IMG/VR virus record: IMGVR_UViG_3300021364_000005
Origin: a virus
Lineage: Duplodnaviria; Caudoviricetes
Length of the DNA: 64,000 nucleotides
Reading direction: 5' to 3' (one strand)
Translations under genes and position numbers: made by a program
Shown here: one piece after another, positions 1 through 64,000 of the stretch
How the letters are laid out: each line of letters opens with the position of its first letter
Numbering within the stretch: the first letter of the stretch is position 1
Notes under the pieces: model-generated
What the model was told of the DNA's origin: nothing
Database searches by the model: none
Seen by the model: the letters and a program-made list of their open reading frames with translations, nothing else

Positions 1-660
1 CCTATATTAGGATATTTTCTATATGTAGGACTTGGAATAAGTGTAACCTTCCATAGGTATTTGACACACAAAGCATATGAAACTTATCCTATTTTAGTTA
101 AAATTGGAACTTTGTTAGGATCACTTAGCAATACTGGTAGTAGTATTGTTTGGGTTGCAATACATATGAATCATCATCGTCATGCTGATACTGAAAAAGA
201 CCCACATAGTCCTAGACACCAAGGACTTAAAACTTTTGCATTAGAATACGATTTAGATACCAGTCGTGTTAGATGGAAAATGAAACATCTGATCGGAGAT
301 CCATTCCATATGTTTTTGCATAAGTACTACTTTGCTGTTATTGCAGCTTGGAGTTTGCTTCTGTTTTTAATTGGTGGATTTTATTTAATGGTATTTTTAC
401 ATTGGTTTCCTATGATCATTAGCGGCGTAATGAGTAATATTGTAAACTATATTGGCCATAAGCCAGACTGGTGGGGCGGTTATAGACGTTATGATACTCG
501 TGACGATAGCATAAACAATTGGTTATGGGCAATACCAAGTTGGGGCGAAACACTACATAATAATCATCATAAACGCCCATACAGTGCTACTCATGGAGAA
601 CGCTGGTGGGAAATTGACATCGGTGGTTATATTGTAAGGATGATTCGTACGGATGTTTAA
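1..660 (+). CDS. Delta-9-type fatty acid desaturase, 5'-truncated by the window edge
   Basis: Frame +1 is open from base 1 (PILGYFLYVGLGISVTFHRYLTH). Three His boxes (HRYLTH, HMNHH, HNNHH), TM segments and the WGE-LHNNHH motif. Confidence 0.9.
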   Translation, partial: PILGYFLYVGLGISVTFHRYLTHKAYETYPILVKIGTLLGSLSNTGSSIVWVAIHMNHHRHADTEKDPHSPRHQGLKTFALEYDLDTSRVRWKMKHLIGDPFHMFLHKYYFAVIAAWSLLLFLIGGFYLMVFLHWFPMIISGVMSNIVNYIGHKPDWWGGYRRYDTRDDSINNWLWAIPSWGETLHNNHHKRPYSATHGERWWEIDIGGYIVRMIRTDV

Positions 661-2227
661 AGGTGTTAATTGTATTCTGTTCACAGGCAGTAGTAGAACA
701 GATCCGTTCCGCACACAAGAAAAACTAGACAGTGCATATGCTCAAGTAATACGTCCTTTGGGTGCGTATCAAATTGCAAATTTACTTAGGCAAGAAGGAT
801 ATACTGTACAAGTTATAGACAGATATCCTTGGATTATTAGGAATTCTGATGATTTGTTTCCTATTCTTGAAAGGTATCTAGGTGAAGATACATTATGGAT
901 AGGGTATAGTAATACCTTTTTTGAGCATAGAATACAACAAAGTAAAATAAAAGATGGTTATCAAAGTCCTGAAGCAGACAGTATTGTTCTTAGCGACAGG
1001 GGAGTTCGCTATCTGAAAAGAAAAGCGTATGAAGCAAATCCTAATATAAAATTTTTAGTAGGCGGAGCAAAGACTTGGAGATGGAGCCAAGGCGACGAAA
1101 GGTTATTTGATTACTATGTTGAAGGCTATGCAGACGAAGCAGTCATACGCTTAACTAATTATTTGGCAGGCAAAGGCGAAAAGCCGCCTATGAAAAAGAA
1201 TGATGATGAACATAGTTATACAATTAACTATGATCAAAAAGGCAGCCTGTTTGATTTCAACAATAGTCATCACCATTGGCACGAAAGTGATCATTTAATG
1301 TGGGGAGAATCTCTTCCTATCGAAATTGCAAGGGGTTGTATTTTTAAATGTGCTTATTGTAGTTTTCCATTAAATGGAAAGAAGAAACTAGACTTTATAC
1401 GTGATCCGCAAAAACTCATAGATGAGCTAACAGAAAATTACGAAAAGTACGGAGTCTATCAATACATTTATAGTGACGATACACACAACGATAGTGTAGA
1501 AAAGTTAGAGTTGTTATATAACAAAGTTTATAGTAAACTACCTTTTAAAATTGAATTTAGCACTTACTTAAGATTAGACCTTTTAGCTGCTCATAGCCAT
1601 ACTATAGAATTACTTCACGCAAGCGGATTGAGAGGAACATTTTTTGGAATTGAAAGTTTCAATCATGAAGCAAATAAAACTGTGGGCAAAGGTGCAAGTG
1701 AACAAAAAATCTGGGATAACTTATACAAATGTAAAGAAGTATGGAAAGATGACGTTGTAATACATAGTGGTTTAATAGTAGGATTGCCAAATGATAGTGC
1801 AAAAACTATTACTGCTTGGCTTGAAAAAGCAGTTGCTCCTGATAGTCCTATAGACTTTAGTATGATAGCAGAATTACAAATATTTCCAAAGTGGGGTAGA
1901 GATAGTCACTGGATGAATAAGATAGAGTTAAATCCGGATTTTTACGGTTATAAATTTGATGATCCTGAAAATGACTGGAATTGGACAAATAATACAGGAC
2001 TTACAAAAATTCAAGCTATGGACATTGCACAGGTTTATAGACAAAAACAACTTCTTAATAAACCTAATATGGGATGGATGACTTATTTACGCTGTGCAAG
2101 TGTAGGGCAAACAGTTGAGCAATATAAAAATACAACAATGAAAGAACACGTAGTTATACGAGATAAAGTTTTTCGTGACTACTGTGACAAACTATTAAAT
2201 GCAGACGTTTCAATTCACAGAAAATAA
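653..2227 (+). CDS. Cobalamin-binding (class B-type) radical SAM enzyme
   Basis: N-terminal B12-domain-like PLGAYQIANLLRQEGYTVQVID; EIARGCIFKCAYCSFP (CxxxCxxC); GIES and IVGLP motifs. Confidence 0.85.
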   Translation: MFKGVNCILFTGSSRTDPFRTQEKLDSAYAQVIRPLGAYQIANLLRQEGYTVQVIDRYPWIIRNSDDLFPILERYLGEDTLWIGYSNTFFEHRIQQSKIKDGYQSPEADSIVLSDRGVRYLKRKAYEANPNIKFLVGGAKTWRWSQGDERLFDYYVEGYADEAVIRLTNYLAGKGEKPPMKKNDDEHSYTINYDQKGSLFDFNNSHHHWHESDHLMWGESLPIEIARGCIFKCAYCSFPLNGKKKLDFIRDPQKLIDELTENYEKYGVYQYIYSDDTHNDSVEKLELLYNKVYSKLPFKIEFSTYLRLDLLAAHSHTIELLHASGLRGTFFGIESFNHEANKTVGKGASEQKIWDNLYKCKEVWKDDVVIHSGLIVGLPNDSAKTITAWLEKAVAPDSPIDFSMIAELQIFPKWGRDSHWMNKIELNPDFYGYKFDDPENDWNWTNNTGLTKIQAMDIAQVYRQKQLLNKPNMGWMTYLRCASVGQTVEQYKNTTMKEHVVIRDKVFRDYCDKLLNADVSIHRK

Positions 2228-3152
2228 TTGGTCAAGTTGGCGATACAACGAAGGAGATCTGCATAGTAGAAGTCCTAGTGACGATGCAGTCTTTGAAGTT
2301 GTATACAAGCAACAGCAAGTTAAAATAGGTACACTATGGCAAGAAGCAGTAAAAGGTGCTAAAAGCACTATTGATGCTCATCCTGGAAAAAAGCCTAGTT
2401 TATTTTTTAGTGGGGGTGTTGATAGTGAAGTTATGCTTAGAGCATTTATTCATATAGGTTCTAATCCCGATGTATATATTGTTAGATATAATAATGATAT
2501 AAATTTGTACGATGTAAGTTATGCTGTGTCAATTTGTAATTCTCTTGGTGTTGACTTTAAAATTATTGATATTAATTTGTTTAAGTTTTTTGAAAATGAT
2601 GCAGAACAAATAAGCGAACTTGCACAATGTGATAGACCAAGAATGCTTCCACAGTTATCCTTTGCAGATTATGTAGATGGCCTTCCAATCTTATGTATGG
2701 CAGATATTACATGGCAGCGCAGCGATTCTGATTATACCAAAAAAGGCATTTGGAAAGCATGGGAAATAGAAAGCGACTGTGCGTGTGATAGGTATAATAT
2801 TGCTGTTGGCAGGGAAGCAATTTATCAATGGGGCAGATGGTCACCTGGTATATTACTAGCGCACACAAGATGGGAATGGTTTCATAAACTTATAAATGAC
2901 AAGTATTACGGAAAGTTAGGAAATAGCAGCACTAAGTTTGAAGGATTTAGCAGTGAATTTCCTGATATGATTCCTAGAAAGAAAAAAGTTGGCTTCGAAA
3001 AATGCGAAGATGTTATAAGTGAATTTGAAAGTTTTCTAAAAAAGAAATATAATGGATTACCATTTCGTAGGCAAAGTGAATACACATTAGACGAAATGTG
3101 GTTTAAAATTACTGGTAAGAACTACGCTGCCAATAACGTTTTGGCTCTGTAG
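2199..3152 (+). CDS. PP-loop (adenine nucleotide alpha-hydrolase) family protein, paralog 1
   Basis: LFFSGGVDSE PP-loop after a beta strand; remainder unassigned. Confidence 0.65.
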   Translation: MQTFQFTENNWSSWRYNEGDLHSRSPSDDAVFEVVYKQQQVKIGTLWQEAVKGAKSTIDAHPGKKPSLFFSGGVDSEVMLRAFIHIGSNPDVYIVRYNNDINLYDVSYAVSICNSLGVDFKIIDINLFKFFENDAEQISELAQCDRPRMLPQLSFADYVDGLPILCMADITWQRSDSDYTKKGIWKAWEIESDCACDRYNIAVGREAIYQWGRWSPGILLAHTRWEWFHKLINDKYYGKLGNSSTKFEGFSSEFPDMIPRKKKVGFEKCEDVISEFESFLKKKYNGLPFRRQSEYTLDEMWFKITGKNYAANNVLAL

Positions 3153-4011
3153 AGTTTGTTAAGAAATTTATTGTTTCTTCAATGTTTAAGAATACTTGAT
3201 TCTCTCTGTACCTGTGTTCCATACCATTAATGATATAATCTATTTTCTCACAACCTTGATATTTTGGTACATATATTAATTCATCTTTCCAATTCTTTCC
3301 GTAAAAGATTGGTTTGATAAACAAGTCCCAATAGTTAATAACACTAATAGGTTCTTCTTCTAAGTAAGACAGCCCTTTCATTTGGTAATAGTCCCATGCA
3401 TTACAAAATGCTGTTACTGTGCCGTCTTGTAAAACACTAAGCAATATATGCTCGTCTTTTTCGAAACCCACTGCTGTACGGTCGTTACACAGCGTCTTGT
3501 GTGCCCTTAAACGTGCATACTCTACACTGTTTGCTGTTTCTAGCAGGTAGTGTTTTCCATTATGTACATAAGGATCTGGACCATTAAATCCTTCTACTAG
3601 TGTTGTATTTTTTGGAAGTTTATTTAAGAAAAATGCGTGTAGTATTTGATTAGGTGGGATTTGCAGATCTTCTGATGTAGCAATTATATCATCCTTCACT
3701 TCGTATGGATCTATCTTAATTATTGTTACATCTATATTAAACTTATCTACACAAGCCTTTACGTTTTCTAGTTCATTGTCATTGTAATTAGGAAGATGTA
3801 AAAACGCACAATCTATTTGAATGCCTGCATCTTGAAAAGCTAAAAGGGTTGCTTGACTATCCAACCCTCCGCTAAAACTTAAAATTAAATTATTGTAATT
3901 ATTTTTTATAAAGTTAGCCCGCTCAGTAAACTCCTGTCTAACAGAACCTACTGGGCGGGTAACTGGGTGCAAATCTATATAGAATTTGCCATCTTCAAAA
4001 CCGTATGACAT
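3109..4011 (-). CDS. PP-loop family protein, paralog 2
   Basis: LSFSGGLDSQ PP-loop; no QueC-type C-terminal Cys cluster. Confidence 0.65.
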   Translation of the reverse strand: MSYGFEDGKFYIDLHPVTRPVGSVRQEFTERANFIKNNYNNLILSFSGGLDSQATLLAFQDAGIQIDCAFLHLPNYNDNELENVKACVDKFNIDVTIIKIDPYEVKDDIIATSEDLQIPPNQILHAFFLNKLPKNTTLVEGFNGPDPYVHNGKHYLLETANSVEYARLRAHKTLCNDRTAVGFEKDEHILLSVLQDGTVTAFCNAWDYYQMKGLSYLEEEPISVINYWDLFIKPIFYGKNWKDELIYVPKYQGCEKIDYIINGMEHRYRENQVFLNIEETINFLTNSTEPKRYWQRSSYQ

Positions 4012-4526
4012 TATGCAGTTTTGGGTTTTCTACCACGTTTCTTAGGTGCTTCCTTCTTAGGTGCTTCCTCGGCTAAGCTAGGATCCATTAGCTCTGTAAC
4101 GGTTCTCATCCAAGGGAAGATATTCCATACACGTTCGTGTGCATAATACAAGAACATATTAATAGCTGTTGAAAGTCCAGCAAAGATTGTTGCTGATCCC
4201 CAGCTTCCTGTTACTAAGAAAGGAATAATAAAATTATTAGATGTAATGACTGCACGCCATGTAATCATTTTTAAAACTGCACGAAATTCTCTTTCGTCAA
4301 ATGTCTCGTCTTTTTGCTTTCTAAGCAGCGAGAAAAAATTCCAAATTCTTTCATGTAACCAGTACAAGAAACTATTAATAATAGTAGCAATACCAGCAAT
4401 CTTAAGCCCAACTAGTAAACTACCAGTTGCTAAGAAGCCATTTACTACATGAGAGATTGTAAGTAATACTCTCCATGAAACCATCTTAGAGATAGTTCTG
4501 TATTGTCTTTCATTGAACTTTACCAT
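4011..4526 (-). CDS. Tandem DUF2061-like membrane protein
   Basis: Two copies of R(T/A)xxKxx(S/T)WR...Y(W/Y)xHERxWN; AGGAG SD upstream. Confidence 0.7.
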   Translation of the reverse strand: MVKFNERQYRTISKMVSWRVLLTISHVVNGFLATGSLLVGLKIAGIATIINSFLYWLHERIWNFFSLLRKQKDETFDEREFRAVLKMITWRAVITSNNFIIPFLVTGSWGSATIFAGLSTAINMFLYYAHERVWNIFPWMRTVTELMDPSLAEEAPKKEAPKKRGRKPKTA

Positions 4527-4554
4527 GAGATCTCCTTTTGTATAAAGTACGTAG

Positions 4555-5739
4555 TTATTTATTGATGATTAATTTTTCAGGGATTATTTCTGAATTCATA
4601 CGACCTACTTCAAATTGCTTTCCATGTATTTGTAATCCGTCTGCAAATCCGTGTTCGTAGGCTATAAAATTGCTTGCATTTTTCTTTACATAATCTAAAC
4701 CTTCTAACCATATAGCGTGTTCTTTAGTTCCTTGATAGCCATTTATCCACCAATGATCAAATTCAGAATACCAGTCTAAAGTTGCTTTATCTGCTTGCCA
4801 CCAATTGTCATTCCACGTAGAATATATTAGTGGACGTAATTCTCTTTCGTGTATATGTCTATACACGTCAGCAGTCATATTTTTATGAAACCACCATTTT
4901 TGTTTGTTTGGATTAGCCTCTAACCATCGTTTAATTACGAATGCTTGTTTTGCTACAATTGGTAATCCTTCAGGACACCAATAAAAATACTCAACTACAC
5001 TGTTGTCATACTCTTTAATATGATTAGCAACGGTAATTATGTTAGTAGCTCTGTCAGCAAATCTTACGTAAAATTTACCATTTGAATGTATAAAACATCT
5101 AGGCTTTTCAATACCTAAAACAAGTGCAATTTTTTTCTCTTTATCAAAGCGTTTTCTAACTTCATTGAAATGCAAATAATTAAAACGTGTAACATTTAAA
5201 GGGTTAAGCCCTTCTTTTTTACCTTGTATCCAACTAGCATCTTTAGCAGTTAGCCAATGTTCAAACAGGTATTCTGTCATATCAGTAACTGTAATTTTTA
5301 TTTTAGGATATTTTTTATTGATTTCTTTTAATCTTGGTATAGTTTGTAAATCGTGTTCAGCTGCCGCATTCCTTGGATCTTTATTACTAGGATCTATTAC
5401 AGTGTATTTTCTACTAGCAGATTCCATCGTATTACAAATTAATTCGTCAACGTGTAGTCCTTGACGTAAAAAGCTCATCAAAACATTATGGCTGTCAGCA
5501 CCTCCGCTGTAACTTATCATTATATAATCGTATTCTTCTCTGAGTTGTTTTGCACGTTTATCATACAGTTGATCTAACGTCTCTTTTGGTTCTATATTCC
5601 AAGGAAACATATCCATAGCCAAATTATTAAAATGCCATTTGACTTCTGCATTTTGTGTTTGTGCATAAAAACAAGCATCTAGTTTGCTTTCAAACTCAAT
5701 GCTATTAACAGAGTAATACCCTAGTTTTTTATTCATCAC
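4555..5739 (-). CDS. PP-loop family protein, paralog 3
   Basis: ISYSGGADSHN; co-linear with 8428..9630 (GYY, WHFNN, PW-IEP, GIEKPR, EYFYW, WYSE-D). Confidence 0.7.
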   Translation of the reverse strand: MMNKKLGYYSVNSIEFESKLDACFYAQTQNAEVKWHFNNLAMDMFPWNIEPKETLDQLYDKRAKQLREEYDYIMISYSGGADSHNVLMSFLRQGLHVDELICNTMESASRKYTVIDPSNKDPRNAAAEHDLQTIPRLKEINKKYPKIKITVTDMTEYLFEHWLTAKDASWIQGKKEGLNPLNVTRFNYLHFNEVRKRFDKEKKIALVLGIEKPRCFIHSNGKFYVRFADRATNIITVANHIKEYDNSVVEYFYWCPEGLPIVAKQAFVIKRWLEANPNKQKWWFHKNMTADVYRHIHERELRPLIYSTWNDNWWQADKATLDWYSEFDHWWINGYQGTKEHAIWLEGLDYVKKNASNFIAYEHGFADGLQIHGKQFEVGRMNSEIIPEKLIINK

Positions 5740-5743
5740 AAGT

Positions 5744-5749
5744 TATTTA
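5744..5749 (-). promoter_or_regulatory. T4-late-like TAAATA box, divergent from 5769-5774
   Basis: TAAATA 4 nt before the GTG of 4555..5739; no SD. Confidence 0.55.
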
Positions 5750-5768
5750 CTCAAATAAAACACGTAGA

Positions 5769-5774
5769 TAAATA
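5769..5774 (+). promoter_or_regulatory. T4-late-like TAAATA box
   Basis: ATAAATA-aaactg-ATG(5781); no SD. Confidence 0.55.
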
Positions 5775-5780
5775 AAACTG

Positions 5781-6725
5781 ATGAGTAAAGTTTTTCCTTC
5801 AAAATATCCTATACTTGCTGCACCTATGAATCAAGTATCAGAGGTTAATTTAGCTGTTGCGTGTTATAACAGCGGAATTTTTCCTAGTATAAGCACATTA
5901 TGTTTTGTAAATAATAGACAGATAGATTGGGAAGAATTAACTAGGCAACTTAATTTATACAAAAGTCAAACACAAAGTAACAATTTATTGCTAAGTGTTC
6001 CTGACAAATTATTTTTCAGCGATACATTTCAGTGTTTAAAAGATCAAAAATTATTTTCTCATTTAGAGATTATTTGCACAGATCTAAGACTTAATGATAA
6101 CATAACACTTAGTCAACATGATATTAACAATTTTAATAATTTAAACAATAAATTTCAATCTTGGAAAAATAACGGCTATAAGTTTATCTATAAAAGTTTG
6201 GCTAGATTTGTAATTTATGATATCTATAAAAATTACAAAAATGATTTATTTGATGCATTTGTTATTAAAGGTCCTGATGCAGCAGGAATGGTTATAGATA
6301 GGAAGAACGGTAATAACTTACTACAGGACTGTAATGAAGTTATTGAAAAATGTTCTGATATAAAACTTATTGCATCGGGAGGTATAGGCTCAAAAAAAGA
6401 TATAGATGATCTTTTACATATAGGAGTTGATAGTGTATCTTTAGGAACTATTTTTGCATCTAGTAAGGAAAGTATATTGTCTGAAACAACAAAAACAAAA
6501 ATGGTTAAGGCTGGCGCAAATAGTTTGAATAGATTTGCAAACTCCAATCAAAATGCATTACAGTTTAGTGTTGTCAACAATGACGACTTTAATCATACTA
6601 ATAGTTTAAAACAAGGAATATCTACTGGCAATCAAGGACATATTTTTGCAGGAAAGGGTATACAACACATAACGCAGATTCAATCTGTTAATAACATCGT
6701 TAAGGATTTAGTAAATGAAACGTAA
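5781..6725 (+). CDS. Nitronate monooxygenase/FabK-like FMN TIM-barrel oxidoreductase (divergent)
   Basis: YPILAAPMN start; ASGGIG and VSLGTIFASSKES motifs of the NMO family. Confidence 0.7.
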   Translation: MSKVFPSKYPILAAPMNQVSEVNLAVACYNSGIFPSISTLCFVNNRQIDWEELTRQLNLYKSQTQSNNLLLSVPDKLFFSDTFQCLKDQKLFSHLEIICTDLRLNDNITLSQHDINNFNNLNNKFQSWKNNGYKFIYKSLARFVIYDIYKNYKNDLFDAFVIKGPDAAGMVIDRKNGNNLLQDCNEVIEKCSDIKLIASGGIGSKKDIDDLLHIGVDSVSLGTIFASSKESILSETTKTKMVKAGANSLNRFANSNQNALQFSVVNNDDFNHTNSLKQGISTGNQGHIFAGKGIQHITQIQSVNNIVKDLVNET

Positions 6726-8085
6726 TTTTAGTTTAGATACCTTCTGTCCAGAAGTATATAGTCAAATAGAGATAGATGCAGAAGGTGACTACAAAATATG
6801 TTGCCTAGCAAATTTTGATAAAGACTTTGGTATGTGTTTAGATGAAAATGGAGAAGTAATGAATGTTGCTACCCATTCTATTGAAGAAGCTATCAACAGT
6901 GAAACGCATAAGCAGCATAGATTACAACTAGCAAAAAATGAAAGACCGTTGAGGTGCAGAAGCTGCTATGATAGCGAGGATGCAACAAAAGGGTTGGCAG
7001 AATGGGGTAAAAGTGCTAAGAGGGGTAGAAGTAAGCGTCAACGTGTATTATGGCAAACTGGTGCAAGTATACCTGAATATGTAAAGTTTGAACAAGCTGA
7101 ACAAATGACAAATGCTGACGGAAGCACTTCTGCTAAAGTTGTTAATTTAGATCTACGTTTTGGTAATCTTTGTAACCAAAAATGTATCATGTGTAGTCCC
7201 CAGCACAGTAATTTATGGTACGATGATTGGGTTACGCTAGGCTATGGTGATCCTTTATATAATAGAGATAAAGGTATCTATAAAAAAGGCGATGCAAAAA
7301 CATTTAAATTTTACAAAGATGAACACGGAAAAACAAAAATGACAGGCACTGAGCGTTGGTGGGAAACTGATACTTGGTGGGAATCATTTGATAAGATTGC
7401 TCCCGACCTGCGATACATTTATTTTACTGGAGGCGAACCTTTGGTTGTTCCTGCGATGCAAGAATGCTTAGATAGATTAATAAATGCGGGATATGCTGAA
7501 AACATACAGTTAAGATATGATACTAATTTAAGTGTAATAAACAAAAAAGTTATAGATAAATGGAAGCATTTTAAAAAAGTTTGGTTGTGTGTTAGCATAG
7601 ATGATACTGAAGAAAGATACAACCTTATAAGATTTCCTGGTAATTACGATAGAATAAAGGCAAATACTTTACAGTTAAAAGAAGCAGGAATACCTATTCA
7701 TTACATAAGCACTTGTGTAGGTATTGCAAGTCCGTATAGTGTTATACGTATTAGTCAACTTGCAAAAGAACTAGAAGTAGATACATATTTTAGATTTCTA
7801 GAAGGTCCTAACTGGTTAGATATTAGGAATTATCCTGCTAGTGCAAAACAAGAAATAATAGAAAATTTACAAAAGCATAGCGGCGATCCACTTTATGACA
7901 AGTGGGCAAAAGGTGAAATAAAACTTTTACAAAAGTATATGGATCATAGTGAAGAAAAGTACCTAAAAGAATTCATTAGAGTAATGGATATACTCGATGA
8001 GAATCGGGGAACTAATTGGAGGTCTGTGTTAACAGATGTAGTAGATTTGTTTAAAAATCATTGTCCTCATATATACAAAGATTAA
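6715..8085 (+). CDS. Radical SAM enzyme with N-terminal twitch/SPASM-like Cys domain
   Basis: DLRFGNLCNQKCIMCSP (CxxxCxxC); FTGGEP; SID; N-terminal CP...KICC...CRSC. Confidence 0.85.
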   Translation: MKRNFSLDTFCPEVYSQIEIDAEGDYKICCLANFDKDFGMCLDENGEVMNVATHSIEEAINSETHKQHRLQLAKNERPLRCRSCYDSEDATKGLAEWGKSAKRGRSKRQRVLWQTGASIPEYVKFEQAEQMTNADGSTSAKVVNLDLRFGNLCNQKCIMCSPQHSNLWYDDWVTLGYGDPLYNRDKGIYKKGDAKTFKFYKDEHGKTKMTGTERWWETDTWWESFDKIAPDLRYIYFTGGEPLVVPAMQECLDRLINAGYAENIQLRYDTNLSVINKKVIDKWKHFKKVWLCVSIDDTEERYNLIRFPGNYDRIKANTLQLKEAGIPIHYISTCVGIASPYSVIRISQLAKELEVDTYFRFLEGPNWLDIRNYPASAKQEIIENLQKHSGDPLYDKWAKGEIKLLQKYMDHSEEKYLKEFIRVMDILDENRGTNWRSVLTDVVDLFKNHCPHIYKD

Positions 8086-8390
8086 AGATTTTCTTCCATA
8101 GTCCTTGAAATACAAACAATTTCACAAGCTGTGTTGTATTCTAATTCTCTAGCCTGTTCGGCCATCCATTCTGCATCATTTGTTACATCATTCAAGTCTA
8201 CACTATCAACCCATTCGCTCACATATTGTATAACTAATTTAGAGTCATCTAAAAAAGATGCTTCTCTAAACTTAGTGCATAGTCCTGTGTCAATAGCAAT
8301 TTCTTGAATGTGATCTAAAAAAGACTGTTGTGGTGCATAAAATTCTACCTCTGTGTGAGGACGAATAAACTGTCTTGTAAATCTTTTCAT
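8082..8390 (-). CDS. Small hypothetical protein (about 102 aa)
   Basis: ATG at 8390 with GGAGA SD is preferred over the TTG at 8417. Confidence 0.6.
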   Translation of the reverse strand: MKRFTRQFIRPHTEVEFYAPQQSFLDHIQEIAIDTGLCTKFREASFLDDSKLVIQYVSEWVDSVDLNDVTNDAEWMAEQARELEYNTACEIVCISRTMEENL

Positions 8391-8417
8391 TTTTAATCTA
8401 TCTCCGTTTTGTTCCAA

Positions 8418-8423
8418 TAAATA
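8418..8423 (+). promoter_or_regulatory. T4-late-like TAAATA box
   Basis: ATAAATA-ctat-ATG(8428); no SD. Confidence 0.6.
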
Positions 8424-8427
8424 CTAT

Positions 8428-9630
8428 ATGTTAAAACACAAAGCACTTGGTTACTATGTTGTTAATGGCAAAACTTTTTCTAGTAAGATTGCTGCTTGTA
8501 TTTATGCAACGCAAAATCATGCAAGTATAAGATGGCATTTTAACAATGAAATATTTGATTATTATCCCTGGCACATAGAACCTGAAGAAAGTTTAGATGA
8601 ACTTTATTATCGTAGAGCTAGGCAACTGCGTGAGCAGTACGATTATATCTGTTTAGCATTTAGCGGAGGTGGTGATAGTAACAACATACTAGAAGCATTT
8701 TTGCGTCAAGGATTATTCATTGATGAAGTTGTAACAAACATCATGGATGATAAAAATAAACTTACTACCAATAATAGTTTACAGATTAGTAATTGGAACG
8801 AAGGTGCTGAGTATAAACTCCAAACTGTAGATAGACTTAAAGAACTACAAAGTCGATCTCCTAATACTAAAATAAGTGTTATTGATCTAAGTAAAGGATT
8901 GTTTGAAATATTTAATTCCTACGGAGATGCAGGTTGGATAGAAAAAACTAGAGAACGAATGAACCCTAGCGGATTTATGCGTCATAATTTTTTACACATG
9001 AAAGAAATACGTAAAAGATTTGATAAAGATAAAAAGATTTGTATGTTATTAGGAATCGAAAAACCTCGCACTTTTGTAAAAGATGGTATGTTTAAAATGG
9101 CTTTTAGCGATAAGGCTGTTAATATAGCTACAGTATCAGAGTTTATTGAAGACTACGACAATACAGAAGTAGAATATTTTTATTGGCATCCTGATGCTGC
9201 TGCAATAATTGCCAAGCAATGTCATGTTATAAAGCGTTGGTTAGAATTCAATCCTAGATTTTTAAAGTATTGGTTGCCTAAAGACACAGGCGAAATATGG
9301 AGTAACCATAGGAAGTATCACGAAAGGATACTTAGACCTTTGATATATAATTCAACATGGCATGAAACTTATTGGCAGGCAAATAAAAGTACTAAAGATT
9401 GGTATTCTGAAATTGACGACTGGTTTTGGAAGCAACACAGCGGAACAAAGGAACACGCTATATGGAGAGCCGGTTTAGATTATGTCAAAGAAAATGCAAA
9501 AGATTGGATGATGCCTGGTGACACCGAAGGTTTAAAAGGATTTTTGCATAGTTATGATATTGGAAAACTAAAAACTATTAATGCAGGTCAACCCACACAC
9601 CGTTCGCATATGCTTGGACTTTATTCGTAG
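8428..9630 (+). CDS. PP-loop family protein, paralog 4
   Basis: LAFSGGGDSNN; clear paralog of 4555..5739. Confidence 0.7.
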   Translation: MLKHKALGYYVVNGKTFSSKIAACIYATQNHASIRWHFNNEIFDYYPWHIEPEESLDELYYRRARQLREQYDYICLAFSGGGDSNNILEAFLRQGLFIDEVVTNIMDDKNKLTTNNSLQISNWNEGAEYKLQTVDRLKELQSRSPNTKISVIDLSKGLFEIFNSYGDAGWIEKTRERMNPSGFMRHNFLHMKEIRKRFDKDKKICMLLGIEKPRTFVKDGMFKMAFSDKAVNIATVSEFIEDYDNTEVEYFYWHPDAAAIIAKQCHVIKRWLEFNPRFLKYWLPKDTGEIWSNHRKYHERILRPLIYNSTWHETYWQANKSTKDWYSEIDDWFWKQHSGTKEHAIWRAGLDYVKENAKDWMMPGDTEGLKGFLHSYDIGKLKTINAGQPTHRSHMLGLYS

Positions 9631-11167
9631 TAGTATTGTAAATCATCATACCATTTTCGCCAGTCAGTGCATCTCTTGTAGTAGTATCCATATTTGCTAA
9701 TTTAGCATAGTTACCGAACGTTGTTCCTTGGTCTGGTTTAAATGTAGCAGCTATTGCTGTACTACCTGCTGCATCTGTTGTGTGTATTTCTACATTAGTT
9801 GGTACTACATTAGTGCTAACTGTTCCATCTACCTTAGCTACAATTTTTGCACTATCTATATAGTCAGTGCCGTCATGTCCTCTCCATTGGATTCTATGCA
9901 ATACGTCAGTGTCTTGTACTGCTGCTGGAGCGGTAGTTGTTCCTCTACTAAATGCAAGTCCTAGTCTTGGACCAACGCCAGGAAAGTTTGTTGCGCCAAT
10001 TGAATAGAAAGGCATTCCTGTTGGAGCTGATGTTATACCTGCATGAATACCAAAAGTTCTAAATGTTCCTGCACTGTCAATACTTGCTCGTGTAATTGGT
10101 GCACCTGAACTATTGTTAGTAACAAATTCAAGTAGGCCTGGTAATTGTTCGTCAGCTACTGTGCCGTCAGGGTCAACACTTGCTTTGATACTTGCGTTAG
10201 AACTTATATCATTACCGTCCCAGCCGCCAAAGATAATTTGTCCTGTTGCGTCACCTGCTTGTACAGGTGCCGGACTGTCTATAGTGCCTCTATTGAATAG
10301 TACACTTATAGTTGCTCCGCCGTTGTCATCATAGAATCTCTCAAAACGTCCAGCTGCAAAAGCATAGTTGTCTGCTTCACTTTTAACTAGTATTCTGTCT
10401 AATGTTGCTGTTCCTTTTACAGCTTCTGCTAGTAAACTACCCGCAACACCGTCTACTAGTAATGTGCTACCGTCTGAATAAACACTACCTGTTAAGTCGC
10501 CATCTACACTACCAGTTACATCTCCAGTTAAGTTACCAGTTACATTACCAGTTACAGAACCTGTATATTGAGCAGACGCTCCATCGGCACTTGGATTTAA
10601 AACTGTTACTAGACCGTCGTTAGATTTAACAGGACCTAGTAGTTCTCCAGTTACTGTTCCGTTAACATCACCTACTAAGTCACCTTGAAAGTTTGTTGAA
10701 ACAACATTTGTTGCAACAACATTACCTGTTAAATCACCAGTAACGTTACCTGTTAAGTCACCTATAAAATCGTTTGCTGTCATGGTTGACGCTGCCATTT
10801 CTAAATTGCCAGTATCTACCATTGTTGAGCTGTCGCTGCCTAAAATGTTTATTTCGTAAGAATTGCCTGCAACAACACCATCTCCTGTACCGCCTGATGG
10901 TGCCGGAACTGTTACCCATGCACTTTGTGATGCATTATATTGTAAGTACTCACCGTCGGCTACTGCTCCTGCTTCTACATCGGTAAGGTCTGTTAATACA
11001 GTAGCACCGCCACCGCCGCCACCTGTAGTATCAACTGCAACACCGCCTGCTGTTGTTCCGTCTCCTACAAATAATTTTTTGGTATCAGTTACATAAACTA
11101 ATTCACCTTCTGCTGGTGTAACTAGTAAACGTTCTGCGTCTGTTCCTCTTCTTAAGCGTAATGCCAT
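9578..11167 (-). CDS. Tail fibre-like structural protein
   Basis: N-terminal MALRLRRGT...EGELVYVTDTKKLFVGDG anchor motif typical of large myovirus fibres; GDLTG/GNVTG repeats; two RGT-x-xPxxVQxxD modules. Confidence 0.7.
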   Translation of the reverse strand: MALRLRRGTDAERLLVTPAEGELVYVTDTKKLFVGDGTTAGGVAVDTTGGGGGGATVLTDLTDVEAGAVADGEYLQYNASQSAWVTVPAPSGGTGDGVVAGNSYEINILGSDSSTMVDTGNLEMAASTMTANDFIGDLTGNVTGDLTGNVVATNVVSTNFQGDLVGDVNGTVTGELLGPVKSNDGLVTVLNPSADGASAQYTGSVTGNVTGNLTGDVTGSVDGDLTGSVYSDGSTLLVDGVAGSLLAEAVKGTATLDRILVKSEADNYAFAAGRFERFYDDNGGATISVLFNRGTIDSPAPVQAGDATGQIIFGGWDGNDISSNASIKASVDPDGTVADEQLPGLLEFVTNNSSGAPITRASIDSAGTFRTFGIHAGITSAPTGMPFYSIGATNFPGVGPRLGLAFSRGTTTAPAAVQDTDVLHRIQWRGHDGTDYIDSAKIVAKVDGTVSTNVVPTNVEIHTTDAAGSTAIAATFKPDQGTTFGNYAKLANMDTTTRDALTGENGMMIYNTTTNKVQAYANGVWVDLH

Positions 11168-11209
11168 GCTGACAACTCCTAAAATACATTCTATAATGTA
11201 TTTATGCCT

Positions 11210-11554
11210 TTATCTTCTTTTCTTCATGAATAAAGCAGTGCGTTTTTGTATATCTGCTTTAACCTTTTTAGTATCTAGTCTAAAGTCAACATTGTCGATA
11301 TTTTCTCCGTATTCATCAAAAAAATCACCAACAATGGTTTCTAAATCAGTTTTACCTTTGCGAGCTTTAGGACGTAAATCTACTTCCCAAATTTTGCCAT
11401 CTTTAAAACTGACTCGGATAGCAGCCAAGTACTCAAGGGGTACAACTTTAACGTCAATATCCTTGAGTACTTCTGGCCAATGCTGAACAACATCTTGGGG
11501 GAGTTTTCCTGTTTTTTTAGGCACTGCTCTTAGTTTTACGCTTTGTAGGAACAA
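11210..11554 (-). CDS. Hypothetical protein
   Basis: Fits the operon packing; start uncertain. Confidence 0.55.
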   Translation of the reverse strand: MFLQSVKLRAVPKKTGKLPQDVVQHWPEVLKDIDVKVVPLEYLAAIRVSFKDGKIWEVDLRPKARKGKTDLETIVGDFFDEYGENIDNVDFRLDTKKVKADIQKRTALFMKKRR

Positions 11555-12134
11555 GTTCTTCTGCTTGTTCTCTTAGCTTTTTAGCTTCCTTAAATAGGGC
11601 GTCTGCTTGCGAACGATACTGTGCGGCAAGATCTTCATCAGTTAATACACCGTCAGTACTAGGTTGTGCTTCGCTTACAGGTTGTTCTACTTTTTCTGGC
11701 TGTTCAGCTACAGATGGTTCTCCTAAATCTCTTTGTCTAGGGGCTTGCTCACTCATAGCAAGATCTTCAATTGAAATACCTTTTTGCTCAGCAATCAACC
11801 TGTTAAGTTCATCTAAACTTACACTTGTTTGTGTATTAGGTACCATTTCGATTTCACTTGTTTTCATTTTAACAAGTTTTTGGCTAGCATGAAAACGTGG
11901 CAGCATTCTACTACCATCATTTAAAAGTGCTCTATCCATTGCTTGGCCAAACTCTTGTGCAGTTTGACCTGCATTACTTTCAAGAAGATTAATCACAGCA
12001 TCATGATCTTCTGGTGAAAGATTTTCTGTTGGCAGTATTAAACAACTATTCGGATCGCCTGGAATAGTTCTAAATACTACTGCACATTTTCTCTGGTTGG
12101 ACTTAATACGTCCAACGTGATTGAGATTAGCCAT
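11517..12134 (-). CDS. Hypothetical protein with C-terminal coiled coil
   Basis: 205-aa ORF coupled to its neighbours. Confidence 0.7.
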   Translation of the reverse strand: MANLNHVGRIKSNQRKCAVVFRTIPGDPNSCLILPTENLSPEDHDAVINLLESNAGQTAQEFGQAMDRALLNDGSRMLPRFHASQKLVKMKTSEIEMVPNTQTSVSLDELNRLIAEQKGISIEDLAMSEQAPRQRDLGEPSVAEQPEKVEQPVSEAQPSTDGVLTDEDLAAQYRSQADALFKEAKKLREQAEELVPTKRKTKSSA

Positions 12135-12411
12135 TCACTGCTGCCTCAACTGCTGCGTCGGTAGTAGCTTCTGCTTGTGCTTCATTAGCTTGCTGTGATG
12201 CCGCAATGGCAGCTAAGAAGTTTTCTAGTTTGGTGTAGGTTTGTCCTACAACGGTCATTTCGTTTGGTTTAAATGCACCGCGTTGGCTTGCTACATCAAT
12301 AATAGTTTTTAATGCACTCAAGTCCTGTACTGTAAGATCTACAGGAGGAGCAGCAGCTTCTGTTGCTTGCTCGGTCTGAGGTGCTTGAGTTTCAGTTGTT
12401 TGTTCAGACAT
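12127..12411 (-). CDS. Small acidic hypothetical protein
   Basis: ATG at 12411 after AGGAGA SD; TAAATA upstream. Confidence 0.65.
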   Translation of the reverse strand: MSEQTTETQAPQTEQATEAAAPPVDLTVQDLSALKTIIDVASQRGAFKPNEMTVVGQTYTKLENFLAAIAASQQANEAQAEATTDAAVEAAVNG

Positions 12412-12450
12412 TATTTTATCTCCTTTGTGCAAATATTTATTGTGTCTAAA

Positions 12451-12747
12451 TTAGTTATACTTTAAAAGTGGACAAGCTAACATGAAATAACTAAGTTCTT
12501 TTTGATTTTCAAATCCAACTGTAAGTTTTGTTTGCATTGTTCCATCCTTTACTACGGTTCTTGGAGTAACAAAGTATCTACCTTTTAAGTTTGTATCAAT
12601 CCATCTTGTGATAGAATCTTGTAAGTTATACCTTTGTTCTAAATCAACAGTGTCAAAAAACTCCGGCAAGAAATCTACTTTCCTGTTACCGAATATATTT
12701 AATGGATTTGGTTCTTTAAGCCGCGTCATAGTGAACTGTCTGACCAA
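12451..12747 (-). CDS. Hypothetical protein
   Basis: 98-aa ORF in operon context. Confidence 0.6.
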   Translation of the reverse strand: MVRQFTMTRLKEPNPLNIFGNRKVDFLPEFFDTVDLEQRYNLQDSITRWIDTNLKGRYFVTPRTVVKDGTMQTKLTVGFENQKELSYFMLACPLLKYN

Positions 12748-14029
12748 ATGGTCCTTCTAAGTTTTTATCTCTGTTGCTGTGAATTAAAAATACTGTATCG
12801 CAGTAGTCTGGGTCACCCCATGAATCCCAAGCATACCCGTCTGTAAACATAATAAACTTTTTAGGTTGTATGTCTTGTTCTTTCATATAGTTCCAGTTGC
12901 ACATAAAATCAGTGCCGCCACCGCCATAAATTTCATAATCGGTTAACGTTTCTCCGCCGTCTGCTGTAAATGTTTGTTCGTTGTATACAGCAGTATCAAA
13001 ACACCATACAGTAATTTTGTAATCTTTGTATTCGTCCATAATGCCTTTAATTTCACTTAAGAAATCTTTAGCTTGTGCATCACCAATAGACCCGCTCATA
13101 TCAATACTAACACAAAGATCAATAGTGTCCTCAAAGTTCATACCTGGAAGTATTGCACCAGTATGCCATGCTTTGCGTGATGGGCGACTAAATGTATAAT
13201 CATTGCGTATTGTGCTTTGAATCTGTTGACGCAAAATTTCACGCCAATTCATTTTAGGCTCAGTAAGCTCTTTAATCATACGCTGTACTTCACCAGGCGT
13301 ATTGCCAGCACCTGCTGCCTGTGCAGCCTGCATTACACCTTCTTTAATTTCATCTTTAATTTTGCGAAGTTCTTCTTTAGAATACTTAGGTTTGCCTTTA
13401 GAAACAGCGTTGCCGTTGCTGTCAGTAGTTTCTTCACTACCGCCACCTTCGCCTTCGTCGTCTCCGTCTAGGTCTAGGTGCTCGTCTAACAGTTCACCTA
13501 ATTGCTTAAGGTATTCTTCACCATTCTTCTTTGCTTCTTCGTAAATGTCATCATACACATCTTCTGATGACCAGTTATCATATTTAAAGTCTTGGAAGCA
13601 ATCTACAAGTTTAGGTTTTTCACCAATACGATCACGTACAAGCAAGTTGTTTACAATATAGTCGGCAGCAATGTTATAGATAAGTGGTATTCTATCACCT
13701 CTACGTCCTAAATGATCAAATACGCAATGTAGGATTTCGTGTGCAATAACAAACTCAATTTCCTTGTTTGACATTGCATTAAAAAATTGTGTGTTGTAGT
13801 AAAGGTTACGCCCATCAACCGCCGCTGTAGGACACCAATCATCACCGCATACAATTCTAAGACGTGTAGCCATGTTACCAAAGAACGGATGTCGAAGCAA
13901 CAAACCAACTCGTGCAACGACAATTCTGTCTAAGACTTCTACACGCATTGCTTCTAATGCTTCTTGCGAAATATCCGGATCAGGTGTCCAGTGTTTCGTG
14001 CCCTCTAAGTTTCTCATTGGATATGCCAT
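12716..14029 (-). CDS. Metallopeptidase-like (HEXXH) plus VWA-domain protein (DUF2201-like), MoxR partner
   Basis: AHEILH Zn motif; MIDAS DMSGS; GGGGTDF; FTDG. Confidence 0.85.
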   Translation of the reverse strand: MAYPMRNLEGTKHWTPDPDISQEALEAMRVEVLDRIVVARVGLLLRHPFFGNMATRLRIVCGDDWCPTAAVDGRNLYYNTQFFNAMSNKEIEFVIAHEILHCVFDHLGRRGDRIPLIYNIAADYIVNNLLVRDRIGEKPKLVDCFQDFKYDNWSSEDVYDDIYEEAKKNGEEYLKQLGELLDEHLDLDGDDEGEGGGSEETTDSNGNAVSKGKPKYSKEELRKIKDEIKEGVMQAAQAAGAGNTPGEVQRMIKELTEPKMNWREILRQQIQSTIRNDYTFSRPSRKAWHTGAILPGMNFEDTIDLCVSIDMSGSIGDAQAKDFLSEIKGIMDEYKDYKITVWCFDTAVYNEQTFTADGGETLTDYEIYGGGGTDFMCNWNYMKEQDIQPKKFIMFTDGYAWDSWGDPDYCDTVFLIHSNRDKNLEGPFGQTVHYDAA

Positions 14030-14057
14030 GTTCTAACCCTTTTGCTACTATACTTAT

Positions 14058-14085
14058 ATTATATAGTCTTTCAATTAAAAGTCAA
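14058..14085 (-). promoter_or_regulatory. sigma70-type promoter for the VWA gene
   Basis: TTGACT-16-TATAAT. Confidence 0.7.
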
Positions 14086-14087
14086 GA

Positions 14088-14115
14088 GAAAATGGGTAGT
14101 TTCCTACCCATTTTC
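14088..14115 (-). terminator. Intrinsic terminator after the MoxR gene
   Basis: Perfect 12-bp stem GAAAATGGGTAG/CTACCCATTTTC, GAAA loop, followed by TCTT. Confidence 0.75.
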
Positions 14116-14119
14116 GATA

Positions 14120-15205
14120 TTAATCAGCTTGTGCGGCAGTAATATACTTGCCAAACCGATCATGGAACTCATCAAAGCATTCAACTTCATCAGGATCGAT
14201 TGGAAGTTGATATTGTGTAAGAGCAAGTTTGATACCCATTACAACAAGTTCGGTTTCAAAATTGTCCATTGCAAAGCGTAAGAAGTTGTTAACTTTATCG
14301 TCAAACTTCTTATCATTTGCATCACACGCTTCTTTTAGTTCATAGCAAAGACTCACAGTTAAGGAATACATGGCACTGATTTCTTTAGTACCGATCGTCT
14401 CTACTTTCCCGTCAAGGATGTCAGTTGGATTAGGCATACTGGCAGCAATTTTACGGTGAGCCATAAATTTAACTGCAAGTCCTTCACCGACTGCACCACT
14501 GACAAGATCTGTTGTTGTATTCTCATCATCATCGTCATCTAACAGTTCTGAAACAAACGACCAAGAACGAGGCGTTGCAAAAGAACGGCTTGGCGACTTA
14601 GGATCAAAGTCATACAAATCTTTTTTACTAAATGTCAAATAACCAACAACATCGTTGTGAATACGGTTATCAACTGCCCACTGAAACCAATCATCAAAGT
14701 TTACAGCAAGCTCTAAGTGTACAAAACGGTTAGCCAACGGAGCAGGCATACGATATGTTACACCTTTGTCAGCTTCGCGGTTACCAGCCGCAACAATAAG
14801 AACATTGTCTGGTAGTTTGTATTGACCAACCTTACGATTAAGAATTAGCTGATATGCAGCCGCTTGTACAGCAGGCGCAGCCGAATTCATTTCGTCTAAG
14901 AATAAAATAATCCATTTATGTTGTTTTGCAGTTTCTTCGTCTGGAAGTTCTGCAGGTGCAGCCCACACCATTTTATTATCGTTTGCGGCATAATAGGGGA
15001 TGCCTTTAATGTCTGTAGGTTCCCAAAGAGACAAACGAACATCAATTACAAGTGCTTCCATATCAACACCAATTTGATGAATAATGTCCGACTTACCAAT
15101 ACCTGGAGGACCCCAAAGAAACAGAGGACGCTTTTTCTTAAAAGCTCGTGTAATTGATTTTTTAGCCTGGTTAGGGCTTACAGTACGTAGTGCTACGCTT
15201 TCCAT
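14120..15205 (-). CDS. MoxR-like AAA+ ATPase
   Basis: Walker A GPPGIGKS; Walker B LFLDE; AAGN; ALANRF; TPRSW. Confidence 0.85.
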   Translation of the reverse strand: MESVALRTVSPNQAKKSITRAFKKKRPLFLWGPPGIGKSDIIHQIGVDMEALVIDVRLSLWEPTDIKGIPYYAANDNKMVWAAPAELPDEETAKQHKWIILFLDEMNSAAPAVQAAAYQLILNRKVGQYKLPDNVLIVAAGNREADKGVTYRMPAPLANRFVHLELAVNFDDWFQWAVDNRIHNDVVGYLTFSKKDLYDFDPKSPSRSFATPRSWSFVSELLDDDDDENTTTDLVSGAVGEGLAVKFMAHRKIAASMPNPTDILDGKVETIGTKEISAMYSLTVSLCYELKEACDANDKKFDDKVNNFLRFAMDNFETELVVMGIKLALTQYQLPIDPDEVECFDEFHDRFGKYITAAQAD

Positions 15206-15253
15206 TTTGTATTCCTTTTACTAGTGCCATTTGTTATTACTAACTATACATAT

Positions 15254-15282
15254 AATATAGCACCGCTTTAGTAAAAGGTCAA
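15254..15282 (-). promoter_or_regulatory. sigma70-type promoter for the MoxR gene
   Basis: TTGACC-17-TATATT. Confidence 0.7.
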
Positions 15283-15671
15283 CCTTTTTCTGCGTTTTTT
15301 TGTCGAGAAATTGCTTTTGTTAGTCCAAATTTTCTTACATCGCCACTAAAAAGACTAAGCTCTAATGCTTTCTTTTCGTTCGTTACACAAATACTTCTTG
15401 GACCTAAGTAATATGGACAGTCGATAAACTGATCTAACCATATAATTACATTTGTCGTAAACTCCATATCTTTGGGATATGGTACATCGTAAATCTTTAA
15501 GTCTAATTTTTCTACCAGAAAGTCATAGCCATCTTCTGTCAATCGAAGTCCACCGCTTTCCTTGTTTCTAGTATTTTTCCAAAGTCTGTGTAAGTAGTCT
15601 TTTACTGTAGCTTCATTTATAGAAATATCAGCTTGCTTCAGAAAAATTTTAGTATAAAGTTCTTTATTCAT
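15279..15671 (-). CDS. Hypothetical protein
   Basis: 130-aa ORF in operon. Confidence 0.65.
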   Translation of the reverse strand: MNKELYTKIFLKQADISINEATVKDYLHRLWKNTRNKESGGLRLTEDGYDFLVEKLDLKIYDVPYPKDMEFTTNVIIWLDQFIDCPYYLGPRSICVTNEKKALELSLFSGDVRKFGLTKAISRQKNAEKG

Positions 15672-15960
15672 TGTTTTCTGTCACTTTTTCGCCGTCTGTT
15701 AGTTTAACAACGCAAAACTGATCAGTATTAAATAATTCATTCAGTCTAGTAGCAAGATTAAATGCATGACCGGGATTAGAAAAACTAGTCTTCTTATACT
15801 TAGGTCCGGGGTAATTTGTTAATGCATTAGAACTTTTTAAATTAAATGGAGCATCATTATAAAATACAGCCCAAATAGAATCTGCCTCTAAAACTTGCTC
15901 CATTCTGTAAGTTTTTTTATTTATGTACTCTAAAATTACTTTGGGCTTAGGTCTGCTCAT
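15664..15960 (-). CDS. Hypothetical protein
   Basis: 98 aa; AAGGA SD and TAAATA upstream. Confidence 0.65.
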   Translation of the reverse strand: MSRPKPKVILEYINKKTYRMEQVLEADSIWAVFYNDAPFNLKSSNALTNYPGPKYKKTSFSNPGHAFNLATRLNELFNTDQFCVVKLTDGEKVTENNE

Positions 15961-15998
15961 ATACGTATCCTTTATATACGTATATATTTATCTCTTTT

Positions 15999-16241
15999 TT
16001 ACCAAGAATTCCCACCGTCAACGGAGATATTGACTACTTCGTTTTGTCCTGAATATTGCTTTTGAAGTAATTGTTCTAAGTCACCATTTAGTCTTGACAT
16101 AACTTCACCTAAAGTAAATGCTAAACCTTTTGCTTGTTGCATTGTAAGTTTAACTTCTTTGGCATTACTTGAATCTGCTGCCTTTACATTTTGAATAAAC
16201 GATGTTATAGGAAATGTATTAATTGGTTGATCTGACTGCAT
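15999..16241 (-). CDS. Hypothetical protein
   Basis: 80-aa ORF in operon. Confidence 0.6.
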   Translation of the reverse strand: MQSDQPINTFPITSFIQNVKAADSSNAKEVKLTMQQAKGLAFTLGEVMSRLNGDLEQLLQKQYSGQNEVVNISVDGGNSW

Positions 16242-16698
16242 ATGATAACTCCTCTCTCATTACACTAGATGTTTTAAAGGGTCCTTTATAATTATACTTT
16301 TGTAAAGTTACTAGTTTCGGACAGAAACTTTTAACCCAACCTTTATCAAATTGGATAATGTAATAACCAGCACAATACAGACTTTTAGATTTCTCACTTT
16401 TCGTAAATAAAGGAAGTTTGTTTTTTACATCATAAATGATATTATAAGGTGTAGTGCTTGTAGGGAAATCATATGCAATTTTATCTACTGACTCAGCATC
16501 ACTGACAGTGTTCTGTGACCATTGTATTTTTGTTCCAAGGTCTTTAGTAAGAGCATTTTTTGTAGGATAAAGTTTTGTACCTGTATCGCAAGTGTACATA
16601 TATTGTTCATCTGATACAGAAAGAGTACCGATATTACTACCGTTACTTTCTAATATCCAAAACTTGTTATCAATAATTGTTTTTGCTTTAATTGTCAT
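16219..16698 (-). CDS. Hypothetical protein
   Basis: Start moved to the ATG at 16698, which overlaps the RNase H stop (ATGA). Confidence 0.65.
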   Translation of the reverse strand: MTIKAKTIIDNKFWILESNGSNIGTLSVSDEQYMYTCDTGTKLYPTKNALTKDLGTKIQWSQNTVSDAESVDKIAYDFPTSTTPYNIIYDVKNKLPLFTKSEKSKSLYCAGYYIIQFDKGWVKSFCPKLVTLQKYNYKGPFKTSSVMREELSYAVRSTN

Positions 16699-17678
16699 AT
16701 AGGTAGCCTCGCTTGTAATGGTTCTGAAAATGTCTGTACTTGGTCTGCTACTCGTTGCATATCCCACTTAGCACAGAACTTTAATAACCGTACCCCTACG
16801 GTATTAATTTGTTTTTGTTCTACTTGATTGATAGTAGTATTAATTATCTCTCTAATATCTTCTGGTTGTGCTGTTAAGTCGCACAATGTTACATTGCGGT
16901 TGTAGTCGTCCAAAACACGGTGCTCAACGCCATTATGATCAACCCAACGCTGTAGCATAAGATTATTCCAGTTATAACCTTTCGTAGATTTATCTTCAAA
17001 TGCTTCAATTAGTCCTACCTTATTCTTTGTGCCTTTCTTACGTACACCAGGATATGCGGAGAACACATTATCACTTGTGTCGCCACGCATACACTTTTCA
17101 AATAACATCCATTCAGGATGCGGTGCAGGCTTAGGTTCTTTAGTTTTCTTATCAATAACCTCTTTGCCTTTGTCGTCAAAGTAACCTTCATGTGTAATAG
17201 TTGTGTTACTAACACCATTATATTGACGCACATTAGGTGCAATTAACTGTGCGAAGTCACCATCAGTTGAAATAATAACATGATTGTCATTAGGGTGTGT
17301 CTGCACCCATCCTGCAATAAGATCATCTGCTTCTAGCACCTTATTATGTAATACAGTGCAGTTAGTTTTTTCAGATACAAATGCTTTAAACTCGTCAAAT
17401 ACTTCAAAGAAAATTTTATCTTCTTCTGCTTCTCGTGGGCTCATAGCATCACGATGCTCTTTGCGGTTGCGTTTGTAAGGCTCATAATAGTCTTTACGCC
17501 AACTACGTCCTTCTAAGCAAAAAACAACATGATCAGCATTAAAGTCATTCCATGCTTTTCTGATACTCTGTAGAGTAACGTGTAATGCCATGCCTACTTT
17601 CGTGTCAATATCTCCACGCACTACATGACGGGCACGGAAAAACGTATTCATTGTGTCTACAAGTACATAAGTTGCCAT
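16695..17678 (-). CDS. rnh: T4-type RNase H / 5'-3' flap exonuclease
   Basis: VLVDTMN, EADDLIA, STDGDFAQL, GDTSDN acidic motifs. Confidence 0.9.
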   Translation of the reverse strand: MATYVLVDTMNTFFRARHVVRGDIDTKVGMALHVTLQSIRKAWNDFNADHVVFCLEGRSWRKDYYEPYKRNRKEHRDAMSPREAEEDKIFFEVFDEFKAFVSEKTNCTVLHNKVLEADDLIAGWVQTHPNDNHVIISTDGDFAQLIAPNVRQYNGVSNTTITHEGYFDDKGKEVIDKKTKEPKPAPHPEWMLFEKCMRGDTSDNVFSAYPGVRKKGTKNKVGLIEAFEDKSTKGYNWNNLMLQRWVDHNGVEHRVLDDYNRNVTLCDLTAQPEDIREIINTTINQVEQKQINTVGVRLLKFCAKWDMQRVADQVQTFSEPLQARLPI

Positions 17679-17728
17679 AATTATAACCTATCTATATTAA
17701 TTATATGTACTATTATTACATATATGTG

Positions 17729-18142
17729 TTAATTTGTCAAGCAAAATTCTTCCTCAATATACCGTTTTAGTTCATGATCCCCGACATTTTCAGGTAGTTC
17801 TTTTTTATAAAATAGTCTATAACTGTCTGATCCGTACTTACCAATTCCGTATAGTTCTGTTGCATCATTTCCGTCCCAGTCACCGAACTGTTCACTCATG
17901 CGATATAGTCTTTCTGCTCTTATCCTACGCATACCAAGTGGTGCAATTACTTCTTCAATCTCTTTGCGTGTTGCATAAAGCAATGCTTCATGGGTTGGCC
18001 AGCGTTTGAAAAATTTAGGAAGTACAGATTTAACTTGTTTTCTTCCAGTTTGGTTGAGACATATGACACCTACCATATGCTGCCATATGTTATCTACCTG
18101 TTGTTGTACCATTAAATCGTCACGCATGGTTTCCTCATACAT
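17729..18142 (-). CDS. MBD4-like HhH-GPD DNA glycosylase
   Basis: CLNQT...PLG...ELYGIGKYGSDSYRLF...DHEL closely follows the MBD4 glycosylase-domain motifs, including the catalytic Asp. Confidence 0.85.
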   Translation of the reverse strand: MYEETMRDDLMVQQQVDNIWQHMVGVICLNQTGRKQVKSVLPKFFKRWPTHEALLYATRKEIEEVIAPLGMRRIRAERLYRMSEQFGDWDGNDATELYGIGKYGSDSYRLFYKKELPENVGDHELKRYIEEEFCLTN

Positions 18143-18716
18143 AGCTAGTGTTGAAACTTATTACTTGTCTTTTCTCAGTGCTTGTTTCCATTTTAGTCTC
18201 ATGTTCTAACCAGCTAGGAAAGATGTAAAGCGTTAAAGGTTTTGGTTTGACATAGTGATAGTATGTATTATGTTCATTCTCGCCATCGAATAAGTCAAAC
18301 ATCCTGTAAGGTTTAAGAGGGCTATGAAACATCAGTTCGGCACTATCATCTGCGCCTTGCACATACAATGCACCACTGCATACACTTCCTTCGTGTCTAT
18401 GCGGCATCACTTTTGCACCTTTAGATGTTATGTTAGTCCAACAATTTGTAATGCCTAATTTGCGCAAGTTTAATAGTTTCTCGTATTCTGCAATACAAGT
18501 AAACAAAATATCACCTAACCAATCAAAACCTTCTGCATCAGTTAATAAATTTTGATACACAGCATAAGTGCTTACACCATCTCTTATTAAGTCGTGTGTC
18601 TCGCAAACTGATTCTAAATTTTTTAACTGTTCTATTTGGCTTTCATTTATAACTTCTTCTAAATTATATTCTAATATGCTAGTCGGAAAGACGCTATGTA
18701 AGCCAATTTGTATCAT
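18135..18716 (-). CDS. 2OG-Fe(II) oxygenase (TIGR02466-like)
   Basis: PHRH...SGALYV...IFPSWLEH...R-VISFN. Confidence 0.75.
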   Translation of the reverse strand: MIQIGLHSVFPTSILEYNLEEVINESQIEQLKNLESVCETHDLIRDGVSTYAVYQNLLTDAEGFDWLGDILFTCIAEYEKLLNLRKLGITNCWTNITSKGAKVMPHRHEGSVCSGALYVQGADDSAELMFHSPLKPYRMFDLFDGENEHNTYYHYVKPKPLTLYIFPSWLEHETKMETSTEKRQVISFNTSYV

Positions 18717-19114
18717 GAAACTTCGCTTTTGCCTTTATCAATTGGTACAACGTTAATAAACCCTGCACCTCTATCGGTGCTTTGTCCCTCTGCTTCTAAC
18801 ATATTGTAAACAATATCACGGAACCAACGATCCACAATTTCTTCTTCTGGATCACCTTCACTACCGTATCCTGCTGTCATTAGTTCTTGTATAAAATATT
18901 CATTCCAATCTAATTCAAAAAAGCCATTGCGAACATTTTCTTCGTTTACTTTAACATCAAGTACACTTACCCAAGGTTCTTTACGCTTTGTTGCATACGC
19001 TTTAGGATCTTTCTTTTTAAGAAGTTCAGCTTTTTCAGTTTCTATTTGTTTTTTTTCTGCTTCTAAACGCTCTTCTTCTTTTTTGTCTCTTACGAGTTTA
19101 TTCCACCAACCCAT
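18713..19114 (-). CDS. Hypothetical protein
   Basis: 133 aa, coupled start. Confidence 0.65.
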   Translation of the reverse strand: MGWWNKLVRDKKEEERLEAEKKQIETEKAELLKKKDPKAYATKRKEPWVSVLDVKVNEENVRNGFFELDWNEYFIQELMTAGYGSEGDPEEEIVDRWFRDIVYNMLEAEGQSTDRGAGFINVVPIDKGKSEVS

Positions 19115-19269
19115 TATAGTCCTGCCTCCCTAGCACGTTTTTCTAAATCTACGTCTGCTTCTTTACGATTAACTGCATCGTATGAAGGATAACCTTTTTC
19201 AAATACAGGAGCTTCAAATGCTTGTTCATGCTTCTTTGCTTTCTCCACAGTCTTAGGTCCCCCATGCAT
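19114..19269 (-). CDS. Small hypothetical protein (51 aa)
   Basis: Fills the gap between queE and 18713..19114; it is the 3' part of the track ORF 19114..19671. Confidence 0.4.
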   Translation of the reverse strand: MHGGPKTVEKAKKHEQAFEAPVFEKGYPSYDAVNRKEADVDLEKRAREAGL

Positions 19270-20149
19270 TTCCGAATAAGCTAATGTGGAGTCTTGGACT
19301 GAATCGCCATCCTCGCTCCATGCACGAGTTGGCCACTTCTGCCACGTTAAGATTATACTCTTCCGAACGTCCGCCAAGCGGCATAAGATATACTGGACAC
19401 TCGACGCCTGCATCACGATATTCTTGAACAGCACGACCAACTTCTTCAAAGTCGTCCATACTAGCCACGACAAATTTAAAATACTGGCTACTGTTAGTAA
19501 CACTGGCGTAATCACTAGCAACATCAGGCAAGATAGCATCACTCCAAGATTCTCCTGAAACGGAGAGTTTAGGCGAACAACTAAATGTTGTTTTGAATCT
19601 TGCATTGTCTGAAAGATATCGCTTGAAATCTTTGTGTAAAGGTTGTGTAGTGTTTGTTTCAAATGTAACATTTTTTAAGTCCCTCATTTTCGGATGTTCA
19701 AACAGCTCGACATACAGTCGTTGCCAAGCAAGTAATGGCTCACCGCCAGTAAGAATAAGATGAATGTCTTGTCCATTATCCATAGTCCATTTACCTTCTG
19801 GTAGTAAACTAATCAAATGATCAACAACTTCATCTACTTCTGCTAGTTTGTTAAAGTGTTTAAACTCTGGATAGATGCTTGCATATGTATCACAGCCTGT
19901 ATGAATGATAGGCAAGTCCTCAAACTTTTCTGTAGTCTCGTGTACACCTGCATCGAGCAATGCTTTTACTTCTGCATTGTAACGCTGACCTTCTGCGTGC
20001 TGTTCCCAACGATCTTTTTTAGTATCAACACCAAAGTTCATACAACGAAAGTTACAACCAAAGGTACGTAGGAACACACTAGGTACTCCTACGTATTTGC
20101 CTTCGCCTTGTACGCTATAGAACGCTTCACTATACCTCAGTTTCATCAA
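19253..20149 (-). CDS. queE: 7-carboxy-7-deazaguanine synthase (radical SAM)
   Basis: E-FYSVQGEG-YVG-PSVFLRT-GCNFRC...GCDT; LTGGEP; FETN; SPKL; RLH. Confidence 0.9.
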   Translation of the reverse strand: MMKLRYSEAFYSVQGEGKYVGVPSVFLRTFGCNFRCMNFGVDTKKDRWEQHAEGQRYNAEVKALLDAGVHETTEKFEDLPIIHTGCDTYASIYPEFKHFNKLAEVDEVVDHLISLLPEGKWTMDNGQDIHLILTGGEPLLAWQRLYVELFEHPKMRDLKNVTFETNTTQPLHKDFKRYLSDNARFKTTFSCSPKLSVSGESWSDAILPDVASDYASVTNSSQYFKFVVASMDDFEEVGRAVQEYRDAGVECPVYLMPLGGRSEEYNLNVAEVANSCMERGWRFSPRLHISLFGNAWGT

Positions 20150-20414
20150 CGTCCTCCATAATATTTTCTAAATCATCAAACGATGCTACATATTTTTTAT
20201 TTGATCGATCATCTAGTACTTCTACTAATCGACTAGCAGTATCACGTGCAACCAATGCACCTGTGCTTGTGTAATTACCGTATTTTGCAACAGGTAAGTC
20301 TGCCATGCTATACATACCACCTGGACGACCAAATTGATCTAGTGGAATATCTTTTACTGTAAATGTACAGTTGTAAGATTTACCTGGGGTAATATTTTCA
20401 ATTGAAATACTCAT
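20130..20414 (-). CDS. Hypothetical protein
   Basis: ATG overlaps the folE stop (TAATG). Confidence 0.6.
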   Translation of the reverse strand: MSISIENITPGKSYNCTFTVKDIPLDQFGRPGGMYSMADLPVAKYGNYTSTGALVARDTASRLVEVLDDRSNKKYVASFDDLENIMEDVDETEV

Positions 20415-21097
20415 TAGCAAGCAAACTCCTGTTGCAGTTTAATATTGTCAAAGAACTCTTTCTTTGTACCCGGATCGTCTTTAAATGCACCTTTTAGTAC
20501 AGTTGTTTGTGTTAAACTACTATGTGCCATAATGCCACGGTTCTCACAACAACCATGTGTTGCTTGAATATACACACCTAAGTGTTCTGCATTAGTTGCT
20601 AGTTGAATTTGCTTTGCAATTTCGTTTGCAAGTTCTTCTTGCAGTGTTCCACGTCTAGCACACCACTGTGCAATACGTGTATACTTACTAAGTCCAATAA
20701 GTTTCTCAGCGGCAATAATACCAATGTATGCAGTACCTACTACTGGCTGATGATGATGTGAACACATACTTTTTAGTTCTGATCGAACTACAAGCATACC
20801 TTCGTATCGTTCTTCTGAATCATTTGGAAATGCTGTTGCACCCGGCTTTGGATCGTAACGTCCTGCCATAATTTCATTAAAGTACATTTTAGCAAGGCGT
20901 CTTGCTGTACCTTCTGAATTTGGGTCATTAAGACGATCAATTACAAGTGCATCTAGCACACTTTCGAATGCTCTAGTAGCATCGTTAATTAATTCTTCTT
21001 TATCACCACGTTGTAAGACTTGTGAAATATTATCGCCAGCCCAGTAACGGATGCCAGCGTCTTCTAGTTTTTGTTTAATTTGTCTTGCTTTGCTCAA
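20414..21097 (-). CDS. folE: GTP cyclohydrolase I
   Basis: SMCSHH, IGLSK, RR-TLQE, ATHGCCENRG; TTG start with GGAG SD. Confidence 0.95.
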   Translation of the reverse strand: MSKARQIKQKLEDAGIRYWAGDNISQVLQRGDKEELINDATRAFESVLDALVIDRLNDPNSEGTARRLAKMYFNEIMAGRYDPKPGATAFPNDSEERYEGMLVVRSELKSMCSHHHQPVVGTAYIGIIAAEKLIGLSKYTRIAQWCARRGTLQEELANEIAKQIQLATNAEHLGVYIQATHGCCENRGIMAHSSLTQTTVLKGAFKDDPGTKKEFFDNIKLQQEFAC

Positions 21098-21137
21098 TTT
21101 GTTTCTCCGAGTTATAGACGAGGATGTCTATTGTTTT

Positions 21138-21166
21138 AATATACAGTATATTTAGGTTTTTGTCAA
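21138..21166 (-). promoter_or_regulatory. sigma70-type promoter for folE-queE
   Basis: TTGACA-17-TATATT. Confidence 0.75.
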
Positions 21167-21169
21167 CCA

Positions 21170-21415
21170 TTAACCGTTCAATTGTTCTTTTTCATCCAAC
21201 ATATCATCAAGAAAGTATCTTTCAACAATGTCCATTTGATCTTGATATGTTGCCATTTCTGCAAGTTCTTTTTCAATTGCGTCCATGATGTCCGGGTGTT
21301 CGCCAACACCTACAGCATTTTCTAAATATACTTCAATGTTGATTTTATGTTTTTGAATATGTGCATCTGCATGAGCCATTATAGTCTCTAGCATTTTTTG
21401 TTTCATAGTTTTCAT
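21170..21415 (-). CDS. Small hypothetical protein
   Basis: 81 aa; AAGGA SD. Confidence 0.6.
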   Translation of the reverse strand: MKTMKQKMLETIMAHADAHIQKHKINIEVYLENAVGVGEHPDIMDAIEKELAEMATYQDQMDIVERYFLDDMLDEKEQLNG

Positions 21416-21428
21416 GTTAATTTTCCTT

Positions 21429-21998
21429 TTAATAACTTCCCACGTTTTCCCATGGGTACACTAACCATACATCTTTTTCTTCTTTATTAACTTCATCGCA
21501 GTAATAGTTAACCTTGTGCGAAAAGTTACTAGACAAGTTATCCGTTAGTACGGCAAAACGGACATTATTACCGAATACATTATTCCAAACATCATCGCCT
21601 GGTAAACAACTAGATTTCCAATCCTTTATAAGCCAATTAAATGTTGCACCTGTATCGTTGATGTCATCTACAATAAGTATGTTCTTTTTCTTTTGAGGAT
21701 TATGGGTAGATGTTGGATAAAGATCATCTCTATCTCTAACTTCTTCGTAACCGTATGCATCTTCGGCCATCCAACAATTACTTTCTAAATGACTATCATC
21801 GTCACGTAAAGCTATTTTAAGTGCTTCGCAACGGATACCAGTCATATTACTTATAATAGTTGCAGGCACATTGCCTCCTCTGGTTATTCCTATGATGTAA
21901 TCCGGGCGCCAATTATCAGCATACATTTGATTAACTATGCTGACACACATATTTTCTACATCAGTCCATGAATAAATCTTCTTAGAAGGGGATGTCAT
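21429..21998 (-). CDS. Type I purine phosphoribosyltransferase (gpt/hpt-like)
   Basis: IIGITRGG and the PRPP-binding ILIVDDINDTGATF; C-terminal W-VYPWE. Confidence 0.85.
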   Translation of the reverse strand: MTSPSKKIYSWTDVENMCVSIVNQMYADNWRPDYIIGITRGGNVPATIISNMTGIRCEALKIALRDDDSHLESNCWMAEDAYGYEEVRDRDDLYPTSTHNPQKKKNILIVDDINDTGATFNWLIKDWKSSCLPGDDVWNNVFGNNVRFAVLTDNLSSNFSHKVNYYCDEVNKEEKDVWLVYPWENVGSY

Positions 21999-22398
21999 CG
22001 TCTAAACCTCGTTCTTTTAATTTGCCTTTGTAATCCTGTTCGCACATTTTATATATTGTTTTGAAATTATCATATGCTTTTTTAAGTGCAGGATATTCAT
22101 CACACATATTATCTATTTTCTCTAATTCTGGCATCACATCCTTAAACTCAGTTGCAGTAATTGTAATGTTATTTAGGTCAAAAGTTACATCACTTGAGTC
22201 AACTATGCCATCTAAACTTATTGTATACATACCGTCAACGTTTGATGTTGCTAAAGTATCAGTAGTATTAATAGTAATAGTGCTTGGACTTACTGTATCA
22301 TATGCAACACTATAAGTCATATCGTCATAAGGAGAAAAGGAACTTGCCTCTTCTAGGGTGATATAAACTTGATCATCGTCGTCTTTCTTTTTAGACAT
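21982..22398 (-). CDS. Acidic hypothetical protein
   Basis: Start moved to the ATG at 22398 (MSKKKDDD). Confidence 0.55.
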   Translation of the reverse strand: MSKKKDDDDQVYITLEEASSFSPYDDMTYSVAYDTVSPSTITINTTDTLATSNVDGMYTISLDGIVDSSDVTFDLNNITITATEFKDVMPELEKIDNMCDEYPALKKAYDNFKTIYKMCEQDYKGKLKERGLDDDIPF

Positions 22399-23437
22399 CT
22401 GATATGGTCCTATATAATGCGTTTCCACTAAAATAATCTTTGTTCAGTTTCATACGCTGCTTTTCTAAACTTACAATATAATCATCGTAATTTTCCATAT
22501 AGTCAACAATCTTAGCAGTAACATTGCCTCTATATTTTCTATATGAAGAATAATCTTCAGTCCAATCACTTGGATATTTGAATTCAGGAAGTGCCATTTC
22601 GCTATAGCTTAGTCTATCTGGAACCATTGGAATAGCATCTACAAGAGCACCTTCATACCAACTAATACCAAGTGTTTCTTGTAAGTTAGCACTAAACACA
22701 AGTTTTGCTTCACCTAGCAAATTATGGTATTCATTCTTTGTAAGTGTTTGTTCTTGACAAACTATAAACTCGTATTGTGGTAATTGTGCTTTAAGATCAT
22801 GGAATATATCTACTTGTTTTTCCGGAGCAATACGATGCGGGAAAAGAATAAGATCACGCTTTTCCATACCTTTGTAACTATCTAAACTGTTCTTTAGATA
22901 CTCCATAGGCCAGCCTACACGATGAGTTTTATCATCATCTATATCTAAACTTTCAGCAAATAGATCTATATGGAAGTCACTTGCAAAGAAGTTATCGTCA
23001 TAGCATTCATACATTGACTGCTCGGCATGACGTACCCAAGGCTTGTCGCCAATTAATCTTCCGAGGAAGTCTTGGGGATCATAACTTCCGGCGTGCCATA
23101 AGCCCCCAATACGGACATCCACGCCGAGTAATTCTGCCATGTAGCGTAGTTGTATAACAGTAGGGTTCCAAGCATCTGTGTATAAAAAGTAGTCATCGGT
23201 TTTAACTGTTCCATTACAAAACATTTCTCCAATTTGTTCTAGTTGTTTTGATTTATAAACATTAGTTCCGCCAAAATTGAGAAAAGCCCCAGGCGTAGTA
23301 GCCTGCGGCGTTTCCCCTCCGCTGATAACAACGACATCTTCATTTGTAGATCGTTCGAGCTGTTGTGGAAGGTGATCCTTCCATTGCTTAGTATAGCGTG
23401 TGTCAACTGCTTCTATATCTACAATATAAATAGTCAT
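22391..23437 (-). CDS. GT-B fold glycosyltransferase (GT4-like)
   Basis: FPHRIAPEKQ donor-binding loop; Y-NLLGEAK-VFSA-LQETLGIS-YEG-LV-AIP-VPD (E-x7-E motif). Confidence 0.85.
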   Translation of the reverse strand: MTIYIVDIEAVDTRYTKQWKDHLPQQLERSTNEDVVVISGGETPQATTPGAFLNFGGTNVYKSKQLEQIGEMFCNGTVKTDDYFLYTDAWNPTVIQLRYMAELLGVDVRIGGLWHAGSYDPQDFLGRLIGDKPWVRHAEQSMYECYDDNFFASDFHIDLFAESLDIDDDKTHRVGWPMEYLKNSLDSYKGMEKRDLILFPHRIAPEKQVDIFHDLKAQLPQYEFIVCQEQTLTKNEYHNLLGEAKLVFSANLQETLGISWYEGALVDAIPMVPDRLSYSEMALPEFKYPSDWTEDYSSYRKYRGNVTAKIVDYMENYDDYIVSLEKQRMKLNKDYFSGNALYRTISDV

Positions 23438-23649
23438 TAATTACTCCGTTGTTGAAACTTTCGTTGTGCGTGACGGTTCTTTGCACGAATCCAATTTAGG
23501 TGCTTCTGATATGCTTCCCATATAGGAGCTCCTTTTTTATACAAATCGGCTTCGTCAAACTTCTTGCCTTCAAAGCGGCAATAGTCACGAAACTTATCCA
23601 AATCGTTAAACACCTTAGTGTACGCTTCACGATTGAATTTAATAGACAT
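23437..23649 (-). CDS. Small hypothetical protein
   Basis: 70 aa; GAGG SD; coupled to the GT gene. Confidence 0.6.
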   Translation of the reverse strand: MSIKFNREAYTKVFNDLDKFRDYCRFEGKKFDEADLYKKGAPIWEAYQKHLNWIRAKNRHAQRKFQQRSN

Positions 23650-23664
23650 TTTCTCATATTCCTC

Positions 23665-24117
23665 TTATGATTGCTTAGGATAAATGTTGTGGCAGCCATT
23701 TTCTCCATCTTCGGAGACTTCGATAACAACAAAGCGGCCTGGATACTTTGTGTTAATTTCTTCATATAGGTCATCTGCAATCATCTCGCAAGACTTATAA
23801 TCAAGATTTAGTACATCATCTTTATAAAGATTTTCTAACCAGCGTTTGAACTGGATAAATTCAATTTCTCTGTCACTGTGTTTGACACTAATTGTAACTT
23901 TAAAATGGAACATATGGCGATGAGGATAACCTAAAAAGCTAACATCATACTCATCGCCTGTTGCTAGAGCAGGATCTTCTAGTGCCGCAGGATATTTATG
24001 AATTCCTTCCTTTTGAAAAGTGACCCAAATACTGCGGTTTACTTTCGATTCCATATAAATTTTCTTATCTTCTTCTCGCATCATGCGTAACATACCTTCA
24101 TAATAACGTTCTTGCAT
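23665..24117 (-). CDS. queD: QueD-like T-fold protein (6-carboxytetrahydropterin synthase or the DpdL paralog)
   Basis: Metal-binding His triad (EGIH...HRH-F), IEFIQFK, SCE-IA, V-EDGEN. Confidence 0.75.
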   Translation of the reverse strand: MQERYYEGMLRMMREEDKKIYMESKVNRSIWVTFQKEGIHKYPAALEDPALATGDEYDVSFLGYPHRHMFHFKVTISVKHSDREIEFIQFKRWLENLYKDDVLNLDYKSCEMIADDLYEEINTKYPGRFVVIEVSEDGENGCHNIYPKQS

Positions 24118-24124
24118 TGTTTAT

Positions 24125-24153
24125 AGTATACTTTCATAGTAAGATCTTGTCAA
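24125..24153 (-). promoter_or_regulatory. sigma70-type promoter for the queD-GT-PRT unit
   Basis: TTGACA-17-TATACT, nested in the 3' end of 24134..24667. Confidence 0.75.
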
Positions 24154-24667
24154 GTCCATATTTGCTCCAATCTGTAAATTTTTCTCTATCTAACAGATCG
24201 TGCAAACTATGACACCAGACACCTGGGTTGGACGCCTTAAAGTCTTTATCATCAATTTTCAACATAGTGTTGTAATTCCACTGTTTCACGTAAGGCACCG
24301 GAACGCGAAGTTGTGGGATAAAATTGTCATATTCAATTAAGCCTGATTCTAAAAATGCTTCAGCAAGTGCAATAGGAATATCTAAACTACAAAGATAACC
24401 TTCATCAAGGAACTCTGTAATCATATCTTCCCATTCACTCCATTCGTCTGCATCTTCTGGAAAATTAGTACCAGGATTAAAACTATGATTTGCACCAAAG
24501 AACAAGTGCTGACACTTTTCTTTTGTAAAGAATGTCATAATTTCTTCAGTATCTTGAATACCTTCAATAAAAAGTGTTTTCATTTTATATGCAGGAGTCT
24601 TTTCTACTTCGTAACCTGTAAAGTAGCAAACCTTTTCTACAATACCTTCTTCGTAATCTCTTTTCAT
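24134..24667 (-). CDS. Globular hypothetical protein within the dpd cluster
   Basis: 177 aa, coupled; no family recognised. Confidence 0.7.
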   Translation of the reverse strand: MKRDYEEGIVEKVCYFTGYEVEKTPAYKMKTLFIEGIQDTEEIMTFFTKEKCQHLFFGANHSFNPGTNFPEDADEWSEWEDMITEFLDEGYLCSLDIPIALAEAFLESGLIEYDNFIPQLRVPVPYVKQWNYNTMLKIDDKDFKASNPGVWCHSLHDLLDREKFTDWSKYGLDKILL

Positions 24668-24867
24668 CCTAATGCCTTTAGTTCAGTTTCGAGTCTGTGT
24701 ATTTCATCTTTGAGCCAAAGTTTTTGAGTTTTAAGCCTGTTTACTTTGTTATCATCTTCCCACTTATTATACAACTCTTTTACTTCGTCGTCAAGTGCTC
24801 TATGTTTCCGATATAATTCTTGTAAATGGGTTGCAATTTTATTGTGCTTCTCAGTAAAATTACTCAT
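24664..24867 (-). CDS. DUF465/YdcH-like small coiled-coil protein
   Basis: H-ALDD-V...LKTQKLWLKDEI pattern. Confidence 0.7.
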   Translation of the reverse strand: MSNFTEKHNKIATHLQELYRKHRALDDEVKELYNKWEDDNKVNRLKTQKLWLKDEIHRLETELKALG

Positions 24868-26318
24868 TCAAACAACTCCCCAAATTTAGTTTGTGCATTT
24901 ACAGTTTTCTTACCAGTGGCACCCCGTGTGCCAATGATGCTCATCCAGAAGCGGCTGTATTCTTCTACAAGTGCTTCTGCTTTTTGCCGGTCATCCGTTG
25001 CGAATATTTCGTCCACAACATCTCTGAAAAATAGCCTGTCAAAACGCTCTTCCACAAGCATTGCCGGAAGTATTCCGTTGTCGTATTGTCTATTTGCTTC
25101 TTGTACTGCATTAATGTGCATCCATACGTTATGCCCCATCATGATAGCATATGAAAAACTATCCCATGAGGTCTTGCCTTCTTTGCCTATTTTATTTAGA
25201 TCACCTGGACCATATATACAAATATCTTTGGCTTGAAGTTCTGCTGTAATCGGACTATCCATAAAGCTAGGATGTTTGCCTTCTCGAACGAATGCTTGCC
25301 CGAACTGAGTAGTATCTTGTGCAAGTGACTTATCATCTATACTAGGCACCATTCGATATACCCATTTAGTGCGATCTTGTGTTTCAAGTTCACAATAAAT
25401 CTGTCCATTAGCAGTTGCAAGGAATGGAGAAGCACAATCAAACGTAATAGTAAAGTTTTCATTGTGATATTTGCGTACTGCTCTTTGGATATCTGTTAAT
25501 AATGTAGCCCATTCGAGCTTTGAAGTACCTAAGAAGTGCATTACATCATGTATGCCTTTCTCAAGCAATCCGTCAAATCGCAGTGCAACCAAACGCTTGA
25601 GTGCAAGATGAACATCACACATATTTTGTCCACCCATCGACCAACCGTTGAAATGATCATTTGGATATTTCTTAGGATCACAATAATCCTTCATCTGGTT
25701 GTACCAGTCATCCGCATCGGCGTGATTTTCACCTTGGAGAACATTAAGGAACTTACAAGCACCTGTTCGATGTTTCATCCAATAATCATTGTTAATACGT
25801 GTTGCTTTTACTGCTTCTGCATATGTACTAATGCCTGTTGCTTTTGCACCTTCCGGAGAACGTGCAACCCAGGCTGGAATATCAAGTATCATTCCATAGT
25901 CCATATATGCGTCCATCCACTTCAAAACGCCATCACGTTTCTTTTGTGCCTTTGGACAATTTGGATCTTTCCAGTCACCTTCCCAAACACCCTTACCAAT
26001 TTGGAAGCCACCTGAGTCACCAAGTAGCCAAGTGTTTTGTCTATCTCTATTACGCACCATGTCTTCTTTAGGAGCAAACTTATTGACATCTAAGTCAGCG
26101 TGTCCGGCACTATACAAACTCCATTTGTAAGTAAACTGTCCTTCCTGTGCATTTAGATAATTTAAACTTTCAACTCCGTGTGTAAGGTTAGAAGGTATTC
26201 TGGACTTATCCACATATTCTTCATGACGTTGCTTACCTACATAGGTAGCATAAAAGCCACTTAGTGCGGGCAAAAAACGTGCATAATCATTTTGTGTTGC
26301 GGTTAAATCTTTATTCAT
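24864..26318 (-). CDS. dpdA: TGT-fold guanine transglycosylase acting on DNA (DpdA family)
   Basis: GDSGGFQ, MILDIP, NVLQG, MGG, HFLG and FDCASP TGT motifs; clustered with folE, queD and queE. Confidence 0.85.
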   Translation of the reverse strand: MNKDLTATQNDYARFLPALSGFYATYVGKQRHEEYVDKSRIPSNLTHGVESLNYLNAQEGQFTYKWSLYSAGHADLDVNKFAPKEDMVRNRDRQNTWLLGDSGGFQIGKGVWEGDWKDPNCPKAQKKRDGVLKWMDAYMDYGMILDIPAWVARSPEGAKATGISTYAEAVKATRINNDYWMKHRTGACKFLNVLQGENHADADDWYNQMKDYCDPKKYPNDHFNGWSMGGQNMCDVHLALKRLVALRFDGLLEKGIHDVMHFLGTSKLEWATLLTDIQRAVRKYHNENFTITFDCASPFLATANGQIYCELETQDRTKWVYRMVPSIDDKSLAQDTTQFGQAFVREGKHPSFMDSPITAELQAKDICIYGPGDLNKIGKEGKTSWDSFSYAIMMGHNVWMHINAVQEANRQYDNGILPAMLVEERFDRLFFRDVVDEIFATDDRQKAEALVEEYSRFWMSIIGTRGATGKKTVNAQTKFGELFE

Positions 26319-26515
26319 TAATCTTTCACGTTTAAATTGCTTGGGCTATATTGTTCACCATTATAGCCACTTCCAGATCCATCTACACCTGAGTTGCAAG
26401 CAAATACAACTAAGCATAGAAAGAAAGCACTCCACAGTGTAGCTCGTTTACTCCAAAGGATGAATCCATCCATTGCTTCTTCGGCTTGTTTCTGTGCTTG
26501 CTCTGCTGGTGTCAT
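26318..26515 (-). CDS. Single-TM peptide resembling aa3-type cytochrome c oxidase subunit IV
   Basis: Q-EE-MDGFILWS-R...hydrophobic helix...NS resembles the Rhodobacter/Paracoccus CtaH pattern (by eye). Confidence 0.5.
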   Translation of the reverse strand: MTPAEQAQKQAEEAMDGFILWSKRATLWSAFFLCLVVFACNSGVDGSGSGYNGEQYSPSNLNVKD

Positions 26516-27243
26516 TACTTACTCTGTGCTGGCAGGATATAGTCATACTTGGCCATACCGCTGTCTACTGAAATCATCATTGCACCTTGATCTGAGATAC
26601 TCATTGTTGCATCACCATCTAAGTTTAAAATACTTTGAACTTGTGCTACTGGCCAACTCCATGTATGTGCAAGTGTTCCTTCAATACCATGTTGGAAAAC
26701 AAACTCACCTGCGTGTGTACTTGCATCACCAAAGCTAAACACTAGATTTCCGTCTTTAGTACTAACATTAAATGTTGGTTCTTCTGAGTGTGCAGCACTC
26801 ATTAGCTTCATACGTGCAATACTTGCTACACTTGGACTAAAAGTAATCTGCCATTGTGCGCCTTTAAACTTTACAGTTTTAAGTTTTTCTTCAATAATTG
26901 CTTTGTTCATAAAGCGATAATCATTTTGAAAGTCGCCTGCTGCGTTTTCAAAGTGAATGTGTGTTGGAACAACCTCTCCATTACGTTCTGCTGTTACAAC
27001 TTCAATTTTTGCATCCTTTTGATATTCCGGATTTTTCAAATGCAAGCTAAGTTTGTCTAAATTTGGCATACCAAATGTGTCAACAAACTCTGATACAGGC
27101 GAGTGTGTTTCTGCACTTAGGATAACACTTCGATCGTCTGCCATTGAATCAATTAAAGTGCCTTCGTCGTTCTGCACTTTTACAATGCTTAGGAAGCCTA
27201 ATGCATGGGTGTGTGCAACAATGTCTTGTAAGATATCTTTCAT
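26515..27243 (-). CDS. Sliding clamp (gp45/PCNA-like)
   Basis: Size and two-domain beta pattern; ends in YDYILPAQ; own promoter; a clamp loader is in the window. Confidence 0.7.
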   Translation of the reverse strand: MKDILQDIVAHTHALGFLSIVKVQNDEGTLIDSMADDRSVILSAETHSPVSEFVDTFGMPNLDKLSLHLKNPEYQKDAKIEVVTAERNGEVVPTHIHFENAAGDFQNDYRFMNKAIIEEKLKTVKFKGAQWQITFSPSVASIARMKLMSAAHSEEPTFNVSTKDGNLVFSFGDASTHAGEFVFQHGIEGTLAHTWSWPVAQVQSILNLDGDATMSISDQGAMMISVDSGMAKYDYILPAQSK

Positions 27244-27989
27244 ACTGTTTCTCCATTCTTAAATTCTATTATATTGCCTAATTTGTTGTTTGTCAAGAGT
27301 TTTTCTACTGAGTATTTAGGTTTAAAGCCTAAACTTTTTATTTTATCCATATTGGCGCAAGTCCAACTCCGTTCATTCGGGGTATTTAGACGAATTGGCA
27401 AGTCAGGTGCAAAGTCACGGATTCTAAATGGATGGCCTGTGCCTATGTCTATTTCGCCTGTTAGTTTACTATTCATACAAAGTTCTATTGCATCACATAA
27501 ATCTTCTATATGTATAAAGTCTCTGTAATGATTAGTTACATAATCTAGTTCATTGTCTATAAGTTTTTGCAAAAACATACCTTTTCTAGGAGCATATGAG
27601 AAAACTGTATGAAATCTCATGCATAATGTATTAACATAACAAGCTGCTGCTTCTTCGACAATGTATTTGCTTGCAGCGTAAGGATTTAAATGTGGTTCGT
27701 AAATAGAACTAGAACTTGCAATTAACATACGTGTTTCTGGATAACGTTCTAATAGTCTTTTTGTGACCTCTACGTTATTACGCCAGTAGCCTGCAGGATC
27801 GTCCATACTTTCACGCACACCGCTTTTACCAGCAAGATGTATTATTAGGTCAAAGTTTTCACGTAAAGGAATATCTAATAGATCCTGACCGTCTATTAAG
27901 TCAAAGCCTACGACACTATGGTGTCGTGTGAGCCGTTTAAGCAAGTGACTTCCTATAAATCCTCTATGACCCGTTAGACATATATGCAT
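27240..27989 (-). CDS. NAD-dependent nucleotide-sugar epimerase/dehydratase (extended SDR)
   Basis: TGHRGFIGS, HLAG, SSSS, YAASK. Confidence 0.9.
   Translation of the reverse strand: MHICLTGHRGFIGSHLLKRLTRHHSVVGFDLIDGQDLLDIPLRENFDLIIHLAGKSGVRESMDDPAGYWRNNVEVTKRLLERYPETRMLIASSSSIYEPHLNPYAASKYIVEEAAACYVNTLCMRFHTVFSYAPRKGMFLQKLIDNELDYVTNHYRDFIHIEDLCDAIELCMNSKLTGEIDIGTGHPFRIRDFAPDLPIRLNTPNERSWTCANMDKIKSLGFKPKYSVEKLLTNNKLGNIIEFKNGETV
27268..27296 (-). promoter_or_regulatory. sigma70-type promoter for the clamp-dpdA unit
   Basis: TTGACA-17-TATAAT (perfect consensus), nested in the epimerase 3' end. Confidence 0.8.
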
Positions 27990-28671
27990 TTAATTTACTC
28001 CAAGTGTCTTGCCAACCATTGACACTATAATTCATACCATTTTTATTTGCTTGAGCTAATGGAAAATCATTACCATCTTCATCCATTCTATCACCAAAAA
28101 ACAAGATAGTATCGTTTTGGCTAAAATCTCGCATTATTTGGCTTTTATCTGCTCCTACAGGAAAAATATCTATTCCTGTTTCTCCGCCTACCACAGCTTC
28201 TATATCTGGAAACTTTTGTTTAAACATTTTTGCTATAGTAACTCGTTCTTCTGTTCTTTCGTCATGCTGAACATACAATTTGCGCTCACCAAGAGTTGCG
28301 TTTCTTCCTACAACACTAAAATTACACATACCAGGCCTGTCTTCTATGTGTAATCCTGTACGTAGAGGAAACTTACTTAGTGCTAATTCTTCACGCAGCC
28401 ACGCTTCTGCCTCTTCTGGTATACTCCATGTATTTGTAAAAACATTATTATTTTGCTCCCATACATCATTACCGGAACAGTTGTAAACCTTAACTGCTAA
28501 GTTGTATATTGTTGCGCCTACCTGTTCTATAGTTTTGTCTCTATCTGATCCAGTCACAAGGTACACAGCATTATGGGTTGCAAATTGTTCAAACCAAGCT
28601 GCAAATTCTTTATCCATTTTTCCACGGCTTGGGGTAAGTGTGCCGTCTACATCAAATATAAATTTAGACAT
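27964..28671 (-). CDS. Phosphomannomutase, HAD-IIB (eukaryote-type PMM-like)
   Basis: FDVDGTLTP-R; R-GM-NFS-VGR; GGETGIDIFP-G-DK; FFGDR---GND. Confidence 0.85.
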   Translation of the reverse strand: MSKFIFDVDGTLTPSRGKMDKEFAAWFEQFATHNAVYLVTGSDRDKTIEQVGATIYNLAVKVYNCSGNDVWEQNNNVFTNTWSIPEEAEAWLREELALSKFPLRTGLHIEDRPGMCNFSVVGRNATLGERKLYVQHDERTEERVTIAKMFKQKFPDIEAVVGGETGIDIFPVGADKSQIMRDFSQNDTILFFGDRMDEDGNDFPLAQANKNGMNYSVNGWQDTWSKLNAYMSNGS

Positions 28672-29083
28672 TGTTTTGCCTTTCTGCTACCCGCTTTCGC
28701 AAATCACTGGACGAGAAGCGGTGATCTCTTTTGTTAAAGTATAGCTGGATACCCCGCTTCTTGCAAATATCCTTGCCCGTAAAATCCTTTTCACGATACT
28801 CTTCTCCTAATATTCTAACATCAATTTGGTACATTGTCAAGATATCATTTAGGTCTTCTTCAGTGCCGTAAGGAATAATTTCATCTACGTACCCTACTGC
28901 TTTAAGTTGTGTATACCTTTCTACAATAGTTTGTATAGGAGAATTTTTTTCTGATCTATCTATGCTTGGATCAACCTGCAATCCACATATTAGATAGTCG
29001 CATTGTTCTTTTGCTTCACGTAACATTTGTACGTGACCTGCGTGTAATAAATCAAATGTTGAACAAGTAAATCCTACTTTCAT
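28664..29083 (-). CDS. TagD-like cytidylyltransferase
   Basis: STFDLLHAGH (HIGH), VDE-IPY, R-H-FSSS-LR. Confidence 0.9.
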   Translation of the reverse strand: MKVGFTCSTFDLLHAGHVQMLREAKEQCDYLICGLQVDPSIDRSEKNSPIQTIVERYTQLKAVGYVDEIIPYGTEEDLNDILTMYQIDVRILGEEYREKDFTGKDICKKRGIQLYFNKRDHRFSSSDLRKRVAERQNNV

Positions 29084-29796
29084 GATACAAATGCCTTTTC
29101 TTGTACAAAAGTTCCTGCTTGCTTTTTGTTACCTTCATTCCAGCCCCAGTCATTCAACATATCTTTAACATCATTATTAAAAGGCATACTACCACATATC
29201 ATAACTTTATCCTTTTCAGGTGTAGCACCAGTTAGTATTACGCCGGCACTCATTGCTGTTGTTATACGTTTATTTAGGCCCTGCCATTCTCTGTCTTGTG
29301 TAACAATGGGTGTGTAATCGATAGGAAGTTCTTGTAAGAAATCATTATATGCAAGCAATTCCGGCATACTTCGCACACTCCAAACAACATGAATATTATC
29401 AAAACTATCAAAAGTTTCCGGATCTCTTAGTAAACTGATAAATGGAGCGATTCCAGTACCAGTTGCTAACATCCATAAGTCTCCTTTTAATTCTAAATTT
29501 GCTAAAATTAAAGTACCTGTTGCTTTAGAACCTACCTCTAATTGGTCTCCAACTTTTATGTGTTGTAACTTACTTGTTAATGGGCCGTCTTGCACCTTAA
29601 TGCTATAAAACTCTAAGTAGTCATCGTATGGTCCGCTTGTAATGCTGTATGCTCTGCGTATGTCATCATCAGGAAATCCTATCATTACAAATTCTCCTGC
29701 TGTAAATCTATATGATTTAGGACGATTACATTGTATTTTAAATAACCTATCAGTGTAGTGTTCAACACTTGTCACTGTAAGAGTTTCATAGCTCAT
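29080..29796 (-). CDS. fpr: Ferredoxin(flavodoxin)-NADP+ reductase, bacterial subclass I
   Basis: RAYSI, FYSIKV-DGPLTS-LQ, ATGTGIAPF, MICGS, EKAFV C-terminus. Confidence 0.92.
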   Translation of the reverse strand: MSYETLTVTSVEHYTDRLFKIQCNRPKSYRFTAGEFVMIGFPDDDIRRAYSITSGPYDDYLEFYSIKVQDGPLTSKLQHIKVGDQLEVGSKATGTLILANLELKGDLWMLATGTGIAPFISLLRDPETFDSFDNIHVVWSVRSMPELLAYNDFLQELPIDYTPIVTQDREWQGLNKRITTAMSAGVILTGATPEKDKVMICGSMPFNNDVKDMLNDWGWNEGNKKQAGTFVQEKAFVS

Positions 29797-30041
29797 TTAT
29801 CTTCCTCTGGTAGTTTTATTACATTATTTTCATTAGCAAGCATATTTTCCTTAATGTCATATACTTGCTCGCTTTTAATCATATTAATAATTGTATTTGT
29901 CAAACTTACTTCTTGGCGTAAGTATCCAATCTTACGTTGCAATTCTTCTAGCTCTTTTAGATAAAATTCTAATTCTTGTTCCTTACGTAACTTCTGTTCA
30001 ATAAAGTCAGTAATTAGAATTAGTTTTTGTTCTTCGCTCAT
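29793..30041 (-). CDS. Coiled-coil hypothetical protein
   Basis: ATGA coupling at 30041. Confidence 0.6.
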   Translation of the reverse strand: MSEEQKLILITDFIEQKLRKEQELEFYLKELEELQRKIGYLRQEVSLTNTIINMIKSEQVYDIKENMLANENNVIKLPEEDK

Positions 30042-30316
30042 TGCACTAGCGTACTCCATTTACGAAGTTTTTCACGTTTGACGTTAGCTCTATCTTCCAA
30101 GTCAATCCATTTGCAAACATTATGTTGCACCATAAGTTCTAGCATACAATAAACGTCACCAAGTTCTTCGATTAGCTTTTGCTCTTGATCGTATTCAATT
30201 TCGTTTACAGTGTTGTATTTCCGCATAATTTTACTACAACGTTGTGTTAGTTCACCACATTCTTCCATAGTAATACACATAAGTTGTTGTAAATCATTGA
30301 TAGGGCTGTCTTCCAT
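30038..30316 (-). CDS. MazG-like NTP pyrophosphohydrolase
   Basis: EECGEL...EELGDV; start moved to the ATG at 30316 after GGAGA. Confidence 0.75.
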   Translation of the reverse strand: MEDSPINDLQQLMCITMEECGELTQRCSKIMRKYNTVNEIEYDQEQKLIEELGDVYCMLELMVQHNVCKWIDLEDRANVKREKLRKWSTLVQ

Positions 30317-30317
30317 T

Positions 30318-33011
30318 TTAATCTCCAAAGTCAAATAAACTTGTAAATGTGTTAGATTGTTTTGTGCTATCGATATCATAGTTTAGCACACCAATTAAGT
30401 TATCAATTTTATTATCAATAATAGTTGCTTCCATAGCATCGCCATCAAATGGCAATTCTTTGAACCAATCTGGCAAACGCAATTCATCTGTTGGATATGC
30501 AACACTTGTATACCCTAATGGATTCTGCTTGAGTTTGCACACAATAACTTTCATACCATCTACAATCTCTTGCGAATACTTGTCACCATTCATACGCTTC
30601 AGTGTGTTCCAGTTAATGCTTGCTCTAACGTGCCCTGGCATATTTGCCTTGCCTTGCTTTTCTTCAAGACGCTGATAGTGCCCAATTTTGTTAGCACGTT
30701 TAGGAGCACCTTTTTCCCAACCCGGTCTATTTTTAAAATCACGCCTAAAGTCAGTAATACGTTCTAGTATTTCTTTTTCGCCTTTTTCTTGTAGTACCAT
30801 CATCAGCACTTCGCTTAGAAACTCTTGCATATACACAGGTGTGTCTGATCTACGCAAGTCTAAGCCCATTGCTTTTACTTTGCCTGGCTTGCCATCTGTG
30901 TCTGAACGGAAGCCTTCAACATCATATACCAATGCTGCATAACGTTTCTTTGTAATGTACAAGCCGCTTTCAGCAACAATCTCTCTACCTGCTGCAATAA
31001 CGTCTGATCGGCTCTTTGGACAGTGAAATGCTTTTTGCATAAAGTCTTGGAATGTGCTATTTGCCTCTTCTGCGACTTGATCATATAGAGTAATTACATT
31101 GTCTTTACTCCATGGAATAGATCCGTTGTCAATTTGTTGTTTTAATACAGGATATGCACTAAAATACACAGAGTCTGTATCACCATATATTACGCTTTCA
31201 CCTACATGATCATAGGATCCTGTAATAACTTTGTTAACTTCTGCTGACATATGCTTTACAATAGTACGGCCTGATAATGTAGTACTTTGTCCAATACGTT
31301 TATCAAAAAAGCGACAGCCAGGGTTAAGAATGGCACCATAAAGACTGTTAAGGTTAATTTTCTTAACCAACTGACGTTTGTCCCAAAAAGCGATTTCTGC
31401 TTCATTTCCTGCATCCTTTGCTTTCTTAAGCATTTTCTGTAGATCTTTTCTTTCCGCATACCACCTCTTTAGAATTCCAGGAATAACACCTTCAAATTCT
31501 GTTGTAAAAATTGTGCCATTTGAACTTAGCATCCAAGGCATATTACTGTCAAATATTAGTTTGTAAATTTCTGCTCCACTTAGTACGTCTGAACGACCGT
31601 CTTCCCAGTCAATAGTTAGAGCAATGTCTTTGCGTTGGTCCATAACTGCTTCATATTCTTCTGTACTGAAGCGTCCTTCCCATGAACCTGCAAATGACTT
31701 TTTCTTAAGCGTCATATCTTCATGAACACGAGCTTCTGACATCTCAGGACGTATTTGTCCTACAATAGTTTCTGGAGCCATATTCAATGCACGAATCACA
31801 CTTGGATACAGACTGTTCAAGTCCATTGAACCAATCCATTTGTGAACACCTTTTTTAGGAAATGCAACATAAGCACCAGCGGCTGCTGTATTCTCATCAT
31901 CACGCTTTGGACGATTAGGAACTTGTAATCCTCTATCATGTGCTTCATTAATAATTGCTTGTTCTGTAACAGCAACAGCACCCATAGTTGTTTGTAGCAA
32001 AACAGTATTTGCGTGTGCCAGCTCGTTTGAAAGATCAATAAATCTTAGTTTTTTGTCCAGCTTGTCTAGTAGTGCAACGTCTTGTCTATTATATTCGATA
32101 AATGTTTCAAAGTCGTTGTTGTATAACTGATCAAGTGTTCCTTCATATACTGTTTTACGTTCACCAACTTCAAGTTCGCCAATAGCATCAAGACGATATG
32201 TGTGTCTTTCTTCATATGTGTATTTGCGATATAATTCTAAACTGTCTAAATGCACTCTGCCCACAAAGTCATAAGTTTCACTTGTTTTTCCAAACTTTTC
32301 GTATTCACGTTTTTTAGGCAGTTGTCCCCATAAGCAAAAACGTCTTGTGTCATCTGTACTTAAAACACGTTTAATTCTGTTAACAGTATACGGAACATCA
32401 TAACCTTCACTATTCCAGCCACTAAAGATATCTGCATCCTCTAGCAAATCAAGGAATGTAAGAAGCATTTGTCTCTCACCATTTCCTTCTTTGTCGTTTG
32501 GATATAAAATAACATCATCGCCCCAGCGATCTTTACACATTTTTTGTGCTTCTTCAAAAGGTAATCCCTTTGGCGGAACTGCAAGTGTAATAAGTGCATC
32601 GAGCCATTGTAAATGTACAGTGATAGCTGTAATTGGCATAAACGGATCTTCAACTGGAGCAAATCCTCGCTCTGGATCAAAGTCGGTCTCGATATCCCAA
32701 AACGCAACATTTAATTTAGGTGCGTCTTGATTAAGATAATTTTCACTTAAACATTGAAATATTGGATTAATATCGCTTTCGAATAAGTCTTTGCCTTTGT
32801 TTATTGCAATTTCTTTACGAAAGTCTTTTGTATTTTTGCAAACAATACGTGTTAGATTGTCGCCATATACACTTTTGTATTTGCCACGTTCGTCTTTATA
32901 ATAAAACGTGTATTTTGCTTGGTATTCTCTAAAATCTCTTTTACCATCTTTGCGTTCAACACATCTAATAATGTCTTGGTCGCGATCAAAGAAAGCATCT
33001 ACGTAACTCAT
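30318..33011 (-). CDS. polB: Family B DNA polymerase (gp43-like)
   Basis: ExoI WDIETD, DLNSLYPS, K-NLNSLYG, YGDTDS, KKRY; no intein visible. Confidence 0.97.
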   Translation of the reverse strand: MSYVDAFFDRDQDIIRCVERKDGKRDFREYQAKYTFYYKDERGKYKSVYGDNLTRIVCKNTKDFRKEIAINKGKDLFESDINPIFQCLSENYLNQDAPKLNVAFWDIETDFDPERGFAPVEDPFMPITAITVHLQWLDALITLAVPPKGLPFEEAQKMCKDRWGDDVILYPNDKEGNGERQMLLTFLDLLEDADIFSGWNSEGYDVPYTVNRIKRVLSTDDTRRFCLWGQLPKKREYEKFGKTSETYDFVGRVHLDSLELYRKYTYEERHTYRLDAIGELEVGERKTVYEGTLDQLYNNDFETFIEYNRQDVALLDKLDKKLRFIDLSNELAHANTVLLQTTMGAVAVTEQAIINEAHDRGLQVPNRPKRDDENTAAAGAYVAFPKKGVHKWIGSMDLNSLYPSVIRALNMAPETIVGQIRPEMSEARVHEDMTLKKKSFAGSWEGRFSTEEYEAVMDQRKDIALTIDWEDGRSDVLSGAEIYKLIFDSNMPWMLSSNGTIFTTEFEGVIPGILKRWYAERKDLQKMLKKAKDAGNEAEIAFWDKRQLVKKINLNSLYGAILNPGCRFFDKRIGQSTTLSGRTIVKHMSAEVNKVITGSYDHVGESVIYGDTDSVYFSAYPVLKQQIDNGSIPWSKDNVITLYDQVAEEANSTFQDFMQKAFHCPKSRSDVIAAGREIVAESGLYITKKRYAALVYDVEGFRSDTDGKPGKVKAMGLDLRRSDTPVYMQEFLSEVLMMVLQEKGEKEILERITDFRRDFKNRPGWEKGAPKRANKIGHYQRLEEKQGKANMPGHVRASINWNTLKRMNGDKYSQEIVDGMKVIVCKLKQNPLGYTSVAYPTDELRLPDWFKELPFDGDAMEATIIDNKIDNLIGVLNYDIDSTKQSNTFTSLFDFGD

Positions 33012-33086
33012 GTTGTCTCCTGTTGTTTTTGGCCAACTATACCTTCAACCTGTTCGTAAGTGAACGACTCTATAATGTATATATTA

Positions 33087-33431
33087 CTATATATTGATGA
33101 CGCTGTCAATCTCGGCTTGGTCTTTTTGATACTGATCTTCAAAATATTTTTCCACATTTTGTGCTTTATCATCGATCCATATATCGTAATGGGGTTTTCC
33201 AACATTTGCTGATGTGTATTTTACACCCCATTTGTGTAATTGCTCTAGTGTAAGTTCTTTATAATCTATACCAGACTCAGAACCACGAGCTGTGTAATAA
33301 TGTACTTCGTGGCCTTTTTCGTATAGATCATTAAAATGAGCAATTCTTTCTGTATATGGCTTACTCAAATTGTATGGACGTCCTACTTCTTGGTCACAAA
33401 TTGTACCATCTATATCTACATAGTAGATCAA
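33087..33431 (-). CDS. Small HAD-family phosphatase
   Basis: YVDIDGTIC, YTARG, GKP-YD-WIDDK. Confidence 0.8.
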   Translation of the reverse strand: MIYYVDIDGTICDQEVGRPYNLSKPYTERIAHFNDLYEKGHEVHYYTARGSESGIDYKELTLEQLHKWGVKYTSANVGKPHYDIWIDDKAQNVEKYFEDQYQKDQAEIDSVINI

Positions 33432-34162
33432 AGTTCGTTCTCCTTTATGTACTTGATCATTTTTTGTTTGAATCTTGCATTTAAAAATGCGTCATAGCAT
33501 TGCTTTAACGGTGTGGGCAATAGTTTATTCTGTTTTAACTCTTTAAATGTTGTGCATTGTAAAACTATATGTTTAGGATCACTCATTAAGCTATTCGCAT
33601 CAAATTTTACCATACGTATTTTTTCGTTAGTATTGAATTTAAAATAACTAATATGATCACCTTCTTTCAAGTTTAGGCTATTCATACCTTTTTTAAATTT
33701 AAATGCAGGACGAACAGGTCTAATCCATTTTGATATATTATATGTACCGCTTATCCCCATACAATTTTCAGTAAAATTATTTTCTGCATAATATGGATGA
33801 AGCTGTGTCATAGTAATATCAGCTTCTGTGAAAAATATGTATGCTGGGTCTGCCATCTGATGAACTCTCTCCGCATTAGGAGGAGTTAGAAATCTGATAA
33901 AATATTCTTGATCAAGATTTGATAATGTCTTTGCTGAATTGTTTTCGTAATCTATTTCTATGTCTATATCCAGAGGAGATTTAATTACAAATGTATTTTT
34001 TAACTCATCAGAAATAGCTGGACATCTAGATGTAAATTCACCAAAAAATTCTTGGTGGTTAATTTCTTTAATTAACGGAGTCGGAACACTATACCTTAAT
34101 TCACTTAGACTATCAAAGTCATCGAAATAACTAATTATTGGACTCCAATATACTGTAATCAT
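33428..34162 (-). CDS. Hypothetical protein
   Basis: 244-aa ORF, coupled. Confidence 0.65.
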   Translation of the reverse strand: MITVYWSPIISYFDDFDSLSELRYSVPTPLIKEINHQEFFGEFTSRCPAISDELKNTFVIKSPLDIDIEIDYENNSAKTLSNLDQEYFIRFLTPPNAERVHQMADPAYIFFTEADITMTQLHPYYAENNFTENCMGISGTYNISKWIRPVRPAFKFKKGMNSLNLKEGDHISYFKFNTNEKIRMVKFDANSLMSDPKHIVLQCTTFKELKQNKLLPTPLKQCYDAFLNARFKQKMIKYIKENEL

Positions 34163-34163
34163 T

Positions 34164-34445
34164 TTACCACCAATTCATTGCTACACCAAAGCCGAACACG
34201 TTTACAATTACAAACCATCCTGTAAGCATCATAGGCCAAGCAAGTTTTCTCCTGATATATCCCATTAATCCTGTTACACTTCCTATAAAAAAGAAAGGAT
34301 AAACAATACGCATATCAGGTTGATCTGCTGTAAATGCTAGTGTAGCACTTGCGCCTACAGTAAAAATGAAACTTAACACTTCATATGTAAATGCAATCTT
34401 ATCTGTTTGGTAACTGTGTAACCAAAACTCTTTTATTTTATTCAT
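34164..34445 (-). CDS. Small 3-TM membrane protein
   Basis: Three hydrophobic segments. Confidence 0.65.
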   Translation of the reverse strand: MNKIKEFWLHSYQTDKIAFTYEVLSFIFTVGASATLAFTADQPDMRIVYPFFFIGSVTGLMGYIRRKLAWPMMLTGWFVIVNVFGFGVAMNWW

Positions 34446-34702
34446 TTATCATAGCCTAGTGTTGCGACAAGGGTTTCTAGATCTTCGTGTGCATCAGCGT
34501 GTGCGTCCCAGTCACGATTCTTTGCTATTTTAATTGCTTTGGTAATAAGGCTTGGTTTAATATCTAGCTCTTCTGCAACAGCTTTTACAGTTTCTTTTAA
34601 ACCTGCATTAAGATCTTCTACTTCCTGCAATACTGTAACACCTTCACGTACTAGACGTTCAAGTTTTGCTTTTTCTTCAGCACCATAGGTACGGTCACTC
34701 AT
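34442..34702 (-). CDS. DsbA/GapR-like dsDNA-binding protein
   Basis: EVEDL---LKE-VK-VAEELDIKP-LI-KAIK pattern of T4 DsbA; ATG at 34702 after GGAGA. Confidence 0.7.
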   Translation of the reverse strand: MSDRTYGAEEKAKLERLVREGVTVLQEVEDLNAGLKETVKAVAEELDIKPSLITKAIKIAKNRDWDAHADAHEDLETLVATLGYDK

Positions 34703-34730
34703 TAGATTCTCCAATTAGTTAATATATTTT

Positions 34731-34759
34731 ATTATACAACAAAGTTATGTATATGTCAA
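34731..34759 (-). promoter_or_regulatory. sigma70-type promoter for the DsbA-polB operon
   Basis: TTGACA-17-TATAAT (perfect consensus). Confidence 0.8.
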
Positions 34760-35530
34760 TCTATTTTGAATAAGATTGTATGTTTTTTCTGCAAATGCTT
34801 TTTGAGACAAAGGACCAAAATGTTCGTTATCAGTTGCTCTATCTATGTCGGGAATATATCTATCGTTTTTATCGTCATGATATAAAGTATCATATTCGTC
34901 ACATAAAGATACTAAATCAGATTCTTTTTCGTGCCAACCCCAGTAATTAAAAATATTAGGAATATTCTTTGATTTTATTAGACTAAAAACGCTTCTTAAA
35001 TTTTGTAGTGCTGTAATATACTGAGTGTCATTCATACCTGCAAAATATAATTTTCGCCATTTTGTAAGCACAGAAGGATCTGTATCTCTGTCAAAATCTC
35101 CAGTTGGATATATTATTCCTATACTGTCATCATTTCTAAAATATTCCACTCTATCGGGAGTTGAACAATACCACACCACCATATCTACTTTATATAAGTC
35201 TAAAGCCCATACTGCATTTGTACAACAAACACCTACTGAGGCGCCTGGTGTACCTACATTTATTAGTTTGTAACCTAATTTGTTAGCAAGTTGTTCTGCC
35301 CACGTTTCTTTTGTTTGTAATCCTGTTCCAAAAGTATGGCTGCATCCTACTGTAAGCAAGGTTTTATTACCTGAAGTATCATGCTTACGTAAGCCAAACT
35401 CATTTGTTTGATAAATTCCAGATTTATAGTTTGGTGTTAGATGACTTCTTGGAAATTGTCTAATACTATCTTTAGTTTGCCAAATATGTGGAGTCTCAAG
35501 ACCACGAGTATCGTTTGCTCTTTTGTTCAT
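34745..35530 (-). CDS. SGNH/GDSL-like hydrolase or acyltransferase
   Basis: VGCSHTFG block I, N-G-PG-S block II, D--HFG block V. Confidence 0.7.
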   Translation of the reverse strand: MNKRANDTRGLETPHIWQTKDSIRQFPRSHLTPNYKSGIYQTNEFGLRKHDTSGNKTLLTVGCSHTFGTGLQTKETWAEQLANKLGYKLINVGTPGASVGVCCTNAVWALDLYKVDMVVWYCSTPDRVEYFRNDDSIGIIYPTGDFDRDTDPSVLTKWRKLYFAGMNDTQYITALQNLRSVFSLIKSKNIPNIFNYWGWHEKESDLVSLCDEYDTLYHDDKNDRYIPDIDRATDNEHFGPLSQKAFAEKTYNLIQNRLTYT

Positions 35531-35535
35531 AAAGA

Positions 35536-35541
35536 TATTTA
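35536..35541 (-). promoter_or_regulatory. T4-late-like TAAATA box
   Basis: ATAAATA-tcttt-ATG(35530). Confidence 0.6.
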
Positions 35542-35554
35542 TTAGTAATATTTT

Positions 35555-35755
35555 TTAATCTATTTTATTTTGGCGTTCCCAGGCCTCTTCAAACTGTTCT
35601 GCATAGTCATATAAAGGAGCACCATTGGCACCGTCATACCAAAGGCGTTTGAAATATCCTTCTGCACTTGCTATTACTGTTTCAGGGGATGCATTGAGAT
35701 GACCTTTAACCATATAGAATAATCTGTATTCTTCTTTAAGGTCGTTCCTTAACAT
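35555..35755 (-). CDS. Small hypothetical protein
   Basis: 66 aa; TAAATA (35760-35765) 4 nt before the ATG. Confidence 0.6.
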   Translation of the reverse strand: MLRNDLKEEYRLFYMVKGHLNASPETVIASAEGYFKRLWYDGANGAPLYDYAEQFEEAWERQNKID

Positions 35756-35792
35756 ACTGTATTTACATTGTTACAGTATTATAACGCTAACA

Positions 35793-35945
35793 TTAGGCTT
35801 TTTTAGCCATATTTGTAGCAGTGCCGTATTTTACAGCTTCCCAGTCTTTACCATAACGTTTTTTGAATTCTTTGTCAGGGAGATCGTCTGCGTAATCGTC
35901 ACGCTTCTTAATTTCTTTTTTTGTAAGTTTACGTTCGCTTGTTAC
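35793..35945 (-). other. Unannotated 50-codon coding segment in the -1 frame of 35942..36862
   Basis: VTSERKLTKKEIKKRDDYADDLPDKEFKKRYGKDWEAVKYGTATNMAKKA-stop. It has no start or SD of its own and is reached via A-AAA-AAG at the upstream stop. Confidence 0.7.
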
Positions 35946-36862
35946 TTTTTTTTTGATTCTGCGAGTTTTGCATGAAGTGCCTTTTTATATGGATCGTTTG
36001 TTTCTTTTGTAACGATCTTAGGCTTTGCATTTGTTTCAGGCATAGCTGCTTCAGAAGCTTCTTCATAATCCATATGATGATATACGCTTCCTATATCATT
36101 AGCTGCTTTTGTAATTTTACTTTGAACCCATCCGTCGAGTCCTTCTGCTTCTGAAACACCTTTAAGCAAGTCGTGTAGCTTTATTGCGTATTTTGCAATT
36201 TTATATAGTTCTGCACGAGCCATTTGAACTTCATGATCTTGTTCAGCACGATGAGCGAGATCGCCTAAACCTTCATTAGTTTTTTTCTTACCTAAAATTT
36301 GGTCTTTAATTTTACCCTTTTCTTCTTCGCTTGCACCATCACGTCCTGCTTTTTGTAATTTTTCAAAGCCTTTTTTACCGTATTTTTTTATTCCGGTATA
36401 ACGCTGTAAACCGCTTTCTGTAGTATCTGTATCGCTCATATCACTTTCTCGCTTTATTGGTTTGTATGCTCTGCCATCTTTAAGGGCATCAATGTACATT
36501 TTAAATGCACTATTATTATTTATCTGTCCACCTTGCCAACCGCCTGGCATTTTCTTAACCCAACTTTGTCCTGCCCATTGCCACATAATACCTTTAGGAT
36601 CTTTAAACCCTGTGCCTGGAGGAATTTCTTTGACACTTTTTGGAATAGGTATATTAGGATCAACTTTTACAGGAGTTACAGGAATAGGTTTCCATTCTGC
36701 CTTTTTTGGTTGCGGTTTGTCGTCACCATATGTGTCAGGATCTAAAGCCTTATCAACAGCTCTGTTTAAAGCATCAGGGCTTTTTTTACCTGCTTGAAAT
36801 CCTTTAGCGAAACCTTTGGCTACACTTTTGAAAGGATTTTCATTTAGTTCTGACTTTCTCAT
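35942..36862 (-). CDS. Probable internal head protein (modular, Lys-rich)
   Basis: MRKSELNE N-terminus; TAAATA (36867-36872) 4 nt before the ATG. Confidence 0.65.
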   Translation of the reverse strand: MRKSELNENPFKSVAKGFAKGFQAGKKSPDALNRAVDKALDPDTYGDDKPQPKKAEWKPIPVTPVKVDPNIPIPKSVKEIPPGTGFKDPKGIMWQWAGQSWVKKMPGGWQGGQINNNSAFKMYIDALKDGRAYKPIKRESDMSDTDTTESGLQRYTGIKKYGKKGFEKLQKAGRDGASEEEKGKIKDQILGKKKTNEGLGDLAHRAEQDHEVQMARAELYKIAKYAIKLHDLLKGVSEAEGLDGWVQSKITKAANDIGSVYHHMDYEEASEAAMPETNAKPKIVTKETNDPYKKALHAKLAESKKK

Positions 36863-36869
36863 ACAGTAT

Positions 36870-37103
36870 TTATGCCTTCTTCTTTTTCTTTTTAGGATTC
36901 CGTGACTTCATATTTCCAATTGGCATTGCTACACTTGCAACACCGCCTGCTGCTGTTGTTTCCGAAACTGTAGGATCATTACAGTTGCAGTGCTTACAAG
37001 TTGGAGGACATTTGCAATCTTCGGCCTTTGTGTCTGCTCCGCAACATTTATCTGAGCAATATTTGTCCTTTTTTTCTTCAGCTAATAGTTCATTGATTTT
37101 CAT
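36870..37103 (-). CDS. Small Cys-rich probable head protein
   Basis: MKINELLAE, then YCSDKCC...CKCPPTCKHCNC; GGAGG SD; TAATG coupling. Confidence 0.65.
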   Translation of the reverse strand: MKINELLAEEKKDKYCSDKCCGADTKAEDCKCPPTCKHCNCNDPTVSETTAAGGVASVAMPIGNMKSRNPKKKKKKA

Positions 37104-37360
37104 TAAAAATCCTCCATGTTCCATCCAGTTTCTGGATCTAATCTTCGTAATTGTTTTTTATACTTTTTATATGTTTTCCAATATTCTTCACGTTCATTTG
37201 CTCTTGCCCGTCGAGCTTCGTGTTCTTTTAATTTGGCAACATAGTGTGCCCATTCAATATCATCTATACTGTTATCTTCGTGTTCTCTCCACGTTTTGCT
37301 ATACCCGTCTGGATATAGTTCTACTACTTTTTCTTCCCGCCCTTCATATTTGCGCACCAA
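37103..37360 (-). CDS. Hypothetical protein
   Basis: 85 aa in operon. Confidence 0.55.
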   Translation of the reverse strand: MVRKYEGREEKVVELYPDGYSKTWREHEDNSIDDIEWAHYVAKLKEHEARRARANEREEYWKTYKKYKKQLRRLDPETGWNMEDF

Positions 37361-38589
37361 TGATACATCCTCGCTTTCTCACCTGAGCTATTCTTAGCTC
37401 TCTTTCGTAAATCTGTAACACTACCGTTGCAACTAGCACCTGAACGTTTTACACGCCCTGGTCTGCTTTTGCCTTTTTTCTTACCGTCAGCAAAGTTTTC
37501 GCCTACTGCTTGTTTAATTGCTTTTGCTGTGCGTTCGAATTTATGGTCTTTGTACTTAAATCCTATACCGCCTGCAGATTCCCATGCATTTATGTTTACG
37601 CCGTAGTCGTCAATTAATATATTAGGAGTACCATTTTCGTTTTTTGCATATTGTGGTTTATTATGAGTTATGTATATATTTTTTGGAGGGAAGAAACTAA
37701 GATGCTTTTTGATCCATTGTTTCTTGTGTGGCTCTGATCTAGGGTCATCTGCTAATGGACTAGAACAAATATTATAACTGCCTTTAACTTGCTTTATTAA
37801 CATAAGCAATTCTTTAGCTTGAGGCAACATAGGCAGTTTCAACCAAAAATCATCTACAGTTTTAATTTTCTTTAAAGCAGCTTGTGGATCTTTAATATCT
37901 CTAAAATTTTTCTTACCTGCAACTTTTGCCCATTCTCCAAAAAAGTCTGCAAGCACTCCGTCCATATCGACGTAAATCTCTGTGCTTGGATCTAATTCGC
38001 CTAATGCTTCGGATAAGTCATAGGCAGCAAGCTCTTGCATTATTGCGCTCATTCTTTTTTGAGGACGTTGTGGAACTTCGTGTCCACCTTCCATTAGTGC
38101 TAGTTCATATGCGGAGTAATTTTCATGATATGCTTTATCAGTTGCTGTTTTTGCTTTTTCAGCATCAGGGTGTTTTGGATTAATAGTAACTACTTCGCCA
38201 TTAATTAGTTCTGCAACATTTGCACTTTTGCCAATTGTGTCTAATAGCTGATGTAAATCATCATTAGGATCATAGTTACCACTTTCATATCCTAACTTTC
38301 CTCTTACTTCTGTACGCCTACCTGTATCAGTATTAGTAATGTTAAGGACAAGCATTTCTTTATCTCTTTCAAGTTGTAATTTATACCCTTCTGCAAGTCC
38401 TAGATTAAAAAGAACATTTGTTGATTTGCCTTTTACTTTGCTACTCAGCGTAGGAGGCTTTCCGTCTTTATCTACTTTGTTTCCAAACTTAGCTGCTTCG
38501 ATAGAAGTTTGATTAACACCAACATCGTGTGTTGTATTAACACCTTTTACTATTCTTCCAACTGCTTCATCTAAATGTTCAATTTTCAT
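37324..38589 (-). CDS. Multidomain probable head protein carrying a 5'(3')-deoxyribonucleotidase (NT5C-like HAD) domain
   Basis: Start MKIEHLDE at 38589 (ATGA coupling); YVDMDGVLADF...K--W...LIDDY--N--AWE-AGG-G. Confidence 0.75.
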   Translation of the reverse strand: MKIEHLDEAVGRIVKGVNTTHDVGVNQTSIEAAKFGNKVDKDGKPPTLSSKVKGKSTNVLFNLGLAEGYKLQLERDKEMLVLNITNTDTGRRTEVRGKLGYESGNYDPNDDLHQLLDTIGKSANVAELINGEVVTINPKHPDAEKAKTATDKAYHENYSAYELALMEGGHEVPQRPQKRMSAIMQELAAYDLSEALGELDPSTEIYVDMDGVLADFFGEWAKVAGKKNFRDIKDPQAALKKIKTVDDFWLKLPMLPQAKELLMLIKQVKGSYNICSSPLADDPRSEPHKKQWIKKHLSFFPPKNIYITHNKPQYAKNENGTPNILIDDYGVNINAWESAGGIGFKYKDHKFERTAKAIKQAVGENFADGKKKGKSRPGRVKRSGASCNGSVTDLRKRAKNSSGEKARMYHWCANMKGGKKK

Positions 38590-38804
38590 TTTTTCTTGCG
38601 TCCCCTGAATTGAGGAACTCCTGTCATATATGGTTTTGAAAACCATAATTTGAACCAGTCTTTATCTCCTGGTTTTAAATTTAATCTTTTTTCTTTCTTT
38701 TTTAATTCAGCAGCTGTCTCGGAAGGGTTTTCGTCAATGTGATATTCTGAGTATCCTTTGAATTCATTTATACCTGCTAGTCTTTTTAAAGTATCTAAAT
38801 CCAT
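38586..38804 (-). CDS. Small probable head protein
   Basis: MDLDTLKRLAGINE; basic C-terminus. Confidence 0.6.
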   Translation of the reverse strand: MDLDTLKRLAGINEFKGYSEYHIDENPSETAAELKKKEKRLNLKPGDKDWFKLWFSKPYMTGVPQFRGRKKK

Positions 38805-39874
38805 TAGTCTGCATTCCTGATTTGATATTTTATTCCTAAGTTATCAAACAGTTTACTAGCTTGTGCAATATTTGTCAATGCCTGTTTTACTTGTGGTAGA
38901 TATTCTTCATTATCTTCTACTTTACGCATAAACTTCTTTGCCTGATCTGGCATAATCCAAATAAGTTTGCCACTCCATGCAGCACCTTTGCGGTAAAAAC
39001 TTAAGAAGTGTTCTTTGTTATCCTGTCTATTAGCAATCCAGTCTAATACCTTAAGTTTGTTTGGATCCTGTTCTTTAATACTAGGTGCTGTGCTTTTGGA
39101 TTTAAAAACATCAAGTTCGTCTGTTCTACCTTTATGCTTTTGGTATCCTTGTTTAGCAAGTCTTTTTTTGTCTTTGTGCGCACCCATTGCACCGCTCTTA
39201 CGCAAATCTTGCATAGTTTGTGCATTTGGATCTCTTGGCTTGATTAGCTTGGGTTTAGATGCTTCGGTCTGTTCGCTTAGTGCTTGATTTAATAATTGCA
39301 CTGCTGTTTCGGCACCCTTACCATACATTTGTTGTGCAGCCTTTAACTTATCTTCATCTGACATTTCAGGCCAAGTAGCTCTTAGTTCGCTTGCACTTTT
39401 TATCTGCATACCTGAAAAATTGAAGTTAATTGTTGGACCATATGCCATGTATCCTGCTACTTCACTAGGTTCTAAATCTTTATTCTTATAACTTCTTAGG
39501 TATCCTGGTTCGCCATTCTTTTTTATTTGATCAGGTAAAGGTTGGGATGTTTTATCTTTTTCGCTACGGATAAACACTAGTGCTTTAGAATCATCTAATA
39601 TATCTAAATAACTCTTAGCATTAAACGGTGATTTTACTTGTATAAATCTTTGTTCTGGAACGCCTGCCATTGCAGCAAGTTTTTTCTTTACATCGAAAGG
39701 AAATGGTCTTGAACTAGTATCGTTTGTAGCAGCTACGTATACATTAGCTTTTCCAAACTCTTTAACTGCCCAGTCATACAAACTTTTATGTCCAGGATGG
39801 AACGGATGAAACCCGCCAGGCATAATTGCTACAACGCCATTTGCTGATTGTTCAAACAGTTCCCTTAGTAGCAT
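38804..39874 (-). CDS. Probable head protein with a HIGH-type nucleotidyltransferase domain
   Basis: MLLRELFE; GGFHPFHPGH; SASELR. Confidence 0.7.
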   Translation of the reverse strand: MLLRELFEQSANGVVAIMPGGFHPFHPGHKSLYDWAVKEFGKANVYVAATNDTSSRPFPFDVKKKLAAMAGVPEQRFIQVKSPFNAKSYLDILDDSKALVFIRSEKDKTSQPLPDQIKKNGEPGYLRSYKNKDLEPSEVAGYMAYGPTINFNFSGMQIKSASELRATWPEMSDEDKLKAAQQMYGKGAETAVQLLNQALSEQTEASKPKLIKPRDPNAQTMQDLRKSGAMGAHKDKKRLAKQGYQKHKGRTDELDVFKSKSTAPSIKEQDPNKLKVLDWIANRQDNKEHFLSFYRKGAAWSGKLIWIMPDQAKKFMRKVEDNEEYLPQVKQALTNIAQASKLFDNLGIKYQIRNAD

Positions 39875-40200
39875 TAGTAATCACCTTTTCTCAGTGCTTC
39901 TATTTCATCCTCGTATATACGATTGATTATATCATCATAATCTTCAGTTGTCAACAAGTCTTCAGGTAATTTATTAATTTTGTAACATTCTACATAACCT
40001 TTAGTAGCAAGTTCTACCATAGGTCCTATTAAATCTTTAGCATTGTTTTGACTTTTTAACTCGTCCTGCATTTTACACATTGTTGGATAATAAACCTTGC
40101 GGTAAAACATTGGATCGTTTTTCATATACTGTTGAACATCATCTACAACATCAAAAGGCATTTGATCCTGATGTGATGTAAATTCTAGTATCTTTACCAT
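39874..40200 (-). CDS. Hypothetical protein
   Basis: 108 aa, coupled. Confidence 0.6.
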   Translation of the reverse strand: MVKILEFTSHQDQMPFDVVDDVQQYMKNDPMFYRKVYYPTMCKMQDELKSQNNAKDLIGPMVELATKGYVECYKINKLPEDLLTTEDYDDIINRIYEDEIEALRKGDY

Positions 40201-40760
40201 TTTCTACAACTCCAGTATCTTGCTTTTGTTCTTGGACCTGGATTATCACAGTTGTGTCTAGCACGGAATGAACGTCTACGAGCAGGATTAGATTTCTTAA
40301 TCTTCATGTTAGGATCACCAAAGTTTACTTTCTTAACATTCTTAGTCTTTGGATCTCTAACATAAACTTTAAACTTTTTGACATCGCCCTGCATTGGTTT
40401 ACCAAGTTTTACTTTACGGCCTTGATATTCTGCTTCGTCCATTTCTTCATCTTCGTTGTACCACATTACGCCGTACTCTTCGAAGAAGTCATTACCGTCA
40501 TATGTTTCTTCATCAAGCATTTCTTCATTAGTAGAAATTTCAATATCAAAATCATCATATCCTGACTCAGTCATAAACGCAACTAATCTATCAGCATATT
40601 CATCTGCTTCAGATTCTGTTAATTCTCTTGCTAAAGGAATATGAATTACAGTTGCACCTTGTTCTGATTCTAAAAGTTCCATGCCTGGAAAGATACTTTC
40701 ATTTATCATTCCATTTATTTCATCTTGTTTTTCCATTACAACTCTTACAAAATGTTCCAT
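40194..40760 (-). CDS. Probable head protein: acidic N-domain plus basic C-domain
   Basis: C-terminal EAEYQGRKVKLGKP...RARH-C...ARYWSC-KW motif, recalled from T4-like aquatic phages. Confidence 0.65.
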   Translation of the reverse strand: MEHFVRVVMEKQDEINGMINESIFPGMELLESEQGATVIHIPLARELTESEADEYADRLVAFMTESGYDDFDIEISTNEEMLDEETYDGNDFFEEYGVMWYNEDEEMDEAEYQGRKVKLGKPMQGDVKKFKVYVRDPKTKNVKKVNFGDPNMKIKKSNPARRRSFRARHNCDNPGPRTKARYWSCRKW

Positions 40761-40787
40761 AATTGTTTCCTTTTTAGTATTTATCTA

Positions 40788-41531
40788 CTATACTGTTCCT
40801 AAGTATTCTACAGTGATGGTCCATGCGTCTATGTCACCTGTTACAGATCCGCTATTTCGACGGTTTCTATCTTCACTTGTTAGTCTGTCACCTCGTGTAA
40901 CTCTAAATCTAGTTTCTTTATGTTCCCACGCTGCATTCCAATCGGTTGCATCACTTGATGTGTCTTTGATAGTAAACTCTACTTGTGTAATCGTACCTGG
41001 AAAGGCTTCTGTTTGTCCGAGGTTGCCAAAGTCTGTAAAGTCTATTGAATTACTAGGTGCAAACTGTCCTTCCATTGCAAAGTATACATGATTACTGCTA
41101 GTAGTTGTTGCTCCTGCTGTTGGTTGACTTTCAGTAGAACGCCAGCGGGTGTCTGCTGTAATTGTAGGATAAGTAAAGCTACCTACAGTAATATCTATAT
41201 CGTACACCATTATCCAGGCACTAGGCTGTATATATGGATCAACTATTTTACCAGGCATATAAGTTCCGTTAGGAAAAGCAAAAGAAAGTCCTGAATATTC
41301 TGCTGAAGAACTTGGGTTATCCCATTTGTCCCACGCCCAGTTACCCGAAAATTCATTTGCATAAAATTCAGTTTTACTATGATAAAGTAATCCCGGTGTG
41401 CTACTACCACTGTTAACACCTAATGAAATCGGTCCACCTAAGCCTGTAGTTGTAATAGAAAGTGCATCTTCTAGGTTTACAGCAGGTCTACGTCCGGCCC
41501 TAAAACTATGCGTAAAACTACCAAAAGCCAT
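40788..41531 (-). CDS. Hypothetical fibre-associated protein
   Basis: Coupled to the fibre gene; beta-rich. Confidence 0.6.
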   Translation of the reverse strand: MAFGSFTHSFRAGRRPAVNLEDALSITTTGLGGPISLGVNSGSSTPGLLYHSKTEFYANEFSGNWAWDKWDNPSSSAEYSGLSFAFPNGTYMPGKIVDPYIQPSAWIMVYDIDITVGSFTYPTITADTRWRSTESQPTAGATTTSSNHVYFAMEGQFAPSNSIDFTDFGNLGQTEAFPGTITQVEFTIKDTSSDATDWNAAWEHKETRFRVTRGDRLTSEDRNRRNSGSVTGDIDAWTITVEYLGTV

Positions 41532-42817
41532 TATGAAAAGTCCACTAGTTGTCCGAGTATATGATAAGTTGCACCAATTACGATAATACTAAAACTTACA
41601 ACGTCAACACCATTTGCTGTACCTGTTGGCGGAGTTCCGCCTTGCCATCTTATAGTCTGTGGGGCTCCCATGATTTGTACTGCTGAAGGAATAAAAGGCT
41701 GTGACTCTTGTATGATTGCTAGTGTTACGTTTCTTGCACTATCTAGTGGTACATTTATATTAATAAAGTTTGCTGTCCAATCTGCTGCTGGTTGAATGTT
41801 CCACCAAACATTTGTTGCATTACAGTCATATGTTACAACACCTGTCGGATTGTTAACCTGTACTAATTGTTCTAATATGCCGTGATTAAGTATATGTAAG
41901 TCTGCGCCTCCAACAGTCATACCAGCTTGGAAATCAATAAGGTCTGTAGTGGTTGCACCCCTAGTTGTTACATCTTGTAAAGTGTCAGCAGATTGTGCTA
42001 CCCAGGAATAATCTCCATTACCTGAAAGAGCACTAGCGTCCCAACTTAGAACATATCCGTCTGTTGGTGCTGTGCTACCTGACCATAGATGATTATTAAT
42101 TACAGGATTAAATGCACTTCCGCCAGCGATAGTTGCACTACCAAAATGAATTGTTGTACCTTGTAAATCATATGTTCCGCCAGGTTGAGCATTTATGCCT
42201 CCTGTACCAATATCTATAGTGGTTACAGCTATTTTGCCAGTTACACTTACACCATAAGTTTCGTCTTGAATATTATTTAAACTTGAACCTGATGATTGTG
42301 CAACCCATGCATAATCTGAGCCGTCCCAACTTAATACTTCGTTACTAGTTGCAGTGCTTGTGTTTAAATGAGCATCAATGTCTGCATTCAAGTTGCCTAC
42401 TGGCTGATATTGTGATAGATCTGGGGGAGCATAAGTAAAAACTCCAGTTGTATTATCATAAGAAATACCGCCATCGCCTGAAGCAGGATCTTCAGCACCT
42501 ACACTTAAATCACCTAAGGCAATGCCTGCTGCTGGTATTGTTGGCTTGTTTGTTAAACTATCATAGTCTCCGTCAAATGTACTAAATGAACTTAAATCGG
42601 GCGGAGTATATGTAAATACACCTGTAGTGTTATTGTACGAAAGAGCTGCTGTGCCTGCAGGATTTGTAGATATACTTAGATCTGTAAGTGCAATACCGCC
42701 GCCGCTTGATATATACAATTCATCAAAGTTGTCATTGATTTTGTCAAACGCTGAACGAAGGCTTTCACCGTCCCCTGCTAGTTCTGCTGATCCAATGTTA
42801 ATTGTTTGCTTTGCCAT
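41531..42817 (-). CDS. Tail fibre / baseplate-attached protein (gp9/gp10-like N-terminus)
   Basis: MAKQTINIG...GDGESLRSAFDKINDNFDELY anchor motif. Confidence 0.75.
   Translation of the reverse strand: MAKQTINIGSAELAGDGESLRSAFDKINDNFDELYISSGGGIALTDLSISTNPAGTAALSYNNTTGVFTYTPPDLSSFSTFDGDYDSLTNKPTIPAAGIALGDLSVGAEDPASGDGGISYDNTTGVFTYAPPDLSQYQPVGNLNADIDAHLNTSTATSNEVLSWDGSDYAWVAQSSGSSLNNIQDETYGVSVTGKIAVTTIDIGTGGINAQPGGTYDLQGTTIHFGSATIAGGSAFNPVINNHLWSGSTAPTDGYVLSWDASALSGNGDYSWVAQSADTLQDVTTRGATTTDLIDFQAGMTVGGADLHILNHGILEQLVQVNNPTGVVTYDCNATNVWWNIQPAADWTANFININVPLDSARNVTLAIIQESQPFIPSAVQIMGAPQTIRWQGGTPPTGTANGVDVVSFSIIVIGATYHILGQLVDFS
42413..42697 (-). repeat. Internal duplicated module in the fibre gene
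   Basis: GIALxDLS...SYxNTTGVFTYxPPDLS occurs twice. Confidence 0.8.
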
Positions 42818-42826
42818 TTGCCCACC

Positions 42827-43234
42827 TTAATGATTTAACTTGATATAATTTACTGTACCTGTAGTCCAATTAGATACATAAGCTCTAATCCATACATAAT
42901 TGCCGGTAAAGTTGTATGTTTTAGTATTTGTAGTTGCATCAGTGTATTCTATAAAAGTTATGTTTTCTTCTGAAATAAGTCCTGTGGTATCTACAGATAA
43001 TCCACCAGTACCTAGCTCTACAGTAAACCAGTCATCTGCTGTAGGGTTAACAGCTAGTGTTGCTTGAATCTCAATCTTGCCTACAAATCCGTTAAGATTT
43101 GCTTGCATGGTGTGTAGACCGTCTGAGCGGCCGTAATACCCATCCCCGCGATATTGGTCACCAGTTACTGTCGTAACAGTGCTATCATCTGGATGTGTGT
43201 TCTGTGTTAAAATATCTATACTATTACTCGGCAT
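42827..43234 (-). CDS. Hypothetical (probably structural) protein
   Basis: Start moved to the ATG at 43234; TAAATA (43240-43245) 5 nt upstream. Confidence 0.65.
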   Translation of the reverse strand: MPSNSIDILTQNTHPDDSTVTTVTGDQYRGDGYYGRSDGLHTMQANLNGFVGKIEIQATLAVNPTADDWFTVELGTGGLSVDTTGLISEENITFIEYTDATTNTKTYNFTGNYVWIRAYVSNWTTGTVNYIKLNH

Positions 43235-43238
43235 ACTA

Positions 43239-43910
43239 CTATTTATCAATAGTAGGGTCAACAACTACTTCTTCAATTTTACGGATATTGTTACCTATGA
43301 AAATATTTAATAAAGATAGTACTTTTGGACTTTTTACATAAAAATAGTAACCATGACAAAACCCTGATGTTTTAATATATTCATATGCACGAGTACCTAT
43401 TTTAATTTTATCCCTATTTGCATCAATCCATGCTGCAAAATCTGTACTTACTCTGTTTTTTAAAGTAACTCTATACTTAAAATCAGTAGGTCTTTTTAAT
43501 ATAGCTACTCTTGGGATTTCGTTTATTAGGTCTTTTAAATTATCACTTGGGCTGTAGTATTTGCATTCTTTATAAAGTTTGTCAGATATGCCAAATAAAA
43601 ACTTAGGACTATTGGCATATAAACTAATAGATCCCATTTCTATTCTAATCATGTAATCTGTTTTAGTTTGGCTTAGTTTTTGTAAAAGGTATTTTGCATC
43701 CAAAAAGTCTTCCATACTTACTGGAATTTCTATATATGCTTTTCGCAGTATAAGTTCAGTTCCCTTATCATATTCGTGTTGAATACTTTCTAGCATAGAT
43801 CTAGCATAGGCAAAATTTTTATCTCTAAAAATATGCGCTATGCTATTAAAAAATTCTAGTTTATACCAATATTTCTCATAATATTTTTTAGGTGAATTAA
43901 ACTTCTTCAA
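43239..43910 (-). CDS. Hypothetical protein
   Basis: 223 aa. Confidence 0.6.
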   Translation of the reverse strand: MKKFNSPKKYYEKYWYKLEFFNSIAHIFRDKNFAYARSMLESIQHEYDKGTELILRKAYIEIPVSMEDFLDAKYLLQKLSQTKTDYMIRIEMGSISLYANSPKFLFGISDKLYKECKYYSPSDNLKDLINEIPRVAILKRPTDFKYRVTLKNRVSTDFAAWIDANRDKIKIGTRAYEYIKTSGFCHGYYFYVKSPKVLSLLNIFIGNNIRKIEEVVVDPTIDK

Positions 43911-46149
43911 CTAAAATCTCTCCGGTTCTTAAAGATATAGTATTTTCATCTGCATCATGCACAATTTCTACTACACCCCCATCTTTAAGATTTCCAAAAA
44001 GTAATTCTCTTGATAGAGGACGTTTAATTTCCTTGTCAATAACACGTTGTAAAGGTCTTGCTCCCATTTTAGGATCAAAGCCTTTTTCTACAAGGTAGTC
44101 TAATGCATCATCGGAAATGGTAATTTTAACATTTTTATCTTTGACCATTGTTTTTAATTCTAACAAGAACTTGCCAACAATTTTCATCATTGTTTCTTTA
44201 CCAAGTTTTGCAAATGTAATTGTAGCATCTAATCTGTTACGGAACTCAGGAGCAAAAAAGTTCTTAAGTTCTTTATCATCATACTCGTTATCATTATCAT
44301 TGCCAAACCCGATAGTATTCTTTTCAGCTTCCTTAGCACCTAAATTAGTTGTTAATATAAGAACACTATTTCTAGCATCTGCTTCCTTGCCATTTGAGCT
44401 TGTTACTTTTCCGTTGTCCATAATCTGCAAAAGGATCTGAGACACGTCTGGGTGAGCTTTTTCAATTTCGTCTAGCAATAACACACAGTTAGGATTTTCT
44501 TGTAGTTTTTCAATTAATAATCCACTAGTTTCTTCATGCCCAACATAGCCTGGAGGCGAACCAATAAGTTTTGCGACAGAGTGTTTTTCTTGATATTCAC
44601 TCATATCAAATCTTACAAGCTCTACTCCTAAATGTGAAGCAAGTTGTTTTGCAGTTTCTGTTTTACCAGTACCTGTTGGCCCCATAAACACAAATGAACC
44701 AATCGGGCTTGTTGGTGCTTTTAGCCCTGCTTGGGCAACAAGGATTTTGTCAACAATATTTTCGATAGCTTCATCTTGTCCATAAACAACAGACTTCATA
44801 TTCTTTTCTAAATTAGCAAGATTTTCTGTTTCTTTTTCAGCAACCTGTTCAGGTGGCAATTTAACATACTTTGCAAGCTCAAATTGAATGTTCTTTTCGC
44901 TTACAATTTTGTCACCTTCAAACTCGATCAAATTAAATCTAGAACAAGCAGCATCAATTAGATCAATTGCTTTGTCAGGAAGTTTTTTGTCTGGCTGATA
45001 TTTTACACTAAGTTTAATACTAGCATCAATAGCTTCTTCGGTAATTGTTGCATTATGATATTCTTCGTAGTATTGTTTGATGCCGTTTAGAATATCTTTA
45101 GTTACGGATTCACTAGGCTCTTCAACTGTAACTCTTTGGAATCTACGCATTAATGCTCTATCTGATTCAAAGTATTTTCTGTATTCTTCCCAAGTTGTTG
45201 ATGCAACAACTTTAAGATTGCCTTTAGTGAGAGCTGGCTTCAGCATATTTGCTAAATCGTTTGAGCTATTACCTCCGCCAGCACCTGCACCGTTCATCAT
45301 GTGAGCTTCATCTACAAACATGATGGCTTTGTCTTTCTTTGTAAGTGCATGAAGCACTAATTTAAACCGCTCCTCAAAATCACCTCGGTACTTGGAGCCT
45401 GCAAGCATTGCGCCGATGTCTAAATTATATACTTCATATTCTGCTAAGAAAGGCGGAACATTGCCATTTACAATATTCCATGATAAGCCTTCTGCAATAG
45501 CAGTTTTACCAACTCCAGGGTCACCTACAAGTAAGACGTTATTCTTATTTCTGCGTCCTAGAGCAAGTGCAATACTGTCTAGTTCTTCAGAACGTCCGAT
45601 TACTGGATCAATTTTTCCTTTTTTAACTTGAGCATTTAGATCAGTAGTAAATGCACGTAGAGCCTTTTGTGCTTGGCTATTAGTTTCTGAATCTTCTGCT
45701 TCTTCTGCAACTTCATTACTTACATATTCGTTAAATGCTTCTTTATCAACTCCGCCTTTATTTAAGTAGTAGCAAGCAGGTGTTTTCTTTTCTGCAAGTA
45801 TACTACTCATAACATCCTGAAGCTGAATAGTATTACGACCGTTGAATAAAACTTGTGTAAACGCACGATTTAAGATACGTTCTACAGTTTGTGTTTTTTT
45901 AGGTTTGAATTTCTTTGGCTCACCATCTTCGATAATTTTAATTTCTTCTGCATTCTTAAGATGATGTTCTAAACTAGATTTGATAAAATCTACTTCTGCA
46001 CCGAACCCTATTAAAAGTTGTGCAAAATTCTTTTCGCAAAGCATACTGAACAATAGATGTTCTACTGTTACATATTCGTGTCTCAATTTTTGTGCGTCTT
46101 TAATTGCTTTATCAAATACTGCTTGTAGTTCGTTACTTGGCTCTACCAA
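43897..46149 (-). CDS. clpA: ClpA-type Hsp100 AAA+ chaperone / protease ATPase subunit
   Basis: Clp N-domain (HEYVTVEHLL), D1 GDPGVGKT, D2 GPTGTGKT, IGF ClpP-docking loop, GARPL; no ClpB/C middle domain. Confidence 0.92.
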   Translation of the reverse strand: MVEPSNELQAVFDKAIKDAQKLRHEYVTVEHLLFSMLCEKNFAQLLIGFGAEVDFIKSSLEHHLKNAEEIKIIEDGEPKKFKPKKTQTVERILNRAFTQVLFNGRNTIQLQDVMSSILAEKKTPACYYLNKGGVDKEAFNEYVSNEVAEEAEDSETNSQAQKALRAFTTDLNAQVKKGKIDPVIGRSEELDSIALALGRRNKNNVLLVGDPGVGKTAIAEGLSWNIVNGNVPPFLAEYEVYNLDIGAMLAGSKYRGDFEERFKLVLHALTKKDKAIMFVDEAHMMNGAGAGGGNSSNDLANMLKPALTKGNLKVVASTTWEEYRKYFESDRALMRRFQRVTVEEPSESVTKDILNGIKQYYEEYHNATITEEAIDASIKLSVKYQPDKKLPDKAIDLIDAACSRFNLIEFEGDKIVSEKNIQFELAKYVKLPPEQVAEKETENLANLEKNMKSVVYGQDEAIENIVDKILVAQAGLKAPTSPIGSFVFMGPTGTGKTETAKQLASHLGVELVRFDMSEYQEKHSVAKLIGSPPGYVGHEETSGLLIEKLQENPNCVLLLDEIEKAHPDVSQILLQIMDNGKVTSSNGKEADARNSVLILTTNLGAKEAEKNTIGFGNDNDNEYDDKELKNFFAPEFRNRLDATITFAKLGKETMMKIVGKFLLELKTMVKDKNVKITISDDALDYLVEKGFDPKMGARPLQRVIDKEIKRPLSRELLFGNLKDGGVVEIVHDADENTISLRTGEILVEEV

Positions 46150-46179
46150 AATAAATGCTCCTGTTTTATTATTGTATTT

Positions 46180-46208
46180 ACTTTAACATAAAATTGTTGT
46201 AATGTCAA
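46180..46208 (-). promoter_or_regulatory. sigma70-type promoter for clpA overlapping a TAAATA box
   Basis: TTGACA-17-TAAAGT; TAAATA at 46175-46180. Confidence 0.6.
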
Positions 46209-47014
46209 TTGGACTGGTAACCAAAAATGTTTTCTAATTGTAGTAATTGCATTTCGGTTAACTTTGGCATCACAGTGTCTATTTTAATATACGCATTTCC
46301 ACGTTGTCTATTGTTAAGTGGTAACCCGTGTCCTGTTATACTTAATGTGGTTCCAGGTTTTGTGCCTCTTGGAATATTAACTTTTATATCACTGCCTTCT
46401 AACGATTTTACAAATATGTGTGTGCCTTTTAATAAACTAATTAATGGAATTGTTTCTTTAGCTTTTAAATGGGGACCATCAATGTTCCAATAATGATGTC
46501 TTATGTAATTTACTAGGACATTTAAATTGCCTCTAGGAAAATCAGATACTGCGTTATCTCCTAATCCTCTAAACTGAACAGTTTGACCGTTTTGGATGTA
46601 AGGGGGAATAGTAACCTCAGCCTCTTCTATACCTCTTGTTGTTTTATATCTTAGTCTTAAATTTTTTCCACTGAATACTTCTTCTAGACTAAGTTTTACT
46701 GGTATAGAAATATCCTTGTTTCTTGGTCCGTGTCTTTGTTGAAATCCTCCTCCGAACATATTGGAAAATATATCATTAAAATTTCCAAAATTATCACTAA
46801 AGGCATTTGAATTGAACTGTGCTTGTGGATTATCATACGCTGCTTTTTTTTGTGGATCTTTTAAAACATCGTATGCTTCGTTTATTTGTTTAAATTTGGT
46901 ATCGTCACCACCTGTACGATCAGGATGATGCTCCATAGCAAGTTTTCTATATGCTTGTTTTATTTCTTTGTCAGAGGCTGTTCTATTTACGCCAAGTACA
47001 CTATAATGGTCCAT
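46205..47014 (-). CDS. dnaJ: DnaJ-class J-domain co-chaperone (type II, CbpA-like)
   Basis: J domain with HPD, G/F region and C-terminal domain; no Zn finger. Confidence 0.92.
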   Translation of the reverse strand: MDHYSVLGVNRTASDKEIKQAYRKLAMEHHPDRTGGDDTKFKQINEAYDVLKDPQKKAAYDNPQAQFNSNAFSDNFGNFNDIFSNMFGGGFQQRHGPRNKDISIPVKLSLEEVFSGKNLRLRYKTTRGIEEAEVTIPPYIQNGQTVQFRGLGDNAVSDFPRGNLNVLVNYIRHHYWNIDGPHLKAKETIPLISLLKGTHIFVKSLEGSDIKVNIPRGTKPGTTLSITGHGLPLNNRQRGNAYIKIDTVMPKLTEMQLLQLENIFGYQSN

Positions 47015-47034
47015 ACTGTACTTAGCGTGTTATA

Positions 47035-47400
47035 TTAGCCTTTCTTGCTAGTTCCGGCGTATAGTCCGAACCAAGCAGCACCTGCACCGACTACTACACT
47101 TATTAGTCCTGATTGCTCCATAGTCGGGTCTGGTAAGTCCATATACCAAATAACACATTTGTAAAGTAATATTATGTAAACAGTAATAAAAATACGAGGG
47201 AAAATTCTCCAAGCATCTACTGCTTTAGCTAAATGTATTATTTTTGCATAAGGATTAGGTCCTAGGTCTTTAACACTTGTATCTACTTCTAAATCTAGCT
47301 TCACTTTTTTAGTAGCACCTTCTGAACTTGCTGGAACTACTACTTCTGCGTCATGCTTTTCTGCTGGAACATCTAAGTCTTCAAGTTTTCTTCTTGGCAT
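47035..47400 (-). CDS. 2-TM membrane protein, holin candidate
   Basis: Two TM helices with a charged N-terminus, inside the lysis cassette. Confidence 0.45.
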   Translation of the reverse strand: MPRRKLEDLDVPAEKHDAEVVVPASSEGATKKVKLDLEVDTSVKDLGPNPYAKIIHLAKAVDAWRIFPRIFITVYIILLYKCVIWYMDLPDPTMEQSGLISVVVGAGAAWFGLYAGTSKKG

Positions 47401-47677
47401 TTTTGCCCTCCAATTTCTCTAAACGTTTTTCTATTTCATCTATTTTTGATGTTATTTTAGGATACTTTACACGCCAAGCATTTGGATCGTTTTGTAGCCA
47501 GGTCCATCCCCAACGTATTGCTAGATATTCTAATGTTGCATCAAATTTACTTACTGCCCATGTTGCCATTCTTGTGTCTTTAAACCAAAACAAAAATGCC
47601 GCACCAAACAGTGAACCTGCAAGTGCTGTGTAAATCCACAGTCTATCGCTTGCCATACGTTCAATCATTTCCCACAT
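47381..47677 (-). CDS. 1-TM membrane protein (lysis cassette)
   Basis: TM helix plus coiled tail; GGAGG SD. Confidence 0.55.
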   Translation of the reverse strand: MWEMIERMASDRLWIYTALAGSLFGAAFLFWFKDTRMATWAVSKFDATLEYLAIRWGWTWLQNDPNAWRVKYPKITSKIDEIEKRLEKLEGKNAKKKT

Positions 47678-47700
47678 AGTACCCTCCTACTATGTTGTAT

Positions 47701-48177
47701 TTATTCTATATGACGCCTAATACTTATCGCACGACCGGGATAATATAAACTGTATTTTACTTGGTTATTTTGATTGCCACCTAGTATTATCCATTCGCCC
47801 GAAGGTGGGTACGTGCCTACATAAAACCCTACGTGCCCTTTCCATCCTTCATTTCCTCTTGGAAATACTACTATGTCTCCGTACTGTATTTTTGTATAAT
47901 GTACTTCTTCGCCCCAATCTAAAAAACTTCTCGCCATTAAAGGATATTCCGATACACTTTCACTACCAGGAATTCCTGCATTATTCAACATTGCATTAAC
48001 AAATGCTGCACACCATTCAGTACGCACTGGATCTACACCTACAAGTTGTTTTATTTCTTGTCTGTCTTTTGTTTCAGTCAATCCTATAAAACCTTTTGCT
48101 CTATCAAGAGGCGAGGCATTTATTGTCTGACAAGCAGATAGTGCCACAAGGATGGCCGGAAGAAATTTCCTAAGCAT
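47701..48177 (-). CDS. NlpC/P60-CHAP-like peptidoglycan hydrolase (TIGR02594-like), probable lipoprotein
   Basis: Lipobox LSAC; WCAAFV catalytic Cys; GHVGF; GGNQ. Confidence 0.8.
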   Translation of the reverse strand: MLRKFLPAILVALSACQTINASPLDRAKGFIGLTETKDRQEIKQLVGVDPVRTEWCAAFVNAMLNNAGIPGSESVSEYPLMARSFLDWGEEVHYTKIQYGDIVVFPRGNEGWKGHVGFYVGTYPPSGEWIILGGNQNNQVKYSLYYPGRAISIRRHIE

Positions 48178-48185
48178 ACAGATAT

Positions 48186-48638
48186 TTATTTAAATGGGTT
48201 TAGCTTATCTAATGTAGATTCTGCAGGTCTGCTATTTTCTGCTTCAACTTCTACTTGTGCATTTTCAATTTGTTGATTGGCATCTTCTAATGCTTTTTCG
48301 GATTGTTCGTAGTAGTTTTGATAGGCAGCAATTATTTCTTTTTGCTGTTGTAATAACACCATTATATCACTCATGTTTAACGATAGTTTTTCATAACCGT
48401 CATCTGTCAATGCAATTAAAGCAGGGTCTTTTTTGTCCTTAATTAATTTGGCAAAAACTTCTTCAGCATTTTCTTTGTTAATTACAATCCATTCTACGTC
48501 CTTTAGACGTAGTTGTTCTACAGGAGGTAAAACTAGTGCTGGCTTATCAATTGGCTTGGCACTTATTTCTATTTGTCTCGGAGTTGATGTGCATCCTACT
48601 AATAATAGTGTCGCAACTAAAATTGTTATGAGTTTCAT
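48186..48638 (-). CDS. Outer-membrane spanin (Rz1-like lipoprotein)
   Basis: MKLITILVATLLLVGC lipobox; Pro-rich; ATG overlaps the i-spanin stop. Confidence 0.75.
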   Translation of the reverse strand: MKLITILVATLLLVGCTSTPRQIEISAKPIDKPALVLPPVEQLRLKDVEWIVINKENAEEVFAKLIKDKKDPALIALTDDGYEKLSLNMSDIMVLLQQQKEIIAAYQNYYEQSEKALEDANQQIENAQVEVEAENSRPAESTLDKLNPFK

Positions 48639-49132
48639 AAATTCTTCCTTTTCCAAGCATCGCTTTGAATGTTAGGATCAAAGTTAGGATTTGCTGTTCT
48701 CCAACATTCAGGATTAATTTCACTTGGCTTTGTTGCTGACTTTTCTTTATCTGTCAGTTCCGCCCCACTCATTATTTCTAAACAACGCTGCACATTTGAA
48801 GTTGCACCGTTTAATACTTTTTCAGTAAGCCCTGGTTTAGCAACTGCCGCGGCTCCTATATCATGTCGCGACAGTCTATCTTCTAAAGCTCTATTACGAT
48901 CACTTATTGCTTTCCATTCAGTTTGTAATCTTGCATTTTCTATTTGCATACTTTGAAATGCAGCCTGTTGTGCTACAAGAGCTTGTTCATTGGTTTGTAC
49001 GGCTGTCTCTAACTTAGCATTATTTTCCTGCAGAATTGCAATACGCTCTTGTGTGTCATTATAATACCACGCACCAGCAGCTGCCATGCCTGCCATTAAA
49101 AAGAAAAATACGATTGCTAATTTGGCACCCAT
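48635..49132 (-). CDS. Inner-membrane spanin (Rz-like)
   Basis: N-terminal TM followed by a long coiled coil, directly after the endolysin. Confidence 0.75.
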   Translation of the reverse strand: MGAKLAIVFFFLMAGMAAAGAWYYNDTQERIAILQENNAKLETAVQTNEQALVAQQAAFQSMQIENARLQTEWKAISDRNRALEDRLSRHDIGAAAVAKPGLTEKVLNGATSNVQRCLEIMSGAELTDKEKSATKPSEINPECWRTANPNFDPNIQSDAWKRKNL

Positions 49133-49137
49133 ACCAC

Positions 49138-49995
49138 CTACCCTAGTAATTTTCCCAATGTCTTGGGTCCTACTATGCCGTCAGCAACAAGTCCATTTGC
49201 ACTTTGCCATTCTTTTACAATGCGCTCTGTGCCTGGACCAAAGATACCGTCTGCTGGAGAAATATCAAGTTTTTCTTGTACCTCTGCAACTAATGGCCCT
49301 CTGCTGCCTTTACGTATAGTTTGATTTAAGTTAAGTTCTTGCTCTTCAGGTTCTTCGTAATCGCCGCCTAATACATCCATTGCATGAAGATAGTGTTTCT
49401 TACGATCGTCTAAACCAATAGTGCCACCGTTAATACGCTTTGTTGCACCTACAACATCCATATCATCACAGTACCTATTAATGCCATTTGTGTCCCAGAA
49501 CCAACACGCTGAGTCGAGCGCACCTTTTTTGGTACGTACATAGTCTACTGCTTCTTCAGGTGACATATCTACTTCTTTGCCGAACTTTGTGTAGTTGTAA
49601 CGTCCGGTAAGCTGAAGAATACCTCCGCCTCTAAACATCCAGCCGTCACCGGAATCGGTGTCACCGTTGTCCATTCTATTTGCGTAAATAACGTTTGCAA
49701 TTTTTTCAGGCTGTCTGTGATACTCATTTGCATCCCTTCCTGCTCTTTTAAAGTATTTAGGGAATATAGTGTTAAGAGCTTTTGCACTATAGTTTAAGTT
49801 TTCACTTAATACTCTAAAGCCACCGCTTTCATGTCCACATTGTGCAACAAACATTGCTACACGTTCGATTGTATCTACTTCCCATAGAGGAAGGATTTCG
49901 CACATTGCTTCATACCAATCCTCCCAATCATCTCTATGGATTAACTCCTCTGCCATCCACGGCTCGAAGTCAAACTTAAAATGTTCTTTTGCCAT
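49138..49995 (-). CDS. GH19 endolysin with a C-terminal PG-binding domain
   Basis: AQCGHESGG, ENLNYS, RG-G-LQLTG--NY, T--INGG; C-terminal DGIFGP-T...DGIVGP-T. Confidence 0.9.
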   Translation of the reverse strand: MAKEHFKFDFEPWMAEELIHRDDWEDWYEAMCEILPLWEVDTIERVAMFVAQCGHESGGFRVLSENLNYSAKALNTIFPKYFKRAGRDANEYHRQPEKIANVIYANRMDNGDTDSGDGWMFRGGGILQLTGRYNYTKFGKEVDMSPEEAVDYVRTKKGALDSACWFWDTNGINRYCDDMDVVGATKRINGGTIGLDDRKKHYLHAMDVLGGDYEEPEEQELNLNQTIRKGSRGPLVAEVQEKLDISPADGIFGPGTERIVKEWQSANGLVADGIVGPKTLGKLLG

Positions 49996-49996
49996 A

Positions 49997-50701
49997 CTAT
50001 GTCCTTTTGACTACAAGGGCTTTGCCCTGATTTTCGAAGACTAATTCGTCTCCATACTTACTTATATTGTAGTCGCCGATATACTTAGTTAAAAAGAGTA
50101 TTTCAGGATAAGCATCTATGTTAAATGCTTCTGTCATAAATAATTTATTACTATTCACAAATTTAATAAATTCAAAAACTAGAGGCTCAGCATATGCTTT
50201 TTTTACAACTATTTTGTTTGCTTTCATATGTACTGACTCTAACATACTTTGATCAAAAAACTTAGTGTAATTATTAACTTTTGATTCTTGTATTGCTTTT
50301 TCATAAGTGTCGTTATCTAATGGAATAACGCCTAAATTTTCTAATGTTGCTTCTTCGCTTTTAAAGCTCTTATAATATCTAAATCTTAATTTTTCTAGTC
50401 CAGCAAGGTCTTGGATACCATATACCATTTCTGCAATTTGTTCTGGAACATCTCTATTTCTTTCTATTTCAATAAAGACTTTGTATGTGCCGTCCGATTG
50501 TTCGCCTGTGCTTACATCTGCGTCTAACACAAAAGGATAGCCTTTTTCACAAAAGTTCATTAGATCTTTAGCTGCTTCTCTTTCATGAACACTAAAACTT
50601 ACAGTAACAATATCCTTATCTTCTCCCATTTTAGAAGAAAAACTGTCCACTTCAAAAACATCATCTACAAGGTGTATCAAGTCATCTTTTTGTAGACCCA
50701 T
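49997..50701 (-). CDS. Hypothetical protein
   Basis: 234 aa, coupled. Confidence 0.65.
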   Translation of the reverse strand: MGLQKDDLIHLVDDVFEVDSFSSKMGEDKDIVTVSFSVHEREAAKDLMNFCEKGYPFVLDADVSTGEQSDGTYKVFIEIERNRDVPEQIAEMVYGIQDLAGLEKLRFRYYKSFKSEEATLENLGVIPLDNDTYEKAIQESKVNNYTKFFDQSMLESVHMKANKIVVKKAYAEPLVFEFIKFVNSNKLFMTEAFNIDAYPEILFLTKYIGDYNISKYGDELVFENQGKALVVKRT

Positions 50702-51216
50702 TACACTGCTCCTTCAGGTGCTGGCGTATCTGTTGCTGCATCTGCATTAGCTTGAACATCTGCTTCTTGTGGAGCAGAATCTGCTGGCTTAGGATTTATT
50801 TGATTATACCCGCCATAAACTTCACCAATTAATGATGTAGGCATTTTAATTTCAACTACCCAAATTGGCTTACGGTCAAGTTTACCTTTTTTTGTACCTG
50901 GACGAATATCTTCTTCTTTGCGTATTTTACGAGGTACTAGAATATTATCTTTCCCCATACGTACTTTACAGTCATAATCTAACAGACGCTTTGCTCCCAT
51001 TGGATCTGGCATTTTTTCTCTTGGCCACATAAACTGGCAAGTAACCCAATGCCGATCAATGTCTGGTCCCATAGCTAATTCACCCTCTGACCAGTTCTCA
51101 TATACATACAAATCTAGTTCGTCAATGACTCTTTCAAAGTCCTTCAAAACATTAAACGATGTATCTGATTCATATATTGATTCTATATTTTTTACAATAT
51201 CTAAAACGTCTTTCAT
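50701..51216 (-). CDS. Hypothetical protein
   Basis: Start moved to the ATG at 51216 (AGGA SD; TAAATA at about 51240). Confidence 0.65.
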   Translation of the reverse strand: MKDVLDIVKNIESIYESDTSFNVLKDFERVIDELDLYVYENWSEGELAMGPDIDRHWVTCQFMWPREKMPDPMGAKRLLDYDCKVRMGKDNILVPRKIRKEEDIRPGTKKGKLDRKPIWVVEIKMPTSLIGEVYGGYNQINPKPADSAPQEADVQANADAATDTPAPEGAV

Positions 51217-51272
51217 ATCATAAATCCTATCTACTATGTTATTTATCCAATCCATCGATGCTAAATACATTT

Positions 51273-51305
51273 GTAGGGCAACAGCCCGAACGGGCAAAGC
51301 TCTAC
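51273..51305 (+). promoter_or_regulatory. Structured 5' leader of phoH
   Basis: GTAGGGC/GCTCTAC outer stem with an inner GCCC-GAAC-GGGC hairpin, downstream of TAAATA (51262-51267). Confidence 0.5.
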
Positions 51306-51330
51306 TTCCTATTCCAATAAGGAGGACTTA

Positions 51331-52047
51331 ATGGGAGCTAAAAGAAAGGCCGCAAGGCAGCACAATAAATATGACAATGTTGTCAATATTAACACTTTCC
51401 AAAAAAAACAAACCGTAACAATACTTCCACGTAACAGAAATCAAGAACAATATGTACTAAAACTGCTCGATACTGACAAAGATATAGTCTTTGGAATCGG
51501 ACCAGCTGGTACAGGTAAAACTTTGTTAGCAGTGCAAGTAGCTGTAAAACTTTTCAAACAAGGCACAATCGATAAGATTATTGTCACTAGACCAGCAGTG
51601 TCCGTTGATGAAGATCTAGGGTTTCTACCAGGAACACTAGAACAAAAAATGGCACCATGGACTAGACCTATTTTTGATGTGTTAAGAGAATATTTTAACG
51701 CTAGAGAAATAGAAGGCATGATAGAAGAGGGCATTATCGAAATTGCTCCTCTTGCTTATATGAGAGGCCGTACATTCAAGCATAGCTTTATTTTAGCAGA
51801 CGAAATGCAGAATGCTACACCTAATCAAATGAAAATGTTATTGACCAGACTTGGCGAGGGATCAATGATGGCAGTAACGGGTGACTTAGCACAGGCAGAT
51901 AGGCTAAAGGATAATGGTTTAATAGACTTTACAAAACTATTAGAAACATCTAGCACGACTCACTTGGACATAGTCCATTTCGGACAAGGAGATATAGAAA
52001 GACATGACGCAGTAAAAGAAGTCCTCCAAGTTTACGGAGACGAATAA
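51331..52047 (+). CDS. phoH: PhoH-like ATPase
   Basis: GPAGTGKT, RPAV, GFLPG, MRGRTF, DEMQN, GD--Q. Confidence 0.95.
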   Translation: MGAKRKAARQHNKYDNVVNINTFQKKQTVTILPRNRNQEQYVLKLLDTDKDIVFGIGPAGTGKTLLAVQVAVKLFKQGTIDKIIVTRPAVSVDEDLGFLPGTLEQKMAPWTRPIFDVLREYFNAREIEGMIEEGIIEIAPLAYMRGRTFKHSFILADEMQNATPNQMKMLLTRLGEGSMMAVTGDLAQADRLKDNGLIDFTKLLETSSTTHLDIVHFGQGDIERHDAVKEVLQVYGDE

Positions 52048-52050
52048 TGG

Positions 52051-52069
52051 AAGGGGCGTTAAGCCCCTT
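52051..52069. terminator. Probable bidirectional terminator at the convergent junction
   Basis: AAGGGGC-gttaa-GCCCCTT hairpin between phoH and the minus-strand operon. Confidence 0.65.
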
Positions 52070-52283
52070 TCAGTTTCTTAACTAGCCATTCATTCTTTGT
52101 ATATTTAAAAGTCCAAGAATTGCTTTTTAAAGGATGAGACATTTCGTTGTCGTAATACTTATTGACAGCGATGTACTTTTCTAACCAGACACGTTTTCCA
52201 CTACTCATACGCACAGGCAACAAGGCAAAGTGTTCACTAACATCCTGTTGAGGCTTTCCCATAATAGCACTTATATGCTTCAA
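52059..52283 (-). CDS. Small hypothetical protein
   Basis: Coupled to the thyX end; start uncertain. Confidence 0.5.
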   Translation of the reverse strand: MKHISAIMGKPQQDVSEHFALLPVRMSSGKRVWLEKYIAVNKYYDNEMSHPLKSNSWTFKYTKNEWLVKKLKGA

Positions 52284-52948
52284 ATTTTTTCCACCAACGG
52301 AAACACTTCAGCAATAACTTTTGCACATTTATGCGCAATTTCCATATGTTCTTTTTGTGTACCATTAGCACCGCGGAGTTCAATATAGTGTACCCAACTT
52401 CGCAGAGTGCCGTTCATATACAGTCTTGTTTTTGTGCAGCCTTCTGGTAGAACAGCCCTTGCTTGTTCTTTTGCAATCCCATTTTCAATAGCCCATTTGT
52501 ATGCTGTGCCTGCGGCATACATAACATTTTGTTGCATCTCTTCCCATCTATCCTGTAGAGTTGTATCTTCAGTTTCGATTGAATTTTGCCTATTCTTTTC
52601 ATCCTGTAGTCTTGCTTCACGAATGACAAACATATCTCCCATTTCTGAGGGATTAGCGTAACGTTGACTAAACTCTTGGAATGCAAATGAACGGTGACGC
52701 ACAATTTGGTGTGCAATATCACGTGTGGTTTCAATTTCCATACACACGTTAACCATTTCTAATGGGCTCCAGTGTGCGTGTTTAATCAAATACTTTACAA
52801 GTTTCTCACTTGTTTCACTATTCATTTGATTTGACGGATTTGATACTCTAGCACAAAACGCAACAAGATCTAATAAATCTTTGTTTTCCATGCCTTCTTT
52901 AACAAACTCTTCGGTTGGTGTTGTGTAACTTACAAGTCTAACGTTCAA
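52280..52948 (-). CDS. thyX: FAD-dependent thymidylate synthase
   Basis: RHR-x7-S-x-R (RHRSFAFQEFSQR); H-SPLE; AR-VLP; AQKEH-like motif. Confidence 0.95.
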   Translation of the reverse strand: MNVRLVSYTTPTEEFVKEGMENKDLLDLVAFCARVSNPSNQMNSETSEKLVKYLIKHAHWSPLEMVNVCMEIETTRDIAHQIVRHRSFAFQEFSQRYANPSEMGDMFVIREARLQDEKNRQNSIETEDTTLQDRWEEMQQNVMYAAGTAYKWAIENGIAKEQARAVLPEGCTKTRLYMNGTLRSWVHYIELRGANGTQKEHMEIAHKCAKVIAEVFPLVEKI

Positions 52949-52957
52949 TGTTTTCTC

Positions 52958-53491
52958 CTAATACATCATGTCGGCAGCAACAATAAATCTATCCTTGTCG
53001 CTTTTTAATTCACCTGGACGGTGCCATTCTTTACTATTATATATTATCCATTGTCCTTCTTTAGGAGGCAATTGGAGTCTTTCAGGTGCTTCGGGTCCAT
53101 TAGGAGCAAACTCTGTACCGCACTCTTTTTTATTGACCGGTACTTTGACATAGTATACTCCGCTTAAACTTTCTACTGCTTTGTTATGGTGATGGTGATG
53201 CCAAAGTGCATCACGTGGTTCGGGGTATTTTAAGCTAGTCATAAAACTCCAACTTTGTACACCTTTAATTTGTACCTCTCTACCTAAAAAGGCAAAGCAA
53301 CTCCAAACAAAACTCATTTTTAATTTTGACCAATGTGTCCCTGGCTGCCCAAATATTTGATCATTTGTTTGATACTTTGGGCTATTGTGCCAGAAGCGTC
53401 CTGCTTTGATAAGTTCACGGACATCATCTGCCATTGCATTACGCTCATTGCGTGTTATCAAGGCATTAAAATCATACCACTTGTAATCCAT
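52958..53491 (-). CDS. Putative 2OG-Fe(II) oxygenase
   Basis: WHHH...LSGVYY...WHRP...R-IVA. Confidence 0.6.
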   Translation of the reverse strand: MDYKWYDFNALITRNERNAMADDVRELIKAGRFWHNSPKYQTNDQIFGQPGTHWSKLKMSFVWSCFAFLGREVQIKGVQSWSFMTSLKYPEPRDALWHHHHHNKAVESLSGVYYVKVPVNKKECGTEFAPNGPEAPERLQLPPKEGQWIIYNSKEWHRPGELKSDKDRFIVAADMMY

Positions 53492-53832
53492 TAGTCACCT
53501 TTTCCAGGTGCTTCAGAAAAATATTTCATTTTACCTTCTACGCCGTGCCATTCTACAGCATCTTTAGGAACATCCTCATGCCGCACTTTTGTAATGACAG
53601 GCCAAAGCTCTGAATACTTTTGATTAAACTCTACCCAATCTTTTCCGTTTTCGTGTGTGTCTGGAAAAATAGCATCTGCAGGACATTCCGGCTCACATAC
53701 ACCACAGTCAATACATTCTGCAGGATTAATTACAAGCATATTTTCACCTTCGTAAAAGCAGTCTACAGGGCAAACCTCTACACAGTCCATATGCTTACAA
53801 TTAATACACGAATCATTTACTATATAAGTCAC
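53491..53832 (-). CDS. fdxA: 7Fe ferredoxin (FdxA type)
   Basis: [21 protein letters not shown]...[12 protein letters not shown]...YFSEAPG-GD. Confidence 0.95.
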
Positions 53833-54746
53833 TATAACCTCGCTAGTCTAATTAGCGTTGCCGCTAAGTTAATTTCAGGATCAACTACTAGGGTGTGATC
53901 CACTAACCCTTGTTTAATGATTAGAACTGCTTGATCTTGCTTTTCTGAATCTCCAAACAATTCTAAATTATCATACAACCAGCGATATACTTCTTCCATT
54001 TCTTCTGGACGGATAGTGCCACAAAGCAATTTACGTGCTTGCTCAATTTTACCGGCTTTAAATAATTCTACCATATCCAGTTTCCAGTCGCTCTCGCCTG
54101 TATCACCTTCATTAGGTTTGTTTAGTACACCATCAACTGAGTTCATCTGTACAGTGTTAATACATTTACGCAAGTCAGGATATGTTGCTTTTACATAGGT
54201 ATCGAGCGTATCCAAATCTGGATTAACACCTTCGGTAATAAGGATTTCAGCAACTCTAGCTGTAAATTCAGTTTGGTCAATTTTAGCAATGTGGAAACCT
54301 TGACACCTACTATGCAAAGCGGGTATAATACGATTTGGATAATTACAAGTAAGAATGAAACGAGCAGTAGTATGATACTCTTCCATAACACCGCGCAATG
54401 CCGCTTGAGCGTTTGGAGATAAGTAGTCAGCTTCATCTAATAATACAACCTTAAAGTCCCCGAATGGGATCATCTGTACAAAGTTTACAATTTTATCACG
54501 AACATCGTCTACTGAGTTTGTTCGAGATGCGTTAATTTCTAGTACGTCTAAGTCATTTACATCAAGTTCGTTAAAAAGTAATTTAGCAAGAGTAGTTTTA
54601 CCAATCCCGGCATTGCCACTAAACAGCAAATGCGGAATGGTTTTATCTTTTATCCAAGTTTGTACTTGCTTACGTTGTGCTTCATCTCTAAATACATAGC
54701 CGTCCACTGTCTTTGGACGATACTTCTCTACCCATAGTTCTTTCAT
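53832..54746 (-). CDS. Clamp loader ATPase subunit (gp44/RFC-like)
   Basis: WVEKYRP, G-AGIGKTT, EINAS, DEAD, SRC. Confidence 0.92.
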
Positions 54747-54901
54747 TTACGGTTTTCCTGACCTATTCCTGCAACAATTAAAAATACATATAATATTGGC
54801 CATGCCCATCCTGTGAGATAACCAGTGATGTGTAGTGTCATAAGTGCAATACCGGTTAGTCCTGTAGTACCTATGCCACTAGATTGTCTGTCTATTTTCA
54901 T
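54743..54901 (-). CDS. 52-aa membrane peptide missed by the ORF track
   Basis: [52 protein letters not shown]; AAGGAG SD; stop overlaps the clamp-loader ATG. Confidence 0.7.
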   Translation of the reverse strand: MKIDRQSSGIGTTGLTGIALMTLHITGYLTGWAWPILYVFLIVAGIGQENRK

Positions 54902-54926
54902 AAGAAAACTCCTTACTATTCTTTAC

Positions 54927-54955
54927 ATTATAGCGTAAAAACAGTAAGGAGTCAA
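54927..54955 (-). promoter_or_regulatory. sigma70-type promoter
   Basis: TTGACT-17-TATAAT. Confidence 0.75.
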
Positions 54956-54963
54956 GTGTTTTT

Positions 54964-55638
54964 TTATTCTCTATTGCCAATTAAATGTAATAACATTTGG
55001 AATAGATTAATAAAGTTTAGATATAAGCTAATTGCAAATTGGATGCCGTAACGTGGGTCATTGCCATGGGCAAGATAAATCCGTTTAGCCATTTGAATAT
55101 CATATGCAGTCAATCCTGTAAAAATTATCACACCGATAACGCTTACAGCAAATGCAACAGCACTGCTGGCAAGGAACAAATTAACTACCATTGCAATAAT
55201 GATACCAATCAATCCTATCATTAGGAAAGTACCCATACTTGTTAGGTCTTTGTTAGTTGTATAGCCATACAAACTTGCTCCAGCAAAAGTTGCAGCAGTT
55301 ATGAAAAATACTTTTGCTATACTTACATCAGTATAAACTGCAAAAATAGGTGCAAGACTTACACCCATTACAACTGTAAATGCGTAGTAAAAATTTGTTA
55401 ATGTTCCTACACTCCAATTTTGTCCTGCAAAACTGTAAAATAAAATCATACCTAAAGGAGCAAATGCAAATAGCCACATAACAGGACCTAATGCATAGAT
55501 TAGTCCAGTAGCAAAAGTTAGATATGCTGTTAGTCCACTTACTGCAAGTCCTGCTGAAGTATGATTAAACATATTAAGCATAAAGTTACGCAATCCTTCG
55601 TCATAAACTTTTTGCTGTCGTAATGCTTCTATACTCAT
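54964..55638 (-). CDS. Bax inhibitor-1/YccA family 7-TM protein
   Basis: DEGLR-FM---FNH, FAGASLYGYTT-KDLT-MG-FL, TAYDIQ, A-SLYLNFINLF. Confidence 0.9.
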   Translation of the reverse strand: MSIEALRQQKVYDEGLRNFMLNMFNHTSAGLAVSGLTAYLTFATGLIYALGPVMWLFAFAPLGMILFYSFAGQNWSVGTLTNFYYAFTVVMGVSLAPIFAVYTDVSIAKVFFITAATFAGASLYGYTTNKDLTSMGTFLMIGLIGIIIAMVVNLFLASSAVAFAVSVIGVIIFTGLTAYDIQMAKRIYLAHGNDPRYGIQFAISLYLNFINLFQMLLHLIGNRE

Positions 55639-55639
55639 A

Positions 55640-55999
55640 TTAGTCTCCTATAAATTGTGCAAGTTCTGGAGCCTTCCATCCTTGTGGCTTCAGCACCTTG
55701 CCATCTTCACGTTTACGAACTTTGCCTGTGTCGGGATCAATCTTTGCAAAGTTTGTATCCATTACTTCTTTCCACGCACCTTCGCCGTCAAAGCCGCCTG
55801 CACGAATAGCACCCATAGTAACAACAAGAATATCAATAAGTGCATCAAGTTGTTCCACAGTATCATTTGCTTCAACTGCTTCTTGTAGTTCTTCGTATTC
55901 TTCTTTGATCAAACTGAGGTACATTTTGTAGTTTGCTTCACTAGGTTCTTGATCACACGCAGAACCAAACGTGTCAATATCTTTAAATGGATTTGTCAT
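55640..55999 (-). CDS. All-alpha NTP pyrophosphatase (MazG/DR2231-like)
   Basis: LIKEEYEEL...EQLDALID; V---NFAK; R-DGKVLKP-GW--P. Confidence 0.8.
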   Translation of the reverse strand: MTNPFKDIDTFGSACDQEPSEANYKMYLSLIKEEYEELQEAVEANDTVEQLDALIDILVVTMGAIRAGGFDGEGAWKEVMDTNFAKIDPDTGKVRKREDGKVLKPQGWKAPELAQFIGD

Positions 56000-56403
56000 T
56001 AAGCACCTGCTCCGAACGCTTCTGGTCTAATTTCTGCTGGACCGTCTGAATATTCAGCTCCAATTTGAACTTCGTCAGGTTTTTCTTCGCTAAATGCTAA
56101 GATGTTTTCTTGGTCAACCATACGAATTTCAAATTCGCCTTTTTCGTTTTCGATTTTTACACCACGAGTCCATCGACCGTGTTCGATCAAAATCCAGTGT
56201 CCAACTTCATACGGATCCTTATTTTCAGGACCTTTTGCATAAACTTGACCCCAGCGTGGATAGATACCCCTTGTGGTGCCATCATCGTCTCTTAAAATTA
56301 AACCACTTTTTGTTTTTTGTTCACCAAAGTGCATATTAGAAACAATGACACGTTTTCCAATAGCACGTACATCGCTGTTTATTGTGTTTAAGTTAATACT
56401 CAT
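55999..56403 (-). CDS. groES: GroES-like co-chaperonin
   Basis: RAIG-RVIV...KTKSGLIL mobile loop...G-V-A-GP...VG...IL-. Confidence 0.75.
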   Translation of the reverse strand: MSINLNTINSDVRAIGKRVIVSNMHFGEQKTKSGLILRDDDGTTRGIYPRWGQVYAKGPENKDPYEVGHWILIEHGRWTRGVKIENEKGEFEIRMVDQENILAFSEEKPDEVQIGAEYSDGPAEIRPEAFGAGA

Positions 56404-56816
56404 ACATCACCTTTTTTTACAAAGTCTCCATTTTCATCTTCTACCCATTCGTCGTCATCAAATTCTGCTAATTCAGCAGCAGTAGGTAAATTTTCTGTTT
56501 CTTCTACTTTCTTTTGTGCTCTACTTGAACGAGTTGTTTTTGTAGCAGGCTTTTCTTCTTCTGCTACAGGTGCAGATGCTTTAGAAGGTGTACGAGCTTC
56601 GTCAGCAACAGGTGCTGGGTTATCTTCATAGTAGTCTCGAATAATTTCTGCTCTACCTCTAATAATTTTGCCACCTGGACCTAGTTCGTCACCTCGAGCA
56701 TTTACTTTTGCATTGCCAACGGCTGGTGTTAATTCGTTTCGTTGACGCAACATATCCATATCAACAACTTTACCTTTGGCTGTTCTATGGACTGCTTGTT
56801 TGTTTTTCATAGCCAT
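56400..56816 (-). CDS. Hypothetical protein
   Basis: 138 aa; AGGAG SD; TAAGTA upstream. Confidence 0.65.
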   Translation of the reverse strand: MAMKNKQAVHRTAKGKVVDMDMLRQRNELTPAVGNAKVNARGDELGPGGKIIRGRAEIIRDYYEDNPAPVADEARTPSKASAPVAEEEKPATKTTRSSRAQKKVEETENLPTAAELAEFDDDEWVEDENGDFVKKGDV

Positions 56817-56838
56817 AACAGTCTCCTTATATCATTAC

Positions 56839-57360
56839 TTATCTTAAGAACTCACGCCAATCCAGGTCAAACTGGATTGAGTTTATTCTATGTACACCAA
56901 TCAAATACAGCACATAGCTTGCTACACTTGATCCACGTCCTACACCCCATACAATGTTGTTCTCACGCATAAAGTCTACAAGATATATCATATAGCGTAG
57001 CAAGTTGTTCATGTCACGTTTTTTAAACTCTACAAGTTCATTGCTTACTCTTGCTATTTCTTTATCAGTTTTGCATTTATTAAGAACCCAACTTTGTACA
57101 TCAATGGCTTTATATTCATCAGGCATAAACCATTCACTTTGACATACACCGTCAAAAGTCTTTTGATCTACATCTAATGGGATATACTTTTGCAATGGAC
57201 TCATACCTTGTTCTTCCATTGCATTGTTAAATTTATCTACATCATCACTAGGATCACATAGTACCACATGAACTTTATCCGCATGACCACTATAGATCAT
57301 ATCGATTAAATCACGGTTAGAGAATCTGGGTAAACCTAAATCATCTGTTTTCATTAGCAT
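56839..57360 (-). CDS. Stand-alone DnaE (Pol III alpha) fragment
   Basis: ELV-F...F-RENNIVWGVGRGSSVASYVLYLIGVH-I-S--FDL-W-EFL matches the DnaE GRGS segment; it stops before PDxDxD. Confidence 0.75.
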   Translation of the reverse strand: MLMKTDDLGLPRFSNRDLIDMIYSGHADKVHVVLCDPSDDVDKFNNAMEEQGMSPLQKYIPLDVDQKTFDGVCQSEWFMPDEYKAIDVQSWVLNKCKTDKEIARVSNELVEFKKRDMNNLLRYMIYLVDFMRENNIVWGVGRGSSVASYVLYLIGVHRINSIQFDLDWREFLR

Positions 57361-57366
57361 ATGTGT

Positions 57367-57395
57367 ATTTTACGATACATTTATTAAATTGTCAA
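57367..57395 (-). promoter_or_regulatory. sigma70-type promoter, probably giving a leaderless mRNA
   Basis: TTGACA-17-TAAAAT-6-ATG(57360). Confidence 0.65.
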
Positions 57396-57603
57396 GAGAA
57401 TCATCGCCAGCTGTTGCATTTTTCTGTGCTTCTTTGGCTAACCTTACTTGTAGTTCAACCTTATAAATGTCTAAAAATGTTGCAATTTGTGCTTGCACAT
57501 CTGGATTATTAGAAATCCAATACTTTTTTGATAGTTCTTGGATTTTATTTTCTAGTTCTGGTATTGTATATTCTGATAAGTCTTTTTGAAAAGGGCTAAA
57601 CAT
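57370..57603 (-). CDS. Small hypothetical protein
   Basis: 77 aa, coupled. Confidence 0.6.
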   Translation of the reverse strand: MFSPFQKDLSEYTIPELENKIQELSKKYWISNNPDVQAQIATFLDIYKVELQVRLAKEAQKNATAGDDSLDNLINVS

Positions 57604-58196
57604 TATGTGTTAAAACGTCCTATTACTCTTCCGTAAATATTTAAATTATCCCAACTTGTGAATTCTACCATTATATGAGGATTTGTGCTATCATCATTTA
57701 GTTCAAATGTAGTCCAAAGGGAATTTCCGTCATTTAATAATGTTTTTCCTGCTCCTACATCCCAAGACAGTACAGGATTAGCACCGCTGCCTGCCATTCT
57801 TACAATAACAACCATTTTGCTAAATTTTGTATCAGAACTAGAACCTAGTAGATTTCTAATTTGCACTGTTGTGTTTACTTCAAATGTAAGATTATAGTAA
57901 GATGCTTCTTCATAGTCTAGTACTTTTGTTGTTGCTGTATTTGCAACTGCACCAACCTGTGCTTCGTGAGATATTTGTACAAGATTTGCATTTAGTATAT
58001 TGTTACCTTGAAAATTATTTGCAGCATTTGTTTTTGCTGTATTATCTTGTAAGTCTGCAATGTAGCCCGCAGCACCTGTCAAACTGTCCTTAATGGCAGT
58101 AAAATTTTCTCTAAATCCTTGTGTGTCGTTATCTTGTCCTGCGACAGGATAATCTGTGTCAACACTGCCAGGTGTTATATTACTTGTATCACTCAC
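57603..58196 (-). CDS. Probable baseplate/fibre structural protein
   Basis: YPVAGQDNDTQGFRENF--IK motif recalled from large myoviruses. Confidence 0.6.
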   Translation of the reverse strand: MSDTSNITPGSVDTDYPVAGQDNDTQGFRENFTAIKDSLTGAAGYIADLQDNTAKTNAANNFQGNNILNANLVQISHEAQVGAVANTATTKVLDYEEASYYNLTFEVNTTVQIRNLLGSSSDTKFSKMVVIVRMAGSGANPVLSWDVGAGKTLLNDGNSLWTTFELNDDSTNPHIMVEFTSWDNLNIYGRVIGRFNT

Positions 58197-58222
58197 TTTG
58201 CATACTCCTTACAACTATTTAT

Positions 58223-60739
58223 CTATACATTTGATATATTACTAGTAAACAGAATGAACTGTTCGTCTCTAGTATTGGTTGTGCTATCTATTAAATATCT
58301 ATCTACTTCTAAATTTATGTCTTTGAAATCAAACTTGCTATTCTTTATGGCTGCAATGATGTTTTTTGCTTCGCCAACTTTACAGTATGCAAGCACCAGC
58401 GCAGGAGTGTATCCAAGATACGCAATTCTTCCCGGTTGTGATGTTCTCATCCAAAGAGGTAGGAAATTATTATCAGTATCTCCTATTTCTCTAATATTCT
58501 TTCTCATATTAGTAATATTACTGATATAAAAATCTCTACGGTTTGTATCGCTTACTTTAACAAAATTAGCATCTGCCTTAACTGTTGTACCATTTGGTCT
58601 AAATCTAAACGGTGCTTTATCTTCGTCTACAATATTTACTACACTGTCACCATTACGACCTTCTACTGTAAGTGTCTGTCCAGTTACTGGATCATTTACC
58701 ACAGTTCCTGATCTTTGTAAAACTTCCATTCCGCCATTTTCTACATCTATAGTCCTTGTCAACCCTTGTCTATTAGTTATTTTTAAAATTGGATCACCGC
58801 GTCCTATACCGCTGCTATCATCTACAGGTGCATATTCTATACTATCAGCTGTTATTTTATTTTGAACAAATGTTGAAAAACTGCGTCTAGTTTCATAAGA
58901 TGTATTATCGTCTGGATCGACTATTTCTACATATACAGCTTCATATATATCATCATCAGTTCCCGGCATTCTACCTATAGCACTTTTGACATCACCAAAG
59001 TAGTAACTTTTCCTTTTGTGATTTGTTCCTGCTGCTGATACATATTTGTCTATTTCTTTTGTTTCTATGCCTGCATATAACAACACTTTTACATCACGCT
59101 GTACACCAAAGTTTGGATCATTAGATCTGTAAATTTTTGTGTTGTCAAATATATCGCCATTGTTAATGAAAGTTTCGAATAACTCTCTTTGAGATTGCTT
59201 CAACATAGGTTTTAAATATAGGTTTGAATAAAGTTTATCATTCGGATCATCTACCATTAAAGTAAATGTTCTAGTAATTGCACTGTAGTTTAGTTTATCT
59301 CTAGCCTCAACAGTAAATGTATACTTTTTATCGAATGTAGTTGTGTTTTTATCAAAACTTGTTGCGTTGCTATCAAAAATAATCAATCCAGGAATGTTAG
59401 CTGTACTAAATTGATTAACTTTACCTATTATTTCGCCTCTAGGATCTAATGTTAATCCTGGAGGCAAACTTCCGCTCTTCAGCGTAAAAAATACTGTATT
59501 ACCAGGCAACGTTGTATTTGCTATTATCTTTTTATGGCTTATAGCATTTGCATCTATTTTTCCTAAATCAGGATCACTGCCCCAAGTAATAACACTTTCG
59601 ATTTCACCTAATATTTTAATTGTAAATGTTTTATCTTTAAACGTAGGATTTTCAGGTGTTCCTTGTCTAATTGCTCTAAGTGTAAATTTGTACTCTTTAG
59701 TTACAGCCGGTTGATAAGGAACACGACCTGCTACTTCGCCATCTACACTATCAAGTTGTAATCCTGGAGGCAACAAACTATGTGAACCATCTGGATTAGT
59801 AGGAAGCAATTCATACCCTATATTTCCTGCTACGTATTGCGGATCAATAGTTTCAAAGAACAAAGTCAAATAATTATTTGCTCTCCTGAAACCTAAATCA
59901 GCAGGAGTAAGCCATATAGGTGTTCTTACATATGTGTTGTCTGCACTAAACAAACCTGTAGCAACTTGCATAATAGTGTTGTCTGCTCTTAGGAAATCGT
60001 CACCAACAAGATAGATTTGGAATTTGCGTTTTACTAAACTATCACCGTCGCTTACACTTACTTCAAATTCATAATACCTATTTAATTTTCTTGGTACTCT
60101 TGTAGGAATACTAAAGTCGTAAAATTCTACATCGTAATAGAAGCTGCTGTATCCATTATGGCTTAATACACTGAAGTCGTATGGGTAAGGTCCAAATGGT
60201 TGCGAATCATAGCCTCCATCTCCAGCATCTTTATCTAAAGCTAATAAAGGTTCAACTACACCAACTAGTTGTCCTTCTGGTAATAATCTTATTCCCGGAG
60301 GTAACACTCCGTCGCCGTCTTCAATCCAAAAAGTTAGTCTTTCCCCTGTAGGAATATCAGGATCAATTACTTGTAAATGAAAATCTACTGGTTGGCTATC
60401 TAAAATAAAATATTGTTTTGCAAGTCCTATAGGAAGCAACCCTTCTTGTGTCACCCACACAGGATCATCTGATCCATTTATTGTAATTGTGTAAGATCTA
60501 TCTTCAAAGTCTGTCACGCCTTCAACAGCTCGCAAACAAAATGTAAAATCTGTAGTTCTTGCAACTTCATAAGGTGTTCCGACTATTCTAAATCCGTCTA
60601 TACGTAATCCTGGAGGCATTTGTCCGCTTATTTTAGATACAGCTGTCACGTCATTGGTTACCGGCAAAGGTATACTTAATGTATTCCTTTCTTCAAATGT
60701 GCCTAGTTTAGTACCTGTAGGTTGCGTCCAATAGTGCAT
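58223..60739 (-). CDS. Baseplate wedge-like protein with putative Ig repeats
   Basis: Four G-LPPGL-L...G-I-G Ig-like repeats followed by F-F-V-A-D strands. Confidence 0.7.
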   Translation of the reverse strand: MHYWTQPTGTKLGTFEERNTLSIPLPVTNDVTAVSKISGQMPPGLRIDGFRIVGTPYEVARTTDFTFCLRAVEGVTDFEDRSYTITINGSDDPVWVTQEGLLPIGLAKQYFILDSQPVDFHLQVIDPDIPTGERLTFWIEDGDGVLPPGIRLLPEGQLVGVVEPLLALDKDAGDGGYDSQPFGPYPYDFSVLSHNGYSSFYYDVEFYDFSIPTRVPRKLNRYYEFEVSVSDGDSLVKRKFQIYLVGDDFLRADNTIMQVATGLFSADNTYVRTPIWLTPADLGFRRANNYLTLFFETIDPQYVAGNIGYELLPTNPDGSHSLLPPGLQLDSVDGEVAGRVPYQPAVTKEYKFTLRAIRQGTPENPTFKDKTFTIKILGEIESVITWGSDPDLGKIDANAISHKKIIANTTLPGNTVFFTLKSGSLPPGLTLDPRGEIIGKVNQFSTANIPGLIIFDSNATSFDKNTTTFDKKYTFTVEARDKLNYSAITRTFTLMVDDPNDKLYSNLYLKPMLKQSQRELFETFINNGDIFDNTKIYRSNDPNFGVQRDVKVLLYAGIETKEIDKYVSAAGTNHKRKSYYFGDVKSAIGRMPGTDDDIYEAVYVEIVDPDDNTSYETRRSFSTFVQNKITADSIEYAPVDDSSGIGRGDPILKITNRQGLTRTIDVENGGMEVLQRSGTVVNDPVTGQTLTVEGRNGDSVVNIVDEDKAPFRFRPNGTTVKADANFVKVSDTNRRDFYISNITNMRKNIREIGDTDNNFLPLWMRTSQPGRIAYLGYTPALVLAYCKVGEAKNIIAAIKNSKFDFKDINLEVDRYLIDSTTNTRDEQFILFTSNISNV

Positions 60740-60747
60740 TATAGCTC

Positions 60748-61488
60748 CTAAATGATTGTGCCAGCATCAAATGTTCTGTAGTCAGGATATGTAAAACTTC
60801 CAAAGTCAATATCAGATCCAGATACGATCCAATCAAACATATTTGTTACTGTTTCTGTTATTCCGCCAAAGTCCATAACACCTTCTTGTTGGAATGCAGC
60901 TGACGTTCTAATATCTATACCAAAAACCAATCCGTTAATTGGACCGTTAAATTCAGTTGCTGTAACTGTACCGCCATTTATAATATCATTGAAGTTTGCG
61001 TTTAGATTTCCACCAAGTGTAGGCGTGTTATCTGCTTTAAGTTTAGGATTTATTCTAAATTTAATTTCACCATCTTCATAACTAGTATAAACTTGATCAC
61101 TTTGTGCTGGGTCTATTTCAACTGGATAAGGCACACCTTTCATATGTATAATGTTCGAAGCTAAACTATCTTCTACTAGGTGTGTACCGCTATTAGTCAC
61201 AAAACGCATTTCTCCGCCTACAGCATCAAACTCTATCTCGTCACTTATAGTTTCTTCTAAAGTAATTCTTCCGCTTGCACTTGCTTTAAGTTTCTTAAAT
61301 TGTAAATCGTATCCAACACGTTCTTTAAATATGCTTGATCCTGTGCCAAGATTACTAGCAGTTGTTTGCTCGTCATTTCTTAAGTCAAGCATTTCAAAAT
61401 TTGCATTCACTTTTGCAAACGCTTCTCTGAGATCATCTCCTGTTCCGTCATTTGCAAAGTCGCCTATGTTTATTAATTGTACTGCCAT
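60748..61488 (-). CDS. Baseplate/fibre protein (gp9/gp10-like N-terminus)
   Basis: INIG--ANDGTGDDLREAFAKVNANF. Confidence 0.75.
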   Translation of the reverse strand: MAVQLINIGDFANDGTGDDLREAFAKVNANFEMLDLRNDEQTTASNLGTGSSIFKERVGYDLQFKKLKASASGRITLEETISDEIEFDAVGGEMRFVTNSGTHLVEDSLASNIIHMKGVPYPVEIDPAQSDQVYTSYEDGEIKFRINPKLKADNTPTLGGNLNANFNDIINGGTVTATEFNGPINGLVFGIDIRTSAAFQQEGVMDFGGITETVTNMFDWIVSGSDIDFGSFTYPDYRTFDAGTII

Positions 61489-61497
61489 TGTTTTTCC

Positions 61498-63315
61498 TTA
61501 TGCTATTTCTTTAATATAAAGTGTGTCACCGCATATTCCATATTGAACTCTAGCACTTTCATTTGAATATGAACTCATGTCAACTTTTAATTTATATTCA
61601 ACTGTACTTCCTGAACTTGCACCGTGTGTGTCAACATATAGAAAATGCTGTGAACCATAGAATGTGTTAGCTACAGGAAACAAAAAGATTTTAACAGTGG
61701 TAGGATTTAACCCATCTACTGTTCTTTCTAGTGCAATTAGCATTTCTGTTGTAGCGTCTGTAAGATTTGCAATACTTGCATCTAATTCTACTTTTATTTT
61801 TGAAAATCCTGGAGTTACTGTAACACTTGCGGCTACATCCGCAGTATCTGCTTCGTTACGAATATAAGAACCATGTGTAACTGCTCCGCCCGGATTGTAC
61901 GTTGTTGATGTAGCAAAGGTGTCATATGCTTCATTACCAGTGCCTGAAATTACACTGTATGGGATAGTTCCGTTAACACCATCTACTAATAGTGTTGAAT
62001 TGTCAGCAAATACACTACCTTTTACTTCACCGTCTAAAGTTCCTGTAACATTACCAGTAACGTTACCTGTTACGTCACCTGTTAACGGTCCAACAAATCC
62101 TGCAGACGTTACTGATGATACTTGAGAGCTTGATATCTGGAACGATATTGTATTTCCAGCATCTAAGTTAATATTTGTTGTGCTTTCTATAGTAGGAGTA
62201 CCTGTGCCATTTGATGCAAAAACGTCAGCTGTAATAGTACCACCTGGTGCATCTACATCTCCTGTCAAACTTAATGACCCTTGTATATCAAAGTTACCTG
62301 TGTGTACTGTTGGACCTACACCCACACTTGGTGCTATAGCATCAACAATAATGCCTCCGCTAAATGTTACTTCATCTGCTGTAATTGCGCCGGCATTAGT
62401 TACCTGCTGTAATGGAGGAGTAACACTAGATCCTTCTTGATCTATAAAAGCAAAATTCCCTGCTCCGTCTGTAGAAAGAACTTGGTTAGCTGTTCCATCT
62501 GAAATATTAAGGTCTAAAAGCGTTGTAGGCACAGAGCCCTTATTTGCTAGTTCTATCCAGTTTCCGCCATGAGCAAAAAACATTGCTTCGTCTGAATGAC
62601 TATGAGCTATGGCACCGTGATATGTTGTAGCATTAGGAAATGCTGCCTGGTCTGCATAAAAGAAAGGAATCACTGCTGTAGTTGTTGTAACTGCGCCTCT
62701 ACTTATTACTGAATCTAAAGTATCTGTTTCTGTATAACTTGTAATATATCCTGCAACACTATGATCTCCCCAGCTATACGCTGTGTCCCAGTTTGTACTG
62801 TCTTGAATATTTGCTTTAGGAATATTGCTGTTAGTACCGTCCACCAAGAGTGTCGAATCATCACCAAACACACTACCTTGCAAGTCTCCTGTAGGATTTA
62901 CTGAAACGCCTCCTGTAACGTCAGCAAGTGTAATAAAATTAGTATCGTTTGTAAATTGGCTTAGTGCAGTTGGTTGACCTGATAAATCTGCATATGCTCC
63001 ACTAAACCCATCTGTAATGCCATAGCCTGCAAGAGTGGTTGGGGTTCCTGTTATGGTAGTCCAAGAAACGCTTGCTGGACCGCCAGTAAGTAGGCTTTGT
63101 GTATCTGTAAGTTGACTTATATCTGTTGGTATAGTAGGACGGTTACTTAAATCGTTATAATCAGCAGTAATATTGTTACCGTTTACTGTTAATGTTGAGA
63201 TAACAGCAATATTGTCTACGTTAACTATATCATTGCCAGTCAAATCAAGGTTATCACCGTTTGGTATTTCTTGTATTTGATTGTTGTTTAGTACTAAAGG
63301 AAATCTATTTGACAT
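61498..63315 (-). CDS. Tail fibre-like protein
   Basis: YNDL-N-PTIP, W--I-G-PTTLAGYGITD, G-L-GSVF-DDSTLLVDG and GDVTGNVTG repeats. Confidence 0.75.
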   Translation of the reverse strand: MSNRFPLVLNNNQIQEIPNGDNLDLTGNDIVNVDNIAVISTLTVNGNNITADYNDLSNRPTIPTDISQLTDTQSLLTGGPASVSWTTITGTPTTLAGYGITDGFSGAYADLSGQPTALSQFTNDTNFITLADVTGGVSVNPTGDLQGSVFGDDSTLLVDGTNSNIPKANIQDSTNWDTAYSWGDHSVAGYITSYTETDTLDSVISRGAVTTTTAVIPFFYADQAAFPNATTYHGAIAHSHSDEAMFFAHGGNWIELANKGSVPTTLLDLNISDGTANQVLSTDGAGNFAFIDQEGSSVTPPLQQVTNAGAITADEVTFSGGIIVDAIAPSVGVGPTVHTGNFDIQGSLSLTGDVDAPGGTITADVFASNGTGTPTIESTTNINLDAGNTISFQISSSQVSSVTSAGFVGPLTGDVTGNVTGNVTGTLDGEVKGSVFADNSTLLVDGVNGTIPYSVISGTGNEAYDTFATSTTYNPGGAVTHGSYIRNEADTADVAASVTVTPGFSKIKVELDASIANLTDATTEMLIALERTVDGLNPTTVKIFLFPVANTFYGSQHFLYVDTHGASSGSTVEYKLKVDMSSYSNESARVQYGICGDTLYIKEIA

Positions 63316-63338
63316 TTTTTATCCCAACTTTTATATAT

Positions 63339-64000
63339 TTATTTTCTTAACTTGATTGCTGTATTTCTAACAATCATGCCGTTCTTTGCTGTGCCGTCCT
63401 GCGCTGCATTAAATTTATTATATAACATCTTATTAGGCGCTCCCATTAAACTTGTAGTGTACGAGCTGTAATCAGTATCACTGTTAGTTGTATGTAAAAC
63501 ACTCTGACTATCATCTAGCATCATTTGTTTCAGTTGCGCTGGTGTTGCGTTTTTGTTTATTTGTAGATATAACGCCCCAACCCCGCAAACTTGTGGAGCA
63601 GCCATTGATGTTCCGCTTATGTTTGTTTGTTTGTAACTACTATCTTCGTTATATGTGGATCCGCCAATAGCATTTGTTTGACTACTAGCACTCATTATAT
63701 TTGATCCAGGTGCCCATATATTAACTCCTGGTCCTCTATTTGTAAAGGTACTTGTTTTATCTGCTCCAGACTGGTCATTACTATCTATGCTTCCTACTAT
63801 AAATGCTTCATCATCATACGGTGAACTACCTCTATGATAGTAATAAGTGTTTCCGTCATTAGATACAGTATTATCGTAATCATCTCCTGTTGGCACATCT
63901 ATTTTTGTGTAGGCATTGCCACTAGCAATTACAACATGAATACCATCATCTATCATTTCTTGTATTTCTGCATCTACAGTTGATACCCTTGCATTTAAAG
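63339..64000 (-). CDS. Subtilisin-like (S8) serine protease, 5'-truncated by the window edge
   Basis: VVIASGN oxyanion Asn; APG--I-SA; ISGTSMAAPQV-G catalytic Ser; frame open to the window end. Confidence 0.9.
   Translation of the reverse strand, partial: LNARVSTVDAEIQEMIDDGIHVVIASGNAYTKIDVPTGDDYDNTVSNDGNTYYYHRGSSPYDDEAFIVGSIDSNDQSGADKTSTFTNRGPGVNIWAPGSNIMSASSQTNAIGGSTYNEDSSYKQTNISGTSMAAPQVCGVGALYLQINKNATPAQLKQMMLDDSQSVLHTTNSDTDYSSYTTSLMGAPNKMLYNKFNAAQDGTAKNGMIVRNTAIKLRK

Follow-up and report, generated by a model that had tools for sequence, protein, structure and literature searches.

The N unit and its boundaries

The window, by which we mean the whole stretch of 64,000 nucleotides of DNA from an uncultured, giant, T4-like phage analyzed here, carries on its minus strand a coding sequence (56839..57360) that starts with ATG and encodes 173 amino acids followed by a TAA stop. 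On the evidence of the ORF list, Pfam, PHROG and AlphaFold2, we annotate it as the putative nucleotide-binding half, hereafter the N unit, of a split minimal Pol III alpha. Residues 95-172 matched positions 17-94 of the 260-position Pfam profile PF07733 (DNA_pol3_alpha; E 1.8e-10, 41.4 bits, the score cut-off being 23.9 bits), and the protein was matched over its whole extent (9-173, E 2.3e-46) by phrog_11127, a 171-position profile annotated "DNA polymerase". A phmmer search against PDB sequences placed residues 122-172 on residues 342-392 of E. coli Pol III alpha; in this alignment, G141-R142-G143-S144 therefore fall on E. coli G361-R362-G363-S364 and the last residue on N393. An earlier reading of the DNA, made from the sequence only, had described a 173-aa ORF corresponding to the GRGS-containing segment of DnaE and ending cleanly at EFLR-stop before the catalytic aspartates, and the Pfam match, the phmmer alignment and the structural superposition presented below all agree with this description.

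The N unit ends in ...DLDWREFLR-TAA, 8 residues ahead of the catalytic D401 in E. coli numbering, at the point where D401 and D403 would come next; its end thus falls in the loop that leads to the first catalytic strand. The arginine of its WREFL sequence is one position off R390, which lies in FERFL in the E. coli enzyme (phmmer alignment). The catalytic Asp triad is not on the polypeptide that carries the GS motif, and no DxD follows that motif in any frame of the window. Three parts can be distinguished within the protein. The GS motif G141-R142-G143-S144, typical of the Pol-beta-like nucleotidyltransferase fold, is encoded by the codons GGA CGT GGA TCA (56929..56940, minus strand). It lies within a region equivalent to the N-terminal subdomain of the DnaE palm (residues 75-173; 56842..57138, minus strand), delimited by structure superposition and built from helices, strand beta1, the GS loop and a last helix that closes with EFLR. 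Residues 1-74 (57139..57360, minus strand) form a small, sub-clade-specific alpha/beta domain, modeled with confidence by AlphaFold2. In established DnaE structures the GS loop grips the triphosphate of the incoming nucleotide. Residues G139, G141, R142, G143, S144, S148 and L151 (GVGRGSS) are invariant among 98 diverse members of the N-unit family. The N unit has no PHP, thumb, clamp-binding or OB domain and no complete fingers; Pfam detects in it just the PF07733 segment 17-94. The lack of an intein motif, already pointed out in the sequence-only reading, is in line with the absence of any Hint or intein domain match in Pfam at E<=10.

Structure of the N unit

The AlphaFold2 model of the N unit, computed from an alignment of 98 family members, reached a mean pLDDT of 96 and a pTM of 0.80. 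Using VIA-align, its residues 75/76-173 were superposed on residues 305-413 of M. tuberculosis DnaE1 (Z 12.6, rmsd 2.1 A, 95 aligned residues), while residues 75-173 were superposed on residues 277-393 of E. coli Pol III alpha (Z 10.1-11.4) and the comparison with PolC gave Z values of 8-12. When the model was compared exhaustively against 48,161 representative chains, only C-family polymerases scored above Z 3.4, the next unrelated chain being at Z 3.4. In the isolated model, strand beta1 (NNIVWGV) has no pairing strand.

The N-terminal domain was covered by no PDB chain in the structure searches, and an Atlas feature search with residues 1-74 returned nothing beyond chance level. ESM-Atlas models of PHP+palm proteins aligned with N-unit residues 7-173 (TM 0.62), and this match in shape provides a lead according to which the N-terminal domain may be a PHP remnant.

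Conservation, selection and spread of the N unit

A protein identical to the N unit was found on 7 independent metagenome contigs, one of which, the 134-kb ENA contig ERZ27251147 k141_250552, contains the window and matches it at 99.98%. In IMG/VR, 505 stretches encode relatives of the N unit. Among the best 80 of these, which are 75-86% identical to it, all 80 start with ATG, none contains an internal stop and all 80 end at the same C-terminal residue. The median dN/dS (Nei-Gojobori, 674 pairs with 0.05<dS<1.5) was 0.149, with a value of 0.217 for residues 95-173 and of 0.118 for residues 1-94, so that the strongest purifying selection lies in the N-terminal part. Neutral decay of homologues, which the sequence-only reading had named as a possible refutation, is not borne out by an omega of about 0.15, which indicates purifying selection. 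A continuous dnaE hidden by a sequencing error, also envisaged there, is ruled out by the common end residue of the relatives. To judge from this sequence conservation, the N-unit gene is real and functional, and not a pseudogene.

The family extends well outside the nearest relatives. Scanned in full with HMMER, 1.84 billion representatives gave 787 clusters (50% identity) at E<=1e-10. Within the top 150 clusters, nearly all sequences that reach the C-terminus of the query stop at precisely that point; the usual length is 160-190 aa, and about 15 shorter ones look truncated. Many family members align solely from about residue 60-79 onward. Homologues were also found by tblastn in cultured jumbo phages of 284-490 kb, namely the PA5oct group (47%), Phosso, Atu_ph07, XacN1, Rak2-like phages, SCTP-2 and RsoM2USA, identity to the cultured members ranging from 32 to 48%.

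No natural minimal fusion of N and C units was found among the longer homologues (360-666 aa), although this search was a weak one. One of these, P0273, joins the N unit to the small protein encoded downstream and requires TAG to be read as Gln, and was rejected as a gene-calling artefact; P0272, with a junction sequence identical to that of P0273, was assumed to be an equal artefact. The other longer proteins of 360-666 aa are joins with unrelated neighboring genes. A public gene call on a TARA scaffold from a relative of the window (L104 3001-4152) fuses the N unit to the small protein via TAG read as Gln, most likely an artefact of gene calling.

A conserved promoter abuts the start codon

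A sigma70-type promoter, TTGACA-N17-TAAAAT, lies immediately upstream of the N unit (57367..57395, minus strand; -35 box 57395-57390, -10 box 57372-57367) and agrees with the consensus at 11 of 12 positions. The -10 box is followed by 6 nt (ACACAT) and then by the ATG, ahead of which no Shine-Dalgarno sequence was found. This promoter is not placed in free intergenic DNA: it sits within the 3' end of an upstream 77-aa ORF (codons for L-D-N-L-I-N-V-S, then the TAA stop at 57370-57372), the -10 box overlapping that stop. Its conservation was evaluated on the 46 distinct upstream sequences provided by the 80 relatives and the window. Every position of the -35 hexamer is preserved in 44-46 of the 46, including synonymous third positions of Leu and Asp codons, while synonymous sites near the hexamer vary freely. 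In the -10 box, the T, A, A and last T are preserved in 45-46 of the 46, and the 6 nt that separate this box from the ATG are free to vary in sequence but constant in number. The proposal of the sequence-only reading that this gene has its own sigma70 promoter is therefore supported, since the promoter is conserved in all 80 relatives.

With 6 nt between the -10 box and the ATG, transcription is expected to start at or beside the A of the start codon, which predicts a leaderless mRNA. Such promoters are also more frequent than expected in the window, where TTGACA-N16-18-TAnnnT occurs 14 times (4.6 expected; none of 100 shuffles reached 14), 11 of the 14 matches being on the coding strand. From their sequence, consensus sigma70-type promoters that leave just 6-7 nt before the ATG, and no Shine-Dalgarno sequence, predict leaderless early mRNAs in this uncultured jumbo-phage clade. 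A similar layout (TATACT, 7 nt, ATG) was observed ahead of the window ORF 23665..24117, with its promoter region at 24118-24153 (minus strand), and also ahead of the first gene of the C-unit operon in the near relative G001 (L099 3194-3229, minus strand).

The probable partner: a C unit that starts at the catalytic aspartates

The remaining part of the enzyme was looked for in related genomes. A protein of about 190 aa, beginning with (M)PDIDIDF and hereafter called the C unit, was first found with the finger-domain model PF17657 in XacN1, Atu_ph07 and GAP32, where its length is 188-216 aa and the starts seen were MDIDIDI, MKNIPDIDIDF or ...TDIDIDF; in Atu_ph07 its ORF lies at about 58.3-58.9 kb and, in PA5oct, at 143,944-144,498. 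A C-unit profile then recovered one copy each in PA5oct, SCTP-2 and two near relatives of the window from IMG/VR, G001 and G002 (E 1e-61 to 1e-65). These near relatives are contigs of 268 kb (G001, N unit 83% identical to that of the window) and 236 kb (G002, 76%), estimated to be 66-75% complete. The C unit is accordingly present exactly once in 7 of 7 genomes (PA5oct, Atu_ph07, GAP32, XacN1, SCTP-2, G001 and G002), and the genome-wide check proposed in the sequence-only reading, a tBLASTn-type search for an ORF starting near PDxDxD, is answered positively in all of them. It was not found in G003, a 126-kb fragment estimated to be 34% complete. When PF07733 was searched over five complete related genomes, it detected the N unit alone, plus one stop-interrupted match of 13.4 bits, below the cut-off; matches to PF17657 in the related genomes were limited to the short C unit.

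Three segments of M. tuberculosis DnaE1 are matched in order by the C-unit profile: 413-424 (DIDIDF), 568-664 (K-x-D-x-L to RPG) and 763-788 (F-x-K-S-H-A-x-x-Y). Residue 413 of this enzyme is both the end of the structural match of the N unit and the start of the C unit. Expressed in E. coli residue numbers, the last position of the N unit is 393 and the first three of the C unit are M399-P400-D401, which leaves about 5 residues of DnaE missing. The C unit keeps the three catalytic Asp, the Lys before the third Asp, the HNxG strand, the RPxK of the fingers and the KxHAxxYA helix, and its invariant residues are D2, D4, D6, H30, G33, K62, D64, R131, P132, K134, H164 and Y168. It is devoid of thumb, PHP, clamp-binding and OB domains. 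Relative to DnaE, it lacks about 100 residues (the thumb) between DxD and the third Asp and about 80 residues (fingers) between RPxK and the KxHA helix, and nothing remains past that helix. The C unit is matched by phrog_11778, annotated "DNA polymerase", and itself matches at least 7,961 clusters (90% identity). In PA5oct, the C unit (L097 1495-2097, plus strand) has an acidic tail, ...EQEPDPFKLFS, which resembles the clamp-binding tails of phage polymerases; the other C units do not have it.

The isolated C unit was modeled from a shallow alignment of closely related sequences (27 sequences). Its residues 1-70, which comprise the palm strands, had a pLDDT <50, while the helical finger part was modeled with confidence; in a fold search, this helical part fell weakly on the PolC fingers (Z 5.0).

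No C unit was detected within the 64-kb window, either by a DxD/PDxDxD motif scan of all frames, by phmmer with three C units against all ORFs >=50 aa, by six-frame hmmsearch --max or by tblastn. This agrees with the sequence-only reading, in which no downstream continuation had been seen, and also with the N-C spacing of more than 200 kb in the nearest relatives. By analogy with these relatives and from sequence, the phage of the window would have a C unit of its own, and hence N-C pairing.

Co-occurrence, spacing and gene neighborhoods

The C unit matched 96 records in the phage collection. In cultured jumbo phages sorted by genus, the numbers of records with N and C units were 34/34 in Escherichia, 8/8 in Erwinia, 8/8 in Salmonella, 4/4 in Xanthomonas and 4/4 in Yersinia; these counts are based on strong N-unit matches, the remaining ones being weak and falling on the ordinary, full-length DnaE that some smaller phages encode. 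The N-C distance is 15 kb in XacN1, 34 kb in GAP32, 44 kb in PA5oct, 116 kb in SCTP-2, 182 kb in Atu_ph07 and 212-226 kb in G001 and G002.

The N unit is followed by a small phrog_14844 protein, a GroES/gp31-like protein and a gp44-type clamp loader, an order kept in five cultured jumbo phages. In the window, the phrog_14844 protein (138 aa; 56400..56816, minus strand; E 3e-14) is encoded 22 nt downstream of the N unit. It displays the motif VDMD..L..NE..AVGN..VNARGD.LGPGG, then a charged low-complexity tail, and its homologues hold an equal position in PA5oct, SCTP-2, GAP32 and Atu_ph07. The protein belongs to an unrelated conserved family and is a possible third partner. The GroES-like gene lies at 55999-56403 and the gp44/RFC-type clamp-loader subunit at 53832..54746 (minus strand), the latter being identified by the Pfam AAA and DNA_pol3_delta2 domains of the identical gene of L100. 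The complete PolB that the sequence-only reading had attributed to this phage is present at 30318..33011 (minus strand): it is a family B DNA polymerase of 897 aa with both polymerase (PF00136, E 5e-37) and exonuclease (PF03104, E 1e-14) domains. Together with a T4 gp9/10-like baseplate gene, the PolB and RFC/gp44-type clamp loader give the phage of the window the features of a group 2.2-type jumbo myophage.

The C unit also has conserved neighbors. A phrog_11058 protein of 235-250 aa, with an N-terminal C2H2-like zinc finger, is encoded directly upstream, and a phrog_11637 protein of 122-134 aa, with the motif FPFLS...WWWESNR, is encoded downstream on the opposite strand. In G001, this neighborhood is located at L099 2050-2805 (minus strand) and 400-768 (plus strand), and the arrangement is repeated in L096, L097, L098, L009 and L011.

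Relation to known systems

The window gene belongs to a family that has already been predicted in Rak2/PA5oct/Atu_ph07-like phages (Iyer et al., 2021). Iyer, Anantharaman, Krishnan, Burroughs and Aravind indeed proposed, in a sequence-based prediction, a split minimal Pol III alpha in group 2.2 jumbo phages, and suggested that this enzyme works together with PolB, either to make one of the strands or for repair (Iyer et al., 2021; PMC7824862). For the large marine jumbo-phage group PGC_A, PF07733 was reported as the most widespread of the genes unique to the group and the sole one among them to occur in at least half of its members (Weinheimer and Aylward, 2022). In the literature searched, we found no experimental work on, or activity of, a split minimal Pol III alpha, and the N- and C-unit genes are without mention in the PA5oct omics paper and in a 2026 jumbo-phage review. 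Beyond the 2021 prediction, what is new here is the precise placement of both halves, end to end, along solved DnaE structures, the selection statistics, the conserved neighbors of each half and a promoter layout that predicts leaderless early transcripts.

The N unit of the window resembles the known ones (PA5oct EST35_0288, Atu_ph07 gp316, GAP32_323 and XacN1 ORF245; PHROG 11127) in its length, its domain content and its end before DxD, as well as in the gene order (N unit, small protein, GroES-like protein, clamp loader) and in a genome that encodes PolB and a gp44-type clamp loader. It differs from cultured members in coming from an uncultured aquatic clade, in having its own 74-residue N-terminal domain and in a promoter that abuts the ATG; the N-C spacing is also larger in relatives from the clade of the window (>200 kb) than in cultured phages (15-182 kb). 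With bacterial DnaE (E. coli 2HNH/5FKU, M. tuberculosis DnaE1 5LEW) and PolC (3F2B), it shares the fold and the GS motif over residues 75-173 (Z 8-12.6), but unlike these enzymes it has no PHP, catalytic Asp, thumb, fingers, clamp-binding, HhH or OB domains, and the N and C units together represent about 290 of the approximately 1160 residues of DnaE. The intein-split DnaE of cyanobacteria (Synechocystis/Nostoc DnaE-N and DnaE-C) offers another comparison, as a C-family polymerase made from two distant genes. In cyanobacteria, DnaE is divided in the fingers, near residue 774, and a split intein rejoins the two parts. By contrast, the break in the phage enzyme is within the palm, after the equivalent of E. 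coli residue 393 and before that of residue 399, and as only about 5 residues are missing between the halves, there is no room for intein halves, so that any association would have to be non-covalent.

A proposed two-chain, thumbless C-family enzyme

Altogether, we consider it very probable that the gene at 56839..57360 encodes the N unit of a two-gene minimal Pol III alpha, a non-covalent and thumbless N+C enzyme that is auxiliary to PolB and transcribed early from a sigma70 promoter. The first interpretation given in the sequence-only reading, one subunit of an intein-less split C-family polymerase with its partner elsewhere in the genome, is favored by the complementary boundaries of the two proteins and by their one-to-one co-occurrence in relatives. 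From a mechanistic point of view, transcription by host sigma70 RNA polymerase from the conserved promoter abutting the ATG would take place early, and the N unit would be the first gene of a transcription unit that continues with the GroES-like, MazG-like and clamp-loader genes. The N and C chains would then associate without an intein, completing one beta-sheet, to form a thumbless nucleotidyltransferase of Pol-beta fold of about 360 residues. Transferases of the Pol-beta fold have their GS loop after strand 1 and their DxD on strand 2. In the phage pair, the N unit carries strand 1 (NNIVWGV) together with the GS loop, and the C unit carries every other strand of the palm. The unpaired strand of the N-unit model and the low-confidence palm strands of the C-unit model may fit such a completion of the sheet; since the C-unit alignment is shallow, however, its low pLDDT is only weak evidence for assembly. 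The most likely activity would be short-patch or auxiliary DNA synthesis beside the PolB replisome. With no thumb and few fingers, DNA-polymerase activity rather than another nucleotidyl transfer is an assumption on our part. Because the thumb and most of the parts that bind DNA are gone, short-patch or non-canonical transfer is no less plausible than the cooperation with PolB suggested by Iyer et al. A more specialized role for the pair is conceivable but rather unlikely: it would be the smallest known C-family enzyme, dedicated not to bulk replication but to a specialized transfer (template-independent addition, the handling of primers or the filling of gaps in modified DNA) and gated by the early, leaderless N unit, which is transcribed separately.

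Assembly of the two units could also serve a purpose other than templated DNA polymerization, such as template-independent tailing, the synthesis of a nucleotide signal or DNA modification. The Pol-beta-fold superfamily indeed holds many non-polymerase transferases, the phage already owns a full PolB, and the parts that are absent from the pair (thumb, most DNA-gripping fingers, clamp-binding and OB domains) are in line with such a role. Yet RPxK, KxHAxxYA and HNxG are DnaE-specific elements and not those of a generic nucleotidyltransferase, the structure searches returned just C-family polymerases, and the N unit belongs to a conserved block with the clamp loader, so that we regard this explanation as unlikely. 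The second interpretation of the sequence-only reading, an N unit that acts alone, seems very unlikely to us; such a protein would inhibit the host Pol III holoenzyme, or act as its decoy, or would be a regulator that binds nucleotides, and the C unit would be independent of it. Its confident fold as an isolated chain, its extra conserved N-terminal domain under the strongest constraint, its own early-type promoter and the distance that separates it from the C-unit gene are what such a role would explain. Against it, the boundaries of the N and C proteins are exactly complementary, the GS loop is meaningful only beside a metal site, strand beta1 is left unpaired in the isolated model, and the one-to-one co-occurrence of N and C units in every genome tested makes a stand-alone decoy or nucleotide-binding protein unnecessary. 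Finally, decay of a dnaE once captured by the phage, or a continuous dnaE broken by an error of sequencing or assembly, could be suspected from a protein that covers about 100 of the approximately 1160 residues of the enzyme and has no catalytic Asp, but this reading is refuted by an omega of about 0.15, by 80 of 80 intact relatives with identical termini, by hundreds of clusters of matching length, by the identical protein on 7 independent contigs and by the unrelated conserved family encoded next downstream.

C-family polymerases are usually taken as large, single-chain and strictly bacterial replicases. If the two-gene Pol III alpha proposed here is correct, a widespread two-chain nucleotidyltransferase core working beside PolB would bear on the origin of the bacterial replicase from Pol-beta-like transferases, and a split enzyme of this kind would bear on the division of labor between polymerases in giant phages.

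Other genes of the window

Several other genes of the window deserve mention. A Bax inhibitor-1 family protein (PF01027; 224 aa, multi-pass membrane protein) is encoded at 54964-55638 (minus strand), within the replication block, with a MazG-like pyrophosphatase to one side and the clamp loader to the other. A ClpB/ClpA-like double AAA+ protein of 750 aa (Clp_N, AAA_2, ClpB_D2-small; 43897-46149, minus strand) and a DnaJ-like gene at about 46.2-47.0 kb make up, with the GroES-like gene, an unusually rich chaperone set. A 529-aa protein (9578-11167, minus strand) carries an Mtd_N domain, i.e. the N-terminal domain of the major tropism determinant, and a 437-aa protein (12716-14029, minus strand) combines DUF2201 metallopeptidase and VWA-like domains.
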